Assembly: GCA_963674965.2 (NCBI GenBank)
Contig: CAXXFL010000005.1
Span: 416,001 to 480,000 of the forward strand
Reading direction: 5' to 3'
Source of the DNA: a bacterium
Lineage (GTDB): Bacteria; RBG-13-61-14; DATKZS01
Length of the DNA: 64,000 nt
The first letter of the stretch is position 1; every line of letters starts with the position of its first letter. The notes beneath the pieces were generated by a model. The model saw only the letters and a program-made list of their open reading frames with translations, made no database searches and was not told the DNA's origin. The position numbers and the translations under genes are program-made. This document shows positions 1 through 64,000 of the stretch, one piece after another.

Positions 1-2
1 AC

Positions 3-3000
3 CGCGCCATCCACGTCCACGTCTCGGGCGCGTATGCTTACGTGGCCGATTATTCCAGCGGTCTAAAGATCATCGATATATCCAATCCGGCGAGTCCGAC
101 CCTGACGGGTTCATACGATACCTATAGAGCGCGCGACGTTTACTCGTCCGGGAATTACGCCTACGTGGCGGACGATACCGCCGGTCTCCTGGTTTTCGAC
201 GTCTCGAACCCCGCCAGTCCTTCTCAGATCGGGACATACAACACGGCGGGAAGCGCTTTCGGGGTTAAAGTCTCCGGTAATTACGCCTATGTGGCCGATT
301 CCGGAGCCGGACTTCAAATTATTGACGTCTCAAACCCGGCAAGCCCGACGTTAACCGGAAACTATAATACTCCCGACGAGTCCAAGGGAGTTTTCGTCTC
401 ATTTGGCTTGGCATACGTGGCCGATGACGGCGCCGGCCTTCAGATCATCGACGTCTCGAACCCCGCGGCCCCTTTCTTGACGGGATCATACGACACGACG
501 GGATACGCCATTGACGTTTTCGTCTCCGCTAATATGGTCTACGTCGCGGATGACTCAGCCGGTCTGCAAGTCATCGACGCCGACCTTCCCGACGGCGACG
601 GCGACGGCATGCACGACGCGTGGGAGAACGCGTATTCCTGCGTTATGGCCAACACGGTTGACGATACCGCCGACCCGGACGGCGACCTTTTGTCCAACGT
701 TTCGGAATTGGCGTACGACACGGACCCGTGCGATCCGGACACGGACGATGGAGGCCAGATTGACGGCAGCGAGGTTATCGCGGGCAGGGACCCGTTGTCT
801 CCCCTTGACGATTTTCCCGACACGGACGGCGACGGTTTGCCTGACGATTGGGAGAACACGTTCGATTGCATGATGGCGAACACGGTCGACGACGGCATGG
901 ACCACGACTCGGACACCCTGATCAATTCGGTCGAATACGGTCTTTCCACCGACCCGTGCTCGGAAGGCGCCGACGGCGACGGCATGGACGACGGCTGGGA
1001 GGCCCTTCACCCCTGCCTCGACCCGCTCTCGGCGGACTCCCTGGAAGACCCCGACTACGATTGGCTCACGAATTACCAGGAGTACGTGAGAGGGACCGAT
1101 CCCTGTGTATTTAACGACGCGGACGGCGATTCGATGCCCGACGGATGGGAGGAGACCTACGCTTGCATGCAGCCGAGCACGGTGGACGACAACCTTGACT
1201 ATGACGTCGACTACCGGATCAATATCGACGAATATGCCGCGTCCGCCGACCCCTGCGTCTCTGAGGACACGGACGGCGACGGCATGCCCGACGGGTGGGA
1301 GTTGCTGTACGCCTGCCTCGACGCGGACTCGGCCGACGCGACGCTCGATCCCGACGCGGATACCTTGAACAACCTCCAGGAGTATCAGGCCCTGACCGAC
1401 CCCTGCGTTCAAAACGACACGGACGGCGACGGAATGCCCGACGTCTGGGAAGCGGCATACGCCTGCATGCAGCCGAACACGGTTGACGACGGACTCGACT
1501 ACGACGGCGATTACTTTACGAACGCCGTGGAATACGCCGCCTCCACCAATCCTTGTATTTCCGAGGACACGGACGGCGACGGCATGCCCGACGGGTGGGA
1601 GTTGCTGTACGCCTGCCTCGACGCGGACTCGGCCGACGCGGCGCTCGATCCCGACGCCGACACCTTGACCAACCTCCAGGAGTATCAGGCTCAGACCGAC
1701 CCCTGCGTGGTCAACGACGCCGACGGCGACGGAATGCCCGACCACTGGGAGACGGCCTATCCGTGCATGGAGCCGAACACGGTTGACGACGGACTCGACT
1801 ACGACGGCGACGCGTTCACCAACCTGACGGAATACCAGAACTCGACCGACCCCTGCGCCGACCAGGACACGGACGGCGACGGCATGTTCGACGCCTGGGA
1901 AAACCTCCACGCCTGCGTCGACGCCCTGACCGGCGACTCCCTCCTCGACCCCGACTCGGACGGTATTCCGAACCTCGCCGAGTACCTGGCGGGGGCCGAC
2001 CCCTGCGCCGCGCCGCCGCCTATCTTCTTCGGGCCCGTGGATTCATTCACCGGAACCAGTTGTGGCGGCTATACAAGGCATCTGGCCTCGGGGGATTTCG
2101 ACGAGGACGGAGACATCGATATTGCGGGGTCATACGGCGGGGATTGCTATACTATCCTAACGAATCGCGGCCAGGGCAAAACGTTCACGGCGCAAAACTA
2201 TTCCACGGACGAGGAATTGGCCTACGTCATCGCCACCCAACTCCCCGGGGATTCAACCGTGGACCTCTTGTTCGTGTCCAACTATCAAGAGATAGGCATA
2301 TTTACGGGCGCGGGCAACGCCACCTTCTCACGTACCGGCGCCGTGCCGTTCGATCCCGTAATACGTATGCCGGCCTTGGGCGATTTCAACAACGATGGTA
2401 TCGACGACCTGGCGATAATCGGTTCCTGGATGACCGATTGTAATGAGTTACGAGTATACTTCGGCGACGCGTCGGGCGCGTTCGGCGATTTCGTCTCCAC
2501 CGACCTTCCTTACGAAATTGACGCCTACGACGTTGGGAACGTCGATTCCGACTCGACCTTGGATATCGTTTTCATGTCCGATGGCGTCCATACATTGCTC
2601 GGAGACGGCGCGGGCGGGTTCGGGCTGTCTCCGTATTCGTTAAGCGTCTCCGGTTCCGATATGGCTCTAGGCATGATCGACGGTGATTCGATACTCGATC
2701 TGGCGGTCCAAAGCAATGGAAACATAAGCATTTACTCGGGCGTGGGAGATGGATCGTTCATCTCTATTTCCACTATTCTCTCATTCTCAAATAATGAATT
2801 AATTGTTACGGACTATAACGAGGACGGTCGCGATGACTTTTTCTCGGTCACGGGTTCTTCGATACGGGCCGTTTTAAGCGAGGGTGACACCGGATATACT
2901 GATGTTCAATATATTTTCTATAAGTATATCTTAGAAGGCCCTGATATGCACATCGCCGACCTTGACGGCCGCTACCCGCTCGACGTTGTCGTGATCGACG

Positions 3001-6000
3001 AGACGCACGATATATATTTCATTTTCGGCGTGGACCTGACTCAGGACACGGACGGCGACGGCATGCCCGACGGATGGGAGGACTTGTATTTCTGCGTGGA
3101 CTCGTCCGTTCCGGACGCGGCCGCCGACCCGAACGGCGACGGCGCCTCGAACCTGGTCGAGTATCATAACGCGACGGACCCTTGCTTTGACGCCGACGCC
3201 GACGGCGACGGCATGCCCAACATGTGGGAGGCGCTCTACGCGTGCATGCAAAGCGCTACCGTTGACAAAGACGCGGATTTCGACGGCGACTATCGGACCA
3301 ATTACTACGAATACACGCGCTCCACGAATCCTTGCGTGGCCGAGGACGCCGATGGCGACGGCATGCCCGACGGCTGGGAGGACCTTAATAATTGCACCGA
3401 TACCGCAATTGGAGACAGCCTGGAAGACCCCGACTGCGACCTTATGACCAACGCGCAGGAGTTGGCGGCCCAGACGGACCCCTGCGACGCCGGAACGACG
3501 GTCGATCCCTGTTCCGTCTTGGATTCGGACGGGGATGGCATGACGGACGGCTGGGAAGAACAACAGGCCGAGTGCGGCCTTGATCCGCTGGTGGGGGACT
3601 CCCTCGGAGACCCCGATTCCGACGGCCTGACCAACATGGCCGAGTTCCTTCATAACGCCGACGCCTGTCGAATGGACGGCGACGGCGACGGGCTGATCGA
3701 TTTGCTCGAGGTATCGGCTTACCTTACCGATCCGGCCAATCCCGACAGCGACGGCGACGGCTTGTCCGACGCGTTTGAAGTGGGCATCGTGGCCGGCGCG
3801 GGCCCGAACCAGGCCCTGGACTCGACGCCCGGCGGAGACGACGTGGTCCACGACCACGCCATATGGCTCGGGCCCGACGGCGTTCCCGGCACGACAATTA
3901 GCGGCGACGACCTCGAGGTATCCATGGCGGACAGGCGCCGTTTCCTTACCTCCCCCACCGTGGTGGATTCCGATACCGATGGGGTCGGAGATTATAAAGA
4001 GGCCGCGTTTGGATCGAACCCGCTTGATCCGGGCATAACGCCCGTATGGATGATATTGTCCGACGAGGTGAGGATCACTTACGACGCCCAAAATTACGGC
4101 GGCTTTGATTACGATGGCCATACCGATCCTCATCTTGTCTGGACGGGCTCGGAGTTCGGGCTGGTTCACACCGGTGAAATCTTCAAGCGCGTAAGTCCCG
4201 ACGGGCGCGTCGTCAAAGCTAACATGACAATACCCGACCTTGACGGATGGGCCAATGCGCTGGTTTGGACCGGCTCGGAATACGGCCTTATCGCGGGCAA
4301 CGGTTTTAAAATTTTCAACGGGTGGGGCTCCGTCGTCGACTCTTTTACCGTTACCGACGCCGAACACGTTGCCTGGGCGGACGACAGGTTCGGGTTCGGG
4401 GGCTATGACGCGGCCGTAACCTCGATGGACGGCACTCCGCTTTCTTCGGCCAAGCGAGCGGGATGTATAACCCATGACTTCGGATACGGTCACGGCTTCA
4501 ATATGTCCTGGACGGGCAGCGAGTTCGGAGTGTTTTACGAATGCAGAGATGAGACATATTTCACGAGATTGTCCGCCACCGGGGAATTCCTTTCCTGCCA
4601 TGAACTGGGACCCCACGTGGCGTCGGGAGCGTCCGTGAATACATTGTCGTCGGCGTGGACGGGGTCCGAATACGGCGTCGTCTGGAAGGACGAGGACTAT
4701 GGTCCGGTATATTTCACTAGATTCGCCGGGCAGGGCGGCAAGATAGGCGACGCCGTCCGGATTTCGGGTGACGGCTATTACTCCGGCATAACCTGGAACG
4801 GTACGGAGTATGGCATAATAAGCTACCACCGCCGCGGAGATATTTTCTTTGACGCCGTGTCCGGCGCCGGAGACACCCTGTTCGCGGAAACAAGTATCGA
4901 CGGGCGCGTTATCGAGACGTCATCTCCAATATGGACTGGTTCAGAATACGTAATCGCGTGGATCAATTATACGGACCACGAAGTATACTTATCGCGTTTT
5001 ACAAGGGACTCCGACGGCGACGGGATAAAGGACTCCTGGGAGATCGGGGCGTGTACGGACAGTGACGATTTCGACTCGGACGGGGACGGGACGCCGGACG
5101 GCGCGGACGACGCGGACGGCGACGGGGTACCGGACGCGTACGACCCGGACAACTGCGCGGCCGACGCGGACGGCGACGGGATGAGTGACGGCTGGGAATA
5201 CGCGAACGGCCTGGACCTTTCGAGAGACGACGCTCGGTCCGACGCTGACGGTGACGGCCTGTCCAACATGGGCGAGATGGGGGCGGGGAGCGATCCGAAC
5301 GCGGCTGATTCGGACGGCGACGGGATGGACGACGGCTACGAGGTCGAGCACGGCCTCGACCCGCTGGCGGGCGACACTGCCTCCGACCCGGACGGCGACG
5401 GCCTGTCCAACCTGGGCGAGTACAACCTCGGTACCTCCGCGTCCGACCCGGACACCGACAACGACGGCCTGGACGACGGCGTCGAGGCCGCCCTGGGTAC
5501 TGACCCGCTCTACCTCGACTCCGACGGCGACGGCATAGCCGACGGACCCGAGGTGAACCTGTTCCTCACAAGCCCCCTCGCGGGCGACACCGACACCGAC
5601 GGCGACGGCCTGCCCGACCTCGTCGAAACCGGCTCCGGCTCCTTCACGAGCTGGACCGACGTCGGCACCGACCCCGCCGACCCGGACACCGACGACGACA
5701 CCGTAAACGACTGGTCCGAATTACGCTCCGGATCGAACCCGTTCGACGCGGCGATAACGCCAAATGGAGGAGACATTTCCGAGCCGAAACTTCTGATTGG
5801 TGAAGACACGGAAATACCGTATATGGGCTGTGAGATTTATGGAAACAATAGCCCATCCGAACTTGTCTGGACCGGATCGGAGTACGGCTTGTTTTTTGAA
5901 ATACTGGATAACGCCTTCTTTACTCGAATAACTTTGGGAGGAGATACGATCGGGGTCAGATCGATGAGTGACGATAATGGCGACTTCGTAGACATGGCGT

Positions 6001-7877
6001 GGAACGGTTATAATTACGGAGTGGCCAGCATAGGCGATCAATTCATTTCAGCTCTTAAACTCGCCTCCGACGGGTCCACCGTGACCGGACCATATATATT
6101 TAGTCGCGATGAATCACCCTCGCTTGCGGAAATCAGGTGGGATGGAAACAGGTTCGGCATTTTTGATTCCGGATGGGGTAACAACTTCTTTACCAGGCAC
6201 TCTTTGTCCGTTATTGAACCGGGCGACGGTGAACCTATACTGTTTGGAAGCAACGGACACTTCATCGACGCGGTTTGGACCGGCAGCGAGTACGGCATTG
6301 TTGTCTGGCATTCTGATTCTGTAGGCAATGTCTTCAATCGCCTAGACGCGAATGGAACGGTTTTAGACGCCGACACTCCTTGCGATGGTTGCGATAAAAT
6401 TGTCTGGACCGGCAGCGAGTACGGCATTGCGGCGATATGCCAAGACGGACAATTATGTCTGAAGCGCGTTTCCGCTGACGGACAAAAAATAATTCAAAGC
6501 GGCCAACTTTCCAATCATGGGTCTTCCGATCTATATGTAGAAGATATTATATGGACTGGCTCCGAATTCGGCATCGTCTACTTCGAAGACGATTGGGGGG
6601 ATTTTGCTATTTATTTCTCCAGGGTTTCCGCCGCCGGCGATAGAGTGATCAAGAACATACAGACAATATCCGACTTCTCCGTGTTCACTGAAAACTTTAA
6701 ATTATCAGAGCTTGCCTGGACCGGAAATGAATACGGTTTTGTATTTTATGACGAACAATCCTGTTATATAGGACCATACTTCGCCAGCTTCTCCGCCGAC
6801 GAAGACATGGACGGAGACGGCTTGACGGTCGCGGAGGAGACTGCCGCGGGTTGCCTGCCCGACGACTGGGACACGGACGACGACGGTATTTCCGACGGCG
6901 CCGAGGTGGGGGGCACGCACGGCACGGACCCGACCCTGGCGGACACCGACGGCGACGGTCTGTCGGACGGACAGGAGATCAATACCTACTCGACCGATCC
7001 AACGGACCCGGACACCGACGACGACGGCGCGAACGACGGGATAGAGGTCGGACTTGGCCTTAACCCCTTGAACTGGGACACCGACGGCGACGCGCTGCCC
7101 GACGGGTTCGAGGTGGACAACTCGGTGGGGCACGGGGCCTCGGGGCTGGACCCGCTGTCGGCGGGCGACGGGTTGGGGGCGGACTTTGACGACGACGGTA
7201 TCGAGAACTCCCACGAGTACTGGAACGGGACGGACATATGGGTGGTGGACGTAACGGGCGGCGCGTCCTGCTTCAGTTGGGGCGACGCGGGAGACCTCGC
7301 CGCGGCCGACGGATTGGTCTCGCCCCTGGACATGACCATCTTGAAAAACAGGATCCTCGGCAATAGCGCGTCCTACTCGGGCGTGCTCCCGCCCAACGGA
7401 GACAGCCAAAAATTGATGGGCGACCCGGCGGGAGTCTCGCCCCTGGACCTCAGCTTGATCCAGGCCATGATCAGCGGGAACGACACGGCCTCGAACCCCA
7501 CCATCCCCACGGACCTGGTGGTGGACGGCGACGCCTCGCGGAGCGTGGCGGAGGGCGCGACCACGCGGGTGACCGTGAGCGTTGTCAACTCTTCGGCCAT
7601 CGGCTACTCCTCCTCCTTCGGCGTGGTCTTCGAGATCGACCCGAGCTCGACCGGCTCGGCCACCCTCCTCGGCGGCGAGGGCCCGAGCGGGACCGGCCGC
7701 TACGACGTCTCCGGCGCCATGGCCTCGGGCGGCCTCTCGTCCATCGTCGTGCGGGTGGACGCGCCCGGCACCATCTATATAAACGCGACTCTCCCGCCCT
7801 GCGGCGACCAGTCGGGCAAGGGCCGCTACTGCCCGGAGATCGAGAAAGCGCCGGCGGTGACCATAGTGGGATATTAA
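3..7877 (+). CDS. Giant modular surface/secreted protein (5'-partial): LVIVD repeats, Cys-paired DxDxDG (thrombospondin type-3-like) repeats, FG-GAP domain, two WTGSE-repeat domains, C-terminal dockerin-like module
   Basis: Frame is open from nt 3 (RAIHVHVSGAYAYVAD), so the gene starts left of the window. YAYVAD..GLQIIDVSNP repeats; many DGDGMPDxWE...EY...TDPC units; GDFDEDGDID and GDFNNDGIDDLA motifs at ~2020-3030; W[TN]G[ST]E[YF]G repeats at ~4060-5010 and ~5780-6800. Confidence 0.9.
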   Translation, partial: RAIHVHVSGAYAYVADYSSGLKIIDISNPASPTLTGSYDTYRARDVYSSGNYAYVADDTAGLLVFDVSNPASPSQIGTYNTAGSAFGVKVSGNYAYVADSGAGLQIIDVSNPASPTLTGNYNTPDESKGVFVSFGLAYVADDGAGLQIIDVSNPAAPFLTGSYDTTGYAIDVFVSANMVYVADDSAGLQVIDADLPDGDGDGMHDAWENAYSCVMANTVDDTADPDGDLLSNVSELAYDTDPCDPDTDDGGQIDGSEVIAGRDPLSPLDDFPDTDGDGLPDDWENTFDCMMANTVDDGMDHDSDTLINSVEYGLSTDPCSEGADGDGMDDGWEALHPCLDPLSADSLEDPDYDWLTNYQEYVRGTDPCVFNDADGDSMPDGWEETYACMQPSTVDDNLDYDVDYRINIDEYAASADPCVSEDTDGDGMPDGWELLYACLDADSADATLDPDADTLNNLQEYQALTDPCVQNDTDGDGMPDVWEAAYACMQPNTVDDGLDYDGDYFTNAVEYAASTNPCISEDTDGDGMPDGWELLYACLDADSADAALDPDADTLTNLQEYQAQTDPCVVNDADGDGMPDHWETAYPCMEPNTVDDGLDYDGDAFTNLTEYQNSTDPCADQDTDGDGMFDAWENLHACVDALTGDSLLDPDSDGIPNLAEYLAGADPCAAPPPIFFGPVDSFTGTSCGGYTRHLASGDFDEDGDIDIAGSYGGDCYTILTNRGQGKTFTAQNYSTDEELAYVIATQLPGDSTVDLLFVSNYQEIGIFTGAGNATFSRTGAVPFDPVIRMPALGDFNNDGIDDLAIIGSWMTDCNELRVYFGDASGAFGDFVSTDLPYEIDAYDVGNVDSDSTLDIVFMSDGVHTLLGDGAGGFGLSPYSLSVSGSDMALGMIDGDSILDLAVQSNGNISIYSGVGDGSFISISTILSFSNNELIVTDYNEDGRDDFFSVTGSSIRAVLSEGDTGYTDVQYIFYKYILEGPDMHIADLDGRYPLDVVVIDETHDIYFIFGVDLTQDTDGDGMPDGWEDLYFCVDSSVPDAAADPNGDGASNLVEYHNATDPCFDADADGDGMPNMWEALYACMQSATVDKDADFDGDYRTNYYEYTRSTNPCVAEDADGDGMPDGWEDLNNCTDTAIGDSLEDPDCDLMTNAQELAAQTDPCDAGTTVDPCSVLDSDGDGMTDGWEEQQAECGLDPLVGDSLGDPDSDGLTNMAEFLHNADACRMDGDGDGLIDLLEVSAYLTDPANPDSDGDGLSDAFEVGIVAGAGPNQALDSTPGGDDVVHDHAIWLGPDGVPGTTISGDDLEVSMADRRRFLTSPTVVDSDTDGVGDYKEAAFGSNPLDPGITPVWMILSDEVRITYDAQNYGGFDYDGHTDPHLVWTGSEFGLVHTGEIFKRVSPDGRVVKANMTIPDLDGWANALVWTGSEYGLIAGNGFKIFNGWGSVVDSFTVTDAEHVAWADDRFGFGGYDAAVTSMDGTPLSSAKRAGCITHDFGYGHGFNMSWTGSEFGVFYECRDETYFTRLSATGEFLSCHELGPHVASGASVNTLSSAWTGSEYGVVWKDEDYGPVYFTRFAGQGGKIGDAVRISGDGYYSGITWNGTEYGIISYHRRGDIFFDAVSGAGDTLFAETSIDGRVIETSSPIWTGSEYVIAWINYTDHEVYLSRFTRDSDGDGIKDSWEIGACTDSDDFDSDGDGTPDGADDADGDGVPDAYDPDNCAADADGDGMSDGWEYANGLDLSRDDARSDADGDGLSNMGEMGAGSDPNAADSDGDGMDDGYEVEHGLDPLAGDTASDPDGDGLSNLGEYNLGTSASDPDTDNDGLDDGVEAALGTDPLYLDSDGDGIADGPEVNLFLTSPLAGDTDTDGDGLPDLVETGSGSFTSWTDVGTDPADPDTDDDTVNDWSELRSGSNPFDAAITPNGGDISEPKLLIGEDTEIPYMGCEIYGNNSPSELVWTGSEYGLFFEILDNAFFTRITLGGDTIGVRSMSDDNGDFVDMAWNGYNYGVASIGDQFISALKLASDGSTVTGPYIFSRDESPSLAEIRWDGNRFGIFDSGWGNNFFTRHSLSVIEPGDGEPILFGSNGHFIDAVWTGSEYGIVVWHSDSVGNVFNRLDANGTVLDADTPCDGCDKIVWTGSEYGIAAICQDGQLCLKRVSADGQKIIQSGQLSNHGSSDLYVEDIIWTGSEFGIVYFEDDWGDFAIYFSRVSAAGDRVIKNIQTISDFSVFTENFKLSELAWTGNEYGFVFYDEQSCYIGPYFASFSADEDMDGDGLTVAEETAAGCLPDDWDTDDDGISDGAEVGGTHGTDPTLADTDGDGLSDGQEINTYSTDPTDPDTDDDGANDGIEVGLGLNPLNWDTDGDALPDGFEVDNSVGHGASGLDPLSAGDGLGADFDDDGIENSHEYWNGTDIWVVDVTGGASCFSWGDAGDLAAADGLVSPLDMTILKNRILGNSASYSGVLPPNGDSQKLMGDPAGVSPLDLSLIQAMISGNDTASNPTIPTDLVVDGDASRSVAEGATTRVTVSVVNSSAIGYSSSFGVVFEIDPSSTGSATLLGGEGPSGTGRYDVSGAMASGGLSSIVVRVDAPGTIYINATLPPCGDQSGKGRYCPEIEKAPAVTIVGY
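1113..2010 (+). repeat. Intragenic tandem repeat, 150-bp (50-aa) units with 300-bp higher-order period
   Basis: 1263-1390 and 1563-1690 are nearly identical at DNA level; 1417-1512 and 1717-1812 likewise. Confidence 0.85.
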
Positions 7878-7988
7878 TTAAGGGGAAACAATTTCTTGTT
7901 AATGTAGCTCAATCCCTTTAGCGCCAATAGGGAGAGCGTGACGCTGGCCCCGCGGGAAGTAAGATAATGGAAGTAGGAGGAGAGTGCG

Positions 7989-9899
7989 ATGATTAATTCA
8001 AGAGCCTTAAGGAATGCCGTAATATTTACAGTCGCGGCTATTATAGGGGCCTTTTATGAGCCAAGTCACGCCTCGGCCCAACTCAACCTCACGTTATTGG
8101 GATCATACGACACTTCGGGGACTGCCTTCGACGTTTCCGTTGCCGGAAATTACGCGTACGTGGCTGATTCCCGGGATGGACTTCTGATTATTGACATATC
8201 TGATCCGACAAGCCCCAGTTTGGTCGGCAACTACGAAGCCGGGACAAAGGGTGTTTATATTTCAGGAGAATACGCTTACGTTACGCAGCCCTTGTTGCGA
8301 CTTTACATCATTGATATATCGGAACCCATCAGTCCCACGTTAAAGGGAAGCTATCGTCTTGGCGATATTGTCAATGACGTTTTTGTTTCCAATAATTACG
8401 CCTACGTTGCTTGTAGCGATTCAGGCCTCTTCATCGTCGACGTTTCCAATCCGAGCAGTCCAAGCCTAATTGGGTTCTATGATACTTCCGGAAGCGCCTA
8501 TGACGTATACGTGGAGGGGAGTTACGCCTATGTCGCGGATTACAATACGGGACTGCATATTATTGACGTCTCCGATCCCGCCTCGCCGTTCAGGGTCGGC
8601 TTGTTCGATACAACGGGCGCGGAGCAAAGCGTGCGCGTTGTTAGTGACTATGCATATCTCGCGGCCTATGGCTATGGCTTTGTAGTCCTCAACGTCTCCG
8701 ATCCATCGGCGCCCTACCAAGTTGGAATAAATGAACAGGTTCTTAACGCTCACGGCCTTGAAGTATTAAACGAGTACGTTTTCGTGGCGGATGACTCTAA
8801 AGGTATTAAAGTCGTTGACGTGTCAGACCCCACGAGTCCGACTATAATTGGGGAGCACGAGAATTCAGGTAACGCTTATAGAGTTGACGCGTCTTTTAGC
8901 CACGCCTTCTTAGCTGACGGCGGAGCCGGCCTGTTGATATTTGCCTTTGATGACGGCGACGGTGACGGCCTTCCCGATCCATGGGAGGACGCCCATGAAT
9001 GCATGATGGCCAGCACCGTTGACGACGGCTATGATTACGATGAGGACGCTTTGGATAATTACGGTGAATATGTTTCCGGGACCGACCCATGTGATTGGGA
9101 CACCGACGGCGACGCGCTTCCGGACGGATTCGAGGTCGAGAACTCGGTGGGGCATGGGGACGCGGGGCTGGACCCGCTTTGCTCGGACGACGGCTTGGGC
9201 GAGGACTTTGACGGCGACGGGATCGAGAACTCGCATGAGTACTATAACGGAACGGATATATGGTCCGTTGACGTTACTGGCGGGGCTTCCTGCTACAGTT
9301 GGGGTGACTCGGGCGACCCGGTGGCCGCTGACGGCGTCGTGTCCCCACTGGACGCGGCGGCTTTAATGAACAGGATAGTCGGCAACGACGTTTCCTACTC
9401 GGGCGCGCTGCCTCCAAACGGTGACGGCCAGCGCTTAATGGGGGACCCTTTGGGAGTATCGCCCTTGGATTTATCTCTCCTGATGTCCATGATCAGCGGT
9501 AACGATTCGGCCGCGAACCCCACCACACCGACCGACCTGGTGGTGGAAGGAAACATTTTATCGAGCGTGGAGGAGGGATCGACGGAGCGAGTGACGGTGA
9601 GCGTTGTCAACTCCTCGGCCATCGGCTACACCTCGTCTATAGGGGTGGTATTTGAGATCGACCCGGCCTCGACCGGCGCGGCCACCCTCCTCGGCGGCGA
9701 GGGCCCGAGCGGGACGGGGCGTTACGACGTGTCCGGGGCCATGGACTCGGGCGGCCTCTCGTCCATCGTCGTCCGGGTCGATGCCCCCGGCATGATCTAC
9801 CTCAACGCGACTCTCCCGCCCTGCGGCGACCAGTCGGGGAAGGGGAGGTATTGTCCGGAAATCGAGAAAGCGCCGGCGGTGACGATAGTGGGGTATTGA
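7989..9899 (+). CDS. Secreted LVIVD-repeat protein with the same C-terminal dockerin-like module as the upstream giant protein
   Basis: AGGAGG RBS; signal-peptide-like N-terminus ending ASA; about 7 LVIVD repeats; C-terminal ~268 aa align without gaps to the ORF1 C-terminus. Confidence 0.9.
   Translation: MINSRALRNAVIFTVAAIIGAFYEPSHASAQLNLTLLGSYDTSGTAFDVSVAGNYAYVADSRDGLLIIDISDPTSPSLVGNYEAGTKGVYISGEYAYVTQPLLRLYIIDISEPISPTLKGSYRLGDIVNDVFVSNNYAYVACSDSGLFIVDVSNPSSPSLIGFYDTSGSAYDVYVEGSYAYVADYNTGLHIIDVSDPASPFRVGLFDTTGAEQSVRVVSDYAYLAAYGYGFVVLNVSDPSAPYQVGINEQVLNAHGLEVLNEYVFVADDSKGIKVVDVSDPTSPTIIGEHENSGNAYRVDASFSHAFLADGGAGLLIFAFDDGDGDGLPDPWEDAHECMMASTVDDGYDYDEDALDNYGEYVSGTDPCDWDTDGDALPDGFEVENSVGHGDAGLDPLCSDDGLGEDFDGDGIENSHEYYNGTDIWSVDVTGGASCYSWGDSGDPVAADGVVSPLDAAALMNRIVGNDVSYSGALPPNGDGQRLMGDPLGVSPLDLSLLMSMISGNDSAANPTTPTDLVVEGNILSSVEEGSTERVTVSVVNSSAIGYTSSIGVVFEIDPASTGAATLLGGEGPSGTGRYDVSGAMDSGGLSSIVVRVDAPGMIYLNATLPPCGDQSGKGRYCPEIEKAPAVTIVGY
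9096..9899 (+). repeat. Diverged direct repeat of 7074-7877 (shared C-terminal module)
   Basis: Constant 2022-nt offset from TGGGACACCGACGGCGAC to the stop codon; both proteins end CPEIEKAPAVTIVGY. Confidence 0.9.
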
Positions 9900-10171
9900 C
9901 GAGGCCGAAAAAGGTGGCCCGACCGGTTTTTCAAAAACCGGCCGGGACCGGCGAAGCCGGATAGGTGCAAGAGCAAGATGACCCAGAACGGTGGAAAGAT
10001 GAGGTTTCGCGGAGAGCCGTGGTTGCCTACCCATCCCGCTTCGCGGGGAGCCGTGACCCGCTCGCTACGCTCGCCCATATAGCGGGGTCTAGACGTTACT
10101 TGTATTTTAAGACCCGACCGCTGGTTACCCGTTTCCCGCTAAAGGCTCGAGCCCGGCGGAGGAGGCCATAA

Positions 10172-11446
10172 TTAACCCGCGCCTATGTAGTTCTTTTCGA
10201 AATCAAGCGACGCCTCGGCCTCGAAGTCGATGCATAAAACGTAGCCGATCCCCATGGCGTCCTTGAAGGGGGTCGAGAGGGTCACGCAACGGACGCCCGT
10301 GGCCAGGGAGATATAGGGCCTTGAGACGTAGCGCGGCTGGCCGTTCTTGACCGCCATGAAGTATTCCTTGAGGGAGAGGTCGGCGCGTTTTTGCGCGGGC
10401 CGGTATATTCGTTTTCTCTTTCCCGCGAGCGGGCGCTTGCTGAAGACCGTATCCGTAACCTGTATCCCCGCGTCATCCAGGATGTACACGCACTGGATAC
10501 CCGTGTTCTTCCTGACGATCATGGCCGCGGCCTCGTCGAAGTCCACCCATTTATACGACTCGAGGAGAGGAATTATCTTATCGGCCACGCGGGAATACTT
10601 ATGCATGCGCGCCCGCTCGATGATTGATTTATCCCGTCTTAATTCCTTGAACCGGTTCGCGATTTCCGCCGATCTTTTGCCGGTCCTTTCGGGCACGTCC
10701 GTTCCCGCTGAAAAGGGCAGGCCGAAAAAGAACCCCTGCAGTATATCGGCCCCCAAATCGAGACACCTTATGGCCTCCTCCTCCCTTTCCACGCCCAGGG
10801 CCACGACCAAGGCGCCAACGCGATGGGACATGCCCGCCAGTCCCCGGAAAATTTCCCCCTTGCGAGCGCTTCCGTCGATTCCCCGAACGACTTCCATGTC
10901 AATCTTGACCACGTCGGGTTTTAGCGAAAATACGCGATCGATGCTGGACGTCACGGATCCCGCGCCGGACAGGGCGATCAAAAACCCCTGGCGCCGTATC
11001 TTTTTGGCAAACTCGATCAGGGCGTCGGCGCTCTCCACCCCTGACTCGGCGACTTCGATGGCCACTCGGCCCGGATCTATGCCCATCCGCTCGACGTCCT
11101 CCAGGATCGGGATGGAACCGGCCCCGCCCTCATCCAGTTGGGACGCCTCGAAATTCAGAAAAAGGGCGACCTCGGGAATCGAATTGGCCAGCGACTTAAA
11201 ACCTTCAAGTACCTTTTGGCGAAAAATCCCGTCAAGATCTGACCTTTCCTCCTCGGTTCGCGAAAAGGCGAAGGCCCGGTCGGCGCCGATCGGCTTGACT
11301 CCATTATGGACTCTGCAAAACCCTTCCAGTCCCATCAGGGTTTGATCGCTCATGGAAATCATTTCCTGAAAAAATACCTCCACCGTCGACTCCGTGAGCA
11401 GACGATCCAATGACGCGCCGCCGTCGTCCAAGCCCGGTTCGAGCAT
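10172..11446 (-). CDS. EAL-domain protein with C-terminal sensory (YkuI-like/Cache) domain, degenerate active site
   Basis: LFLNF, IEVAES, PDVVKID and QGFFFG motifs; C-terminal 'YILDDAGIQVTDT...PYISLATG' resembles the YkuI C-domain; GGAGGAGG RBS. Confidence 0.85.
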   Translation of the reverse strand: MLEPGLDDGGASLDRLLTESTVEVFFQEMISMSDQTLMGLEGFCRVHNGVKPIGADRAFAFSRTEEERSDLDGIFRQKVLEGFKSLANSIPEVALFLNFEASQLDEGGAGSIPILEDVERMGIDPGRVAIEVAESGVESADALIEFAKKIRRQGFLIALSGAGSVTSSIDRVFSLKPDVVKIDMEVVRGIDGSARKGEIFRGLAGMSHRVGALVVALGVEREEEAIRCLDLGADILQGFFFGLPFSAGTDVPERTGKRSAEIANRFKELRRDKSIIERARMHKYSRVADKIIPLLESYKWVDFDEAAAMIVRKNTGIQCVYILDDAGIQVTDTVFSKRPLAGKRKRIYRPAQKRADLSLKEYFMAVKNGQPRYVSRPYISLATGVRCVTLSTPFKDAMGIGYVLCIDFEAEASLDFEKNYIGAG

Positions 11447-11525
11447 TGTCCTCCTCCTTCTCGCGTATTTTCCTTATCTCGCCTCGCCAATGGCGTTATG
11501 CATAATAAAGTTTACAGTAGAGCTA

Positions 11526-11540
11526 TCATAAATCGTGCCA
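11526..11540 (-). promoter_or_regulatory. Possible sigma-54 promoter for the EAL gene
   Basis: TGGCACG-ATTT-ATGA on the minus strand: perfect -24 element, imperfect -12. Confidence 0.3.
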
Positions 11541-11852
11541 TAGGCCATGTTTTTTTTAACTAGGGGTATTTACTAGGCATTACGGCTTTTTAAATTATCT
11601 CTTCTTTGACGTTTCCATACAAAAATGTTATTATAAGTATATTATATTACAATATTGTAGGAGAAGATCGGGAGAAAAAGGGGCGATGCGCGCCTTAAAT
11701 ATCCGCCGTAACCGCAGTTTTTTTCAGAAGCACAAGCTACGGCCGAAAGAGTAAAGGAGGGCCTCATGGAACTAGAAAAATGACATTGACTTTATAATGG
11801 GAGCGGGGTTGTGTCTGTTGAAAATGATCGGGACGCGCATAGAATGTCTATA

Positions 11853-12983
11853 TTACATGTTGTTGCGCTGTTTGCGGACTTGTTCGAGTGAAACGACATT
11901 TTCATCAGTTGTTGATATGTCTTCTATACCAAGTTCAATCCCAAATTTTTTAAAAATGCTCGGCTTTAAATGCAAATATTTAGCTATTTGAACTGGAGTA
12001 GTACCCTTTTGACGAAGCAAGGCAAACCCCATAGGTATAATTTCAGGTTTTTCATATTCGAGATATTGTTCACCAGGTTCATTAGTTCTCCAACCTTTTT
12101 TATTTATATAGATGCAACTGTTTCTGTAATCTACAGCACTGATCAGTTTTAAATCATAGGCCCTTCTAATAATTGCTTGCAAGCTTACGCCCCATCTAGA
12201 TTTCATTTGTATTAGTTTTTCCCAGCTAGTTCTCTTAGATTTTGGAAATTCCCGTTGAAATGAAATTGCCGGTAACAGGAAAGCACTAGCGAAATGGTTA
12301 GCTTCATCTTCTAATTCAGGATTGTCAGCATCAAGATCTTGATGTAAAACCAAATGACCAAGCTCATGGGCTAGATCAAATCTTGCTCTTGATATACTTT
12401 CTTTATTGTCATTCCTAACAACAATTGGGCGATCGTAATAATAGGAAAATGCGTCTATTTTATCGGACACACCTTCAAAAGTAGTTACAATGCCACCATA
12501 GTTTTCAATAATACGCACAACATTGTGTATGGGCGCATCGGACGTTAAGCCCCAATCTATTCTGCATTGTTCTGAGACTTCTTCGATATTTTTTAAGTTT
12601 TTCACTGTTGATCCAGTAATGATATCTTCTGGAAGTTCAAGCATAGAGTTGAAGAACTCTACTAGCCAATTGAATATTGTCCCATATGCGAGAGCCGTTT
12701 TTTGTGTGCGAAGAGGCGTGGTTTTCCTTTTACGAAAATGACATACTTCTTCTGGAACCTCTCCCCGAATCGGGGAATAAAAGAAAGTTGGCTCCACAAG
12801 CAGAATTTCTGATAACACCGCGATCATATCATTAGAGGGATAAGTATTTGGGTCCGTCTCAAGACGTTGAAGATATTGCCGGCTGACAGATATCATTTGG
12901 CCTAATTGGGCTAATGTATAGTTTTGTAATGAACGGGCAAACTTTAATTTTGAACCATAAAATGTCCTGTTATTTTTCTCCAT
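11853..12983 (-). CDS. XRE-family HTH fused to ImmA/IrrE-type zinc metallopeptidase (RmrA-like antitoxin)
   Basis: N-terminal HTH (LKFARSLQNYTLAQLGQMISVSRQYLQRLE); RFDLAHELGH (HExxH) and EDEANHFASAFLLP motifs; AT-rich. Confidence 0.9.
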   Translation of the reverse strand: MEKNNRTFYGSKLKFARSLQNYTLAQLGQMISVSRQYLQRLETDPNTYPSNDMIAVLSEILLVEPTFFYSPIRGEVPEEVCHFRKRKTTPLRTQKTALAYGTIFNWLVEFFNSMLELPEDIITGSTVKNLKNIEEVSEQCRIDWGLTSDAPIHNVVRIIENYGGIVTTFEGVSDKIDAFSYYYDRPIVVRNDNKESISRARFDLAHELGHLVLHQDLDADNPELEDEANHFASAFLLPAISFQREFPKSKRTSWEKLIQMKSRWGVSLQAIIRRAYDLKLISAVDYRNSCIYINKKGWRTNEPGEQYLEYEKPEIIPMGFALLRQKGTTPVQIAKYLHLKPSIFKKFGIELGIEDISTTDENVVSLEQVRKQRNNM

Positions 12984-13566
12984 TATCGGCTGTCCCTTCT
13001 TTTATACCATTTTGAAGGCGAACAGTGGGCTTTTTCAGAGGCACTGAGTCAGGAATTGTATGTTGAGGTTCTGAATATTCATCATCAAAAATTGGAATAA
13101 TCCAAGGATGTCGAGCAGTGCCATACTCATCAAATTGGGCAATGGTAATTCGGTCCACTTTGCCATCACTGAATGTATCAACTGCAATTCGCCAAACCAA
13201 AGGCCTATCATCTTCTTCGAATAGCCACATCTGCCTAGCTTCAATTTCAGGATGCTTCATCTGTAAACGACGGGAAGAAGGATTTTCAAGGCTACCACTG
13301 TAAAAACGAATGGGGATTTGATTGACAAGTATTAATAAGTACAAGTTTTCCCTCTTCACCTCAAGCCACTCGAGGTTTTTAGCTTCTGAGCTTATCTTGT
13401 TTATTGTCCGTTCATATATTCGACACCCAAGGCTCCATGCCCCGTCGCCATCTTGAGGCTCATGTAGCATAATCGCCTTGTGCCGCACGTCTCTCATAAT
13501 ACTGGCAAGCTTCCGCAAGCATTCAGGTTTCAGTCCTTCATTCAGTTCCCATGGCTTCTTTTGCAT
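12970..13566 (-). CDS. Hypothetical protein, putative toxin/effector partner of the HTH-peptidase (RmrT-like position)
   Basis: AAGGAGG RBS; overlaps the downstream peptidase gene by 14 nt; same AT-rich composition. Confidence 0.75.
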   Translation of the reverse strand: MQKKPWELNEGLKPECLRKLASIMRDVRHKAIMLHEPQDGDGAWSLGCRIYERTINKISSEAKNLEWLEVKRENLYLLILVNQIPIRFYSGSLENPSSRRLQMKHPEIEARQMWLFEEDDRPLVWRIAVDTFSDGKVDRITIAQFDEYGTARHPWIIPIFDDEYSEPQHTIPDSVPLKKPTVRLQNGIKEGTADNGEK

Positions 13567-13611
13567 GAAATAAAGCCTCCTTCATTAAACATTTAAGTAC
13601 AAAACAAGAAT

Positions 13612-13639
13612 ATTATAGCATGATTCTAAATTTTGTCAA
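13612..13639 (-). promoter_or_regulatory. Sigma-70 promoter of the toxin/HTH-peptidase operon
   Basis: TTGACA(13639-13634)-N16-TATAAT(13617-13612) with TG extended -10; overlapped by a GTCAACCGAAA direct repeat (13635, 13654). Confidence 0.8.
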
Positions 13640-13947
13640 CCGAAATATTATTAGTCAACCGAAAACATTTTTTGCCCATCGCAGGTAAAAATAATTATAT
13701 TAAATATCAGCGAGTTGGATAGATTAGTATGACTAAGTACGGACAAAAGGTGACACGCAACCATATAAACATGAAAGAGGGCCGTCCTCCAAGACATTTT
13801 AAGGTATAACCGTAAACCAAAGGGCTGCAATTCATCGCCCCAACAGATAATTCATATATGAAACAAATTGTCAACCCAGAACTGTCCCGTCCTCCAGTTG
13901 CTAAAGCTTTTTCTTTTTATTCCATCTTCCGGCGGAAAAGGGGGAAT

Positions 13948-13984
13948 AAAAAAAAGAGGAAAACCTCTCGATTTGCCTCTTTTT
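13948..13984 (-). terminator. Intrinsic terminator with GAGA tetraloop
   Basis: Minus strand AAAAAGAGG-C-AAAUC-GAGA-GGUUU-U-CCUC-UUUUUUUU. Confidence 0.75.
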
Positions 13985-14193
13985 CTAACCTCGATAAAAC
14001 CATGGGCGAAGGCGCACGTAGTAAGGATCCTGTAACAGATGTCTGGCAAGGGTCCACTGGGGGTGTGGTTGGTCGCGTGATCGGCAATTACCCGCTACAG
14101 GGGTTGATCAGCTAATAACATTACCCCCACCCATGGTTCATCGAAATTGTCAGAGAGCTTACCGTTTTCCGCCGCCAAGGTAGCCCTCAGTCG
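13948..14193 (-). ncRNA. Candidate structured non-coding RNA (~245 nt), family not recognised
   Basis: Own promoter, nested stems (13991-14006/14130-14144; 14058-14064/14123-14129; 14078-14082/14106-14110), 5' hairpin, terminator; no convincing ORF. Confidence 0.55.
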
Positions 14194-14199
14194 GATTGC

Positions 14200-14248
14200 A
14201 ACATACCACATGTTGGGGTCATGTCAAGAAAAAAACTAAATATAGAGG
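14200..14248 (-). promoter_or_regulatory. Sigma-70-like promoter overlapped by two NrdR-box-like sites
   Basis: TTGACA(14227-14222)-N16-TATGTT(14205-14200) with TG extension; boxes ataCcAcATgTtGgg (14203) and aaaCtAaATaTaGag (14233) versus consensus acaCwAtATaTwGtg. Confidence 0.5.
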
Positions 14249-14330
14249 ACGTTTTTTTATACATCCTTTTAAGTAGTTGATATATATGAAAAATGACCGA
14301 TTTTAAATGTAATACAGATTACAATTTAAT

Positions 14331-15341
14331 CTAAAGCAGCGCCAAACCAACGAATATCAAGAGCACTAAGGGCGATAATCCAGCCGCTTTTAACAATAAT
14401 CCGCTCTCCGAATCGAACAGGTTACCCGCTTCCTCAGGACTTATCGCAACGCCCAAACCGAATAACGACATGACCGACAAAACCAGAATCGCCATGCCCC
14501 ACCTCGGCGCTATTCCGGGCGAGCGCTCGGGAAGAAGGTCCGAATAAAGCATGTACCGGTCCGCCACCCGCTTATGTAATAGAAGTATCAGGGAAGGGGC
14601 CAATATGACTGAAACCAAAAGGTTATTGGCCAACACCCAGGGGCCGAAAACTCGAAAGGGCACGAACCCGAGAAGCTCGATCCCATAGCCTAGTATCCCG
14701 GCCAGGGCGGTCGAGGCCACGAATATCACCAGCACCAGCTTGAGGGGAGAGAAGACAATGAAAAGCACCGACCCTCCGGCCAGGGTAAAGATAATGGCTA
14801 TAAGGATGATCGAGCCGGCCAGTCCCAGGCCGACCTTCTCCTCGCCCGTGCCCCATTTGAAGAAATCCTCGACGCTTATAATACCGGCCCCGTTGGCCAG
14901 ATAGGCGCCTACCGCGCCCAGGACGAAAAGACCCGCCAGGATAAGGCCGATGACCTTTTTATCGACCAGGCGGGCGGGGATTCTCCCGCGCCATCCCCTT
15001 AGCTCCTCTCCCACGTCCTTACCGCCGGTCATGGCCTCCCACATCTTGTAAGGGACGTAGCCGTAAACGAAATTGGCCGCGAACCCGAACAAGGACCCCG
15101 GCCCGAACATGCCCCCCAGCATGTCGCCCACCACGTTGCCGAAGGCGGCGCCCCAGGCCCCGGCCGGACCGAAAAACAAGGAGAACAGGACGGGCAAAAC
15201 CGCCGCCGGCCTGACCTCGGCAAGTCCCGGAAAGATGACCAGGACCTTGAAAGGCAGTAAAGCGGCCGTATATACCGCCGCGCAGACCGCCACCAGCACC
15301 ACCATCCTCGGCTCACGCCACATGGTTACAGCGTCCTTCAT
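14331..15341 (-). CDS. QueT-family / ECF S-component-like membrane transporter
   Basis: Multi-TM; 'LVAVCAAVY...PFK...PGLAEVRPA...FGPAGAWGAAFGNVVGD' motif; GGAGG RBS before ATG 15341. Confidence 0.75.
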   Translation of the reverse strand: MKDAVTMWREPRMVVLVAVCAAVYTAALLPFKVLVIFPGLAEVRPAAVLPVLFSLFFGPAGAWGAAFGNVVGDMLGGMFGPGSLFGFAANFVYGYVPYKMWEAMTGGKDVGEELRGWRGRIPARLVDKKVIGLILAGLFVLGAVGAYLANGAGIISVEDFFKWGTGEEKVGLGLAGSIILIAIIFTLAGGSVLFIVFSPLKLVLVIFVASTALAGILGYGIELLGFVPFRVFGPWVLANNLLVSVILAPSLILLLHKRVADRYMLYSDLLPERSPGIAPRWGMAILVLSVMSLFGLGVAISPEEAGNLFDSESGLLLKAAGLSPLVLLIFVGLALL

Positions 15342-15584
15342 GGAAACCTCCAGAATATGTATTACCGCCGGTGGCTTATTGTAACATCCGGGTTTTGACA
15401 TTTGAAGCCGGGAAAATCCCGACTCCCTTCGGCTACGCCATATTTTTGCTTTCTCGGAAAAGCTCGCGATTTACAAAATTTCTCGAAACTTTTTGAGAGT
15501 TCGGGCGTTCTAACATGGATACCGGGCAGTAAGCCTTTAAAAGAAAGAATGATATCCAGAACGAAGCGAAATTTACATTCACCA

Positions 15585-15770
15585 GAGCTTCTTGCAAAAG
15601 TACTTTTCTTTGCGGCATAGCCGCTTTGGAGTGCGGTCGCTTGAGACCGCTTTCGAGGGCCTTGGCTTGACAAGGCCTATTAATACACCGGCTTGCCTCG
15701 CGTCAAGCCGCTCGGAAGAAAAGCGGCGTCGAGCCGCCGCACTCCAAAGCGGGAATTTTGCAAGAGGCTC
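15585..15770. mobile_element. MITE copy 1 (~185 bp) with terminal inverted repeats and internal REP-like palindromes
   Basis: GAGCTTCTTGCAAAA...TTTTGCAAGAGGCTC termini flanked by ACCA on both sides (possible 4-bp target duplication); homologous to 30998-31180 and 31647-31831 in inverted orientation. Confidence 0.85.
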
Positions 15771-15925
15771 ACCACTAAAAGACATTTTCCCGCGTTATAA
15801 GTCGCCTTGATCGCGACCGTTGGTATATAATTGGCTTTAAGAGATGGCTTAGCGGCCGACGCCGCCCGGACCCAGGTTGTGGCCCGGGTGAAGGGTTTTT
15901 CGCCGATAAATAAGGGAGGCCATAT

Positions 15926-18190
15926 ATGAGAGCAAAGAGGCTGATAGTTATCGCGTTCCTCATGATCGCGCCGGTTCTTTCCGCGGGCGCGTCTCCACCG
16001 AAGATACCGGACCTTGAAGGTTCCCAGATGAAAATTCCCTGGAGCGACTTCAAGAAAATCCTCGAGATGATCCAGCCGGAGGAAAAGAAGCCGGAAGAGG
16101 TGAAGGAGCCGGTCCCGCCCGCTCCCTTCGTGCTGACCTCGGCCAGGTACGAGGGAAGGCTCGAGGCCGACGCGGCCGTTTTCGACGCCTCCATCGAGTT
16201 CACCGTGCTCGATAAAAAGCAATGGCTCGAGATACCGGTATTGAACGAGTCCCTGGCGGTCGAGGAGGTGAAGCTCGACGGCGAGCCCGTGCTGATCGAG
16301 ATTAAAAACGGATGGCACGGGGTACTGATCCAGTCGCCGGGCAAGCATACCTTAAAGGCCCGCTTTTACGTGCCCTTTGGAAACGCCCGGGGACCGAGGT
16401 CGCTCTCGCTGAGCGTGGCGAGGACGCCCGTTACGACCTTGTCCTTCAAGGTGGACGAGCCGGGCCTGGATATCAAGGCCTCGCCGGCCAACGTGAACAA
16501 GGTCACCAGCGACGAGAAATCCTCCAGCCTCGAGTCGGTCATCGTGGGAGCGGACCGGATATCCATAAGCTGGAGCAAGAAGGTCGAGACCGAGGGGGCC
16601 AGGCTGCGGCTGAACGCCGAGGTCGAGTCGCTGGTCAGCATTGGCGAGCGTCTTTGCCAGCTCGAGTCGGTGATTAAATACGAGATACTCCACAAGGGCG
16701 TGACGGGTTTTCGCTTCTCCCTCCCCAAGGACGTCTCGGTTGTGGACGTGACCGGCGTGGGAGTGGCGGACTGGAAATCGAGCGAGGAAGGCGACAAGCA
16801 GGTGGTCGAGGTCGGGCTTAATTTCGAGGCCAAGGGCGGCTACCATTTAAGGGTCCTCTACGAGACCGCCCTGCCCGACGCCACGGCCAAGGTGGAAGTG
16901 CCCGAGCTTACGGTACTCGACGTGAACCGAGAGATCGGATACCTGGGAGTCGTGGCCCTTACCAACATCGAGCTGGACATCGGCGAGACCTCGGAGCTGG
17001 CCTCAACCGACGTGTCCATGCTGCCCGGCGGCATGCCCGCCAGGTCGGCCACGCCCCTGCTCTACGGATTTAAATATATCGACCATCCCTGGTCCCTCGC
17101 CATCCAGTCCATCAAGCATCAGAACGTGGACCTCCTGACCAGCACCGTGGATGAAGCCAACCTTACCAGCCTGCTCACCAAGGACGGAGAGCTGGTTACC
17201 CGAGCGCGATACACCATCCGGAACAACCGGAGACAGTTCATGCGGATGAAGCTCCCTCAAGGCTCCCGCGTGTTCAGCACCTTCCGGGACGGAAGGCCCG
17301 TGCAGCCGGCCAGGGACAAGGAAGGCAACCTGCTCATTCCCCTCGAGAAGTCCTCCGGCGAGACGGGAGAGGCCAGGTCTTTTACCCTCGAGGTGACCTA
17401 CCTTGAGGAACTGTCCAAGAAGATGGATAAAAAAGGTAAAGTGAAGCTGAACGCTCCCGAGATCGACCTCCTGGCCAACTCCATCTCCTGGAGCCTGTTC
17501 ACTCCCAGGGATTATAAATACGAAGTGGATGAGACCACTTTGGAGTACCTCGAGGAACCCGAGGGTGAACAAACAATAATAAAACCGGTCCTTCCCGATA
17601 CGGGTAGAAGTGATTTCGAGGGCGATAAATACAGGGCGGATCATAAAAAGAACTACGGTCCCATAAAAGCAGCCACGAGCGGGAAACAGACGTATTCAAC
17701 CACCGATAACGAGGCAAAGGGCGATGGTGACGGATGGGTAAGGCTTGTAAATGTCGATAGCGACGAATACATGCAAAACGCTTTTGTGTTTACTTCCGGG
17801 TCCGACTCGTGGAATCAAGATGACTTAGTAATGCTTGTACAAACCAACGTCTCCCAATTCCAGAGTGAGGACCAGGTCCAGGCGACTCTTCCCGTTCGTT
17901 TTATCGTTCCCCAGGTCGGCGTGCTCCTGAAATTCAACAAGACCATAATCCAGGAGAATGAATCCAACTCGATCGAGATATCTTATAAAAAGAAGACCGA
18001 GACGCTAAAGAAGGCATGGAAAAAGATAGAGCCCATAATTCCGCACTTGACGATTTTATTCTGGGTCATACTTCCCGTGTTGCTGGTGGTCTGGATTTTC
18101 AGAAAGATCGTCATCGGGGAGCGGATCGCGAAAAAGGCGGCCGCGAGCGAGGCCAAGACCGAGGTCCGGGCTGAAAAGGAGGACAAGTGA
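15926..18190 (+). CDS. Uncharacterised envelope protein (signal peptide, large beta-rich ectodomain, C-terminal TM), paralogue A
   Basis: AAGGGAGG RBS; N-terminal signal peptide; TM near C-terminus; colinear similarity to the next gene. Confidence 0.85.
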   Translation: MRAKRLIVIAFLMIAPVLSAGASPPKIPDLEGSQMKIPWSDFKKILEMIQPEEKKPEEVKEPVPPAPFVLTSARYEGRLEADAAVFDASIEFTVLDKKQWLEIPVLNESLAVEEVKLDGEPVLIEIKNGWHGVLIQSPGKHTLKARFYVPFGNARGPRSLSLSVARTPVTTLSFKVDEPGLDIKASPANVNKVTSDEKSSSLESVIVGADRISISWSKKVETEGARLRLNAEVESLVSIGERLCQLESVIKYEILHKGVTGFRFSLPKDVSVVDVTGVGVADWKSSEEGDKQVVEVGLNFEAKGGYHLRVLYETALPDATAKVEVPELTVLDVNREIGYLGVVALTNIELDIGETSELASTDVSMLPGGMPARSATPLLYGFKYIDHPWSLAIQSIKHQNVDLLTSTVDEANLTSLLTKDGELVTRARYTIRNNRRQFMRMKLPQGSRVFSTFRDGRPVQPARDKEGNLLIPLEKSSGETGEARSFTLEVTYLEELSKKMDKKGKVKLNAPEIDLLANSISWSLFTPRDYKYEVDETTLEYLEEPEGEQTIIKPVLPDTGRSDFEGDKYRADHKKNYGPIKAATSGKQTYSTTDNEAKGDGDGWVRLVNVDSDEYMQNAFVFTSGSDSWNQDDLVMLVQTNVSQFQSEDQVQATLPVRFIVPQVGVLLKFNKTIIQENESNSIEISYKKKTETLKKAWKKIEPIIPHLTILFWVILPVLLVVWIFRKIVIGERIAKKAAASEAKTEVRAEKEDK

Positions 18191-20523
18191 TGTCCAGTTG
18201 GATGAAGGCGCTTTTGACGGCGATGATAACCGCGTCGGTATTGTTCACCGGTCCGGCCTTTTCCAAGGACCTTCCCTCGCTCGAGGACGGCCAGGTGATA
18301 ATGAAATGGGACGACTTCGAGAAGATACTAAAGGAGCTTCTAAAAGAGGAGAAGAAACCGGAGGAGGAAAAACCCAAGATCGTCCCTCCCCGCGATTATT
18401 CGCTAAAGGGCGCGTCCTTTACGATCGAGATCAAGGACGGCTTTGCCCAAGTGCAAGGCGAGTACGCCCTTGACGTGCTGGCCGATGACAAATGGGTCTC
18501 GGTTCCCGTCGGCGGATACAACGGCGGCATGAGCGAGGTTTTGGTGGACGGGGAGCCGGCGCTCATCCACGACGAGGGCGGACGCCTTTCCATCCTGCTT
18601 CTGGGCAAGGGCTCGAGACGGGTACGAGCGAGCTACGCCGTGGCCGCTCCCAAGGACCCGGGACCCAACCGGTTCAACGTTTCCACGGCCGACTTCGCCG
18701 GGGCCATGATAAATCTCGAGACCCCCCTCGAGCTGTCCGACGTTTCCATCCAGGGCGCGGTCATCGTCGAGACTAAAGAGGCGGATAAGAAGCGGACGAT
18801 CAGGGCCGTCATCGGCGGCGGCTCCGGCCTCACCGTCAATTATAACGTCCCGGTCAAGGAGGCGGGGGCGGCCGAGGCGGAGAAGCTTCCGCCCAAGATT
18901 TATTCCGAGGTCGAGATACTGGTGTCCATAGCGGACGAGGTGGTCAAGGCCAACGCGTCTTTCCGCTTCGACGTGAAGCACTCGCCCGTGTCCAAGTTCG
19001 AGATGGAAGTTCCCAAGGGCTACGAGGTGGTAAACGTGATCGGCAACTGCGTTTCCAACTGGAAGGCCGAGGCGGGCAAGCTGGCCATCAACGTGGGCTA
19101 CGAGGTCAAGGGGACCTACGTGGCCACGGTCCAGCTCGAGGCCAAGCGGGAGAAGGCCTCGGGGGTCGTCACCATCCCGGAGCCAAAGACCCTGGGCGTC
19201 GAGCGCGAGTCGGGCTTCGTGGCGGTCGAGACGCGCTCGAGCCTCGAGGTCGAGATCGACAAGACCGACGGGCTTTTGCTTATTGACGCCACCGAGCTTC
19301 CCCCCGGTCTCGGCGGGTCCTTCGTCAACCCGAACGTGGGCGGCCCGACCGCCAACGCCGTATGGAACGATATGGGCCGGGCCCGATATCCCGTGCTTTA
19401 CGCCTTCCGCTTCGGCCGGCATCCCTACTCGGGAGAGCTGTCGGTCACGCGTCACGAGGAGGTCGAGATACTGTCGGCCGCCATCGACACGGCCAACATG
19501 GTCACCCTTTTCACGGACGACGGAAAGTCGGTCACGCGGGTGATATACGAGATCAGGAACAACAAGCGCCAGTACATCAAGATCGACCTTCCCCAGGGCG
19601 CCGAGGTATGGAGCGCCTATCTGGACCAGCAGCCCATCAAGCCCGCGAGAAACGCCGAGGGCAGGCTGCTGCTTCCGCTTAAGAAATCGGGATCGGACGG
19701 GTCCAAGGTCAGCTTCACGGTCGAGCTTATCTACATGGCGCCCATCTCGAAGATGGAGGAAAAGGGCAAGATCGAGACCTCCTATCCCAAGGCCGACATA
19801 CCGGCCTCGGAAATGCTGGTGTCCCTGTACCTGCCCGACAAGTTCGAGTACGACGAGTTCGAGGGCGACCTGGATGAGGAAAGATTCTGGTTGGGCCAGT
19901 TCGGAGTAACTTCCGGGGCAAACTTTGTTGAAAACGGCCGCGTGGCACAACCCGCGTCTGGAATCGAAGCTCTTGGATACGTCAACGAGGAGAAAGCGCA
20001 AGGCAAGAAGGCCAAATATTCCATGCGGGCCTTAAACCGTCAGGCCGAGCTCGAAAGGGAGATAGCCGACGAGATACAAATGCAGCAGCAGGCCGTCAAC
20101 GCGCCCTTTGACCTGAGCCAGGTCTCGGACGGCCAGGCCGTGACCAGTACCCGCTCGGGCATGTTGCCGGTCAAGTTCAACGTGCCCCTGAGGGGAACGG
20201 TCCATCGCTTGTCCAAATTAATCGTAATCGACGAGGCGCCCGCGCTGTCGTTCGAGTTCAAGAAGAAAAAGGACCCCTTCCCCTGGAGCGCGGTGAAGAA
20301 GGCCCTGTGGGTGCTTTTTGTCATCCTTATTTTCGCGGGACTGTTCTACCTGGTGGCCCTTATAAGAAGGAAATCCGGGCAGGCCAAGGTGGCCCTGGAG
20401 AAGGCCCGGGCCGAGTATAACGCGTCGGCCGCGGCCAGGGCCGCCCAGGCGCCTCCGCCCGCCGCTCAGCCCTCCGAGCCGCCGCCTCTGAAGGGGGCGG
20501 ACGATCTTGGCCGAGGCGCATGA
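18187..20523 (+). CDS. Uncharacterised envelope protein, paralogue B
   Basis: 4-nt overlap (GTGA) with paralogue A; shared motifs W.DF.KIL, Y.IRNN.RQ, G.LL.PL.KS, LPV.F.VP; C-terminal TM and Ala/Pro tail. Confidence 0.85.
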   Translation: MMSSWMKALLTAMITASVLFTGPAFSKDLPSLEDGQVIMKWDDFEKILKELLKEEKKPEEEKPKIVPPRDYSLKGASFTIEIKDGFAQVQGEYALDVLADDKWVSVPVGGYNGGMSEVLVDGEPALIHDEGGRLSILLLGKGSRRVRASYAVAAPKDPGPNRFNVSTADFAGAMINLETPLELSDVSIQGAVIVETKEADKKRTIRAVIGGGSGLTVNYNVPVKEAGAAEAEKLPPKIYSEVEILVSIADEVVKANASFRFDVKHSPVSKFEMEVPKGYEVVNVIGNCVSNWKAEAGKLAINVGYEVKGTYVATVQLEAKREKASGVVTIPEPKTLGVERESGFVAVETRSSLEVEIDKTDGLLLIDATELPPGLGGSFVNPNVGGPTANAVWNDMGRARYPVLYAFRFGRHPYSGELSVTRHEEVEILSAAIDTANMVTLFTDDGKSVTRVIYEIRNNKRQYIKIDLPQGAEVWSAYLDQQPIKPARNAEGRLLLPLKKSGSDGSKVSFTVELIYMAPISKMEEKGKIETSYPKADIPASEMLVSLYLPDKFEYDEFEGDLDEERFWLGQFGVTSGANFVENGRVAQPASGIEALGYVNEEKAQGKKAKYSMRALNRQAELEREIADEIQMQQQAVNAPFDLSQVSDGQAVTSTRSGMLPVKFNVPLRGTVHRLSKLIVIDEAPALSFEFKKKKDPFPWSAVKKALWVLFVILIFAGLFYLVALIRRKSGQAKVALEKARAEYNASAAARAAQAPPPAAQPSEPPPLKGADDLGRGA

Positions 20524-20653
20524 CGAGAACGTGCCAGGATGTTTTTTATCCGACCCCATCGAGGCCGCCATACGCTGCGGCGCCTTGTTGTAGGCTTCTC
20601 AGCCTGAGGCCATTCAGGCTGCCCCCCGCGGGGTTAATCGCGGAAAAATTCGA

Positions 20654-20681
20654 TTGACTTGGAATGTCAGTCGGATATAAT
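20654..20681 (+). promoter_or_regulatory. Sigma-70 promoter
   Basis: TTGACT-N16-TATAAT upstream of the 20748 ORF. Confidence 0.65.
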
Positions 20682-20747
20682 CGAAACGTCATAAGCGGAG
20701 AGTATTCGGAAACGATCGGGGCCTTGGCCAGGATATGAGTCCGGCGC

Positions 20748-21185
20748 ATGAATGAAGAAGAAAAGAGCCGTTTCGTTAGACTTTTCGAGCGAAAATCGTT
20801 TCGCGTCGTAAGAGTGGCCGCCCCTGTCTCTATCTCTTTGCTCATTCCTCTCATCTTTCTGTTTAACTATTATTTTAACCGCAATCCAACCGATATCAAT
20901 TCTGAACGCCCTGAAAACAATGTCTATCTCTCAATATGGTTTGCCGAGAATGTAGTTGGCGGCCATAGTCCAATCACTCAAGTAATATTTTTTATATTCT
21001 ATGTTGCGGCTGGTTGTGTAGGTTCGTTTTTGCTTTTTATGCATTTATCAGCGCTATTTGAAAAAATCAAGGAAGATAAAATACGGGCGGGGTTTAAGGT
21101 CATATCCTATTTTATTTTAATTATCCTACTTTCATCGTTTTTGTCGATTCCATTAATAATGTTGCGAGGGGTTTTACTATATTGA
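20748..21185 (+). CDS. Small AT-rich membrane protein (about 3 TM), hypothetical
   Basis: 145-aa ORF with three hydrophobic stretches, downstream of a near-consensus promoter. Confidence 0.6.
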   Translation: MNEEEKSRFVRLFERKSFRVVRVAAPVSISLLIPLIFLFNYYFNRNPTDINSERPENNVYLSIWFAENVVGGHSPITQVIFFIFYVAAGCVGSFLLFMHLSALFEKIKEDKIRAGFKVISYFILIILLSSFLSIPLIMLRGVLLY

Positions 21186-21463
21186 AAAAGTTTGTTTTTA
21201 TTTTTAGCCTGCCGTTGATTTTAATCGGCTCTCGTCCCGCTTTGGCTACTGATATATATATACCAGAGGACTTGGCCGTCATATTTTTTATAATAAATTA
21301 TACCGCATGCATGGCTTTCTTAATCGCTCTGATATTGATACTATTAGAGCTTCTATTCAAGAGGCCTTTACTATATAAAACGTTATTGATTCTTTTTTCG
21401 ATCTTGGTTTCGGCTTACATCATTGGAACGGTTCACTTTTATATATTCAAGTTTATTTTGTAA
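21182..21463 (+). CDS. Small AT-rich membrane protein, hypothetical
   Basis: 93-aa ORF, TTG start overlapping the previous stop; signal-like N-terminus plus two TM segments. Confidence 0.5.
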   Translation: MKKFVFIFSLPLILIGSRPALATDIYIPEDLAVIFFIINYTACMAFLIALILILLELLFKRPLLYKTLLILFSILVSAYIIGTVHFYIFKFIL

Positions 21464-21526
21464 TTTCGCCATGAGTCCAGACATCACGTTATTGCTTGAT
21501 TCTCTAACGGAGTATTGGTGACGTTT

Positions 21527-22279
21527 ATGACCGATCGCCTCGATCGTTTTTCCCGTCAGATGGCTTTCCCCGGCATTGGGGAGGCGGGACAAAAGCGCCT
21601 TCTTGCCGCCAGGGTGGCGGTGGTGGGGTGCGGAGGGCTGGGCTCGACCCTGGCCGCCTGCATGGGCAGGGCCGGGATAGGCGGGTTGACCCTTATCGAC
21701 GGCGACGTGGTGGACCTGACCAACCTTCACCGCCAGTTCATGTTCGACGAGAAGGACGCCGAGGCGGGGACCAACAAGGCCATGGCCGCGGCGGCCAAGC
21801 TGCGTCAGGCCGACTCGGGCCTCGAGGTCGAGGCCGTCGCCGTCCGGCTGGAGCGGGGCAACGCGGACGAGCTTCTTTCCGGCCACGACCTTATCCTTGA
21901 CGGCCTGGACAACATGGCGGCCAGGTATATTCTTAACGACTGGTGCATGAGGAACGAGGTCCCCTGGATTTACGGCGGCGTTGCCGGCTCGAGCGGCATG
22001 GTGATGGTCGTCCGGCCCGGTCTCTCGGCCTGCCTCGAGTGCGCCTTCCCGGGGAAGGGCGAGGAAAAGGCCGAGGCCGGCGAGGAGTTGTCTTCCCTTG
22101 GCGTGATCAACCCTCTTCCCGCCCACGTGGCCGCCATCCAGTGCGCCGAGGCCCAGAAACTGCTGGTGGGATCGGGAGAAATATTATCGGGCCTTAAGTT
22201 CGTGGACCTGTGGTCGGGCGAGTGTCGGGTGATTTCCATCAACCGGAGGCCGGGGTGTTCATGCGCGCGTTTGAGATAA
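21527..22279 (+). CDS. ThiF/MoeB/HesA family adenylyltransferase (E1-like)
   Basis: RFSRQ, VVGCGGLGS, DGDVVDLTNLHRQ, CLEC and C-terminal GCSC; the start could be 21518. Confidence 0.9.
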   Translation: MTDRLDRFSRQMAFPGIGEAGQKRLLAARVAVVGCGGLGSTLAACMGRAGIGGLTLIDGDVVDLTNLHRQFMFDEKDAEAGTNKAMAAAAKLRQADSGLEVEAVAVRLERGNADELLSGHDLILDGLDNMAARYILNDWCMRNEVPWIYGGVAGSSGMVMVVRPGLSACLECAFPGKGEEKAEAGEELSSLGVINPLPAHVAAIQCAEAQKLLVGSGEILSGLKFVDLWSGECRVISINRRPGCSCARLR

Positions 22280-22306
22280 GCTCGATTTCGGTTTAAAAGT
22301 ATATTC

Positions 22307-23296
22307 ATGGCGAACAAGCAAATACTCCACTATGAGGTCGGCTCCCTTATCGGCGTGGGCGGCATGAGCAAGGTCTATAAGGGTACCGACGTCAAGCTGG
22401 GCCGTCCCGTGGCCATCAAGGTCTTGAAGCCCAACCTCACGGGCACGCCGGACCTGGTCGAGCGCTTCAAGAAGGAGGCACGGTTCCAGGCGGGCCTGGC
22501 CCACCCCGGCATCGTGTCCGTCCACGACTACCACGCCGACGGCAACCTGCTTTGCATTATCATGGAGTTCGTGGAGGGCATGTCCGTCTCGAAGCTCATC
22601 AAGTCCTCCGGCGGCCCCCTCCCCCTCGAGTTCTGCCTCGAGGTGATGGCCCAGGTGCTGGCGGCCGTGGACTACGCCCACCAGCAGGGCGTGATCCATC
22701 GCGACATGAAGCCGTCCAATATCATCGTCCAGGACCTGGGCGGCCAGACCCTGGCCCGGGTGGTCGACTTCGGCATTGCCAAGCTGGCCGACGCCGGACC
22801 GGGCATGACCGCGGCCGACGACATCTTAGGCACCGTGCATTACATGTCGCCCGAGCAGATCGAGTCGTCCATGTCCGTCACCAAGCTGACGGACGTTTAC
22901 TCCCTGGGCGTTACCCTCTATAAGATGGTAACCGGCAAGGTCCCCTTCGACAGCCAAAGCGACGCCAGGACCATGGCCATGATAGACGAGGGCAAACCCG
23001 CCCCCCCAAGAGAGATAAACCCGCATATCGGCGAGGACCTGGAAAAGGTCATACTGAGGGCCATGGCCCGTGACCCGGAAAAAAGGTACCAGTCCTGCGC
23101 CGAGTTCGCGGCCACACTCAAAGCCGTGCAGACGAAAATGGCGTCCGAGTCCGAACAAGTACCGCAAGTTGAGGAGCCGGCCCAGGAGCAAAGTTCGGAT
23201 CAGGAAAAACCGGGCAAGATGAAATGGCTGGCGCCTCTTTTGGCCGCCCTGGCGGCGATGGCGGCGGCGGTTTATTTCCTGTTCTTTTTCAAGTGA
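22307..23296 (+). CDS. Hanks-type Ser/Thr protein kinase with C-terminal membrane anchor
   Basis: GVGGMSKVY, VAIK, HRDMKPSN, DFG, GTVHYMSPE; terminal hydrophobic helix. Confidence 0.93.
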   Translation: MANKQILHYEVGSLIGVGGMSKVYKGTDVKLGRPVAIKVLKPNLTGTPDLVERFKKEARFQAGLAHPGIVSVHDYHADGNLLCIIMEFVEGMSVSKLIKSSGGPLPLEFCLEVMAQVLAAVDYAHQQGVIHRDMKPSNIIVQDLGGQTLARVVDFGIAKLADAGPGMTAADDILGTVHYMSPEQIESSMSVTKLTDVYSLGVTLYKMVTGKVPFDSQSDARTMAMIDEGKPAPPREINPHIGEDLEKVILRAMARDPEKRYQSCAEFAATLKAVQTKMASESEQVPQVEEPAQEQSSDQEKPGKMKWLAPLLAALAAMAAAVYFLFFFK

Positions 23297-23473
23297 TCTT
23301 TTGGGGGGCCCTACGCCCCCCGTTCCATAAAGCGCCATGGTTTTCGAGTTTTAGACGACTTTCCCCCGCCCTGACAATGAGGATGCCACCCGTACCCTTC
23401 CCGGCTTCACGCCTATCATCCTTTTATTCGTTGATTTTCCCGGCATATGGATGTAACTTTATATAGCGTACAA

Positions 23474-23628
23474 AGCTGAAGGGATAACTTCCAGCTATCG
23501 TTTTTCGGGTGACCCACATGGCCTGGCCGTGTGGGCGAATTTTGTCGCGGGATTGGCGTTCGGCCTCCCGCTTATTTATAACGGCGCTTTACGCGGGTTA
23601 CCCGGCGAGCCATGCACCCCCTTCAGTT
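23474..23628 (+). promoter_or_regulatory. Candidate structured 5' leader of the PTS-IIA/ClC/Usp operon
   Basis: Several 6-10 bp nested stems with mutually exclusive pairings (see findings). Confidence 0.35.
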
Positions 23629-23657
23629 ATTTTTATATCAAGTAGCGTCTCGGGACA

Positions 23658-24329
23658 ATGAAACTTAGTAAAAACGACGTCGCGGAAATTCTCAGACTCC
23701 CCGTCAGCACGATAGAGAGGTGGATAAGGCAGGGCTCGATACCCTACAACAAGTCGGGCGGCGAGTGCGTATTTTACAGCGATAAAATCGAGGCCTGGGC
23801 CAAATCCAAGCGCCTTGCGATCCATGGAAAAAACGACGCCCCGGCGCGGCCCCCGGCGGTGGAGGACTTGAGGGTCGCGGGCTGCATGGAGAAGGGCGGC
23901 TTTTTTTACGGGCTGCGCTGCGCCGACGCGGTCTCGGCGATCACTCAGGCCTGCGAGCGGCTGCCCTTCGGGGAGGAGGCCAGGCTCGAGATACTCGAGG
24001 CCCTGATCGCGCGCGAGAAGCTGGCCTCCACCGGCGTGGGCAAGGGCGTGGCCATTCCCCACCCGAGAACGCCCCAGGAAAGGCACGTTACGGAACCCAT
24101 GATCGTGACCTGTTTCCTCGAGGAGCCGGTTGATTTTTCCTCGGTTGACGAACTGCCCGTAAGCGTCGTCTTTTTGCTTTTGTCCCCCGACCTGAAAACC
24201 CACTTGAAGGCCCTGTCCATGCTCGCGCGTCTTCTTGGCGACGATTCCTTCGTCTCCTTCTTGAAAACCGCCCCCCGGGGCGAAGCTCTACTCGAGGAAG
24301 TAGCCAGGCGTGAGGCCGGAAACGACTGA
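23658..24329 (+). CDS. PTS EIIA (PtsN-like) protein with N-terminal excisionase-type HTH
   Basis: DVAEILRLPVSTIERWIRQGSIP; AREKLASTGVGKGVAIPHPR with the phosphorylatable His. Confidence 0.9.
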   Translation: MKLSKNDVAEILRLPVSTIERWIRQGSIPYNKSGGECVFYSDKIEAWAKSKRLAIHGKNDAPARPPAVEDLRVAGCMEKGGFFYGLRCADAVSAITQACERLPFGEEARLEILEALIAREKLASTGVGKGVAIPHPRTPQERHVTEPMIVTCFLEEPVDFSSVDELPVSVVFLLLSPDLKTHLKALSMLARLLGDDSFVSFLKTAPRGEALLEEVARREAGND

Positions 24330-24349
24330 CGCCGCGGCCAGTAGTCATT

Positions 24350-26065
24350 ATGAACTTGAAGAAGCTTCTGGATCGACTTGGTTTTTACCCGGCGGAAACC
24401 AAGCTGAAGCTGATTTTTCTCGGGTCCATCGTCGGCCTCCTGGCCGGTTTCGCCGGCTTCGCCCTGAACACCAGCATCCTCTTCCTCGAGCGTCATCTGA
24501 CCGTCCTGCGTCCTTATTGGTGGTCCTTTATTATTCCCGGCGCGGGCGCGGCCCTGTCTTACTTTTTTCTCGAGAAGATATTGAACGAGGGCGCGGGACA
24601 CGGCGTTCCCGAGGTGATTTACAGCGTCTCGAGGAAGGGCGGCCTCATCCGGGCCCGGTCCATCTTCTCGAGGATAATATCGAGCGGCCTCACCATAGGC
24701 AGCGGCGGCTCGGCCGGTCCCGAGGCCCCCATCATCATGAGCGGGGCGGCCATCGGCTCGAACTTCGCCCGTTTTTTAAAACTCAACGAGCGGGAGCGGA
24801 TCAACATGGTGGGATGCGGCTCGGCCGCCGCCATAGCCTCGATCTTCAACGCTCCCATCGCGGGCATGGTCTTTACCCTCGAGGTGGTGCTGGGGGAATG
24901 GACGGCCGTGAACATCGTTCCCATCGCCGTGGCCTCGGTGGCGGGCGCCGAGCTTTCCCGCGTCCTTCGCGGCAACCAGATCGCCTTTTCCCATGAGTCT
25001 TTCGCCATCGGGCCGGGCGCCATAGTGGCCGCCGTCGTCCTGGCCCTTTTCACCTCCGCCGCCGCGCTGGGCATGACCCGCGCTCTCAGGAAGAGCCACG
25101 CTCTCTGGCACAAGGTCGAGCTTTCTCCCTGGGCCCGCGCCTTCGCGGGAGGCTGCCTGGTGGGAGGCCTCGGCCTGGCCATGCCCATGGTGCTGGGTGA
25201 GGGCTACCACGCCGTGAGCGACGCCGTGACCGGGGATTTCCATCCTGGTTTCGCCCTGGTCGCGGTCCTGGTGCTGGCCAAGATACTGGCCACGGCGACG
25301 ACCCTTGGCTCGGGCGGCTCGGGGGGGATATTTGCCCCCTGCCTGGTGGTTGGAGGGTTCGCCGGCCTGGCTTATTACAGGGGCGTGGGGCTGGTCCTGC
25401 CGGGAATCGACCTGGGGGCGGAGGGACTCTTCGCGCTCCTGGGCATGGCGGGAATGATTGGGGGCATGCTCCAGGCCCCGCTGACGGCCATCTTTCTCAT
25501 CGTCGAGGTCACGGGGGACTATAACGTTATCCTGCCCCTTATCATGGTGTCCGTTCTCTCCTCGACCATCTGCAGCATATTCGAGCCGAACTCCTACTAC
25601 CTTCGGGACCTCGAGGACAGCGGACACCTTTTGCGGGTGGGAACGGACGCCCGCATACTGGCCGACCTTCGCGTGGCCGAGATGCTCGACCGCGACTGCA
25701 TGGTGGTCTCGGACAAGATGAAGCTGGGGGAGTTCGTGGACGTGGTCAAGAAGTCCAGCAGGAACTTCTTTCCCGTCGAGGACGAGGACACGGGCAAGTT
25801 TCTGGGCATGATTCACCTGGACCAGGTGCGCCCGTATTTATTCAGCCGGGAGATGTACGACGTGGTGCTCATTTGCGAGATCATGGACGCGAAGCCGGCG
25901 GTGGTCGCTCCCGACGACTCCTTGACGGAGGTGCTCGAGAAGATGGAGGCCACCAGGTCCATCAGGCTGCCCGTGGTCGACGGGGACAAGTATCTGGGCA
26001 TGGTCTCGAAGGTGGCCGCCCTCGACCGCTACCGCAAGGAACTGATCGTGCAGACCGAGAAATAG
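24350..26065 (+). CDS. ClC-family chloride channel/antiporter with two CBS domains
   Basis: GHGVPE, GGSAGPEAP, FNAPIAG, GGSGGIFAP motifs; C-terminal CBS pair. Confidence 0.92.
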   Translation: MNLKKLLDRLGFYPAETKLKLIFLGSIVGLLAGFAGFALNTSILFLERHLTVLRPYWWSFIIPGAGAALSYFFLEKILNEGAGHGVPEVIYSVSRKGGLIRARSIFSRIISSGLTIGSGGSAGPEAPIIMSGAAIGSNFARFLKLNERERINMVGCGSAAAIASIFNAPIAGMVFTLEVVLGEWTAVNIVPIAVASVAGAELSRVLRGNQIAFSHESFAIGPGAIVAAVVLALFTSAAALGMTRALRKSHALWHKVELSPWARAFAGGCLVGGLGLAMPMVLGEGYHAVSDAVTGDFHPGFALVAVLVLAKILATATTLGSGGSGGIFAPCLVVGGFAGLAYYRGVGLVLPGIDLGAEGLFALLGMAGMIGGMLQAPLTAIFLIVEVTGDYNVILPLIMVSVLSSTICSIFEPNSYYLRDLEDSGHLLRVGTDARILADLRVAEMLDRDCMVVSDKMKLGEFVDVVKKSSRNFFPVEDEDTGKFLGMIHLDQVRPYLFSREMYDVVLICEIMDAKPAVVAPDDSLTEVLEKMEATRSIRLPVVDGDKYLGMVSKVAALDRYRKELIVQTEK

Positions 26066-26086
26066 GACCGATAAAAGGAGAAGAAA

Positions 26087-26911
26087 TTGCAACCTCGCTT
26101 ATTGCAAGTTTTCAGGAACACGCCCTTTGGGAGGGAGACCTTTTTACAATCCATTTACTTCGCCAGGACCATCGACGTGTCCATCCGCGTTTACGTGCCC
26201 AAGCAAAAGCGCTTCCTCATGTATTTCGAGAACGACGTGCTCCAGGTGGACCTTGACGAGTCCTACATCTTCTCGCCCGACACGGCCGAGGAAAACGTGA
26301 GGCAACTGCTCGATAACTCCGGCGTCAACTTCGATTTTGTCGCGCCCGAGCATTACACAGCCTCTTCCCTGCCCGACCTGCCCATAGATTACGAGTTCAT
26401 GTGCTGCCCGCGCAGCATGAGCGACCCGGGCGCGAAAATCGGCCTGGGATACATTGGACCCAAGGTAAGGCACGTCATCAAGACGGCCAGTTTTCCCATA
26501 CTGATCCCGAGTATCTGTTATAAAGAGTGGAATAAAATCTCCGTCCTCTTCGGCGGGTCCATCAACGCCGTCAAGTCCCTCCGGCTGGGGATACGCCTGG
26601 CCTCGAGGACTCGTTACCCTCTCGAGGTGTTTACCATCCAGGAGAAAGGGACGGACAAGCGGTCGCTGGAAAAGCTGATCGAGGAGAGGGAACTCGCCGA
26701 AAAATTCGACAAGTACGTGAAGAATTGGACCTTCCTGGACAAGTCCGACGTCAGGGAAAGCCTGTACTTGATTCCCCACGACTCGCTGTTAATCCTGGGG
26801 GCTTACGGCCATGGACTCGTGCGCGAGCTGATCTTCGGATCGAAAATGGAGATAGTCCAGGACTTCATGCCCAACAACCTCATGGTGGTGGGACCGAACT
26901 TCTCCCAATAG
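26087..26911 (+). CDS. Universal stress protein family
   Basis: AAAGGAG RBS with TTG start; C-terminal LILGAYGHGLVRELIFGS motif. Confidence 0.8.
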   Translation: MQPRLLQVFRNTPFGRETFLQSIYFARTIDVSIRVYVPKQKRFLMYFENDVLQVDLDESYIFSPDTAEENVRQLLDNSGVNFDFVAPEHYTASSLPDLPIDYEFMCCPRSMSDPGAKIGLGYIGPKVRHVIKTASFPILIPSICYKEWNKISVLFGGSINAVKSLRLGIRLASRTRYPLEVFTIQEKGTDKRSLEKLIEERELAEKFDKYVKNWTFLDKSDVRESLYLIPHDSLLILGAYGHGLVRELIFGSKMEIVQDFMPNNLMVVGPNFSQ

Positions 26912-26943
26912 GAAGACAAGGCCTCGAGGCGACAAGGATCGGC

Positions 26944-27417
26944 TCAGGGCGACAAGGGCCAGAGCTTCCCGCCGATCCTTACGGCGTAGCCGTCCTCCGT
27001 TTCCTCGAGGCACTTCATGAGTTGGTAATAGGCGGGCCGTAAAAAGCGGGCCGGAAACTCGCCGCCCTTCACGTCGCAGTAAAGAACGTTGTCCGCGCCC
27101 ACGCGAAGGCTTGCAAGGTCGAGTTCCTCCATGGAGCCGTCGTTTAGCCTTCCCACCGCCTTGTCCTCCTCGACGTCAACCCCTCTTATCACGTAGGGCG
27201 CGTCCTCGACCACGATGGGCGCCCACTCGAGGCCCACCACCAGGCGGTAGCCGCCGGCGGGGTCCTTTTGGACGCTCCGGCTGAAAAGGTCGGCCGTAAG
27301 CTTGTGGGTTATCTCCTCGCCGTCGTGAAACCAGCGGCCTTCCTTGTCGAGTCTTATCTCGGCCCCCTCGAACCTGAACCTGGGATCGGTACCGGGACCG
27401 CCTTTACCGTCAGTCAA
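26944..27417 (-). CDS. DUF1285-like hypothetical protein
   Basis: IRLDKEGRWFHDGEEI...IVVEDAPY...ARFLRPAYYQL pattern. Confidence 0.7.
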   Translation of the reverse strand: MTDGKGGPGTDPRFRFEGAEIRLDKEGRWFHDGEEITHKLTADLFSRSVQKDPAGGYRLVVGLEWAPIVVEDAPYVIRGVDVEEDKAVGRLNDGSMEELDLASLRVGADNVLYCDVKGGEFPARFLRPAYYQLMKCLEETEDGYAVRIGGKLWPLSP

Positions 27418-27561
27418 TCTTATCCTCCCCGCGTTTTGAGAAGACGCTATTGGCCGCTCGCGAACCGCAAGCGGGCCGTATTTTGATTTTCTCCAATAAT
27501 GTTGGATGACGCAAGCCGGCCGGGTCCGGCCCGTATTTAATACCGCGCCTATCGATCGGTA

Positions 27562-28905
27562 TTAATCGCTCATCGAGTTCATGACCAGTCCCGTGGCCAG
27601 CTTGGGAAAAAAGTATGTGGACTTCTCGGGCATGATTCCCTTCAGGTCGGCCACGTTGAGCACGGCCTTGACCGGCGTCGGGTTCATGAGGAAGCAAATC
27701 TCGTTGGGTTTTTTCTGGACCTCGTCCAGGATGCGGTCGTAATCGGTCTCGTAATTTATATACCTTTCGTTCAGGAGGTCCTTTTGTTTAATATCGAGCA
27801 TGCCCGTTAAAATGAGGTCCTCGAGTATCACCACGTCCAGGCTCCTCAAGACGTGGTCTATCTCGGACGTGGCCCCCTTCGCCAGTTCCGAGTCGGACTT
27901 GAGGGTCAGGTAATAGGCGTTGCCGCTTTTCCTCTCGACCATGCCGAAAACCGGGCCGCTCTCGCCCCTCGAGCGAAGCTCCCGAGCGTAGTCCCGCCTG
28001 GCCTCCCCGGGATCGAGGGGATTGAGAAGGGCCTGGTCGACGATGAAATAGTCGCTCAGTTTTTTTAACAGGCCGCTCAGCCGCCTTTGCGGCAGGTTGT
28101 GGATGAGCCGGTGATAGGGAAAGACGACCAGGCCCGGGTGCTCGGCGGGAGTGAAATAAGCCATGACCCGGTCGGTACCCTCCGCGAAAAGGGGCGCGTG
28201 ATCGAGCTGGTGGCGCCTGAGGGTAAGGGACGTCTCGTAACGGTGATGGCCGTCGGCGATGTAGACCGGCCGCGAGCCGATATGGGCGTCGACCCTGGCG
28301 ATGGCCTCCTCGTCGCCGATGGCCCACATCGAGTGGGTGACTCCAAGGTCGTCCTCCACGCTCATCACCTCGGAGCCGGACGGAGGACTCGAACCGAGGA
28401 CCTCATCCAACTTCCCGTCCTTGTCGGGATACAACATGAACACCTGGCTGAAATGGGCCCGAGTATGAAGCATCAACTGGAACCTGTCCTGCTTGGGCCC
28501 GGCCAGGGTCCGCTCGTGGGGAAGCACCTTGCCCTCCGAGTAATCCGAAAGCTTAAGCATGGCCACGAAACCCGGGCGGGCGAGGGTAGCCAGGCCCTCC
28601 GGGGTCTTGAGGTCGAAGCTGACGTTGTAGCGATAAATGCAGGGCTTATCGTCGCGCTTTAGTATTTCCCTCTCCCGCCAGGCGTTCCACAGGCCGGCGG
28701 CCCTGGTGTACTTGTTCTCCCGGCGGCCGTCGCCGGGTTTTTCCTCGCTCAAGATAAGCCGGATCACGTTGTACTCCGAGCGCTCGGCCAGGAGTCGCCT
28801 TCCCTCGGGGGAGATCACGTCGTAAGGAGGAGCGATTACCCCGTCAAGAGGACCGGAATTGGAAACGTTATATCTAATTCCGCGAAACGGAAATATGGTC
28901 GTCAT
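27562..28905 (-). CDS. DUF1015 family protein
   Basis: IFPFRGIRY, APPYDVI, PHERT, YIADGHHRYET, MPEKSTYFFPK. Confidence 0.9.
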   Translation of the reverse strand: MTTIFPFRGIRYNVSNSGPLDGVIAPPYDVISPEGRRLLAERSEYNVIRLILSEEKPGDGRRENKYTRAAGLWNAWREREILKRDDKPCIYRYNVSFDLKTPEGLATLARPGFVAMLKLSDYSEGKVLPHERTLAGPKQDRFQLMLHTRAHFSQVFMLYPDKDGKLDEVLGSSPPSGSEVMSVEDDLGVTHSMWAIGDEEAIARVDAHIGSRPVYIADGHHRYETSLTLRRHQLDHAPLFAEGTDRVMAYFTPAEHPGLVVFPYHRLIHNLPQRRLSGLLKKLSDYFIVDQALLNPLDPGEARRDYARELRSRGESGPVFGMVERKSGNAYYLTLKSDSELAKGATSEIDHVLRSLDVVILEDLILTGMLDIKQKDLLNERYINYETDYDRILDEVQKKPNEICFLMNPTPVKAVLNVADLKGIMPEKSTYFFPKLATGLVMNSMSD

Positions 28906-28907
28906 GC

Positions 28908-29537
28908 CTAAAAACCTTTCAAAGTCGATTCAAGCCGTTCGAGGGACACCGCTCCCTCTCTCAATACTTCAAGTTTGCCACCCGCGACTCGCGCCACGGT
29001 CGAGCCCGGCGGTCCCGCCAGCTCGCCGGCGTCAAGCGCGAGGTCGACCTCGCCCGCCAGGTCCGCGACCGCCTCGGAGGCGAGGCGGCCCGAGGCCTTG
29101 CCGCTTAAATTGGAACTGGTGGCGGTCACGGGCCCGCCGAGGGACGACGCCAGAAGACGGGCCGTTTCTTCACCCGGGGACCTTACGGCCAATGAGTCGA
29201 GCCCGCCCGTCAGTTCCCGCGGCATGGTCCGAATCAGTGGCAGGACCAGGGTCAGGGGTCCGGGCCATAACTTCTCGGCCAGGAGCCTCGACTCTCGGTC
29301 GAACTCCACGTATTTTCGCGCCATGTCGATATTTTCCACGATCACGGGCAGCGGCTCGCCCGCGTCTCTCCCCTTTAAATGGAATATCCTTTTTATCGCC
29401 GCCGCGCAAGTCGCGTCCGCCCCCAGTCCGTAAAGTCTTTCCGCCGGAAAGACGATCACGCCGCCCTTTGCAAGGACGGTGACGGCCCTTTTAATCGCTT
29501 CTTCCCGCCCGGTTTGAGCGAGTTCAATCCACTCCAT
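28908..29537 (-). CDS. tsaC: L-threonylcarbamoyladenylate synthase (YrdC/Sua5 family)
   Basis: VIVFPAERLYGLG, LKGR, LWPGPLTLVL, ATSSNLSG, GSTVA, LREGA. Confidence 0.88.
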   Translation of the reverse strand: MEWIELAQTGREEAIKRAVTVLAKGGVIVFPAERLYGLGADATCAAAIKRIFHLKGRDAGEPLPVIVENIDMARKYVEFDRESRLLAEKLWPGPLTLVLPLIRTMPRELTGGLDSLAVRSPGEETARLLASSLGGPVTATSSNLSGKASGRLASEAVADLAGEVDLALDAGELAGPPGSTVARVAGGKLEVLREGAVSLERLESTLKGF

Positions 29538-30423
29538 TTTCCTTGCCGCCCTTGTAGAGCATGGCCGCGCCCTTTTTCTTTCCGTAGTACCTGGCCACGT
29601 GGGAGCATTTAATCAGGGAAATGAAATAGACCGTTCGGCCAACGTCGTGAAGGCACTCGAGGTTGGCCTGTCCCTTGGCGATGATGATGGACGCCCGCTG
29701 GAAGCGCTCGAGCCACTGGGGCGAGGCCGTCTCGGGATCGACGCCCATGGTGGCCAGTCCCGTGGTAATAAGCTCGGCGGGCCCGGCCGGCCCGGCGGCT
29801 CGCGATATCCCGACGGTCTCGGCGTCGGCCAGGGTCGCGTCGTTCAGCGCCGGTCCTCCCTTGACCGAGACGGTGACCTTCTTGCCCCTGGCCAGAAGCT
29901 CCCGGATCAGGTAGAGGTCGAAGGCTATCTCGCCGGCGTTATCGCACAGGTAGAGGACGTCCCCGGCCTTGCCCAGGTCGCTTTTAAAGTCTTCCCAGTC
30001 GTAAACGGCCCAGGGGGCCCGGGCCCACTCCTCGAAGCCCGAGGGGTCGGCCCGGTCGGGAAGGGAGGCCGGGTCCATTCCGTTTCCGGCCAGAGCGACC
30101 CTGACCGCCCTGGCCAGACGCTCTTCCCCGTCGGCCGCCGCGTCAAGATAGCCGGGCGCCCAGGCCCGGGCCAACTCGACCGCCTTGGCGTTATGCTCGG
30201 CCTTGATCCTCTCGAAGGGGTCGCTCGTTCCCAGGGCCTCGTAAACCCCGGCCAGCACGTCGCGGGCGATGGCCGGCGGGACCCTCGCGAAGTCGTCGGC
30301 CGCCAGGACCGCCAGGGCCGCCTTGACCGCCGCCATGCGCCGGGTCTCGTCGGCCCCCGCCGCCGAGGCCGAGGTATGGGCCAGCTTGAGAAGGCAGATG
30401 GCGCAGTCCGCCGCGGTCTTCAT
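29524..30423 (-). CDS. DUF89/ARMT1-like damage-control phosphatase
   Basis: CAIC, LAGNGMD, YLCDNAGEIAFD, PALNDAT, IAKGQANLE. Confidence 0.88.
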   Translation of the reverse strand: MKTAADCAICLLKLAHTSASAAGADETRRMAAVKAALAVLAADDFARVPPAIARDVLAGVYEALGTSDPFERIKAEHNAKAVELARAWAPGYLDAAADGEERLARAVRVALAGNGMDPASLPDRADPSGFEEWARAPWAVYDWEDFKSDLGKAGDVLYLCDNAGEIAFDLYLIRELLARGKKVTVSVKGGPALNDATLADAETVGISRAAGPAGPAELITTGLATMGVDPETASPQWLERFQRASIIIAKGQANLECLHDVGRTVYFISLIKCSHVARYYGKKKGAAMLYKGGKENGVD

Positions 30424-30433
30424 CCCGATTCCT

Positions 30434-30934
30434 TCAGTCCTCGATCTCGAAGGCCGTCTTCTCGACCATCTCGGCCATTTCCTTGACGTTCCAGGCCAGC
30501 TTCTCGGCCAGGCTCTCGTCCGTCAAGGCCAGTATGCGGATGGCCAGATGGGCCGCGTTCCGGGCGCCCACGTCGCCGATGGCCACGGTCGCCACCGGCA
30601 CGCCCGGCGGCATCTGCACGGTGGACAAGAGGGCGTCGAGTCCCTTTAGGGGACCGCTCTCCATGGGGACCCCTATGACGGGCAAGGTGGAATGGGCCGC
30701 CATGGCCCCAGCCAGGTGGGCCGCCAGTCCGGCCGCGGCGATAATCACCTTGACGCCGCGCGCCCTGGCCTCGCGGGCAATCCGCATGGCCCGCTCGGGC
30801 GAGCGGTGGGCGCTGGCCACGGTCATCTCGTAGGGGACCTCGAAGTCCTTGAATACCTTGACGCACTTCTTCATCGACGCAAGATCGGAAGCGCTTCCCA
30901 TGACTATCAATACCAGGGGATTTTCCTCGTCCAT
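30434..30934 (-). CDS. purE: N5-carboxyaminoimidazole ribonucleotide mutase
   Basis: MGSASD, SAHRSP, AAAGLAAHLAG, PVIGVP, GLDALLSTVQMPPGVPVATV. Confidence 0.97.
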   Translation of the reverse strand: MDEENPLVLIVMGSASDLASMKKCVKVFKDFEVPYEMTVASAHRSPERAMRIAREARARGVKVIIAAAGLAAHLAGAMAAHSTLPVIGVPMESGPLKGLDALLSTVQMPPGVPVATVAIGDVGARNAAHLAIRILALTDESLAEKLAWNVKEMAEMVEKTAFEIED

Positions 30935-30965
30935 AGTCGCGTCTCCTTTGGAAATGAAAAGTATA

Positions 30966-30993
30966 AGTATAACACGAGTAGACTTTGTCTCAA
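30966..30993 (-). promoter_or_regulatory. Promoter of the purE operon
   Basis: TTGAGA-N16-TATACT with TG extended -10. Confidence 0.55.
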
Positions 30994-30997
30994 ACTA

Positions 30998-31180
30998 TAG
31001 CCTCTTGCAAAAGTCCCGCTTTGGAGTGCGGCGGCTCGACGCCGCTTTTCTTCCGAGCGGCTTGACGCGAGGCAAACCGCTGTAAGGATAGGCCTTGTCA
31101 AGCCAAGGCCACGAAAGCGGTCTCAAGCGACCGCACCAAGGCTGCTATGCCGCTAAGAAAAGGACTTTTGCAAGAAGCTC
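30998..31180. mobile_element. MITE copy 2
   Basis: TAGCCTCTTGCAAAAG...CTTTTGCAAGAAGCTC; near reverse complement of 15585-15770. Confidence 0.85.
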
Positions 31181-31227
31181 AGTCAAATCCTTTTCGAGGG
31201 ATTCGCCGCGTAGTCCGGCAAGATGGA

Positions 31228-31467
31228 TCATCCGCCCTCGATGGGCGGGAAAACGGCCAGGACGTCGTTCTCCTTCAGTGGCGCGTCTTTTTCCGCGCGC
31301 GCCGAGTTGACGAGAATAACAAGCTCCTTTTCCAGGTCCACGCCCAGGCCGGCAAGGACTTCTCTTACGGTAGCACCGCCTCCCGCCTCGATGGCGGCCG
31401 CCCCGTCCGCGGCGCTTTTCGGCAAAAGACAGCGGAGGTCGGCAAACAATTTTACGGTTACGATCAC
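31228..31467 (-). CDS. MoaD/ThiS family sulfur-carrier (ubiquitin-like) protein
   Basis: VTVKLFADL...LKENDVLAVFPPIEGG with C-terminal GG; GTG start chosen to give a typical ~80-aa size. Confidence 0.85.
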   Translation of the reverse strand: MIVTVKLFADLRCLLPKSAADGAAAIEAGGGATVREVLAGLGVDLEKELVILVNSARAEKDAPLKENDVLAVFPPIEGG

Positions 31468-31646
31468 GGCTTGAAAACGGCGGCGGGAACGCGGCCCAGC
31501 CGCGCCCCCGCCCGATGCGTGCCTTTCCCGACAACGGGTTGTATCTTTCAAGACGCGCGCCTCATCGCCCGATACCATACTACGCGCGCGCTTGGATTGT
31601 CCTCCATTAGGGTTGCACTTTCAGGTTCGTCAGTCAAGAGTTTTAT

Positions 31647-31831
31647 GAGCCTCTTGCATAAGTCCGGCTTTGGAGTGCGGCGGCTCGACGCCGCTTTTCT
31701 TCCGAGCGGCTTGACGCGAGGAAAGGCTTTGTATTTTTTGCCTTGTCAAGCTAAGGCCATCGAAAGCGGTCTCAAGCGAGAGCGCTCCAAAGCGGCTATG
31801 CCGCCAAGGAAAAAACTTTTGCAAGAACCTC
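31647..31831. mobile_element. MITE copy 3
   Basis: GAGCCTCTTGCATAAG...CTTTTGCAAGAACCTC; same orientation as copy 2. Confidence 0.85.
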
Positions 31832-31957
31832 TTAAAATAGTTTTTTATTAGTTTGCCGGACGCCCCGGTTTGCCTCGGGCGGGCGATTCTGAAACAATAG
31901 AAAAAGGCCCCGACCCGGTTGGCCGGGCGTGGCCGAATCCTCGAAAGGCTGGCGTCA

Positions 31958-32791
31958 ATGCGCGACGACTTTCCCGAAAACACCAGGGACCGACTTAAGC
32001 TGCTCGATAATGCCCGAGTCGTCCTTGTCAGCCCCAAGTTCCCGGGCAACCTGGGAATGACGGCGCGCGCCATGACCAACTGCGGCTTCAAGGACTTAAG
32101 GCTTATATCGCCCCGCGCCGAGCTCAACAAGGAAGCCTACCAGCTCGCGGTCATTGGCGCCGAGATACTGGACGACGCGATTATTAGCGACGACCTTGCC
32201 CGGGAGACCCGCGACTGCGCCCTGGTCGTCGGCACCACCAGAAGGAAGGGCGGCCTCCGGCGCAACTTCCTCTCGCCGGAGGAAGCGGCCGACATGATAC
32301 GGTCTTCCATCGCCGTGAACAAGGTGGCCATAGTCTTCGGGGCCGAGGATAACGGCATATCCAACGAGGACCTCGAGCTTTGCCACTGGATCGTGAGCAT
32401 GCACACGGGAAGCGAGCAGGAGTCGTTCAACCTGTCGCACTCGGTTGCCCTCGTTCTTTATCTGATCAACCGGGCCGTGGTGAGCCACAAGGGAGGCCCC
32501 AGAAAGCTGGCCCGAGCCGCCGACCTCGAGCACATGTTCGAGGACATGGGCCTGTTCCTGCTCGAGATAGGTTTCATTCACGAGCGGGACCCGAAGAGAA
32601 TGGTGAGCACCTTAAAGCATATATTTCACAGGTCGGGGCTTTCCGACCGGGACGTGAAAATCATAAGGGGTATCATGAGGCAGGCAAGGTGGCGGATCGA
32701 AAACCCCGACGCCGAGCTCGTGCCCCGGGACACCCCCCAGCAAATAAAAAGAGAGATACTGAAAAAACAACGAGGAGAGGAAAATGAATAA
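31958..32791 (+). CDS. TrmJ/LasT family SPOUT RNA methyltransferase
   Basis: VVLVSPKFPGNLGMTARAMTNCG, VFGAEDNGISNE, SFNLSHSV. Confidence 0.88.
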   Translation: MRDDFPENTRDRLKLLDNARVVLVSPKFPGNLGMTARAMTNCGFKDLRLISPRAELNKEAYQLAVIGAEILDDAIISDDLARETRDCALVVGTTRRKGGLRRNFLSPEEAADMIRSSIAVNKVAIVFGAEDNGISNEDLELCHWIVSMHTGSEQESFNLSHSVALVLYLINRAVVSHKGGPRKLARAADLEHMFEDMGLFLLEIGFIHERDPKRMVSTLKHIFHRSGLSDRDVKIIRGIMRQARWRIENPDAELVPRDTPQQIKREILKKQRGEENE

Positions 32792-35273
32792 AAAAATACT
32801 CGCCGCGGTAATCATGATCATAACGGCCGCCGCGCTGGCGCCCATCAGGCATGGATGGAGCGCCAAGCCCGAGAAGCTCTTCCTCGGCAAGCTGACGGAG
32901 TACGAGACGCGGGCCGACAAGGTCGAGCTCGACTTCGAGGACGGGCTTATGGAGGTGTCCGCCCGCGGCGAGGGCGTGATCCACGTCAAGGCCAACAAGG
33001 GGACCAGGCTGGACTCCTTTCCCTCCTTCGCCGTGATCGAGAACGGCGAGCCCTCGCGGGCCCCGGCCGTCGAGGACAAGGGAGAGTCGCTCGAGCTATC
33101 GACCGCCCTTCTTACCCTGGTGATCGACAAGCGGACCGGGGCCGTGGACGTCCTGGACGTCGAGGGCGAAAAGATCATCGAGTCGCCTCCCGGCGGCGGG
33201 CCCTGGTTCACGGTGGACGACGAGGTGGGACTATCCATCTCGAGGCTGCCGGGCGAGCATTATTACGGGTTCGGCGAGAAGACCGGTCCCCTGGACAAGA
33301 CCGGCGAAAAAATGGCCATGCGCAACTCGGACATGCCCCACGACAACGAAAAGGACCCCCTTTATCAGACCCATCCCTTCTTCATCACCTTGAGGCAGGG
33401 AAAAGCCCACGGTCTTTTCCTGGACAACACCTTCGAGAGTTCCTTTGACATGGCCGCCTCGGACGAGAACCTCCTAACCTGGGAGGCCAAGGGCGGGGAC
33501 CTTAGCGCCTGGATTATCGCCGGCCCCGCTCCCAAGTCCGTGCTCACCCGCTACGGGGAGCTGGTGGGGACCATGCCCCTTCCTCCCCTTTGGGGCCTGG
33601 GCAAGCATCAATGCCGGTGGAGCTACAAGAACGCCGACTGGGTAAGAAAGATAAGGGACGGCTATAAAAAGAACAACATACCTCTCGACGCCATCTACCT
33701 GGACATCCACTACATGCAGGGCTACCGCGTGTTCACGGTTAACGAGGAGCGCTTTCCCGACCTGGCCGGCCTGACCGCCGAGCTGATGGAGGACGGCATA
33801 AGGACCGTGGTTATAGTCGATCCCGGCGTGAAGATAGACCCCGGCTATTACGTGTACGACCAGGGCATCGAGAAGGGGTACTTCGCCAGGGACGCCAAGG
33901 GCAAGCCCTTTTTGGGAAGGGTCTGGCCGGGCGACAGCAACTTCCCGGATTTCCTGAGGCCCGAGGTAAGGAAGTGGTGGGGCGACCTGCACTCCTTCTA
34001 CTTGGACAGGGGCGTGGCCGGAATATGGAACGACATGAACGAGCCCGCGGGATGGGACGCGGACATTAGGATTCTCGATTACTTCGTTCCCACCAGGAGC
34101 ACCAAGTGGGAATATAAAATGTGGCACGGGACGCCGGAGGACCCCGTTCCCCACGCCCGGATTCGAAACGTCTACGGCCTGCTCGAGAACCAGGCCACCT
34201 ACGAGGGCCTGAAAAGACTCCGACCCCATGAAAGGCCCTTCCTGATTACCCGGTCCGGCTACTCCGGCACCCAGAGGAACGCCCTTTCCTGGACGGGGGA
34301 CAACTTCTCGACCTGGTCGAGCCTCAAGACCAGCGTTCCCATGATCCTGAACATGGGCATGTCGGGCATGGCCTTCGTGGGCGCCGACATCGGTGGCTTC
34401 GGCGGGGCGCCCTCCAAGGAGCTTTACGCCAGGTGGATACAGCTTGGGTCCTTTTATCCCTTCTGCCGCTCCCATACCTCGGCCAACATGCCGGACCAGG
34501 AGCCTTATTCCTTCGGCCCCGAGGTCACCGACATCAGCCGCGAGTCCATCAACCTGCGCTATAGCCTGCTGCCCTACTTTTACGCGCTTTTCGAGGATTC
34601 CACCCGAAGCAACTGGCCCGTGATGAGGGCCATGGTCCTCGAGTTTCCCGAGGATGAGAAAGTCGCCGAGATTTCCGACCAGTTCATGATCGGCCCCGGC
34701 CTTCTCGTGGCCCCCGTTATCGGGAACGGGCACCGCGAGAAAAAGATATACTTCCCCGAGGGCAAATGGCACGACTTCCGCGGCGGCGACGCGGTGGTGG
34801 GACCGGCGGAGAAGGTGGTTGAAGCTCCCCTCGACTTCATCCCCCTTTACGCTCGGGAAGGGGCCATCATACCCATGGCCCCCTCCATGAAGCACACGGG
34901 GGAAAAGCCCTGGGACCCGCTTACGGTAAGGATGTACGCCTCCGACGAAAAAAGCTCCTTCACCCTTTACGAGGACGACGGCCTCAGTTTCGAGTACGAG
35001 GAGGGGAAACTGGCCAGGACGACCTTTTCCATCGGGCCCTCGGGAGACGGATACCTGATCGGCGTCGGCGGACGCGTGGGGTCCTTCGATCCCCAAAGGA
35101 GCGAGATCGAGGTCCAGGCCTTTGGCATAGGTCCCGAGGCCAGGGTCGAGAGCGTGGTATCGGAGGGGCGTCAGGCAAGGCCCGCGGCAACCTACGATCC
35201 GGCCCTCAAGGCTTGGCGGATAATATTAAACGGCGACGCGAGCGAGAAGACCATAAAGATCGTGAAGGAATAG
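32784..35273 (+). CDS. Glycoside hydrolase family 31 (alpha-glucosidase-like), exported
   Basis: YGFGEK, QCRWSY, LDIHYM, GIWNDMNEP, WTGDN, GADIGGF, PFCRSH; N-terminal signal peptide. Confidence 0.93.
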   Translation: MNKKILAAVIMIITAAALAPIRHGWSAKPEKLFLGKLTEYETRADKVELDFEDGLMEVSARGEGVIHVKANKGTRLDSFPSFAVIENGEPSRAPAVEDKGESLELSTALLTLVIDKRTGAVDVLDVEGEKIIESPPGGGPWFTVDDEVGLSISRLPGEHYYGFGEKTGPLDKTGEKMAMRNSDMPHDNEKDPLYQTHPFFITLRQGKAHGLFLDNTFESSFDMAASDENLLTWEAKGGDLSAWIIAGPAPKSVLTRYGELVGTMPLPPLWGLGKHQCRWSYKNADWVRKIRDGYKKNNIPLDAIYLDIHYMQGYRVFTVNEERFPDLAGLTAELMEDGIRTVVIVDPGVKIDPGYYVYDQGIEKGYFARDAKGKPFLGRVWPGDSNFPDFLRPEVRKWWGDLHSFYLDRGVAGIWNDMNEPAGWDADIRILDYFVPTRSTKWEYKMWHGTPEDPVPHARIRNVYGLLENQATYEGLKRLRPHERPFLITRSGYSGTQRNALSWTGDNFSTWSSLKTSVPMILNMGMSGMAFVGADIGGFGGAPSKELYARWIQLGSFYPFCRSHTSANMPDQEPYSFGPEVTDISRESINLRYSLLPYFYALFEDSTRSNWPVMRAMVLEFPEDEKVAEISDQFMIGPGLLVAPVIGNGHREKKIYFPEGKWHDFRGGDAVVGPAEKVVEAPLDFIPLYAREGAIIPMAPSMKHTGEKPWDPLTVRMYASDEKSSFTLYEDDGLSFEYEEGKLARTTFSIGPSGDGYLIGVGGRVGSFDPQRSEIEVQAFGIGPEARVESVVSEGRQARPAATYDPALKAWRIILNGDASEKTIKIVKE

Positions 35274-35364
35274 GGAGGCCCGGCGAAGGCCGCGTGGAAA
35301 ACTTCAACGCTCGCGCGACGCGACCGGTAACCGGAATAATGGAGGGAGCTTTGGCCGCGGACCT

Positions 35365-38028
35365 TTAATTACGGCGAAATACCAGTCTCAAGGCCAAAAC
35401 CAGGGCCAATGTAATCGCGGACCCGATCGAGCACCACAACCCCAACCTGAAGCTGTAGGGTCGGTATGTCATTTTCAGGGAGTGAACGCCCTTAGCCAGA
35501 GGAACGCCTCGAAAAGCGTGATTCACGGGCAGGATTTTTATAGGCGGTCCATCTTCATCGGCTGCTTGCCACCCGGGATAATATACGTCGCTGATTATCA
35601 GTAAGCCCGGCCGTTTCGTTATTGCCCGCAAGTGGACCTCCTGGGGACGGTAGCTTGTAACCACGACTTTTTCGGTCCCGGGTTGAACCGGCGATAGTTT
35701 TATCTCCAATGGTTTCTCGATAACCGCCTCCGTCGCGAGACGTCCGGTATTGTTCGCGATATATTTCAGGCGCTCCGCCGCCGAGGGTATCAGCCTCGCG
35801 GAGTGTACCATAAAGGCGAGAGGCATGACCTCGCGGTTGAAAAAAACGTCCGCGTCTCCATCGCTGAAGGAAAATTCCAAGGGACGGCCGAGGCTTTCCA
35901 ATCGGGGATCTCGCCAAATGAACTCGCCGGGCTTTTCACTAAGAGGAGTCGCCGCTCCCGTCAAGCGCGTTTCATCCGCTTTGGACGGCGTCGAATCGAG
36001 ATCGGCCTCGATATCGATTTTAGCTCCTTGTCCTTGAATGGCCCTGGCGAAAATAATTTGGCCCGTGTCATCCAGCGTTTTATGGGTAAAAACCGCCGCC
36101 ATCCAGGTTTCGCGGCCGGCCGTCTGGATTTGAGTCTTGAAACGTGAATCCGCGACTTTGGCCAGATTATGCGTCCATCTCGCGGGACCTTTTTGCGTCC
36201 ACGCGGGGCTTTCAAAGTCTGACTCCCACGCTCCGGCCGCGTCCAAATTGGAGGGGTCCACCCATCGAAAGCGATATAAGGAGCCAAACTTGAGATTGTC
36301 TCTCTCGACGAGATAGTATCCGACGTTTAAATAGTTCAACAATCTAAGGGCGTCCGGGGTGAGAAAATTGTCCTCTTTCAAGGCCCCCATGAATTGCTCC
36401 CATTCCAGGGTCTCGTTGTCCACCTTCATCGCCTCGGGACAGATGAGGCTGAGGAACTCCCCGTATCTTCCATAGGGCATAGAAATGAAGCCGTCTATGG
36501 ACCTGGTATATGGCATGACTCCGCTTTGGAGAGGAATGCTTAAATCGCGCCAAGCCGACCAGGGAAAGATATGCAGGGAACGGTAGGGGCGATATTGGGT
36601 GGTGGGCCATTTGGAGTCCAGGGGGGTTTCGGGCATCTTTATTTTTTCCAGCCGAAGCGCGCCGAAAAACGAGCAAACCACGACGTCGGCCAATACGAGA
36701 AGAAGTAAAATATTGTTCGCGCCCATGAACCTCGAGCCGTTCCTCCTTTTCGCGGCGGCCGACCAGAACAGGAAAAGGGCCACCGCGAGAAGGGCCGCGG
36801 CTGAAGCGCGCTTGCCGGATAGATGGCTCGACGTCATAATACTCATTTCCGAGCCGTTTCGTGATATCCCGCCGAACCCATAAAAAACGGCCAGGTAGAC
36901 GAGTCCAAAAAGCGCGCCGGCAAAGCCCACCATCATTATCCACTTTCGGCCGTTGTCTTTCGTGGCCCATCCTTCCATCCCCAGCGCGAATATAACGCTA
37001 AGGGCCATCGAGGCTGGAATTACCGCGACGTTGGAGTACCTAAGCCGGTTCATCAGTGGAACGAGGAAGTTAAACCTTAACAAAAAGTCGGGAGGCCAAA
37101 TCCACGCGAGACAAACGATCATCACGAGCAGGGCCGCCAGGGCCAAGCCCTTCCTGGAAGTCCTCAGGGCCCCATAGCCCAGAATGAACCCAGTGGGAGT
37201 AAGAAGCCACCCTAAATACATGGCTAGCGTCAAGCCGTCCCTTTGGTGGGCGCAAAAGTACTCGAAACCAAGGTCCAGGCGCCTTACGCTCAGCGCCGAA
37301 TACTCGGCGTGCATTAAGAACTGTCCGGCCACCAAAAGAGCGCCCAGAATACCGCCCACCAGCCAAAGCCCCACGCCTTGCGCGTGAGACCGGGCGATAA
37401 TAAGCAGTAAGACGGCCATGGCGCCCAGAAGGAGAAGATCGCGGATAATTAGATCATAGCGCCCTCCCAGTATTGCGGCGGCGAAGGCGAGGGCCAACCC
37501 GACGAGGTGGAAGAGCCTTTTTTTTTCGACCAATGAAAATGAAAAGGCGAATATCCAGGGGGCCCATGCCGCCGTGTAGATGGTGGGAAGGAAGTGCACC
37601 TGCAAAAAACTCAAGGTGACCCCGAATGAAACCGCGACCGACGCGGGCAAGGCGGAGGACGGTTTAAAGCCCAGCGTCCGTAAAAGCGCGTAAGTTCCCG
37701 CGGCGAAAACGGCCAGGTGCAAGTAAAGATTTATTACGATGGCCGTTTGATAATCCCAGATCATGAAGATGAAAATTGACGGATAGAACGCGTTCGAGTG
37801 GGGCCAGCCTCCCAGGGGCAGCCCGCATAGAATTTCCGGGCTCCAAAGGGGAAACCTGAAATCCATCCATTGCTCGGCGGCCATTCGCTGGTAAGGCCAA
37901 AGTTCCGCTATGTCCTCCGCGGTGGGTAATAATATCGTCCTGCCCGTGATTAAATAACTGAAAAGGAAGAGCGAGGGCAATCCAATTATCGTGGCCCACG
38001 CTCTTCGACTTCCCATGGCGTCCCTCAT
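35365..38028 (-). CDS. YfhO-family (GT-C-like) polytopic membrane protein
   Basis: FPLWSPEILCGLP...FYP N-terminal loop, many TMs, C-terminal LIISDVYYPGWQA...NHAFRGV...YRPYSF. Confidence 0.8.
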   Translation of the reverse strand: MRDAMGSRRAWATIIGLPSLFLFSYLITGRTILLPTAEDIAELWPYQRMAAEQWMDFRFPLWSPEILCGLPLGGWPHSNAFYPSIFIFMIWDYQTAIVINLYLHLAVFAAGTYALLRTLGFKPSSALPASVAVSFGVTLSFLQVHFLPTIYTAAWAPWIFAFSFSLVEKKRLFHLVGLALAFAAAILGGRYDLIIRDLLLLGAMAVLLLIIARSHAQGVGLWLVGGILGALLVAGQFLMHAEYSALSVRRLDLGFEYFCAHQRDGLTLAMYLGWLLTPTGFILGYGALRTSRKGLALAALLVMIVCLAWIWPPDFLLRFNFLVPLMNRLRYSNVAVIPASMALSVIFALGMEGWATKDNGRKWIMMVGFAGALFGLVYLAVFYGFGGISRNGSEMSIMTSSHLSGKRASAAALLAVALFLFWSAAAKRRNGSRFMGANNILLLLVLADVVVCSFFGALRLEKIKMPETPLDSKWPTTQYRPYRSLHIFPWSAWRDLSIPLQSGVMPYTRSIDGFISMPYGRYGEFLSLICPEAMKVDNETLEWEQFMGALKEDNFLTPDALRLLNYLNVGYYLVERDNLKFGSLYRFRWVDPSNLDAAGAWESDFESPAWTQKGPARWTHNLAKVADSRFKTQIQTAGRETWMAAVFTHKTLDDTGQIIFARAIQGQGAKIDIEADLDSTPSKADETRLTGAATPLSEKPGEFIWRDPRLESLGRPLEFSFSDGDADVFFNREVMPLAFMVHSARLIPSAAERLKYIANNTGRLATEAVIEKPLEIKLSPVQPGTEKVVVTSYRPQEVHLRAITKRPGLLIISDVYYPGWQAADEDGPPIKILPVNHAFRGVPLAKGVHSLKMTYRPYSFRLGLWCSIGSAITLALVLALRLVFRRN

Positions 38029-38186
38029 TGCAAAGAATTCCCCCGAGGCGTTAATTACAAACGACGATCATGAACGCCGCCTTGACAAACCGGCGGGCCG
38101 GCATAAACAAATGGATTGGCCGGCGCCGACATATTAGGTACGCTCGCGACGAGAAGTCGAACGTGATTATTCGCCGACCGTCTCGC

Positions 38187-39650
38187 TCATCCTATCTCGA
38201 ATTCGTCCACAAGCTTCATTTCCTTTTCCATCAGGCGCTCGTGCATCTCCTTCCTCCTCGACTTATAGCCCTGGTCCAAAGCCAGGTTGTCCATCTCGAG
38301 GGGGTCGTCGGAAAGGTTGTAAAGCTCGAAGTCCTCCTCGCCGCTATCGGTCTTGAAATAATGCGAGTACTTCCACCGGCCGTCCCGGATACAGCGGACG
38401 TGGGAGGGGTTGTCGTATAGCTGGGTGTCGGTGGTCTCCTTGCCCACGGTGAAAACGGACTCCCAGTCGTTATAGCACATGACCTCCTCCCGGCCCGAGT
38501 CCAGGGTCGGGTCCTCGAGCACGGCCGAAAGGTCCACGCCCGGCATATAAGGGGCGCCCTCCACCCCGGCCAGGCCGGCCAGCGTGGGCATGACGTCCAC
38601 GTTGCTGGCCAGGGCGCCCGCCACCATGCCTCGGGGGATACGGCCGGGCCAGGAGAAGATGAGGGGCACGTTCATCACCTCCTCGTACATGAAGTTGCCC
38701 TTGGTCCGCAGGCGGTGAGAGCCGGCCATCTCCCCGTGGTCCGAGGTGAAGACCACGATGGTGTTGTCCGCCTGCCCGCTCGCCTCGAGGGCGTCCAGTA
38801 TCCGACCCACGTTGGCGTCCACGTCCTCGATGCAATGGACGTAGTAGTCCAGGTAGCGCCGCCACATGTCGGCGTCGGCGAGGTCCATGGGACCGCCCAC
38901 GCTCTTGTATTTCTCCTGGTATTCCCGCTGCACGCCCGGCTTTCCCTCGAGGTTGTCCGTCCAGTTGGGCGGCGGCTCGTCGGTCTTGATCTCCCTGAAC
39001 ATGCGCTGGGGATAATACCTGGGAAAGGCGCAGATATCGTGGGGGTTCACCAGGGAGGCCACCATGAACCAGGGCCGCTTGTGGTTCTCCTCGTTCCGGA
39101 GCCACCTGCAGGCCCGCCTGGTATAGACGGGATCGAAGGCGGCCCCGCAATAGGGAGGGCCACCGAAGTAAGCCTCGGGAGGCCCCCATCCCTCGAAGCC
39201 GTACTCGATGAGGTCGTCTTTTTTATTCCGGTCCGACCTTCTCGTCAGGTGCCATTTCCCCCGATAGGGCGTGCTATAGCCGGCGTTCCCGAAAACGTGG
39301 CCCAGGGTGGGTATCCGGGGATCGAGGCTCGGCTGGAGGTTTCCTTCCACGAAGTCGCAGTTGGTCAGCATCCCGTTTTGCTTGGTATAGGTACCCGTCA
39401 TCAGGCAGGCCCGCGAGGGCGAGCAGGGGGAGGCCGCCACGAAATGGTTCGAGAAAGAAACCCCGTTGGTCGATATACGGTCGATGTTCGGCGTAAACAG
39501 GGTGGGCGTCCATTTCGGCTGCCGGAGCTGGTCGACAAGAATCAATAATACGTTGGGCCTGTCCCGATCGGCCAGGGCCAGGCCCGGGCCGGCAAGCGCC
39601 GCGCCCGCTCCCGCGGCGGCGGTCCCCTTCATGAAGTCTCGTCTTTTCAT
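38187..39650 (-). CDS. Tat-exported sulfatase
   Basis: MKRRDFMK twin-arginine signal; PNVLLILVDQ, CSPSRA, GKWH, FTSDHG. Confidence 0.92.
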   Translation of the reverse strand: MKRRDFMKGTAAAGAGAALAGPGLALADRDRPNVLLILVDQLRQPKWTPTLFTPNIDRISTNGVSFSNHFVAASPCSPSRACLMTGTYTKQNGMLTNCDFVEGNLQPSLDPRIPTLGHVFGNAGYSTPYRGKWHLTRRSDRNKKDDLIEYGFEGWGPPEAYFGGPPYCGAAFDPVYTRRACRWLRNEENHKRPWFMVASLVNPHDICAFPRYYPQRMFREIKTDEPPPNWTDNLEGKPGVQREYQEKYKSVGGPMDLADADMWRRYLDYYVHCIEDVDANVGRILDALEASGQADNTIVVFTSDHGEMAGSHRLRTKGNFMYEEVMNVPLIFSWPGRIPRGMVAGALASNVDVMPTLAGLAGVEGAPYMPGVDLSAVLEDPTLDSGREEVMCYNDWESVFTVGKETTDTQLYDNPSHVRCIRDGRWKYSHYFKTDSGEEDFELYNLSDDPLEMDNLALDQGYKSRRKEMHERLMEKEMKLVDEFEIG

Positions 39651-39778
39651 TTCGGCCTCCCTTGTCTCGGTATTGGGCGTATTCTAGCAAGGGCCGGGGC
39701 GAACTGTCCAGCCTCGGGCGCCGGGGAACTTCCAATGTTCACGTTCCCCGGCCCCTGACAAAGTCGTTTCCATCTCGG

Positions 39779-41134
39779 CTAAATTTCGATTTCCTTCCAT
39801 CTTCCGCTTCGAAAGCGTCCCACGTAGAGGGCGGAAAGCCCGATGAAGTACATGGCGCAGCCCAGCCAGGCGCCCATGACTCCCCACCCGAGGACCCCGC
39901 CCAGGAAATAGGAGAGGGGAAGAAAAACCCCCCAGGCCCCCACCAGGGACACGACCATGGGGAACCTGGTGTCTCCCGCTCCCCTCAGGGCCCCGACGGC
40001 GATCATGGACATGCAGTCGAAAACCAGAAGGAACACGGCCATGTACAAAAGGGACGATCCCATTGCGATTACCTCCCCGTCGTCGGTGAAAATGCCGGTA
40101 ACCGCCTCGGGAAAAAGGGCCAGGACCATCACGAAGAGGAACTGGAAACCGAGGACCATTCTCACGGCGCTGAGGGCGCTTTTTTCCGCGCTCTTCTTTC
40201 TTCCCGCTCCGATGTACTGTCCCACCAGGGTGGAGGTGGCCACTGACACGCCCCAGACCGAGTTGAAGGAAACCGCCATCACGTGGAAGGCGATCTCGCT
40301 CGCGGCCAGGGCCGAGTCGCCCATCCGCCCGATGAAGGCGGTAAAGGCCGTCACTGCCGTCATGTCGATGAACCACTGGGTCCCGGCCGGCAGTCCTACC
40401 TTTACCATGCGGCCCATCAGCTCGAAGTCGGGCCGGCGCGTGCTCCGGGTCGCGAACCTCTCGTCGATGGTGGAGGACAGGTAAACCGCGAAAATGAGGG
40501 CCACCCCCGCCAGGAGGGAGACGTTCGAGGCCCAGGCCGCTCCGGCCACGCCCATGGCCGGGCAGCCGAGCTTGCCGTAGATCATGACCCAGTCGAGAAA
40601 CACGTTCAGCCCGTTAATGAACAGCGACGTGACCATGGGGGTCTTGACCATTCCCACTCCCCGGAAGAAGTTGGAGACCGCGATGTAGACAAGAAGCAGC
40701 CCCGAGCCCCAGAGACGGACGCTCCCGTACTCGAAGGCCAGGGCCTGGACGTTCTGGCTCGGACCCAGAAGGGCGAGCAGATCGTCCAGGAAAAAGGAAT
40801 AGCCGGCCACGATGGGCCCGGCGAAAAGGCCCAGGTATACCCCCTGCCAGGCCCGGCGGGCGCACTCCCTGCGCCGTCCTCCCCCGAAGGCCTGGGAAAC
40901 GTAGGTGTTGACTATGGCCACCGTGTCGATATAAAGCGACATGAGCGTGAAGTAAACCGTGCCCATCAACCCCACCGCCGCCAGCTCGGACACGCCCACC
41001 CGCCCAACCATCATGGCGTCGGCCGCCCCTAACAAGCCGTGGGAAAGCATGGTCACCACCGTCGGATAGGAGATTAAAAAAACCTCGCCCACCCCGCCGG
41101 GACGCTTGTTCGTGGATATGGAAAGCTCGCTCAT
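39779..41134 (-). CDS. MATE family efflux transporter
   Basis: About 12 TM; DAMMVGRVG..ELAAVG, IYGKLGCPAMGVAGAAWAS, LRGAGDTRFPM. Confidence 0.92.
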   Translation of the reverse strand: MSELSISTNKRPGGVGEVFLISYPTVVTMLSHGLLGAADAMMVGRVGVSELAAVGLMGTVYFTLMSLYIDTVAIVNTYVSQAFGGGRRRECARRAWQGVYLGLFAGPIVAGYSFFLDDLLALLGPSQNVQALAFEYGSVRLWGSGLLLVYIAVSNFFRGVGMVKTPMVTSLFINGLNVFLDWVMIYGKLGCPAMGVAGAAWASNVSLLAGVALIFAVYLSSTIDERFATRSTRRPDFELMGRMVKVGLPAGTQWFIDMTAVTAFTAFIGRMGDSALAASEIAFHVMAVSFNSVWGVSVATSTLVGQYIGAGRKKSAEKSALSAVRMVLGFQFLFVMVLALFPEAVTGIFTDDGEVIAMGSSLLYMAVFLLVFDCMSMIAVGALRGAGDTRFPMVVSLVGAWGVFLPLSYFLGGVLGWGVMGAWLGCAMYFIGLSALYVGRFRSGRWKEIEI

Positions 41135-41145
41135 TTATCGGCCCC

Positions 41146-41181
41146 AAAAAGAAAAAAGGCCGGCCCGAACGCGGACCGACC
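41146..41181 (-). terminator. Intrinsic terminator directly upstream of the MATE start (putative attenuator)
   Basis: GGUCGGUCCG-CGUU-CGGGCCGGCC-UUUUUUCUUUUU, ending 12 nt before the ATG. Confidence 0.7.
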
Positions 41182-41204
41182 CGTCGATCGTAAGGCAAAA
41201 AATA

Positions 41205-41270
41205 CTACGAGGAGTTACCCCTCCTGATAAAGGTAATCGGCCTCATCGGTATGTTCTCCATTCGTTCCAT
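41205..41270 (-). CDS. Putative 21-aa leader peptide MERMENIPMRPITFIRRGNSS
   Basis: AAGGA SD 5 nt before ATG; lies between a TTGACT-N16-TATCAT promoter (41305-41332) and the terminator. Confidence 0.45.
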   Translation of the reverse strand: MERMENIPMRPITFIRRGNSS

Positions 41271-41354
41271 AAAAATCCTTGAAGTTTTCTTATCTTGAAG
41301 AAATATGATACATCCAATTACCGCGGAGTCAAGAAAAGAAAAAGGACGGGCCGC

Positions 41355-43421
41355 TTATTTCGAGAGCCTTTCATGGACCGCCTTGATCCTGGGGTCGTCC
41401 GGTGAGACGGCGCGGGCGCGGGCGGCCATGTCCCTGGCTTTGGCCGTTTCTCCGGCCCCGAGATATAAGAGGGCCAATTGCAAAAGGGTCTCCGGATCGT
41501 CCCGGTCGAACTGGAGGGATTTTTCCAGATGCTTCACGGCAAGGTCGTCTTGGCCTTCCATCAACTCGAAAAAGGCCAGGTCCCTCCACGGCTCGGGACG
41601 CCGGGGATACTGGTCGGCCAGCCGGGTCAGGTTCTCCCTGGCCCCGGTCTTGTCGCCCAATACCGCCAGGATTTTTGCCAGGCCGCGCCTGGCCCCGAAC
41701 TGATACTCGTTACATGCCAGGGACGCCTCGTATTGGCGCCGTGCTTCCTGGAAATCCTTGGATTCCAACATAAGGTCGCCCAGGAACTCGTGGGCCCAGG
41801 CGTTGGCCATGGTTCGCCGGCCCTTGCCCTTGCCGATGGCTTGTCTGAAATAATAGGCGGCCTTCCTCTTTTGTCCCTTTTCTCGGTAGGCCGCGCCCAG
41901 GTGAATATATTTCTCCGGAGAGTCCGGGTCCAGGGAAAGGGCTTTTTCGTATTCCCGAATGGCGTCGTCCCACCTCTCCATATCGTAGTAGGCGTGGCCC
42001 AGGAAAAGAGGCGCCTCGGACTGGGGCGGCCGGGCCGCCCGACCCAGCCCGTAATTGCACGCGGCGACAAGAACAATAGTAACGGCCGCCGCCGCTGCCA
42101 GACGCTTCAGTTTCCTTTCTCTGGCCTTGTCAGCCATCCACGTGATGGAGGCGGCCGCGAAGATGAACATGACGGGCAGGACGGGCGCCCGGTACCTGGC
42201 GGTGACGAAGAACAGGATCACCGCGGCCGCGTAGGTCGCCGAGTAAAGAAGCAGGAGCGTCCTTTCCCGGGATCGGTTTCGGATCGACAGGCCGGCGCCC
42301 AGCAGGGCGAGGGGGGCGATAATGCCGTAGGGAAAGGCTATGCCTTTCTCCCATAACAGGGCGCTTATGATTTTCGAGTCGCTCCGCCTCGAGTAAAGGT
42401 CGAGGTTCCTGGCGTACTCGTGTCCATGGAAGAACTGACCCGTCCGTACCGCCAGAGAGCATATCCATTTAAAAGGATGGCTCATGACGTACTCGCTCGA
42501 CTTCCTGAAAAACCAGGCCGACCGCTCCGACGGCCTGGCCGCTCCCTCCTTAAGGGGAAGAGCGCGCAGGTCGGCCCATTCAAGCCCCGGCCGGAGGGCC
42601 GAGGTCTCGCGCCAGTTTTCGTTATTGCCCAGGTAGAAATTGATCCCGCCGTTATAGGATATGAGCACGAAGTCGTCCGACGCGATTTTGTTGTGCGCGG
42701 TCACCGGGATGATGGGAATGAGCGCGGCGATTGCCATGATGGCCATCCTTCTTATAATTCCACCAAGGGAAAAGCGAGAGCGCATTGCGTATGCCGGCCA
42801 GATAGCGGCCACCGGCGCGAAGGCCAGCGCGTTGGGCCGGGCAATGGCGGACAGCCCCAGGAGAAGTCCGGCCGCCGCGATCCACACGCGCTTTCCCGCC
42901 TTGCCCGCCTCGATTATAGACAGGAGCAACAGAAGATTGAGCGAGACCAGGAGCGTGGGAATAAGGTATTCCCCGTCGAAAAAAATCAACGGCCCATAAA
43001 CGGCCGCGATAAGGCCCGCGATGATCCCCTCCCGTCGTCCAATGGTCCTGGCCCCGAGCAGGGCGACGAGGGAACAGTTGGCCGCCCCGGCGAGACTTTG
43101 GATAAGGTGAAGCAAAAAATGCCTCTCGCCCAGGATGGCTATTCCAGCGGCGAGAAGATAAGGATATAGCGGCGCCTGCCAGAAGGCCTCGGACCCGGCC
43201 GGATAGCCGTGAGCTATGGCCCGGGCCTGTCCCAGGTAGACCTTGGCGTCCACCACCGGGAAAGAGAAAAAGGGGATATGTCTTATCTCGAGAAGATACA
43301 AGGACCTGATGGCCGCCGCCGCCGCGAAGATCAAGGCCGCGGCTTTCGGGCCAAGGACCTTCCCGCTCGCTTCTGGAGCGGCGTCTTCCCGGGAAGGGTT
43401 ATTTTTTCTTTTGCCTGGCAA
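41355..43421 (-). CDS. GT-C (GT39/PMT-ArnT-like) glycosyltransferase with C-terminal TPRs
   Basis: PVVDAKVY...FWQAPLYPYLLA, ARPN, NGGINFYLGN, RYRAP; TPR helices in the last ~220 aa. Confidence 0.82.
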   Translation of the reverse strand: MPGKRKNNPSREDAAPEASGKVLGPKAAALIFAAAAAIRSLYLLEIRHIPFFSFPVVDAKVYLGQARAIAHGYPAGSEAFWQAPLYPYLLAAGIAILGERHFLLHLIQSLAGAANCSLVALLGARTIGRREGIIAGLIAAVYGPLIFFDGEYLIPTLLVSLNLLLLLSIIEAGKAGKRVWIAAAGLLLGLSAIARPNALAFAPVAAIWPAYAMRSRFSLGGIIRRMAIMAIAALIPIIPVTAHNKIASDDFVLISYNGGINFYLGNNENWRETSALRPGLEWADLRALPLKEGAARPSERSAWFFRKSSEYVMSHPFKWICSLAVRTGQFFHGHEYARNLDLYSRRSDSKIISALLWEKGIAFPYGIIAPLALLGAGLSIRNRSRERTLLLLYSATYAAAVILFFVTARYRAPVLPVMFIFAAASITWMADKARERKLKRLAAAAAVTIVLVAACNYGLGRAARPPQSEAPLFLGHAYYDMERWDDAIREYEKALSLDPDSPEKYIHLGAAYREKGQKRKAAYYFRQAIGKGKGRRTMANAWAHEFLGDLMLESKDFQEARRQYEASLACNEYQFGARRGLAKILAVLGDKTGARENLTRLADQYPRRPEPWRDLAFFELMEGQDDLAVKHLEKSLQFDRDDPETLLQLALLYLGAGETAKARDMAARARAVSPDDPRIKAVHERLSK

Positions 43422-44853
43422 TCTCGATCCAGTCGGTATGGAACGGACCGGCCTCGGGGTCGTCGATCCTCTCGTAGGCGTGGGACCCGAAAGCGTCCCG
43501 CTGGGCCTGGGTCAGGTTTTGGGGAAGACTCTCGGCGCGGTAGCTGTCAAAGTAGGCCAGGCTGGCGCTCATGGCCGGGGTGGGTATGCCCGCCATTTGC
43601 GCGGCCGCCAGGATTTGCCTGTACGGTCCCTGCCGGGCGACGGTCTCGCGGCTGAACTCCTCGGCCACCAGCAGGTTCCTGAGGGTGGGGTCCTTCTCGT
43701 AGGCCTTCATGATCGAGTCCAGCAGGGCGGCCCTGATAATGCATCCGCCCTTCCATATCCTGGCTATCTCCTTTAAGTCCACCGCCCATCCGTACTCGAT
43801 CGAGCCGGCCGATATGAGGCTCATGCCCTGGGCGTAGGAGCAAACCTTGGACATGTAAAGGGCGGCCTCCAAGGCCTTGACGTGGGTCTCGAGGTCGCCG
43901 CCTATTACGGGAGAGGGCCCGGTGAGAATTCTCGAGGCCTCCCGCCTCTCGCTCTTCATGCTCGAGACCATCCTCCCGAACATGGCCGCGTTGATGGTGG
44001 GAACGGGAACTCCCAGATCGAGCGCCACCTGGGCCGTCCATTTGCCCGTGCCCTTTTGCCCCGCCCGGTCCAGGACGAGATCGACCAGGGGCTTGCCCGT
44101 GGCCTCGTCCTCCACCTTGAGCACCGCCGCGGTGATCTCGATGAGAAAGGACTCGAGTTCTCCCCGGTTCCATTCCTCGAAGACCCGCGAGACCTCGTGG
44201 GCCGACATGCCAAGGCCGCGTCTCATCACGTCGTAAGCCTCGGCGATAAGCTGCATGTCCCCGTACTCGATGCCGTTATGGACCATCTTCACGAAGTGGC
44301 CGGCCCCGTCGTTTCCCACCCTTGTGACGCACGGTCCCGAGTCGGTCTTGGCGGCCACGGCCTCGAGGATGGGCCTTAGCCTTTCATAGGCCTCGGCCGA
44401 GGACCCGGGCATAAGGGACGGCCCAAAACGGGCGCCCTCCTCGCCGCCCGAGACGCCGAGCCCCATGAAATGCAGCCCGAACTGGTCGAGCTCGGCCTGG
44501 CGTCTTCTCGTGTCCATGAACCAGGAGTTGCCGCCGTCGATGACTATGTCTCCCTTTTCCAAAAAGGGCCGAAGCTGGCGGATGACGGCGTCCACCGCCG
44601 AGCCCGCTTTAATCATGAGCAGAATGGGGCGGGGCCGCTTGATCGACTTGACGAAACCCTCGAGGGTCTTGGCGCCCACGAACTTCTTGCCCCGGTTCTG
44701 GGACATAAACTCCGAAACCAAAGAGGAGGTCCGGTTATATACGGCGACCTCGAAACCTTTTTCCTCGACGTTCAGCGCCAGGTTCCGGCCCATCACCGCG
44801 AGCCCGATCAGGCCGACGTCGGCCCGGGCCGATAAAGAGGTTGAAGCGCTCAT
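43399..44853 (-). CDS. gnd: 6-phosphogluconate dehydrogenase (decarboxylating, NADP)
   Basis: GLIGLAVMGRNLALN, IDGGNS, VSGGEEGA, KMVHNGIEY, QKGTGKW, QAQRDAFGSH. Confidence 0.97.
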   Translation of the reverse strand: MSASTSLSARADVGLIGLAVMGRNLALNVEEKGFEVAVYNRTSSLVSEFMSQNRGKKFVGAKTLEGFVKSIKRPRPILLMIKAGSAVDAVIRQLRPFLEKGDIVIDGGNSWFMDTRRRQAELDQFGLHFMGLGVSGGEEGARFGPSLMPGSSAEAYERLRPILEAVAAKTDSGPCVTRVGNDGAGHFVKMVHNGIEYGDMQLIAEAYDVMRRGLGMSAHEVSRVFEEWNRGELESFLIEITAAVLKVEDEATGKPLVDLVLDRAGQKGTGKWTAQVALDLGVPVPTINAAMFGRMVSSMKSERREASRILTGPSPVIGGDLETHVKALEAALYMSKVCSYAQGMSLISAGSIEYGWAVDLKEIARIWKGGCIIRAALLDSIMKAYEKDPTLRNLLVAEEFSRETVARQGPYRQILAAAQMAGIPTPAMSASLAYFDSYRAESLPQNLTQAQRDAFGSHAYERIDDPEAGPFHTDWIEIARQKKK

Positions 44854-44978
44854 CTCGATTTTCCCCCCACGCCAAAACGCCCCGCAAAGGCGGCTCGATT
44901 CCCTCAAGATATCCCGCTATTAAGATAGCCCATCCAGTTGTTTATACAACCTATCGGGCCGAAAACTCAAGCAAAAAC

Positions 44979-45000
44979 AAAAAAGGACCCAATGGGTCCT
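44979..45000 (-). terminator. Terminator of the tRNA operon
   Basis: AGGACCC-AUU-GGGUCCU followed by a U-run. Confidence 0.75.
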
Positions 45001-45012
45001 CTAATTATTAAA

Positions 45013-45085
45013 TGCTCCCAAGGGGACTCGAACCCCTGTTTCCGGATTGAGAGCCCGGCGTCCTAGACCTCTAGACGATGGGAGC
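45013..45085 (-). tRNA. tRNA-Glu (anticodon CUC), CCA not encoded
   Basis: GCUCCCA acceptor stem, anticodon arm CCGGG-CUCUCAA-UCCGG, T-arm GGUUCGAGUCC. Confidence 0.95.
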
Positions 45086-45124
45086 ACAATTTAAAAAACG
45101 GGCAAACTTCGCCCGAAAATCTCA

Positions 45125-45198
45125 TGGCTGAGGGACCAGGATTCGAACCTGAACTGCCGGGGCCAGAACCCGGTGTCCTGCCATTAGACGATCCCTCA
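45125..45198 (-). tRNA. tRNA-Gln (anticodon CUG)
   Basis: UGAGGGA acceptor with U1-A72, anticodon arm CCGGG-UUCUGGC-CCCGG, GGUUCGAAUCC, encoded CCA. Confidence 0.95.
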
Positions 45199-45210
45199 CC
45201 AGCTATTTCA

Positions 45211-45238
45211 ATTATACAACCGATTTCCCGATTGTCAA
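45211..45238 (-). promoter_or_regulatory. Sigma-70 promoter of tRNA-Gln/tRNA-Glu
   Basis: TTGACA-N16-TATAAT just upstream of tRNA-Gln. Confidence 0.85.
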
Positions 45239-45494
45239 CAGCCGCCGAGGCCATGGCCCGAGCGTACTTTGCCGCCAAATACCGGGAAAAGACGGCGTAA
45301 GAGCGGATTATGGGCCGAACGTAGCGGCGAATATTCACGGGCCGGGCCCGATCGTTGTAAAAAGGCCACAGATATTTATTGTACTTTGCCCGTGAAAAAT
45401 CTTGGGTTAAAAAACTAGCCCCTTCAATTAATCGCCAATTTATAAGACTTTTCTAGTTTTGACCTTTTGTTCAAGGCCCATGGGACTAAGGCTT

Positions 45495-45510
45495 TGGCGC
45501 CGGGCTTGCT
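45495..45510 (+). promoter_or_regulatory. Sigma-54 (-24/-12) promoter
   Basis: TGGCGC-N5-TTGCT with correct GG-N10-GC spacing, preceded by an AT-rich tract. Confidence 0.55.
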
Positions 45511-45596
45511 CTTATCCAGGTCAAGAGCAAAAAAACAAACTACCGGCGCCGGGTGGATTAGGGAACGTAATAAGCGCCGGGCGGGAGGGCAAAAAA

Positions 45597-46169
45597 ATGA
45601 AGAAAGTAAAAACGGGAATCTTGTTATTTTCGGTAATATCCTCGCTTTTTCTGGCGCTTGGATGCTCGGTCCACGGCGAGGCGGATTTCGACGACGACGA
45701 CTGCTGCCCCAAGCCTCGTCCCGTCACCGAAAACTGGAGGACCATCGGGGAGTCCCTCGACGACCTGGAGGTGGGACTTGAATGCCCGGGCGGCGACGAT
45801 TATAGCGACGTGGATTATAACTGGGAGACGATCGAGCTCGATTACCGGGACAACGATCTGGTGGACGCCCGCCTGGCCGTCGCCCTGACCAACTCCGGCG
45901 ATGAAGACACTCGAGCGTGGGTGTCCCTTTGCGACAACCACGGGTGCTCGGACGCGGTGGACCTCCTCCTTCATTCCGGCGAGGTCTTCTCCCTCAAGGT
46001 CGATAACCCGGTGCTGGACGAGATGCTCAGCCAGTTCGACTCCTGCCTGGACAGGTACGGAACGCGCTGCGACTTTGAATATGACCTTCAGGTGAACCTG
46101 GGGCAGGAGAATACCTGCTCCCCCGTGACCCTCGAGTACCACTTCGAGGGCAAGAGCATAATTAACTGA
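45597..46169 (+). CDS. Acidic Cys-rich hypothetical lipoprotein
   Basis: GGGAGG RBS; MKKVK...LALGC lipobox; 8 further Cys. Confidence 0.75.
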   Translation: MKKVKTGILLFSVISSLFLALGCSVHGEADFDDDDCCPKPRPVTENWRTIGESLDDLEVGLECPGGDDYSDVDYNWETIELDYRDNDLVDARLAVALTNSGDEDTRAWVSLCDNHGCSDAVDLLLHSGEVFSLKVDNPVLDEMLSQFDSCLDRYGTRCDFEYDLQVNLGQENTCSPVTLEYHFEGKSIIN

Positions 46170-46263
46170 TACGACCTAACCCACCCCTTGCCGGCGCCTC
46201 GGGCTCCTGCCCAGCTCGAGGCGCCTCCTCCTTTCCGGCCGGAACGCGCGCGTGGATTCAGCC

Positions 46264-47931
46264 TCAGTCGTCGCGGGACAAATCGGGCCGGGCGGCGCCT
46301 CCGGATAAAGCCCGCATGGTTTGCAGGATGGCCTTGATATTCTCGCGGGCGTCTTCGTTACCGGGGTCCGCCGCGAGCGTCATCTGGAACCAGCGAAGGC
46401 TCTCGTCAAGGTCGCCGCTCCACTTGAGGGCGTTGGCGTAATTGTAGATGGCCCGGGGTTTGCCGGGAGATTTGGAAAGGCCGTCGCGGTAAAGGGACAA
46501 CTCGCCGGACCAGTCGCGGTTCCGTTCCTGGGTCAGCAAGGTCAGGCAAATAACGGCCAGGGCCGCGGCGATAGGGGCCACTTTTTTTATCGCGCCTGAC
46601 CCTCGCCCGATCCATTTATAAAGAAAAAGAACCAAGGCGGGAAAGATCATGGCCAACGCCGCGTAGGCCCGGTCCTCTTTAACCGCGTCCCCCAGTGGAA
46701 TGACGGAGGTGGGCAAAAGAGATATCCAGGTAAGGAGGAAAAGCGCCAAGGCCCAGGGCAAAGGCCCGGCTTGGCGAGGAGTGAATAGAAATTCCTTCCA
46801 ATTGACTGGGGCCTTTTTTTCCCGTTTGTCGGTGGGCCCGTCGGGGCTTTTGAGCGTGGTCCTGATAATTTTGATAATCGCGTAAAGCGCCGCGGCGATG
46901 ACGGCGGCGTTCAGCGCGGCAAAGGCAAAGTCGGCGGGGGGCGAGGGAAGAAAGTGGTAGTCGAAGTTGAGGTTGACGGGGAAAAAGATTTTAACCACGT
47001 AAAGCCAAAGCGCCCTTTGCTCGAGGCTGAAATATATGGGCAAGGGCAACAGTTCATCGGGCCGGGCGGTCAGGATGACCGTCCAGGCGGACCGGAGGGC
47101 CGCGTAGGCCGCGGCCGGCAAAAGTCCCAAAAGAGATGAAAAATCCAGCCGGCCCCTCGCGAGGTCAAGTATGAATAATATTACGGGCAAGACCGCGGCC
47201 GTCTCCTTGCAGAACAGGGCGAGTACGTAAAAAAGAAGGGCGAGAAAAAGCCTCTTTTTCGATCGGCCCTCGCCAAGCCAGAAGTAGGTCGCCACGAGAC
47301 AAAAAAGAAGGGCCATGAGCGAGAAGCGGGCGGTGACGTAATTGACCGTCTCCGTGGCCAAAGGATGGACCATGAAGGCGGCGGCGGCCAAGGCGGCGGC
47401 CTCGGCCGGGGAGCCAAGCCGCTTGAGGACCAGGAAGAGCGCTATTCCGTTCGCGGCGTGTAGGATCAGGTTGAAAAGCCTGAAGGGCAGGGCCGGCGGC
47501 CTGGGGAAGGCCAGTCCTCTTTCCCGGTCAAGAGACAAGGGCGTGGTTTTTCCAGTCAGCGGGTCTTTATAAACGGGGACCAGACGGGGCGTCTCGATAT
47601 TGCCGATGGAAGTCATTTTGGCGTCGACGAAGGGAAGGACCTCTGCGGCCCTTTTCGGCGAGCCGGGCCATTCGGGCGCGTGCAGTGCGTGCTGGAGGGC
47701 GAAGGTCAAGTTGACCATGGCCCGGAAGGGGTTTTCCATGATGACCGTCGCGATCGAGGGGTCCTGAATTTTTTCGTTGTTCAGGATGGTTACCCGGTCG
47801 TCGAACAGGAAGGTCATGGAGCGGGCGGGGTAATAAAGAGGCGCCAGCAGCGCCGCGGCCAGACAAAGGATAAGGACCGGGGCCCGGGCGCGGGCGTTCC
47901 GGTCCCGAGAAGCTTTGGGTTTTTTCCCCAT
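46264..47931 (-). CDS. TMTC-like GT-C protein O-glycosyltransferase with C-terminal TPR
   Basis: FLFDD..ILNN, FRLFNLILH, HPLATETVNYVTAR, ALFCKETA, EDRAY, RNRDW motifs. Confidence 0.8.
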   Translation of the reverse strand: MGKKPKASRDRNARARAPVLILCLAAALLAPLYYPARSMTFLFDDRVTILNNEKIQDPSIATVIMENPFRAMVNLTFALQHALHAPEWPGSPKRAAEVLPFVDAKMTSIGNIETPRLVPVYKDPLTGKTTPLSLDRERGLAFPRPPALPFRLFNLILHAANGIALFLVLKRLGSPAEAAALAAAAFMVHPLATETVNYVTARFSLMALLFCLVATYFWLGEGRSKKRLFLALLFYVLALFCKETAAVLPVILFILDLARGRLDFSSLLGLLPAAAYAALRSAWTVILTARPDELLPLPIYFSLEQRALWLYVVKIFFPVNLNFDYHFLPSPPADFAFAALNAAVIAAALYAIIKIIRTTLKSPDGPTDKREKKAPVNWKEFLFTPRQAGPLPWALALFLLTWISLLPTSVIPLGDAVKEDRAYAALAMIFPALVLFLYKWIGRGSGAIKKVAPIAAALAVICLTLLTQERNRDWSGELSLYRDGLSKSPGKPRAIYNYANALKWSGDLDESLRWFQMTLAADPGNEDARENIKAILQTMRALSGGAARPDLSRDD

Positions 47932-47933
47932 CC

Positions 47934-50900
47934 TCAAGCCAGGGAGAACCCCGATCTCTCGCGCAGCCTGAAATATTGGTCGGAGACTGAAAAGGCTAAA
48001 AGCTCGATGACGTCGGGGTGTTTTTCCCATACGGCCATTTTTTCCTCGAGGGAGTTGTATTTGACGTTGGCGTATTTGGGATCCGTCTTGACGATGGCGT
48101 CGAAGGCCGCGGTCACGTCTCCACAGACCAGCAGCCCGGCCCGGTTGGCGGTATGGTCCATGGCCTTTCTCCACCGGGCGGGGTCGGTCTCGGCCACTTC
48201 CTGGGAGAACCTTGGACTGATGGCCTCCACCTGGGCCTTGACCTTTCTCGCGTTCCAGGGGATAAGCTTTTTGCTGAGTTTCCTTTTTTTCTCCACCTCC
48301 TGGGGCGGCATGCCGGGTATGTTGAGCTGGAGGTTGGGATCGAAAGCCAGGGCGACCAGACAAAGCTGGGCGATGACCTTGTCGGGCGGAAAGTGCATGG
48401 CCAGGGAATGGCGGTCCACCAGGTGCTCGAGGGCCCGGCCCATAACGAAGCGCTGCTCGTGAGGAGTGAATTTTTTAAACCACTCCGTGCTGACGATAAG
48501 GGCCGGAGGCGATCCATGCACGACCTGCGGAGGCGCCGCCTGCGGCACGAGGTACATGTCCAGGTCCTCGACGCCGAGGTTATGGGCAACGTCGGCGGCC
48601 AGGTCCTTAAGAGGAGACTCGGACGAACCGTCGAGCTTGTATTGCTTTTTGGCCCCGAACTTCTCGAGGGGCGGCGGGAAAATCTTGGTCATCTGATCGG
48701 CCATGGCCAAAAGCATGTCCCGCAGCGGGCCTCTTTCGTCGGGATGAACCATTTGTCCCTCCCGCTCGATGTCGGGAAGTATCTTCTGGCTCGAGCGGAA
48801 AGCCTTGGCCTTGTTGGCCTCGTAAAAAAGGTCCTCCTCGTAGTCCAGGGAGTCGAGGAGCTTTAGGATCGAGTAAAGACAGAACTGGGCGTCAAGTTGG
48901 CGCTTTTCCTTGTAGATGTTGGCCAGGTCCCGGTACGTCTGCTTGCGCCAGGGCTGCATCCGGATGAGGTTCAAGTTCTCCGCCTTGGCCTGGTCCACGA
49001 ACTTGGGATCGGAAACGTAAATGGCGGCCAGCTCGGAGCGGGCCGTCTCGTTTTCCGGCTGGATTTTAAGGACCTGCTGGAAGTTGATGATGGCCCTTTC
49101 CTTGTTCTCCGTGTGGTCACGATAGACCTCGCCCAGCTTGTAGTAAAGATTGATCAGGGAAGGGTGTTCCTCCGGCGGGACCAGACGGATGAAGTTCTCG
49201 CTGGTGGAAATGTACTTGTCCCATTCCTCGAGCTTCAAGTAAATGTCTCCCAACGACTGCATGGAGGGAACGTGCACCTGGTCGATGGCCAGGGCGGCCT
49301 CGAACTGGGTCCTGGCTTTCTCCAGGTCGTTAAGGCCCTCGAAGTAGACCCGGCCCAGGGAGTGGTGGTTTTCCACCAGCCTCATGCTGTCCGTCTCGAG
49401 GTCGATCATGTGAAGCAGGGCGTTCTCGGCCTCGGGCCAGCTCTGGCGGCGAAGGAAAATCCTCGAAATCCTGTCCCAGCCGTGAAGATGGGTGGGAAGG
49501 ACCTTGACGGCGGCCTGGAAGTGAGCCAGGGCGCTGTTTTCCTCGCCCAGCTTGTCCTCCAGCACCTCGCCCTTTCCCACCAGGCCGTCGGCCTGGGCCT
49601 CGGAGGAGGGCGCCGCCTGGATCATGCGGTCGAAGGCGGCCAGGGCGTTCTTCCATAATTCTTGGCGGCAATAAAGGTCGACCAGCTTGGTAAGGGCCGG
49701 AAAATCCTTGGGCCTGATCTCGAGGGCCTTCTCGTAAGCCTCGGTGGCCTTGTCCAGCTTGTCCTGCTTCTCCTCGATTTCTCCCTTCCGGACGTAAAGA
49801 GGGAAAGCCGCCTCGAGGTCCTGGGCCGCCGTGACCACGGCCAGGAGACGGTCGGTAAAGCTCGAGGCCTCGGCCCACTTTTTCTTCTGGGTGTAAATAT
49901 CGGACAGGCGCTCGAGGGGAGGCCTGTAATCCGCCGCCAATCCAACCGACGAGTGGTACCTGGACATGGCCGCGTCAACGTCATCGCCCCGCTCGGCGCA
50001 CCACCCGGCCTTGTGGAAGACCTCGGCGCCCTTCTCGTCGGTCTCGGAGTCGACGCTTTCGATCCAAATCTCGTAGAGCGGCCTTGCGTCTGCCCATCTT
50101 TCGGACTTGTAATATATTTCGGACAGGGGCTTCACGGAGGGAAGATACTTGCCGTCGATGGCGAGCGCCCGCTCGTAGGCCCCGGCGGCCTGCTTTTCGT
50201 CTCCCAGCTTATGCTCGAGAATCTGGCCGGCCTCGGTGAATATCTCGAGCTTGCGTGAGGCCTCGCCGACGATCTTTTCCTCCCGGAGCAGCATCTTGAC
50301 CACGTCGGGCCATTGTTCCCGCTTCTCGTAGATGGACTTGGCCAGGAAAACGGGGCGGGTAGCGTGGTCGTCGATGGCCATGGCGCGGCCGTAGACCTCG
50401 AGGGCTCCGTCGTCGTCGGTCAGCTTGGTCTCGAGGGTTTGTCCGGCCTTGCAGAGTATCTCGACCGCCCGAGGTTTGTCCCGCGCCACCAGCTCGGCCA
50501 ACTCCCGCGACCTCTCGACGAACTCTGGGTCCTTTCCGGTCCGCTCGTATAAGGAAACCAGGGCCTCGAGGCCGGGAACGTTTTGAGAGTCGATCGAGCG
50601 CACGCGCTCCCAACTGGAGATGGCGTCCTCGAGCCGCTCGAGCTTCTCGTCCCACAGGGAGCCTATGCGGCCGAAGTAGTCTATCTTGCCCTGGTCGTCG
50701 GCCCGGGCGGCCAGCCGCTCGAGGGTGTCGATCAACTCCTCCCACCTGGAGGCCGCCTCGAACAGGCGCTCGAGGGTAAGTAGAACGGAACGCCTTTCAG
50801 GGTCGAGGTCACGGGCGACGATCAAATGCTCGATGGCCCGGCCCGGGTCGCCCAGGTGTTCCTCCACGATCTTGGCCACCCGCTCGTGAAGAACGGCCTT

Positions 50901-53840
50901 GTCCGAGTCGGCCTCGAGCTTTTCCGCCTGGCTGACCAGTATCTCGATCAGCTCCTCCCAGCGCTGCTCGCGCTCGTAGAGCCGCTCGAGCTCGCTCAGG
51001 GTCTCGAGCCGGGCGGGATCGAGATCAAGGGCCTCCCGCAGCATGGCGATGGCCCGGTTGGGGTCCTGGAGTTTTTCGTCCAGCGTCCGGGCGGCTCGAA
51101 AGAGGAGGTCGATCTTGCCCGAGGTCTCCCCGGTGACGTCCTTGAAGGCGACCAGGGCCGCCACCATGTCCTCCCACCTGCCCTTGGCCTCGAGAAGGCG
51201 AACCAGCTCGGAGTGGCTCTCGGCGCGGTCGGGAACAAGACGGAGCACGGCCTGCTGGCACTTGATCGACTCGTCCAGCGCCTGGAAGTGTTCCTCGTAA
51301 TGGCGGGCCAGGCGAAGGTACGTCTCGATCTGGACTTCCTTTTCCTTGCGAAGAGGAAGCTCGGTCAGCATCATCCGGATAAGCTCGCCCCACTGTCCCG
51401 CCTTCTCGTACATGAGCGACAGCTCGCGCATGATGGGCGCGGACTTGGGCTCCTTGGCCAATACCTGGCGAAGGGCCGCGATGCTTTCCTCGTTCGCGCC
51501 CAGCTCGTCGCGAAGCACGCCCGCCAGCCTGAGCCGCACCGAGGTACCGTAGTCCTCGGGAAGTATCTTGAGGGCCCGGGCGAGAAGCTGGGGCCTTTCC
51601 TGCTTGTCGTCGCTCCAGACGGAGGCCAGCCAGGCGCCGCGCAGGGCATCGGCCTCGGCGCCGGGTACCTCCTCGAGGGCCTTCATGGCGCGGGCCATGC
51701 CGGACGGGTCGATCTTGCCGTCGGGGCCGGCTATCTCTCCTCGCGCCCAGGCGGCCTCCCAGGCCACCGCCTTCTTATGCTCGTCCGCCAGCCGGCTCGA
51801 GAAGTCCTCGAGCAGGCTCATGTACTTGCTCCAGTAGCCCGCGAGCTGGGCCAGGTCGATCATGGGCAGGTAAAGGTGAGGCTCCCGCATGAAGCTGACC
51901 CGCGCCTTCTCGCAGGCGGCCCAGGAGTCGGTCAACTCGCCCAGCACCTCCCGGGCCGAGGCCATGCGTAAAAGCCGGGCCCCGCGGAGCACGCCCTCCG
52001 AGCCGGACTCGGCCAACTCTTGCGCCATGCCCGCGTAGGGTGCAAGCTCGCCCTTTTGATAATGGACCCGGCGCAGGGAGTCCATGCCGAACGCGTGTTT
52101 GCCCGCGGCCAGGGACTTGTAAATGGCGAAGGCCTGGTCGGCTTTGTCCAGCCGGACCTCGTAGAGCCACCCGAGCCGGGACTTGAGCTCGGCCGCCATT
52201 TTCTCGTCCTTGGCGTTCTCGCTCATCCGGGCCACGGCCCCCGCCAGGTTCTGCCAGCTCGAGTTTTTGCGGCTGAGGCGGGCGATGGCGGCCAGTGCCC
52301 CCTGGTCGGCGGGATCGACCTTCATAATCTCGCCGAAGATGGCGAAGGCCTGGTCTTCCCGGCCCAGTTTCTCGAGGTTGATAAGGGCCAGCCAGGTCTG
52401 GTAGAACTTTTTTACCGCCGGGTCCGTGACCATCTTGGCCGAGGCGGTCATGACCTTGGCCATGTTGGCGAAGTCCCGGTTCATGTGGTACATGCGGGAC
52501 ATGGCCTGGAGGATGGGAAACTGGCTGGGAGGGGTCTCGAGGGCCTTCATGTAGGCGGCGAGAGCCATGTCCTGGTTTCCCATCTTATGGGTGGCCAACT
52601 CGGCCTTGCGCAGCAAAAGGCCCTGCCTCTCGCGGGGATCGGCGACGCGTCCCAATTCGCGGTCGATGGCCTCGATGGCCTCCTGGTGCGCGCCGGCCCT
52701 GACCAGGGACTCGATGACCCAGGCCCCGGCGAAGAGGTCTTCGGGCGCGGTTTCCATCCAGCTCGAGGCGGCCTCGACGGCGGCCTCCGGGTCGCTCAGG
52801 TCGTCGAGCAGGGTCCTGGCCCGGTCGGCCAGATAAAATGAGCGCTCGGCCGGGTCCTCGATCAGGCCGGCCATGCGGGCGTCAAGGTCGGCCCGCAACT
52901 CGGGAGGTCCGGTTTCCATGGCCCTTAGGGCCGCCTGATAAAGGGCGGGGAAAAAGTCGGGCCAGGTCTCGAGGATGGCCTGAATTTCCTTGTCGGCCCC
53001 CTCGGGGTCTTCCAGGCCGTCCGCCCTTAGCCGGGCCAGGCTGAGCCTGAGTTGGGCGGGCGGGGTCTCGCCCGCGGCGAGTATTTCCTCGACCGCGGAG
53101 GCGAGGTGATTCGCCGCCTTGTCCCATTCCTTTTTGCCCTCGGCGATTTCGTATAAAGACAGGCTAGAGAGGAGGGCGCCCTCCTTCTCGCCGGCTTTTT
53201 CGTACCAGCCGCGGGCGCCTTCGCCGTCCTGGAAGCGGAACTCGCAAATCTGGCCCAGCCGGAAGGCGCAGGAGCCGGAGAAGGCGGGGTCGGCCCCGCA
53301 TAGCTCGAAGAGCCTCTCGTAATTTTGCTTTACTCCCTCCCAGTCCCCGGCCCTGAGGGCGAGAGTGAGCTTGATCCAGACCGCCTGGGTCAGCCGAGCG
53401 TTCTCCGCCAGCAGGCCGTCGAGCACGGCCTGGGCGTCGCCTATCCTTCCCAGCCGGAAGGCCAGTATCCTGGCTTTCTCGAGCTTCAAGGAGGTCGCGT
53501 CCCATCCGCTTCCCGCCCCGAGTTCCTCGTCGAGCAGGGACGCCGCGGCTTCCCAGTCTCCCCGCCGCCAATGGATTTCCATGCGGTACTGGCGGGCCAG
53601 CCGCAGCCAGAGCGCGTCGCCCTCGACCTTGAGAAAGCAGTCCAGGGCCTTGTCGTCGTCGCCCGCCTTCATGGCGGCGGCCCCGGCGCGGCAGTTGTAG
53701 CCGGCTTTCTCCGCGGGACCGGCCACGGCCTGGGCCTGCCCGAGCAGGGCGTCGGCCAGGCCGGACCAGTTCTTGGAGGAATGGCATTCCTCCTCCACGA
53801 TTCTCCATTTTAATAGATCAGCGCCGGACGAGCCGTCCAT
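47934..53840 (-). CDS. Giant TPR-repeat protein (~1970 aa; AgmK-like architecture) with C-terminal degenerate M48-peptidase-like domain
   Basis: Dozens of helical repeats (AL..LE.LY....RWEELI..L); AAGGAAAGGA RBS before ATG 53840; C-terminal EQRFVMGRALEH...TANRAGLLVCGD. Confidence 0.85.
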   Translation of the reverse strand: MDGSSGADLLKWRIVEEECHSSKNWSGLADALLGQAQAVAGPAEKAGYNCRAGAAAMKAGDDDKALDCFLKVEGDALWLRLARQYRMEIHWRRGDWEAAASLLDEELGAGSGWDATSLKLEKARILAFRLGRIGDAQAVLDGLLAENARLTQAVWIKLTLALRAGDWEGVKQNYERLFELCGADPAFSGSCAFRLGQICEFRFQDGEGARGWYEKAGEKEGALLSSLSLYEIAEGKKEWDKAANHLASAVEEILAAGETPPAQLRLSLARLRADGLEDPEGADKEIQAILETWPDFFPALYQAALRAMETGPPELRADLDARMAGLIEDPAERSFYLADRARTLLDDLSDPEAAVEAASSWMETAPEDLFAGAWVIESLVRAGAHQEAIEAIDRELGRVADPRERQGLLLRKAELATHKMGNQDMALAAYMKALETPPSQFPILQAMSRMYHMNRDFANMAKVMTASAKMVTDPAVKKFYQTWLALINLEKLGREDQAFAIFGEIMKVDPADQGALAAIARLSRKNSSWQNLAGAVARMSENAKDEKMAAELKSRLGWLYEVRLDKADQAFAIYKSLAAGKHAFGMDSLRRVHYQKGELAPYAGMAQELAESGSEGVLRGARLLRMASAREVLGELTDSWAACEKARVSFMREPHLYLPMIDLAQLAGYWSKYMSLLEDFSSRLADEHKKAVAWEAAWARGEIAGPDGKIDPSGMARAMKALEEVPGAEADALRGAWLASVWSDDKQERPQLLARALKILPEDYGTSVRLRLAGVLRDELGANEESIAALRQVLAKEPKSAPIMRELSLMYEKAGQWGELIRMMLTELPLRKEKEVQIETYLRLARHYEEHFQALDESIKCQQAVLRLVPDRAESHSELVRLLEAKGRWEDMVAALVAFKDVTGETSGKIDLLFRAARTLDEKLQDPNRAIAMLREALDLDPARLETLSELERLYEREQRWEELIEILVSQAEKLEADSDKAVLHERVAKIVEEHLGDPGRAIEHLIVARDLDPERRSVLLTLERLFEAASRWEELIDTLERLAARADDQGKIDYFGRIGSLWDEKLERLEDAISSWERVRSIDSQNVPGLEALVSLYERTGKDPEFVERSRELAELVARDKPRAVEILCKAGQTLETKLTDDDGALEVYGRAMAIDDHATRPVFLAKSIYEKREQWPDVVKMLLREEKIVGEASRKLEIFTEAGQILEHKLGDEKQAAGAYERALAIDGKYLPSVKPLSEIYYKSERWADARPLYEIWIESVDSETDEKGAEVFHKAGWCAERGDDVDAAMSRYHSSVGLAADYRPPLERLSDIYTQKKKWAEASSFTDRLLAVVTAAQDLEAAFPLYVRKGEIEEKQDKLDKATEAYEKALEIRPKDFPALTKLVDLYCRQELWKNALAAFDRMIQAAPSSEAQADGLVGKGEVLEDKLGEENSALAHFQAAVKVLPTHLHGWDRISRIFLRRQSWPEAENALLHMIDLETDSMRLVENHHSLGRVYFEGLNDLEKARTQFEAALAIDQVHVPSMQSLGDIYLKLEEWDKYISTSENFIRLVPPEEHPSLINLYYKLGEVYRDHTENKERAIINFQQVLKIQPENETARSELAAIYVSDPKFVDQAKAENLNLIRMQPWRKQTYRDLANIYKEKRQLDAQFCLYSILKLLDSLDYEEDLFYEANKAKAFRSSQKILPDIEREGQMVHPDERGPLRDMLLAMADQMTKIFPPPLEKFGAKKQYKLDGSSESPLKDLAADVAHNLGVEDLDMYLVPQAAPPQVVHGSPPALIVSTEWFKKFTPHEQRFVMGRALEHLVDRHSLAMHFPPDKVIAQLCLVALAFDPNLQLNIPGMPPQEVEKKRKLSKKLIPWNARKVKAQVEAISPRFSQEVAETDPARWRKAMDHTANRAGLLVCGDVTAAFDAIVKTDPKYANVKYNSLEEKMAVWEKHPDVIELLAFSVSDQYFRLRERSGFSLA

Positions 53841-54016
53841 GGTCAAATCCTTTCCTTGAGGGGCCGATAAAGTCTCGGCCCGACGCCCGTCCCGCTCGGC
53901 GAGTAAAGGTCGTTTTTCTCGCTCCGCGTTCACGGGCCTTTTTCATCAACGGATTGTCAAGATATCCCGCCGCTAGCCGGCGAGGGGAGCCGTCGGACGA
54001 GACGCCGTTATTTGCG

Positions 54017-54595
54017 CTATTGCTCGGTGAGAAGCTGAAAAACAACCTGGTACAGGCGCTCGGCGAATTCCTCGGGTGACGACCCCGTGCCCTTGTTAAT
54101 GTACTTGGCCGGCTTGCAATATTTAAGAACCTTTTTAAAAGTGTCGTCACATTTATACGAAGTGAAGAAGAGGATGGGGGTCGGTCTTTTCTTCCCATAG
54201 CCCTTCTCGATGGCTCGAAAGATGACGGCGGCGTTAATGCCGTTTAAAATCGGCATGTTGACGTCAAGGATGACGAGGGAAATAGGCTTGTTCGACTTGA
54301 CGCGGTTTACCACCGTCTCGATGAATTCCTCGCCGTTTTTCGAGGCGTCCACCGTCTTGGAAATCTTCTTGTCCTGGAGCATGCGGGTGACGGTCTTTAA
54401 AAGAAGCGCGTTATCCTCGGCCGCCACCACGTGCTGGAGGGTCTTAAGGCTGGTTTGTTCCTCGGCGGCCTCCTCATGCAGGATCAGCCCGCAAACGGAG
54501 CAGTGCTTGATCTCGTCGCCCTCCGAGAGCATGACAAAATACTCGACCTTTTCTCCGCAGCTTGGACAATATAGTTTATCCGAATCCGCCGCCAA
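54017..54595 (-). CDS. Response-regulator receiver protein with N-terminal zinc ribbon
   Basis: CPSC...CSVC; AAEDN, ILDVNMPILNG, FFTS, YINK; TTGACA-N16-TATGAT promoter at 54661-54688. Confidence 0.82.
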   Translation of the reverse strand: MAADSDKLYCPSCGEKVEYFVMLSEGDEIKHCSVCGLILHEEAAEEQTSLKTLQHVVAAEDNALLLKTVTRMLQDKKISKTVDASKNGEEFIETVVNRVKSNKPISLVILDVNMPILNGINAAVIFRAIEKGYGKKRPTPILFFTSYKCDDTFKKVLKYCKPAKYINKGTGSSPEEFAERLYQVVFQLLTEQ

Positions 54596-54833
54596 TCCAT
54601 ATACTCCCGATATTCAGAGAATCCCCCCGCCGCAAATGCCCCGGAGGGTAGCGCACTTCAATCATATCGTATTTGTTTTCCATGTCAAGAACATATGGTT
54701 ATCGAGGGCCGCCCGACATGTCTCTCGCCGCTCGTTCCGGGCGAATTTTTACCGGCCCGGCCGACCTCCCGGGACCCCGCCGTCTTCCTCGATCGGTTAG
54801 TAATTCTCCGCCTATTCTGCTACCATTATCGCC

Positions 54834-55895
54834 GTGTTTACGCTGGAACAGCGGATTGGAAGGATACTTATCGTCAGGATGAGCGCCATTGGCGACGTGA
54901 TACTCACGTTGCCGGTGGTTGAGGCCCTTGGCGAGAGGTTTCCCGAGGCCGAAATCGATTACCTGGTGAAATCCGAGTACGCGGAGATACTGGCGGGACA
55001 TCCTCGCCTTAACGACCTGATTGTCTTCGACAAATCCAAGGGTTTCGCCGAATACCGGCAACTGGTAAAGCGGGCGCGGAAAAGACGCTACGACCTTATC
55101 GTTGACCTGCACTCGAACCCGAGGAGCATGTACCTTAGGCTCTTCGCCGCTCCGGCCATGAGCCGGGTGTACCGCAAAAGGGTGGCCGAGCGCCTTCTCC
55201 TCAAGTGGTTCAGATGGGACCTTTTACATGACGCGCCCCCGGTGGCGGACAGGTATTTCACCGCCCTCGAGGACTTCGGCATAGTCCGCGACGGCCGGAG
55301 ACCCAGGATATTCATTCCCGCGGAAGACAAGGAAAAAGCGGACAAGACCCTGGCCGCGGCCGGGGTACCCGAGGGAGCCGATATTCTGGCGCTGGCCCCG
55401 GGCGCGAGCTATAACACCAAAAAATGGCCCGCGTCCCATTTTGCCCGGGCGGCCCTCGAGCTTTGCCCTCCCTCGCGAACGGTCGTTCTTCTTGGAGGGC
55501 CGGGGGATAGGCGGGAGACGGACGAGGTGAAAACCACGCTGGCCGAAAGCGGGACCCGGGCGGCGGACCTGTCCGGCCGGATGACCCTCATGGGCAGCGC
55601 CGCCGTTATCTCCAGATCTTCTCTTTTACTGACCAACGACTCGGGCCTTATGCACGTGGCCGACGCCCTGGACAAGCCCCTGGTGGCGGTCTTCGGGCCC
55701 ACCAGCCGGGAGCTCGGGTTTTTTCCCCTGGGCCCTGGCTCGAGGGTGGCCCAGGTCGAGGGCCTCGAGTGCCGGCCCTGCTCGCTTCACGGCGACGCCC
55801 GCTGTCCCCTTGGCCATCACCGGTGCATGAAGGAGTTAGGCCCCGAGAGCGTGGCGGCCCTGGCCCGGGAGGCCATGGGGAACGCACATGCCTGA
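54834..55895 (+). CDS. GT9 LPS heptosyltransferase (WaaF-like)
   Basis: RILIVRMSAIGDVIL, LAPGA..KKWP, TNDSGLMHVA, VFGPT. Confidence 0.9.
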   Translation: MFTLEQRIGRILIVRMSAIGDVILTLPVVEALGERFPEAEIDYLVKSEYAEILAGHPRLNDLIVFDKSKGFAEYRQLVKRARKRRYDLIVDLHSNPRSMYLRLFAAPAMSRVYRKRVAERLLLKWFRWDLLHDAPPVADRYFTALEDFGIVRDGRRPRIFIPAEDKEKADKTLAAAGVPEGADILALAPGASYNTKKWPASHFARAALELCPPSRTVVLLGGPGDRRETDEVKTTLAESGTRAADLSGRMTLMGSAAVISRSSLLLTNDSGLMHVADALDKPLVAVFGPTSRELGFFPLGPGSRVAQVEGLECRPCSLHGDARCPLGHHRCMKELGPESVAALAREAMGNAHA

Positions 55896-57222
55896 GCCGC
55901 TCTCCTTTTCGGGCCGGGCCTTCAAGCTCCTGTACAGCGGACTCGCGGCCCCCGTCATTATGGGGGCTTATAAAACCTGGTCCCTCCATGACCATAAGGC
56001 CCTCGAGTTCTTCAAGGAACGGGAGGGCATGCTCGAGGAACTGGCCGGCGCCCTGGAAGGCTCGGCCGATGGGGTCCCGACGGTCCTTTTTCACGCCGCC
56101 TCAGTGGGAGAGCTGCTCCAGGTCATGCCGGTCATGAGACAAATGGCCGAGAAGGGCGAACCGGTTTTCTCCATACTTAGCTATACCTCGCCATCGGTAA
56201 CCAGGAACCGGCCCAAACGCATAGCGGCCAACGTTATAACTCCATCTCCGCTGGACCGGCCCCGCCAGGTTTCGCGCTTCCTGGATATTACCGGACCCGA
56301 CCTGATCGTTTTTTCCACCTATGACGTCTGGCCGGGAATGGTTTACGGGGCCCTCGAGCGGGGCATACCCATGGCCCTGGTCAACGGGTCATTGCCCCCC
56401 AACTCGGGCAGGCTCAAGTTCCCGGCGCGGGCCTTCATGAAAAGCGTGTACGGCCCCCTCGGCCGGGTGGGCGCGGTCACCGAGGCCGACGCGGGACGTT
56501 TCGAGTCCCTCGGCGTTTCGCCTTCCCGGATAAGGGTGACGGGCGACTGCCGGTTCGATCAAACCATGGCGAGGTGCGAGGCGGTAAGAGACGACGACCC
56601 GGATATCTCGATGGTCCCCAGGTTCGGCTTTACCCTGGTGGGCGGCTCGACCTGGCCCGAGGACCTGCGCCTCCTTCTTCCCCCCCTTTGCGCTCTTATG
56701 AAAAACCGGCCCGAGCTGGGCGCCATCCTGGCCCCGCACGAGATGGACGAAAGTGAAATGGGCAAGATGGAGAGAACCCTCGAGGGGGCCGGCCTCAAGA
56801 CGGTCCGCTACTCGGCGCTAAAAAAGGGGAATCCGGCGTGTGAGTCTCGGGTGGTGGTGGTCGACGCGCTGGGGGTCCTTTACAAGCTTTACAAAAAGGG
56901 AGACCTCGCCTACGTGGGAGGAGGCTTCGGCAAGGGCGTCCATAACGTGATGGAGCCGGCGGGCATGGGTCTTCCCGTGTTTTTCGGACCGAACAATAAA
57001 AACAGCGCCGAGGCCCAGATCATGATGGGAGAGGGGGCCGCCCGGCCGGCGCGGGGCGCGGGCGAGGTGGAGAGCATACTGAGGGAGTACGTCGAGAGCC
57101 CGGAGCGGGCGAAAAAGGACGGGGGCCTGGCCCTGTCGATCATGAAAAGGAACGAGGGCGCTACGGCCGGCACGGTCGAGATGGTAAGAGAGCTTCTTTG
57201 CCGGCGAAGGCCTGGAATATAA
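55888..57222 (+). CDS. waaA: 3-deoxy-D-manno-octulosonic acid transferase
   Basis: FHAASVGE, PLD, VTGD.RFD, GGSTW, YVGGGF..GVHNVMEPA. Confidence 0.88.
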   Translation: MPEPLSFSGRAFKLLYSGLAAPVIMGAYKTWSLHDHKALEFFKEREGMLEELAGALEGSADGVPTVLFHAASVGELLQVMPVMRQMAEKGEPVFSILSYTSPSVTRNRPKRIAANVITPSPLDRPRQVSRFLDITGPDLIVFSTYDVWPGMVYGALERGIPMALVNGSLPPNSGRLKFPARAFMKSVYGPLGRVGAVTEADAGRFESLGVSPSRIRVTGDCRFDQTMARCEAVRDDDPDISMVPRFGFTLVGGSTWPEDLRLLLPPLCALMKNRPELGAILAPHEMDESEMGKMERTLEGAGLKTVRYSALKKGNPACESRVVVVDALGVLYKLYKKGDLAYVGGGFGKGVHNVMEPAGMGLPVFFGPNNKNSAEAQIMMGEGAARPARGAGEVESILREYVESPERAKKDGGLALSIMKRNEGATAGTVEMVRELLCRRRPGI

Positions 57223-57242
57223 AAGAATCCCGGGAGGTAATA

Positions 57243-58220
57243 ATGGCCAGATTGAACGTCAGGGAAATAAAAACGGGCGACCAGTTTACGGGTTTTTATC
57301 TGGTCAAGTCCAAGCGGCAACTTACCACCAGGGCGGGCAAGCCCTACCTGGACCTGGACGTGGCCGACGCCACCGGCTCGGTCAACTGCAAGGTCTGGGA
57401 CGACGCGGAGAACTTTTCCTCCATGTTCGGGCGGGGCGACGTGATCAAGATACGGGCCTCGGCCGAGGAGTTCCAGGGCAAGCCCCAGCTCAAGATATTC
57501 GAGCTCCGTCCCCTCCAGAAGGGGGACGAGGTGGACATGAGCGACCTTATCCGGACCACTCCCTACAACGTGGAGGAGATGCTGGATTATTTAAGGGGCG
57601 AGATCGGGTCGATGAAGGACCCCGACCTGGCGGGCCTGATGTCGTCATTTTTCGGGGACGAGGAATTCGTGGAGGAGTTCTCGAGGGCGGCGGCGGCTCG
57701 GAACGTTCATCACGTCTATAGGGGAGGTCTTCTCGAGCACACGGTGAAGGTGGTGAAGACCTGCATGTTCGCGGCGGACGCGTTGTATCCCGGCCAGGTC
57801 GATCGTGATCTCCTTTTCGCGGGGGCGGTCCTCCACGACGCGGGCAAGACGCGGGAGTTGGACTCGGAGATGGAAATTTCCTATACCACCGAGGGCTACC
57901 TGGCCGGACACCTCATGCTCGGCGTCATGATGACGGCGGAAAGGGCCAGGTCCATACCCGGCTTTCCCGAGTCCAGGCTCCTCGACCTCCTCCATGTCAT
58001 CATCAGCCACCACGGCGAAAAGGAATGGGGCAGCCCCGTGGTTCCCATGACCGCCGAGGCCATGATCGTGCATAACGCGGACAACCTTGACGCCAAGACC
58101 CAGATAGCCCTGACCGCCATCTCCGAGGACCCCAACCAGGAGGAAAACTTCACCCAGTACCACCGCTTATTGGGAAGGCATTTTTACAAGGGCGGACGAG
58201 GGGTAGAAGGCGTAGATTGA
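57243..58220 (+). CDS. YhaM/Cbf1-like 3'-5' exoribonuclease (OB-fold + HD domain)
   Basis: GKPYL...DATG...KVW OB-fold; HHVYRGGLLEH, LHDAGK, SHHG..EWGSP, HNADNLDA. Confidence 0.88.
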   Translation: MARLNVREIKTGDQFTGFYLVKSKRQLTTRAGKPYLDLDVADATGSVNCKVWDDAENFSSMFGRGDVIKIRASAEEFQGKPQLKIFELRPLQKGDEVDMSDLIRTTPYNVEEMLDYLRGEIGSMKDPDLAGLMSSFFGDEEFVEEFSRAAAARNVHHVYRGGLLEHTVKVVKTCMFAADALYPGQVDRDLLFAGAVLHDAGKTRELDSEMEISYTTEGYLAGHLMLGVMMTAERARSIPGFPESRLLDLLHVIISHHGEKEWGSPVVPMTAEAMIVHNADNLDAKTQIALTAISEDPNQEENFTQYHRLLGRHFYKGGRGVEGVD

Positions 58221-58416
58221 GGCTGCGGCCCTCCGCCATATACGTTTTCAATCCTTCGGCTTGCTTCAGGCGTCCGTAACCTTGGCCCGTCCGGTTTCTA
58301 AGATACCGCGTGGGGTACCATGGGGGTAGGTACAAGGCGTGGGAGATCGCGCTGAAAAAGTGGAAGAAAAAGTTGTTTAGCGCCCGGTGGTACGGCGTCT
58401 TGATCGGCGCCGCGAG

Positions 58417-58446
58417 AAAAGGGCGTCCCTATATGAGACGCCCTTT
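58417..58446. terminator. Bidirectional terminator between convergent genes
   Basis: AAAAGGGCGTC...GACGCCCTTT hairpin. Confidence 0.7.
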
Positions 58447-58465
58447 CGATTTCGTGGGGCTATTA

Positions 58466-59443
58466 TTACAAGTACTTATTGAACCATTCGACCGTTGCCT
58501 CCATGGCCTCCTGGGTATATTTTTCGCCGTGCATGGTGTCGAAGCCGTGGCCGGCGCCCTTGGCGGTGTAAAGTCCGGTGGGGAGCCCGAGGTCCACCAG
58601 CTTTTGGGACATTTGCAGGGAGTCCTTGTAGAGGTCGAACCCGTCTTCGTCGCCGCAGATGAAATAGCTGGGCGGGTCTTTCTCGTCCACCTGGTTTTTG
58701 GGGGAGACGTGCTTTAGGATTTCCTCGATTTCCTTGTCGTCCCTGGTTTTGAGGCCGTACCATTTGACGTACTGTTTAATGGTGAGCTGGGGGCGGTGGA
58801 GGGCGAGCATGCTCTCGAGGTCGTAGACCCCGTAGAAGAGCACGGCGGCCTTGACGTCGGAATCGAGGGTCGAGTTTTGCTTGTCCGTGGGCTTGAAATA
58901 GGGATCGTCGCTGGCCCATGCCACCATGGAGGCCAGGTGTCCGCCGGCCGATCCGCCCATGATACCGACCCGATCGGGGTCTCCGCCGTATTTGGCTATG
59001 TTTTCCTTGACCCATATGACCGCGGCCATCACGTCCTCGACCTGGGTCTGGATGGGGTAATCGGGGAGCATGCGGTAGTTCACGCTCACGGCCACGAAGC
59101 CGCGGTTGGCCATGTACCTGGAGCGGAACAGGGAGTTGGGCGCCCTTTTGTCTCCCACTTCCCAGGCGCCGCCGTGGACGTTGATCACCACCGGTATCTG
59201 GCCGTCGTGGTCGTTCCAATACACGTCAAGCGTCAGTTCCTCGTGACCCGTGACGTTCATGGCGTACGGGATATCCAGTTCCTCGTGGCCGCGCTTCGCG
59301 CCTGCGCTCTCGATGGGACCGTACTTTTTGAAGGCCTTCTTGGCCCGCCGGTGGTCCGCCATCTCCGCGCTCTTCTTGACGCAACCCGCCGAAAGCGCCA
59401 AGGCCAAGGCGAGACAAATGGCAAAATTTAATTTGATTCTCAT
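58466..59443 (-). CDS. Alpha/beta-hydrolase (esterase/lipase), lipoprotein
   Basis: LSAGC lipobox; HGGAW, GGSAGG nucleophile elbow, GDED, HGF. Confidence 0.9.
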   Translation of the reverse strand: MRIKLNFAICLALALALSAGCVKKSAEMADHRRAKKAFKKYGPIESAGAKRGHEELDIPYAMNVTGHEELTLDVYWNDHDGQIPVVINVHGGAWEVGDKRAPNSLFRSRYMANRGFVAVSVNYRMLPDYPIQTQVEDVMAAVIWVKENIAKYGGDPDRVGIMGGSAGGHLASMVAWASDDPYFKPTDKQNSTLDSDVKAAVLFYGVYDLESMLALHRPQLTIKQYVKWYGLKTRDDKEIEEILKHVSPKNQVDEKDPPSYFICGDEDGFDLYKDSLQMSQKLVDLGLPTGLYTAKGAGHGFDTMHGEKYTQEAMEATVEWFNKYL

Positions 59444-59564
59444 AATCTTCTCCTCGCATCCCCGCGAATTTTGGGACGTATTATAGCTTCTTTCGTAAAG
59501 GAATCAAAAATTGACGGTGCCAAATCCGGATCGGTCCAATTTCGCGGGTCCCGGCAAGGGGCGC

Positions 59565-60770
59565 TTATTCGGAGCGCAGGGCCCGTACGGGCTCGAGGCT
59601 CGCGGCCCTTATAGCGGGGTAGATGCCGAACGCGAGGCCGGTGACGAGGGCGGCGGAGGCGGAAAGGACAATGGCCCGGGCGGATATTACGGCCTCCCAG
59701 TTGCCCCATCCCGAGACAAGCTCGGACACGGCGGCCCCCAGTCCGACCCCGAGAACGGCCCCCGCCCCGGAGAGGATGACGGCCTCGGCCAGGAACTGGT
59801 GGAAGATATCCAGGCCCGAGGCGCCCACGGCTTTCCGTATGCCGATCTCGGGGGTCCTTTCCGTGACGGACACGAGCATTATGTTCATGATGCCCACCCC
59901 GCCCGTGACCAGGGCCACCGCCGCCAGGCTGATGAGCAGGGCCGTCAGGGTCTTGTTGACGCCGGCGAAGGCCTCGATCATCTCTCTTTGATCGATCACG
60001 TGGAAGTCGAGCCGGTCCTTGCCCGCTCCGGGAGGAAGGCGGTGGCGTCTTCTAAGGAGGGACACGAGCCTTTCCTCGACGGAACTCATGTCGTCCTGGG
60101 AAGGGCATAATACGGCTATGGCGTGGAGGTGGTCGGTACCGATTACCCGGGTCATGGCCGTTTGGAGGGGCGTGACCACGAGCTGGTCCGGATGAAACCA
60201 GCCCATGTCCCCCTTGGACTCGAAGGTCCCTATTACCCTGAAGTTATGGCCTGACAGCTTGAAGGTCTTGCCCACCGGATCGAGGTCGCCAAAGAGGCGA
60301 CGGCTCGCGGCGGGGCCGATCACGGCCACCTTTGCCCTTCCCCTGTCCTCGGCGGGCGAGAAGAAACGTCCCCGCGCCGGCTTGAAGTTGCGGGCCTTGA
60401 TGAAGCCGGGAGCGGCGCCCACGACGGGAGCGTTGAAGGATTTTCCTCCTGCCCGAACCTCGAGGTTGGCTATCACCTCGGGGCTTGCCACGACCCCTCC
60501 GATTTCCTCCTCGAGGGCGGCGGCGTCGGAAAGGGTAAGGCTATCTGTCCTGCCCCTCCCTCCGGAGGCGGGGCCGGGAAGCACGATGAGCAGCCTCGAG
60601 CCCAGGACCTCGATCTGGGCGGCCACCGACCGCCTCGAGCCCTCGCCCGCGGCGATGACGGCGATGACGGCGGCCACGCCGGTGACCACGCCGAGTATGG
60701 TGAGAAGCGACCTGAGCGGATGCAGCGCGAGCGACGACAGGGCCCCGGCCAGGACCTCGGAGGACCTCAT
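59565..60770 (-). CDS. MacB/FtsX-family ABC transporter permease
   Basis: RSLLTILGV, GRFFS, GIMNIMLVSVTERTPEIGIRKAVGA, PAIRAASLEPVRALR. Confidence 0.92.
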   Translation of the reverse strand: MRSSEVLAGALSSLALHPLRSLLTILGVVTGVAAVIAVIAAGEGSRRSVAAQIEVLGSRLLIVLPGPASGGRGRTDSLTLSDAAALEEEIGGVVASPEVIANLEVRAGGKSFNAPVVGAAPGFIKARNFKPARGRFFSPAEDRGRAKVAVIGPAASRRLFGDLDPVGKTFKLSGHNFRVIGTFESKGDMGWFHPDQLVVTPLQTAMTRVIGTDHLHAIAVLCPSQDDMSSVEERLVSLLRRRHRLPPGAGKDRLDFHVIDQREMIEAFAGVNKTLTALLISLAAVALVTGGVGIMNIMLVSVTERTPEIGIRKAVGASGLDIFHQFLAEAVILSGAGAVLGVGLGAAVSELVSGWGNWEAVISARAIVLSASAALVTGLAFGIYPAIRAASLEPVRALRSE

Positions 60771-60793
60771 GCTCGTTCCCCTCCCGCGGCGGC

Positions 60794-61555
60794 CTAGAGT
60801 CCCTCCACGTAGGCCTTCTTGATGACCTGGTCCTCGAGGGGCTTGTCGTTGGCGTCGGTCTCGACCTGGCCGATAAGCTCGGCCGCCTGCATGCCCTGCA
60901 CGATCTGTCCGAACACGGTGTACTTGTCGTCAAGGAAAGGCTGGGGAGCGAGGCAGATATAGAACTGGCTGCCGGCCGAGTCGGGGTCGCTTCCCCTGGC
61001 CATGGCCACCGTGCCCTGGAGGTGTTTTCTCGAGTTGAACTCGGCCTTGATGGTATAGCCCGGACCGCCCATGCCGTCGTTGGTGGGAGAGCCGCCCTGG
61101 ATCACGAACCCGGGCACCACGCGGTGGAAGATAAGGCCGTCGTAGAAATGACTCTGGGCCAGCACGATAAAATTACGGCACGTCTCGGGCGCGTCAATGG
61201 GATAGAACTTGAAACGGATGGAACCCTTGTCCGTCTCGATCACGGCCGTAAGCTCCTCCATCTTCTCGGCCGACAGGTCCGCCGCCCTGGTCCGCCACAG
61301 CTCGCGGAGTACCTCCTTGGCCCTCTGCACGTTGGCCCCCGCCGGGTAACTCGAGACGTAAGCCTCGTAGGCCTCGAGGGACCCGGTTTCCTCCGCCTCG
61401 TCCCAAATCTGGACCTCGGTCATACCCTCGTAGGACTTCACCTCCGGGGTCTTGCCGGGGGGACCGTCGGCGGGTTTTCCGCACATTTTCTCGCACCCGC
61501 AAAGGCCGGCCGTCGCGACAAGCGCGATAATGATGGACGCGAATTTGATTCTCAT
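60794..61555 (-). CDS. Cyclophilin-type peptidyl-prolyl isomerase, lipoprotein
   Basis: LCGC lipobox; FYDGLIFHRVVPGFVIQGG, VAMAR..DPDSAGSQF, YTVFG. Confidence 0.93.
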   Translation of the reverse strand: MRIKFASIIIALVATAGLCGCEKMCGKPADGPPGKTPEVKSYEGMTEVQIWDEAEETGSLEAYEAYVSSYPAGANVQRAKEVLRELWRTRAADLSAEKMEELTAVIETDKGSIRFKFYPIDAPETCRNFIVLAQSHFYDGLIFHRVVPGFVIQGGSPTNDGMGGPGYTIKAEFNSRKHLQGTVAMARGSDPDSAGSQFYICLAPQPFLDDKYTVFGQIVQGMQAAELIGQVETDANDKPLEDQVIKKAYVEGL

Positions 61556-61635
61556 GAAAGCCCTCCTTTGGCTAACGGCCCCGCTCGTGTCGCCCGGGCA
61601 AGGCCGCCATTCTCCCGGGATATCCAATTTCCGTG

Positions 61636-62601
61636 TCAGTACTCCGCCAGGGAGTCTCCTTGCTCCAGGTCCTCGCCCACTTGGAAGAGCTCGGACTGGA
61701 TGGCCTTGCGCTCCTCGTAAGCTTCCCTGATTATCCGGTCCATGTCGATCCCCAGGACCCTGGTCTCGACTATGCGGATGGGAGAGAGGGGAAAGGTAGT
61801 GGGCCTTCCCTCACGCTCCTGGGTGGGGACCCTCGAGATTTTTTCCAGCGTTTCCAGGCCATCGGTAACTTCCCCGAACACGGTAAAGCGGCCGTCGAAC
61901 TCGGGGACGTCCCGCAAGCAGACGAAGAACTGGCTGCCCGCCGTGTCCGGGTCGATGGGAAGACGCCACATCGAGACCCTGCCCCGCAGGTGCTTGAGGT
62001 CGTTTGGTTCCATTTCAATCATGTAGCCGGGACCGCCCAGACCGTCGCCCATGGGGTCGCCCATCAGCACCATCGAGTCGGCCTGGACCCGGTTGACCAC
62101 CAGACCCTTGTAAAAGCCCGCGTAGGCCAGGGCGATAAGGTTCCGAGCGTGATTGGGAGCGGCCTCCGGATAAAAGGAAAATTTGAAGGAGCCAAGAGAG
62201 GTCTCGATCTCGACCCGGGCCGCGGCCAGTTGCTCGAGGCTAAGGTCCCCCGCGTGATTCCTGGCCTCGGAGAGCATGGTTTTTCTCGCCTTTTGCGCGT
62301 ACTGGCCTTTCGGGTATCTCTCGAGATAGGCCCACAGCTTGAAAACGTCACGGTACTGGAGGGCCTCGGTCGCCACGCTTTTTTCAAGGCCCGCCCTGGC
62401 CTCCTCGGCGTATTTTCCTTCCGGGTACTTGGAGAGATACCCGGCAAAGCTCTCCTCCGTGTTCAGCGATTTAGCCGCGTACCAGGCCCTGTCTTCATTT
62501 TTGTTCTTGCAGCCCGATGCAACCAGAAGCAGGCCAAGGCAAGCTAGCAACGTTGTAGCCGATAATTTCAAAAGATATCTCCTCCAGCGGTTATTTTCCA
62601 A
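61636..62601 (-). CDS. Divergent cyclophilin-type peptidyl-prolyl isomerase, lipoprotein
   Basis: ASGC lipobox; FYKGLVVNRV, GDPMGDGLGGPGY, DPDTAGSQFF, FTVFG. Confidence 0.88.
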   Translation of the reverse strand: MENNRWRRYLLKLSATTLLACLGLLLVASGCKNKNEDRAWYAAKSLNTEESFAGYLSKYPEGKYAEEARAGLEKSVATEALQYRDVFKLWAYLERYPKGQYAQKARKTMLSEARNHAGDLSLEQLAAARVEIETSLGSFKFSFYPEAAPNHARNLIALAYAGFYKGLVVNRVQADSMVLMGDPMGDGLGGPGYMIEMEPNDLKHLRGRVSMWRLPIDPDTAGSQFFVCLRDVPEFDGRFTVFGEVTDGLETLEKISRVPTQEREGRPTTFPLSPIRIVETRVLGIDMDRIIREAYEERKAIQSELFQVGEDLEQGDSLAEY

Positions 62602-62673
62602 TGGCCTTTACCGTGAGTCAAACCGCCGGTCCCTCAATCGAGCGGCCGCCGGGAGGGCCGGGGGAGCGGCGAG

Positions 62674-63999
62674 CTATTTTTTCCGGAAGAGATACGCGCC
62701 CAGGTAAAGGGCCGCCGCCAGAACGTACATGGCCTTGAAGCCGGCCACGAGTGACGAGTATTCGAGCAGGCCGCCCACCACGGCGCCGAGGATATTGGAA
62801 CCGAGGGCGAGCGCCACGTCGGGGCCGTCCTTGATCGAGGAGGAAAAGACGATCCCGGAGAACGCCACCGGCAAGGCCACCAGGGCGGAGCCCAAAGCGG
62901 CGGCGGCGACGGGGTTTCCCAGCAGCAGCTTGTGAACGGGCACGATAAAGGCGATGAATAAAGCTGCCCCTAAAGCGACGTAGGCCCAGGTGGGGTTTTT
63001 AATCGAGACCTTGGCCACCAGCAGGTTGGCCAGCATGGCCATGATCAGGAAGGCCGAGATAACTCCGGCGTTGACCATCCAGGTCGATCCGAACAGAAGC
63101 GATATCTCGGTAATGGACTTGGTTTCCAGGAGCAGGAACCCCGCGCCGAGCAGGCAAAAGTGGGGGTTGATCCGGCTGAACCGAGGTATCGTCCGCCTGG
63201 TGAACAAATAGGAGATGACCAGGATCGCGGCGAGGGTAATGGCGTAGCCCGGGCTGATGGTCCTTTTTTCCAGGTACAAGAAGGGCCAGTTGTCCGACGG
63301 CAGGTCCTCGGGAGGATGGGCGAGATAATCTTGCGTTACCTCCTTGAAGCGGGGCTTGGGCTGAAAAGTATATTTTTTAAGACCGGGACCGGCGGCGATG
63401 ACGTCGAAGTCGTGTCCGAATTGGCCGCCGTCCCACATCCAGGCCCGGGTGGAGTCCGGGAAGATGGAATGGACCAGGTAAAACAGGCGCCTTCCCACGA
63501 AGTCGCGGGAGGAGGCGAACATGACCACCATCACCCCGTCCGGCGACAAGAGTCGGGCCGCCTCCTCGAAGCTCTCCCGCGTGTAAACGAAGGTGTCCAG
63601 CCTGATGCTTGAGTGGGCGGATAAAAGAGTATGAGAATCCAGGAAGGCGTAGACGATCGAGTCGTAGGGTCCCTCGGCCCTTTTCAGGAAGCGCCTGGCG
63701 TCGGTCACGTGCAGGGCGACCCGCGGGCTGGAATAGGGACGCTCGGGGTGGCGCTCGCGGCCCAGGCCGGCGATGGCCGGGTCTATCTCGACCGCGTCGA
63801 TGGGGTCATTGCCCGCCCGGACGGCGGCGGCCACGTCGTTGCCCAGGCCCGCGCCCAGGATAAGGGTCCGGCCCGGCGGATGCATTTGATAGGGAAAGTT
63901 GACGTAGTCCGCGATGCCTCCGATCAGGTCGCCGCCGAATTTCAGGTCGCGAGAGGAATCGGACACGACCCTCGGGTCCAGGTTGACGGCGAACTGGAA
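62674..63999 (-). CDS. Spermidine-synthase-like SAM-dependent transferase fused to membrane domain (5'-partial)
   Basis: LILGAGLGND, AVEID, TDARRF, YTRESF, PSDNWPFLY, then TMs; frame open to the window end. Confidence 0.85.
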   Translation of the reverse strand, partial: FQFAVNLDPRVVSDSSRDLKFGGDLIGGIADYVNFPYQMHPPGRTLILGAGLGNDVAAAVRAGNDPIDAVEIDPAIAGLGRERHPERPYSSPRVALHVTDARRFLKRAEGPYDSIVYAFLDSHTLLSAHSSIRLDTFVYTRESFEEAARLLSPDGVMVVMFASSRDFVGRRLFYLVHSIFPDSTRAWMWDGGQFGHDFDVIAAGPGLKKYTFQPKPRFKEVTQDYLAHPPEDLPSDNWPFLYLEKRTISPGYAITLAAILVISYLFTRRTIPRFSRINPHFCLLGAGFLLLETKSITEISLLFGSTWMVNAGVISAFLIMAMLANLLVAKVSIKNPTWAYVALGAALFIAFIVPVHKLLLGNPVAAAALGSALVALPVAFSGIVFSSSIKDGPDVALALGSNILGAVVGGLLEYSSLVAGFKAMYVLAAALYLGAYLFRKK

Positions 64000-64000
64000 A

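Follow-up and report, generated by a model that had tools for sequence, protein, structure and literature searches.

The segment 13948-14227 on the minus strand of the window (the whole stretch of 64,000 nucleotides of bacterial DNA analysed here) is, judging from its sequence and that of its homologues, an independent, stand-alone structured RNA gene equipped with a promoter and a terminator of its own, and the predicted product is an uncatalogued small non-coding RNA (ncRNA) conserved within one order of uncultured bacteria. The best explanation for the locus as a whole is that of an uncatalogued, vertically inherited RNA gene of ~245 nt, whose product would act in trans and whose core would serve as a partner-binding platform; we assign to this reading a probability of roughly 0.55. 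The features that are generally expected of a structured ncRNA gene, namely a promoter, a terminator, compensatory changes in the helices and absence of coding capacity, were all found. The novel ncRNA class proposed in a preliminary description of this DNA is thus supported, as the element has no Rfam match, is kept across three families with compensatory helix changes, and is non-coding. The coordinates of the RNA, of its parts, and of the neighbouring features are collected in Table 1.

Table 1. Predicted parts of the RNA gene and neighbouring features, in coordinates of the window.
Feature	Position	Strand	Description
Structured small RNA	13948-14195	minus	~245 nt; predicted from promoter, fold and terminator
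Whole RNA unit including promoter	13948-14227	minus	
QueT-like membrane protein gene	14331-15401	minus	356 aa; Pfam QueT 1.2e-10, residues 35-154; outside the transcript
Palindrome TGTAA-N6-TTACA	14308-14323	minus	just past the stop codon of the upstream gene; ~120 nt before the inferred start
IHF-like site TATCAA-N4-TTA	14270-14282	minus	between palindrome and promoter
Promoter	14200-14234	minus	T-tract, -35 TTGACA, 16-nt spacer, TG-extended -10 TATGTT
5' hairpin (helix 1)	14153-14188	minus	10 pairs; 90% of cells paired in 7 f1 sequences
Closing stem, 5' strand	14124-14146	minus	pairs with 13989-14014
Variable region and hairpin	14102-14123	minus	between closing and inner stems; every homologue has its own sequence and length
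Inner stem, 5' strand	14090-14101	minus	pairs with 14029-14040
C-rich core	14044-14086	minus	almost invariant; 43 nt, 20/43 letters C
Inner stem, 3' strand	14029-14040	minus	pairs with 14090-14101
Closing stem, 3' strand	13989-14014	minus	pairs with 14124-14146
Intrinsic terminator	13948-13984	minus	hairpin with GAGA loop, then U8
RosmerTA pair	11853-13566	minus	RmrT 12970-13566, RmrA 11853-12983; neighbour only

Matches to the RNA at 77-81% nucleotide identity are present in all four genomes of the same family (f1) and in 0 of 56 other genomes; in the same-family genomes the protein encoded by the adjoining gene is only 45-50% identical. With a covariance model the RNA was recognized in 5 of the 13 genomes of the phylum, and diverged copies could be located by synteny in two more families within the order, represented by G007 (19.5 bits, E = 1.2e-4) and G009. 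When model R1 was applied to other QueT-like loci, G007 was detected and G009 was missed. Two more full-length variants (L017 and L019) were recovered from metagenomes, and the full-length set used throughout consists of nine distinct copies (that of the window, G001-G004, G007, G009, L017, L019); G005 and G010 were excluded from judgement, as their contigs end at the QueT-like gene. Neither a second copy nor a relaxed form of the core was found elsewhere in the window's own genome, so that the RNA is single-copy, and it has been passed on vertically in no fewer than three families of one order. In G006, G008, G011 and G012 the RNA was not found. The strict core pattern was found in genome contigs of only four f1 relatives. 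The relaxed pattern, applied to 401 genomes, also matched in 25 genomes outside the phylum, with a reversed-pattern control comparably frequent, and model R1 recognized nothing in 25 of those out-of-phylum loci. Three core patterns gave 0 matches in viral contigs, one match to a relaxed pattern there being attributed to chance (its loop is not C-rich and UGCC is missing), and blastn against phages and plasmids gave no match. The public sequencing runs recorded for this stretch are four contig sets, none of them registered as RNA, and three of these show coverage of the region by the source of the assembly. A public 188-nt contig from another study is identical to the window over 13949-14087 and then diverges in the variable hairpin.

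The predicted promoter is a strong one of the sigma-70 type, with 10 of 12 consensus matches and the TG extension at 14227-14200, where the preliminary description had placed it, and the combination of T-tract, TTGACA and TG-extended -10 is common to 9/9 full-length homologues (as examples, TTGACA-16-TACATT with TG in G007 and TTGACA-16-TATAAT with TG in G009). From the position of the -10 element, the 5' end of the RNA is expected at about 14193 (±3), and its 3' end inside the U-run of the terminator. The hairpin with GAGA loop and U8 described earlier as a terminator is borne out; a terminator lies 3' of the RNA in 7 of the 9 full-length copies if G009, in which a U-tract directly follows the closing stem itself, is counted. 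Separate terminators also follow the RNA in G001, G003, G007, L017 and L019, and none is evident in G002 and G004. Farther upstream, the palindrome resembles a CRP site, and may be the site of a CRP/FNR-type regulator; TGTGA-N6-TCACA occupies its position in G002 and G004, similar palindromes occur in G001 and G007, and no clear equivalent could be recognized in L017 and G009. A second, IHF-like motif recurs at the equal position in G002, G003, G004 and G007, and imperfectly in G001, L017 and G009.

The RNA is predicted to fold as a rod, in which a 5' hairpin is followed by a closing stem of 22 bp between the two ends, a variable hairpin, and an inner stem of 12 bp that presents the C-rich core. 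The fold energy of the window's copy corresponds to z = -5.13, none of 200 shuffles being equally stable, and that of G009 to z = -4.05; G007 is barely better than its shuffles (z = -1.47, 16/200), and the opposite strand of the window's copy also folds well (z = -3.06). Among the 7 f1-type sequences the 59 pairs are 94.2% paired, versus 38-45% when the partners are slid, and 6 pairs (10 cells) are changed on both sides, although with only 7 related sequences shuffle controls for pairing can be exceeded by relatedness alone. The closing stem was recognized in the preliminary description with its length understated: rather than ~15 bp it comprises 22 pairs (94% paired), 5 of which are altered on both sides within f1, and in G007 and G009 it is made of unrelated strands that retain complementarity. 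The 12 pairs of the inner stem are 98.8% paired and include invariant G-U pairs; since on the plus strand these would read as C-A mismatches, they support the minus strand as that of the RNA. Both stems are fully rewritten with pairing kept in G007, G009 and the metagenome contigs L021 and L022. Altogether a helix surrounds the core in 11/11 copies, in five sequence versions, with 0-8 of 200 shuffles reaching the helix energy, a covariation across families that refers to individual folds and flank duplexes and not to one alignment statistic.

All the features listed in the preliminary description are literally present on the minus strand, and only some of them are conserved in the relatives. 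The 5' hairpin (helix 1) is among those that hold, as a peripheral element whose conservation is confined to family f1; at this place G007 forms another short hairpin and G009 forms none. The string described as boxA-like is no better than chance and is not conserved: its first six letters (GCUCUC) simply form the 3' side of the 5' hairpin, and the remainder changes from relative to relative. An antitermination element of the rRNA boxA type was rejected on the same grounds, the six letters after GCUCUC varying in each relative. The pairing UGAUC/GAUCA can be formed only in the window's genome and partly in G001, and is neither conserved nor better than chance. The inverted repeat said to bracket the unit exists in a somewhat different form, as 13 nt with 92% complementarity (13930-13942 and 14162-14174); it is again no better than chance and not conserved, the relatives having nothing that corresponds to its downstream arm. 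The letters of UGGGGGU/ACCCCCA are in place, and their pairing is ambiguous, as it would take up the G-run that is also part of the closing stem; for this reason it can be regarded only as a possible pseudoknot.

The most conserved part of the RNA is the 43-nt core, which is predicted to hold a small CCAC/GUGG hairpin capped by a C5 loop. Its letters are equal in 6/7 f1-type sequences, save for 0-2 extra A in the loop; the exceptions are two further changes in G004 and an A in place of the first U in G001. In G007 and G009 only UGCC, ACCA(A)CC, ACCC and GGACCCUUGC are fixed, the C5 loop is retained in neither, and a predicted GCGA/UUGC helix of the core cannot form in G009; no covariation within the core was found among the f1 sequences. 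The variation by 1-2-nt indels within the core loop of the homologues indicates that the element is non-coding, and the ORFs overlapping the RNA have no Pfam match. In the two unrelated contigs L021 and L022 the core is found letter for letter identical inside other helices, and they match the model at positions 105-151 only, with 47.5 and 49.8 bits respectively. In L021 this element is placed 8 nt 5' of AGGAG and ATG, and in L022 a terminator comes immediately after it; the ORFs of these contigs have no homologue in the window's own genome, and 5 ORFs of L021 belong to no Pfam or PHROG family. The recurrence of the core alone, in different helices of two unrelated contigs, is the basis for considering it a functional module. 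On the other hand, the identity of L021 and L022 set against the divergence of G007 and G009 suggests recent transfer rather than deep constraint, in which case these two copies are less informative on function than their identity implies. In a collection of 8.4 million papers the sequence words of the core matched only unrelated primers, and neither there nor in Rfam was it found.

The Rfam check suggested in the preliminary description was carried out with Rfam 15 (4227 models), and gave no match to the RNA either at gathering thresholds or at E≤10. At gathering thresholds only two tRNAs (45013-45198) were found in the window; at E≤10 there were 12 weak matches in the region 13600-14500, of which the highest scored 19.8 bits (cut-off 55 bits) and none extended over 14020-14200. 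The loci L017, L019, L021 and L022 gave 0 matches at E≤1. Several known classes could be discarded individually. SRP RNA, RNase P RNA and tmRNA were rejected because the genome has its own copies of them elsewhere, with 71.5, 295.5 and 164.3 bits respectively, all above the cut-offs. A bacterial Y RNA, a CsrB/RsmZ-type sponge and an Hfq-dependent sRNA were rejected because Ro (TROVE, PF05731), CsrA (PF02599) and Hfq (PF17209) were not found in this genome, which is 97.6% complete; the RNA has, moreover, only 3 GGA in ~200 nt, roughly the number expected by chance. A riboswitch or cis-regulatory leader was rejected for the RNA as a whole, since the downstream genes differ in each relative and one of them is convergent. 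In 6 copies terminator and closing stem are two separate elements. For the core alone, given its settings in L021 and L022, a riboswitch or leader is conceivable.

According to the reading that we favour, the RNA would act in trans and the core would be its working part, offering a folded platform to which a conserved partner in the cell, likelier a protein than an RNA, would bind. The idea of a platform is suggested by the invariant letters being mostly in predicted loops, with only the surrounding helices varying, and by two unrelated genetic elements carrying exactly the core in new helices. The rod would provide a stable scaffold, by analogy with the 4.5S/SRP RNA, and the foreign copies in L021 and L022 would be captured decoys or mimics. 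A protein partner is suggested by the predicted architecture; searches of the genome for Hfq, CsrA and Ro gave nothing, and KhpA-type KH proteins were detected in it.

Other explanations start from the genes on either side. A QueT-like gene adjoins the RNA in 8/9 distinct full-length copies, the other neighbours being different: an orthologue is directly upstream and co-oriented in the window, G001-G004, G007 and G009, and convergent in L019, where the RNA is inverted relative to it. Such persistence across three families, despite changed surroundings and one inversion, could be expected if RNA and protein formed a membrane-associated RNP, by analogy with OLE RNA, which is described as a conserved ncRNA forming a membrane-localised RNP with the protein OapA (PMC12265935, PMC7936274). 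We regard this association as quite improbable, considering that the full-length copy L017 has no QueT-like match within 875 nt upstream of the RNA, that L021 and L022 carry the core without a QueT-like gene, that two f5 genomes have the gene and no detectable RNA, and that linkage in a phylum of 13 genomes may be mere inherited synteny. On the downstream side, the toxin/peptidase pair of which the RNA had been proposed to be a third component was identified by PADLOC as RosmerTA (RmrT 8.1e-17, RmrA 1.6e-95; Pfam HTH_3 and Peptidase_M78). A role of the RNA as antitoxin or sensor of this pair is suggested by its co-orientation ~380 nt upstream of rmrT in the window's genome, and is nonetheless very hard to credit: RmrT and RmrA have their own perfect promoter (13639-13612) and sit in a low-GC island (~11500-13950, GC 0.37-0.43 versus 0.57-0.64 in the flanks) found only in this genome, the RNA terminates before the island, and RosmerTA is described as a two-protein system of toxin and protease-antitoxin without an RNA (PMC10440598). 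Most directly, no relative carries the pair next to the RNA (tblastn searches with the two proteins gave no match in 11 other loci with the RNA or the core), so that the RNA is not a third component of RosmerTA. The pair is a later, genome-specific insertion unrelated to the RNA. An alternative placement of the RNA as a conserved insertion site, also raised earlier, is compatible with our main explanation: the 3' flank of the RNA gene might be a preferred landing site for mobile DNA, like tRNA and tmRNA genes, which would explain the position of the defence island. The island border does lie only a few bases from the terminator, and each relative examined has another gene downstream (FtsH, a convergent spermidine-synthase-like gene, a HELLH-motif protein, an FAH-like gene). 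However, there is no integrase in the island, the RNA 3' end is not directly repeated at its far side, its flanks hold no meaningful repeats, no empty-site allele was seen, and poor synteny alone could yield an identical picture; we consider a landing site conceivable, on balance rather doubtful.

The remaining alternatives concern the activity of the RNA itself. A second 6S-like RNA, mimicking an open promoter and binding RNA polymerase, would have a similar size and a rod built from both ends; against it, the canonical 6S RNA (RF00013) is on another contig (84.5 bits), the Rfam 6S models have no match at the RNA locus, and the centre is a compact conserved domain closed by the 12-bp stem instead of a large open bubble, all of which makes this reading scarcely tenable. 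The RsaE/RoxS RNAs of Firmicutes are C-rich base-pairing sRNAs that target G-rich ribosome-binding sites, and the exposed C-rich stretches of the present RNA (C5 loop, ACCC, CCAACC) might pair with such sites of several mRNAs in the same way. The RNA has its own, possibly regulated promoter with the palindrome and the IHF-like site upstream, a terminator with a U-tail, and C-rich letters in predicted loops, with a C-run that is kept as loop length varies. Yet 43 near-invariant letters are far beyond the requirement of a seed, no Hfq was found, complementarity elsewhere in the genome does not exceed 13 nt (the chance level for 13 Mb), and the C5 loop is not retained in G007 and G009; a base-pairing regulator therefore seems unlikely to us. 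A different possibility is that inner stem and core (~70 nt) are an autonomous aptamer or self-cleaving ribozyme, of which the large RNA, L021 and L022 would be three deployments. Conserved junction and loop letters within helices of free sequence (11/11 copies, five versions) are a typical pattern for these, the positions of the element before AGGAG and ATG in L021 and before a terminator in L022 would suit them, and the neighbour gene in the order is a transporter-like S-component. This reading is, however, rather improbable, as in the bacterial family the element is downstream of the transporter gene and not upstream, the RNA has its own promoter and terminator, with no conserved downstream gene and one copy facing a convergent gene, no known riboswitch or ribozyme model matches, and the ribosome-binding site of L021 is not sequestered in the predicted fold. 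In a broader form, core and enclosing helix may be a new autonomous module (aptamer, small ribozyme or host-factor site) that was moved horizontally and rebuilt in different scaffolds, which we advance with little confidence. Module transfer of this kind would span a housekeeping-like sRNA of the order, a gene cluster of possibly viral origin, and an organism with 34% GC.

If the transcript is confirmed, our main reading would add a new structured RNA family in a barely studied, uncultured phylum represented by 13 species genomes. The RNA bears the predicted marks of an abundant and stable molecule, with a near-consensus promoter and T-tract, a long rod, and a core that outconserves the neighbouring protein, and the separable core, reused in two foreign contexts, yields a defined object of ~70 nt (14029-14101) suited to in-line probing, cleavage assays and pull-downs. 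As it is not a component of RosmerTA, the locus is not to be counted as an RNA-containing defence system.

These results can be compared with what is established for other systems. With respect to RosmerTA, the RNA is older, vertically inherited, and present without RmrT/RmrA in all relatives. OLE RNA is likewise a conserved structured ncRNA whose gene adjoins that of a membrane protein; it is ~600 nt long, occurs in Bacillota, and has an experimentally established partnership with OapA (PMC12265935, PMC7936274). The present RNA differs in being ~245 nt long and having a QueT-like neighbour, to which it is linked by synteny only (8/9 loci). 6S RNA (RF00013) is alike in length and rod shape, and differs in the central bubble, which is not predicted here, and in its model, which does not match. 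Closer in architecture is the 4.5S/SRP RNA (RF00169), also a rod made from two ends with a small conserved domain far from them; that domain binds protein, as the present core is presumed to do, and in both cases longer and shorter scaffolds occur for one domain; the two core sequences are unrelated, the SRP RNA of the genome being encoded elsewhere (71.5 bits). The resemblance to RsaE/RoxS is limited to several unpaired C-runs and strong sequence conservation; the present RNA is much larger, with one long invariant block in place of short repeated seeds, and no targets were found for it. Finally, Bacteroidales-1, Acido-Lenti-1 and Chlorobi-1, which are lineage-restricted orphan structured sRNAs in Rfam that came from comparative genomics, share with the RNA a promoter and terminator, a covarying structure and a narrow range; what sets the present RNA apart from these motifs is its separable 43-nt core, which recurs alone in foreign contexts.

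Judged from sequence comparison, the candidate minus-strand gene at window 13948-14227 (RNA of ~245 nt) is genuine and specifies a structured RNA that is new and restricted to one lineage. At Rfam 15 gathering thresholds no match was obtained at this element, the sole matches in the whole window being a pair of neighbouring minus-strand tRNA genes (45013-45198; 63.8 and 56.6 bits). A permissive scan of 13600-14500 (E≤10) returned 12 weak matches, the best at 19.8 bits versus a 55-bit cut-off, all lying towards the A/T-rich terminator, with 14020-14200 left uncovered. The element is single-copy in its own genome (6.5 Mb, 7 contigs, 97.6% complete), where the standard structured RNAs listed in the table lie elsewhere, and a full-text literature search with words of the RNA sequence retrieved unrelated primers only. 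The core observation of the preliminary description and its proposal of a novel ncRNA are thus upheld, as there is no Rfam 15 match and the structure is conserved in relatives; three sub-features that it listed, the boxA-like motif, the UGAUC/GAUCA pairing and the bracketing repeat, are not conserved.

Layout of the RNA unit, its upstream motifs, and known structured RNAs of the same genome
Feature	Window position	Score (bits)	Source or remark
RNA unit	between stop codon of 356-aa membrane-protein gene (14331-15401) and low-GC island		sequence reading
Palindrome TGTAA-N6-TTACA and IHF-like site	14270-14323		upstream of RNA promoter
Promoter: T-tract, -35 TTGACA, 16-nt spacer, TG-extended -10 TATGTT	14227-14200		promoter scan
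5' hairpin	14153-14188		
Long closing stem	14124-14146 with 13989-14014		
Variable hairpin			between closing stem and inner stem
12-bp inner stem	14090-14101 with 14029-14040		
43-nt C-rich core	14044-14086		
Terminator: hairpin with GAGA loop, then eight U	13948-13984		terminator scan
6S RNA	elsewhere in genome	84.5	
SRP RNA	elsewhere in genome	71.5	
RNase P RNA	elsewhere in genome	295.5	
tmRNA	elsewhere in genome	164.3	

The predicted fold of a 271-nt stretch (-100.9 kcal/mol) is well below that of dinucleotide shuffles (-76.0 kcal/mol; z = -5.13, 0 of 200 as stable). The opposite, plus strand of this copy also folds well (z = -3.06), and the diverged copy of genome G007 is just marginally better than its shuffles (z = -1.47). 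Invariant G-U pairs of the inner stem, which would become C-A if read from the other strand, favor the minus strand, the one on which promoter and terminator are also read. Overlapping ORFs have no Pfam match, and homologues differ by 1-2 bases in the length of the core loop, so the element is non-coding.

Out of 61 genomes searched at the DNA level, all four of the same family (f1) matched at 77-81% identity, and 0 of 56 others did; the adjacent QueT-like protein is merely 45-50% identical in the same relatives. The covariance model R1 found the RNA in 5 of 13 phylum genomes, all in f1, and a strict core pattern recovered from 185,579 species genomes the four f1 relatives and nothing else. 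With a pattern of the same kind, six loci were identified in a metagenome collection: two carry exactly the RNA of G003 (an f1 relative), two represent further full-length variants (L017, L019), and two contain the core only (L021, L022). The QueT-like gene, present in 11 of the 13 phylum genomes, was used as a guide to diverged copies; two were identified immediately 3' of it, one in family f4 (G007; R1 19.5 bits, E 1.2e-4) and one in family f3 (G009; not detected by R1, located via its promoter). Both gene and RNA are lacking from G006 and G008; in two f5 genomes the gene is in a fused form (proteins of 865-906 aa) and the RNA is not detectable; G005 and G010, whose contigs stop at the gene, were left out of the presence/absence count. 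The total is nine distinct full-length sequences from three families of one order. A contig of 188 nt, from a run of another study, matches 13949-14087 (139 bases) without a difference and then diverges in the variable hairpin, which indicates that a close relative of this organism, carrying a variant of the RNA, was present elsewhere.

Selection on structure can be recognized at two levels. Among the seven distinct f1 sequences, the 59 model pairs are 94.2% paired, versus 38-45% after a shift of the partners by 1-3 columns, with two-sided changes at six pairs (10 cells), five of them in the 22-bp closing stem; this is modest evidence, because the sequences are relatives of one another and their alignment was made to fit the model. 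The replacement of the closing stem between families is the stronger evidence: in G007 and G009 both strands are wholly different in sequence, with complementarity kept. Every copy (11 of 11) has a helix around the core, in five sequence versions overall, and when the 3' flank is shuffled, just 0-8 of 200 shuffles attain the duplex energies of this helix. In G009 (L031:2492-2625) the closing stem runs straight into a U-tract, and this terminal helix of the RNA apparently doubles as its terminator; the terminator scan made no call there, the loop exceeding the length its rule allows.

The 43 letters of the core are virtually fixed in f1, and four blocks (UGCC, ACCA(A)CC, ACCC and GGACCCUUGC) are all that is kept in G007 and G009. 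A small hairpin, CCAC/GUGG, is compatible with both (CCA/UGG and CCU/GGG, respectively), CCG/UGG (CCC/GGG in G009) is an equally good alternative pairing, and a predicted GCGA/UUGC helix cannot form in G009. L021 and L022 contain the f1 form with 0 substitutions. In L021 it lies within a ~26-bp hairpin, 8 nt upstream of AGGAG and ATG, in a co-oriented gene cluster; the five ORFs of L021 that were tested match no family in either Pfam or PHROG. In L022 (34% GC), from an organism not among the 185,579 species genomes, it sits inside a mini-RNA of ~135 nt, preceded by a promoter-like site and ended by a strong terminator; this unit (L022:1158-1340), comprising closing stem, one hairpin, the identical core and terminator, adjoins a divergent RmuC gene. 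ORFs of neither locus have a homologue in the source genome. Since the core has diverged inside the order yet is identical in these loci, recent capture is more likely than ancient constraint, and the capture of exactly this segment would mark it as the functional unit.

The element would be a transcription unit of its own: its promoter block is seen in all nine full-length copies, scanning as TTGACA-16-TACATT with TG in G007 and TTGACA-16-TATAAT with TG (12 of 12) in G009. Terminators follow the RNA in seven of the nine, none being evident in the f1 genomes G002 and G004. The upstream palindrome, which we take to resemble a CRP/FNR-type site, and the second motif, presumably IHF-like by its consensus, are at the same positions in most relatives, though not all, and suggest regulated, not constitutive, expression of the RNA. 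The downstream gene is a different one in each relative (FtsH, a convergent spermidine-synthase-like gene, a HELLH-motif protein, a FAH-like gene), and therefore the element is not the leader of a conserved gene. The QueT-like neighbour is an unusual 356-aa membrane protein whose Pfam QueT match is limited to residues 35-154; orthologues in other families (255-332 aa) lack the middle segment. Between it and the next gene is a MITE-like repeat of ~187 nt with terminal inverted repeats (15585-15770), with 105 blastn matches over all 7 contigs, many at 90-100% identity, and a depth spike up to ~3000 in contig sets.

The two genes downstream (11853-13566) are a RosmerTA pair by PADLOC (RmrT, 198 aa, 8.1e-17; RmrA, 376 aa, 1.6e-95), a system described as consisting of a toxin and an antitoxin with a protease domain (PMC10440598). 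RmrA has HTH_3 and Peptidase_M78 domains; RmrT has no Pfam family and matches, besides PADLOC, one PHROG of unknown function. The pair has its own perfect promoter (13639-13612), occupies an island (~11500-13950) of 37-43% GC in a genome of roughly 60% GC, and is absent beside the RNA at every other locus examined; therefore the RNA is not part of RosmerTA, and the earlier suggestion that it is a component of the defence pair is not borne out. The island begins right after the RNA terminator, so the RNA's 3' flank may be a preferred site of insertion; no integrase, flanking repeat or empty site was found for the island.

As to mechanism, the reading that fits best is a binding platform: the stable rod would present a compact domain with conserved loops, and this domain would bind a conserved cellular partner. 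We favor it because of the rod-plus-domain architecture and the copying of the core into foreign elements; a protein partner seems more likely than an RNA. Several roles were ruled out: a CsrA sponge (CsrA not found in the genome, GGA few), an Hfq-dependent sRNA or a Y RNA (Hfq and Ro not found in the genome), a second 6S RNA (the canonical one being present), and a long-antisense regulator (by complementarity search).

Among the alternatives to a binding platform, the RNA may be a C-rich base-pairing regulator, or an aptamer or ribozyme module. It may also act with the membrane protein encoded next to it, as it adjoins the QueT-like gene in 8 of 9 loci; in L019 the two are convergent, and in L017 the gene has no match in the 875 nt upstream of the RNA. 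Such a partnership would resemble that of OLE RNA with OapA, the likeness here being one of gene adjacency.
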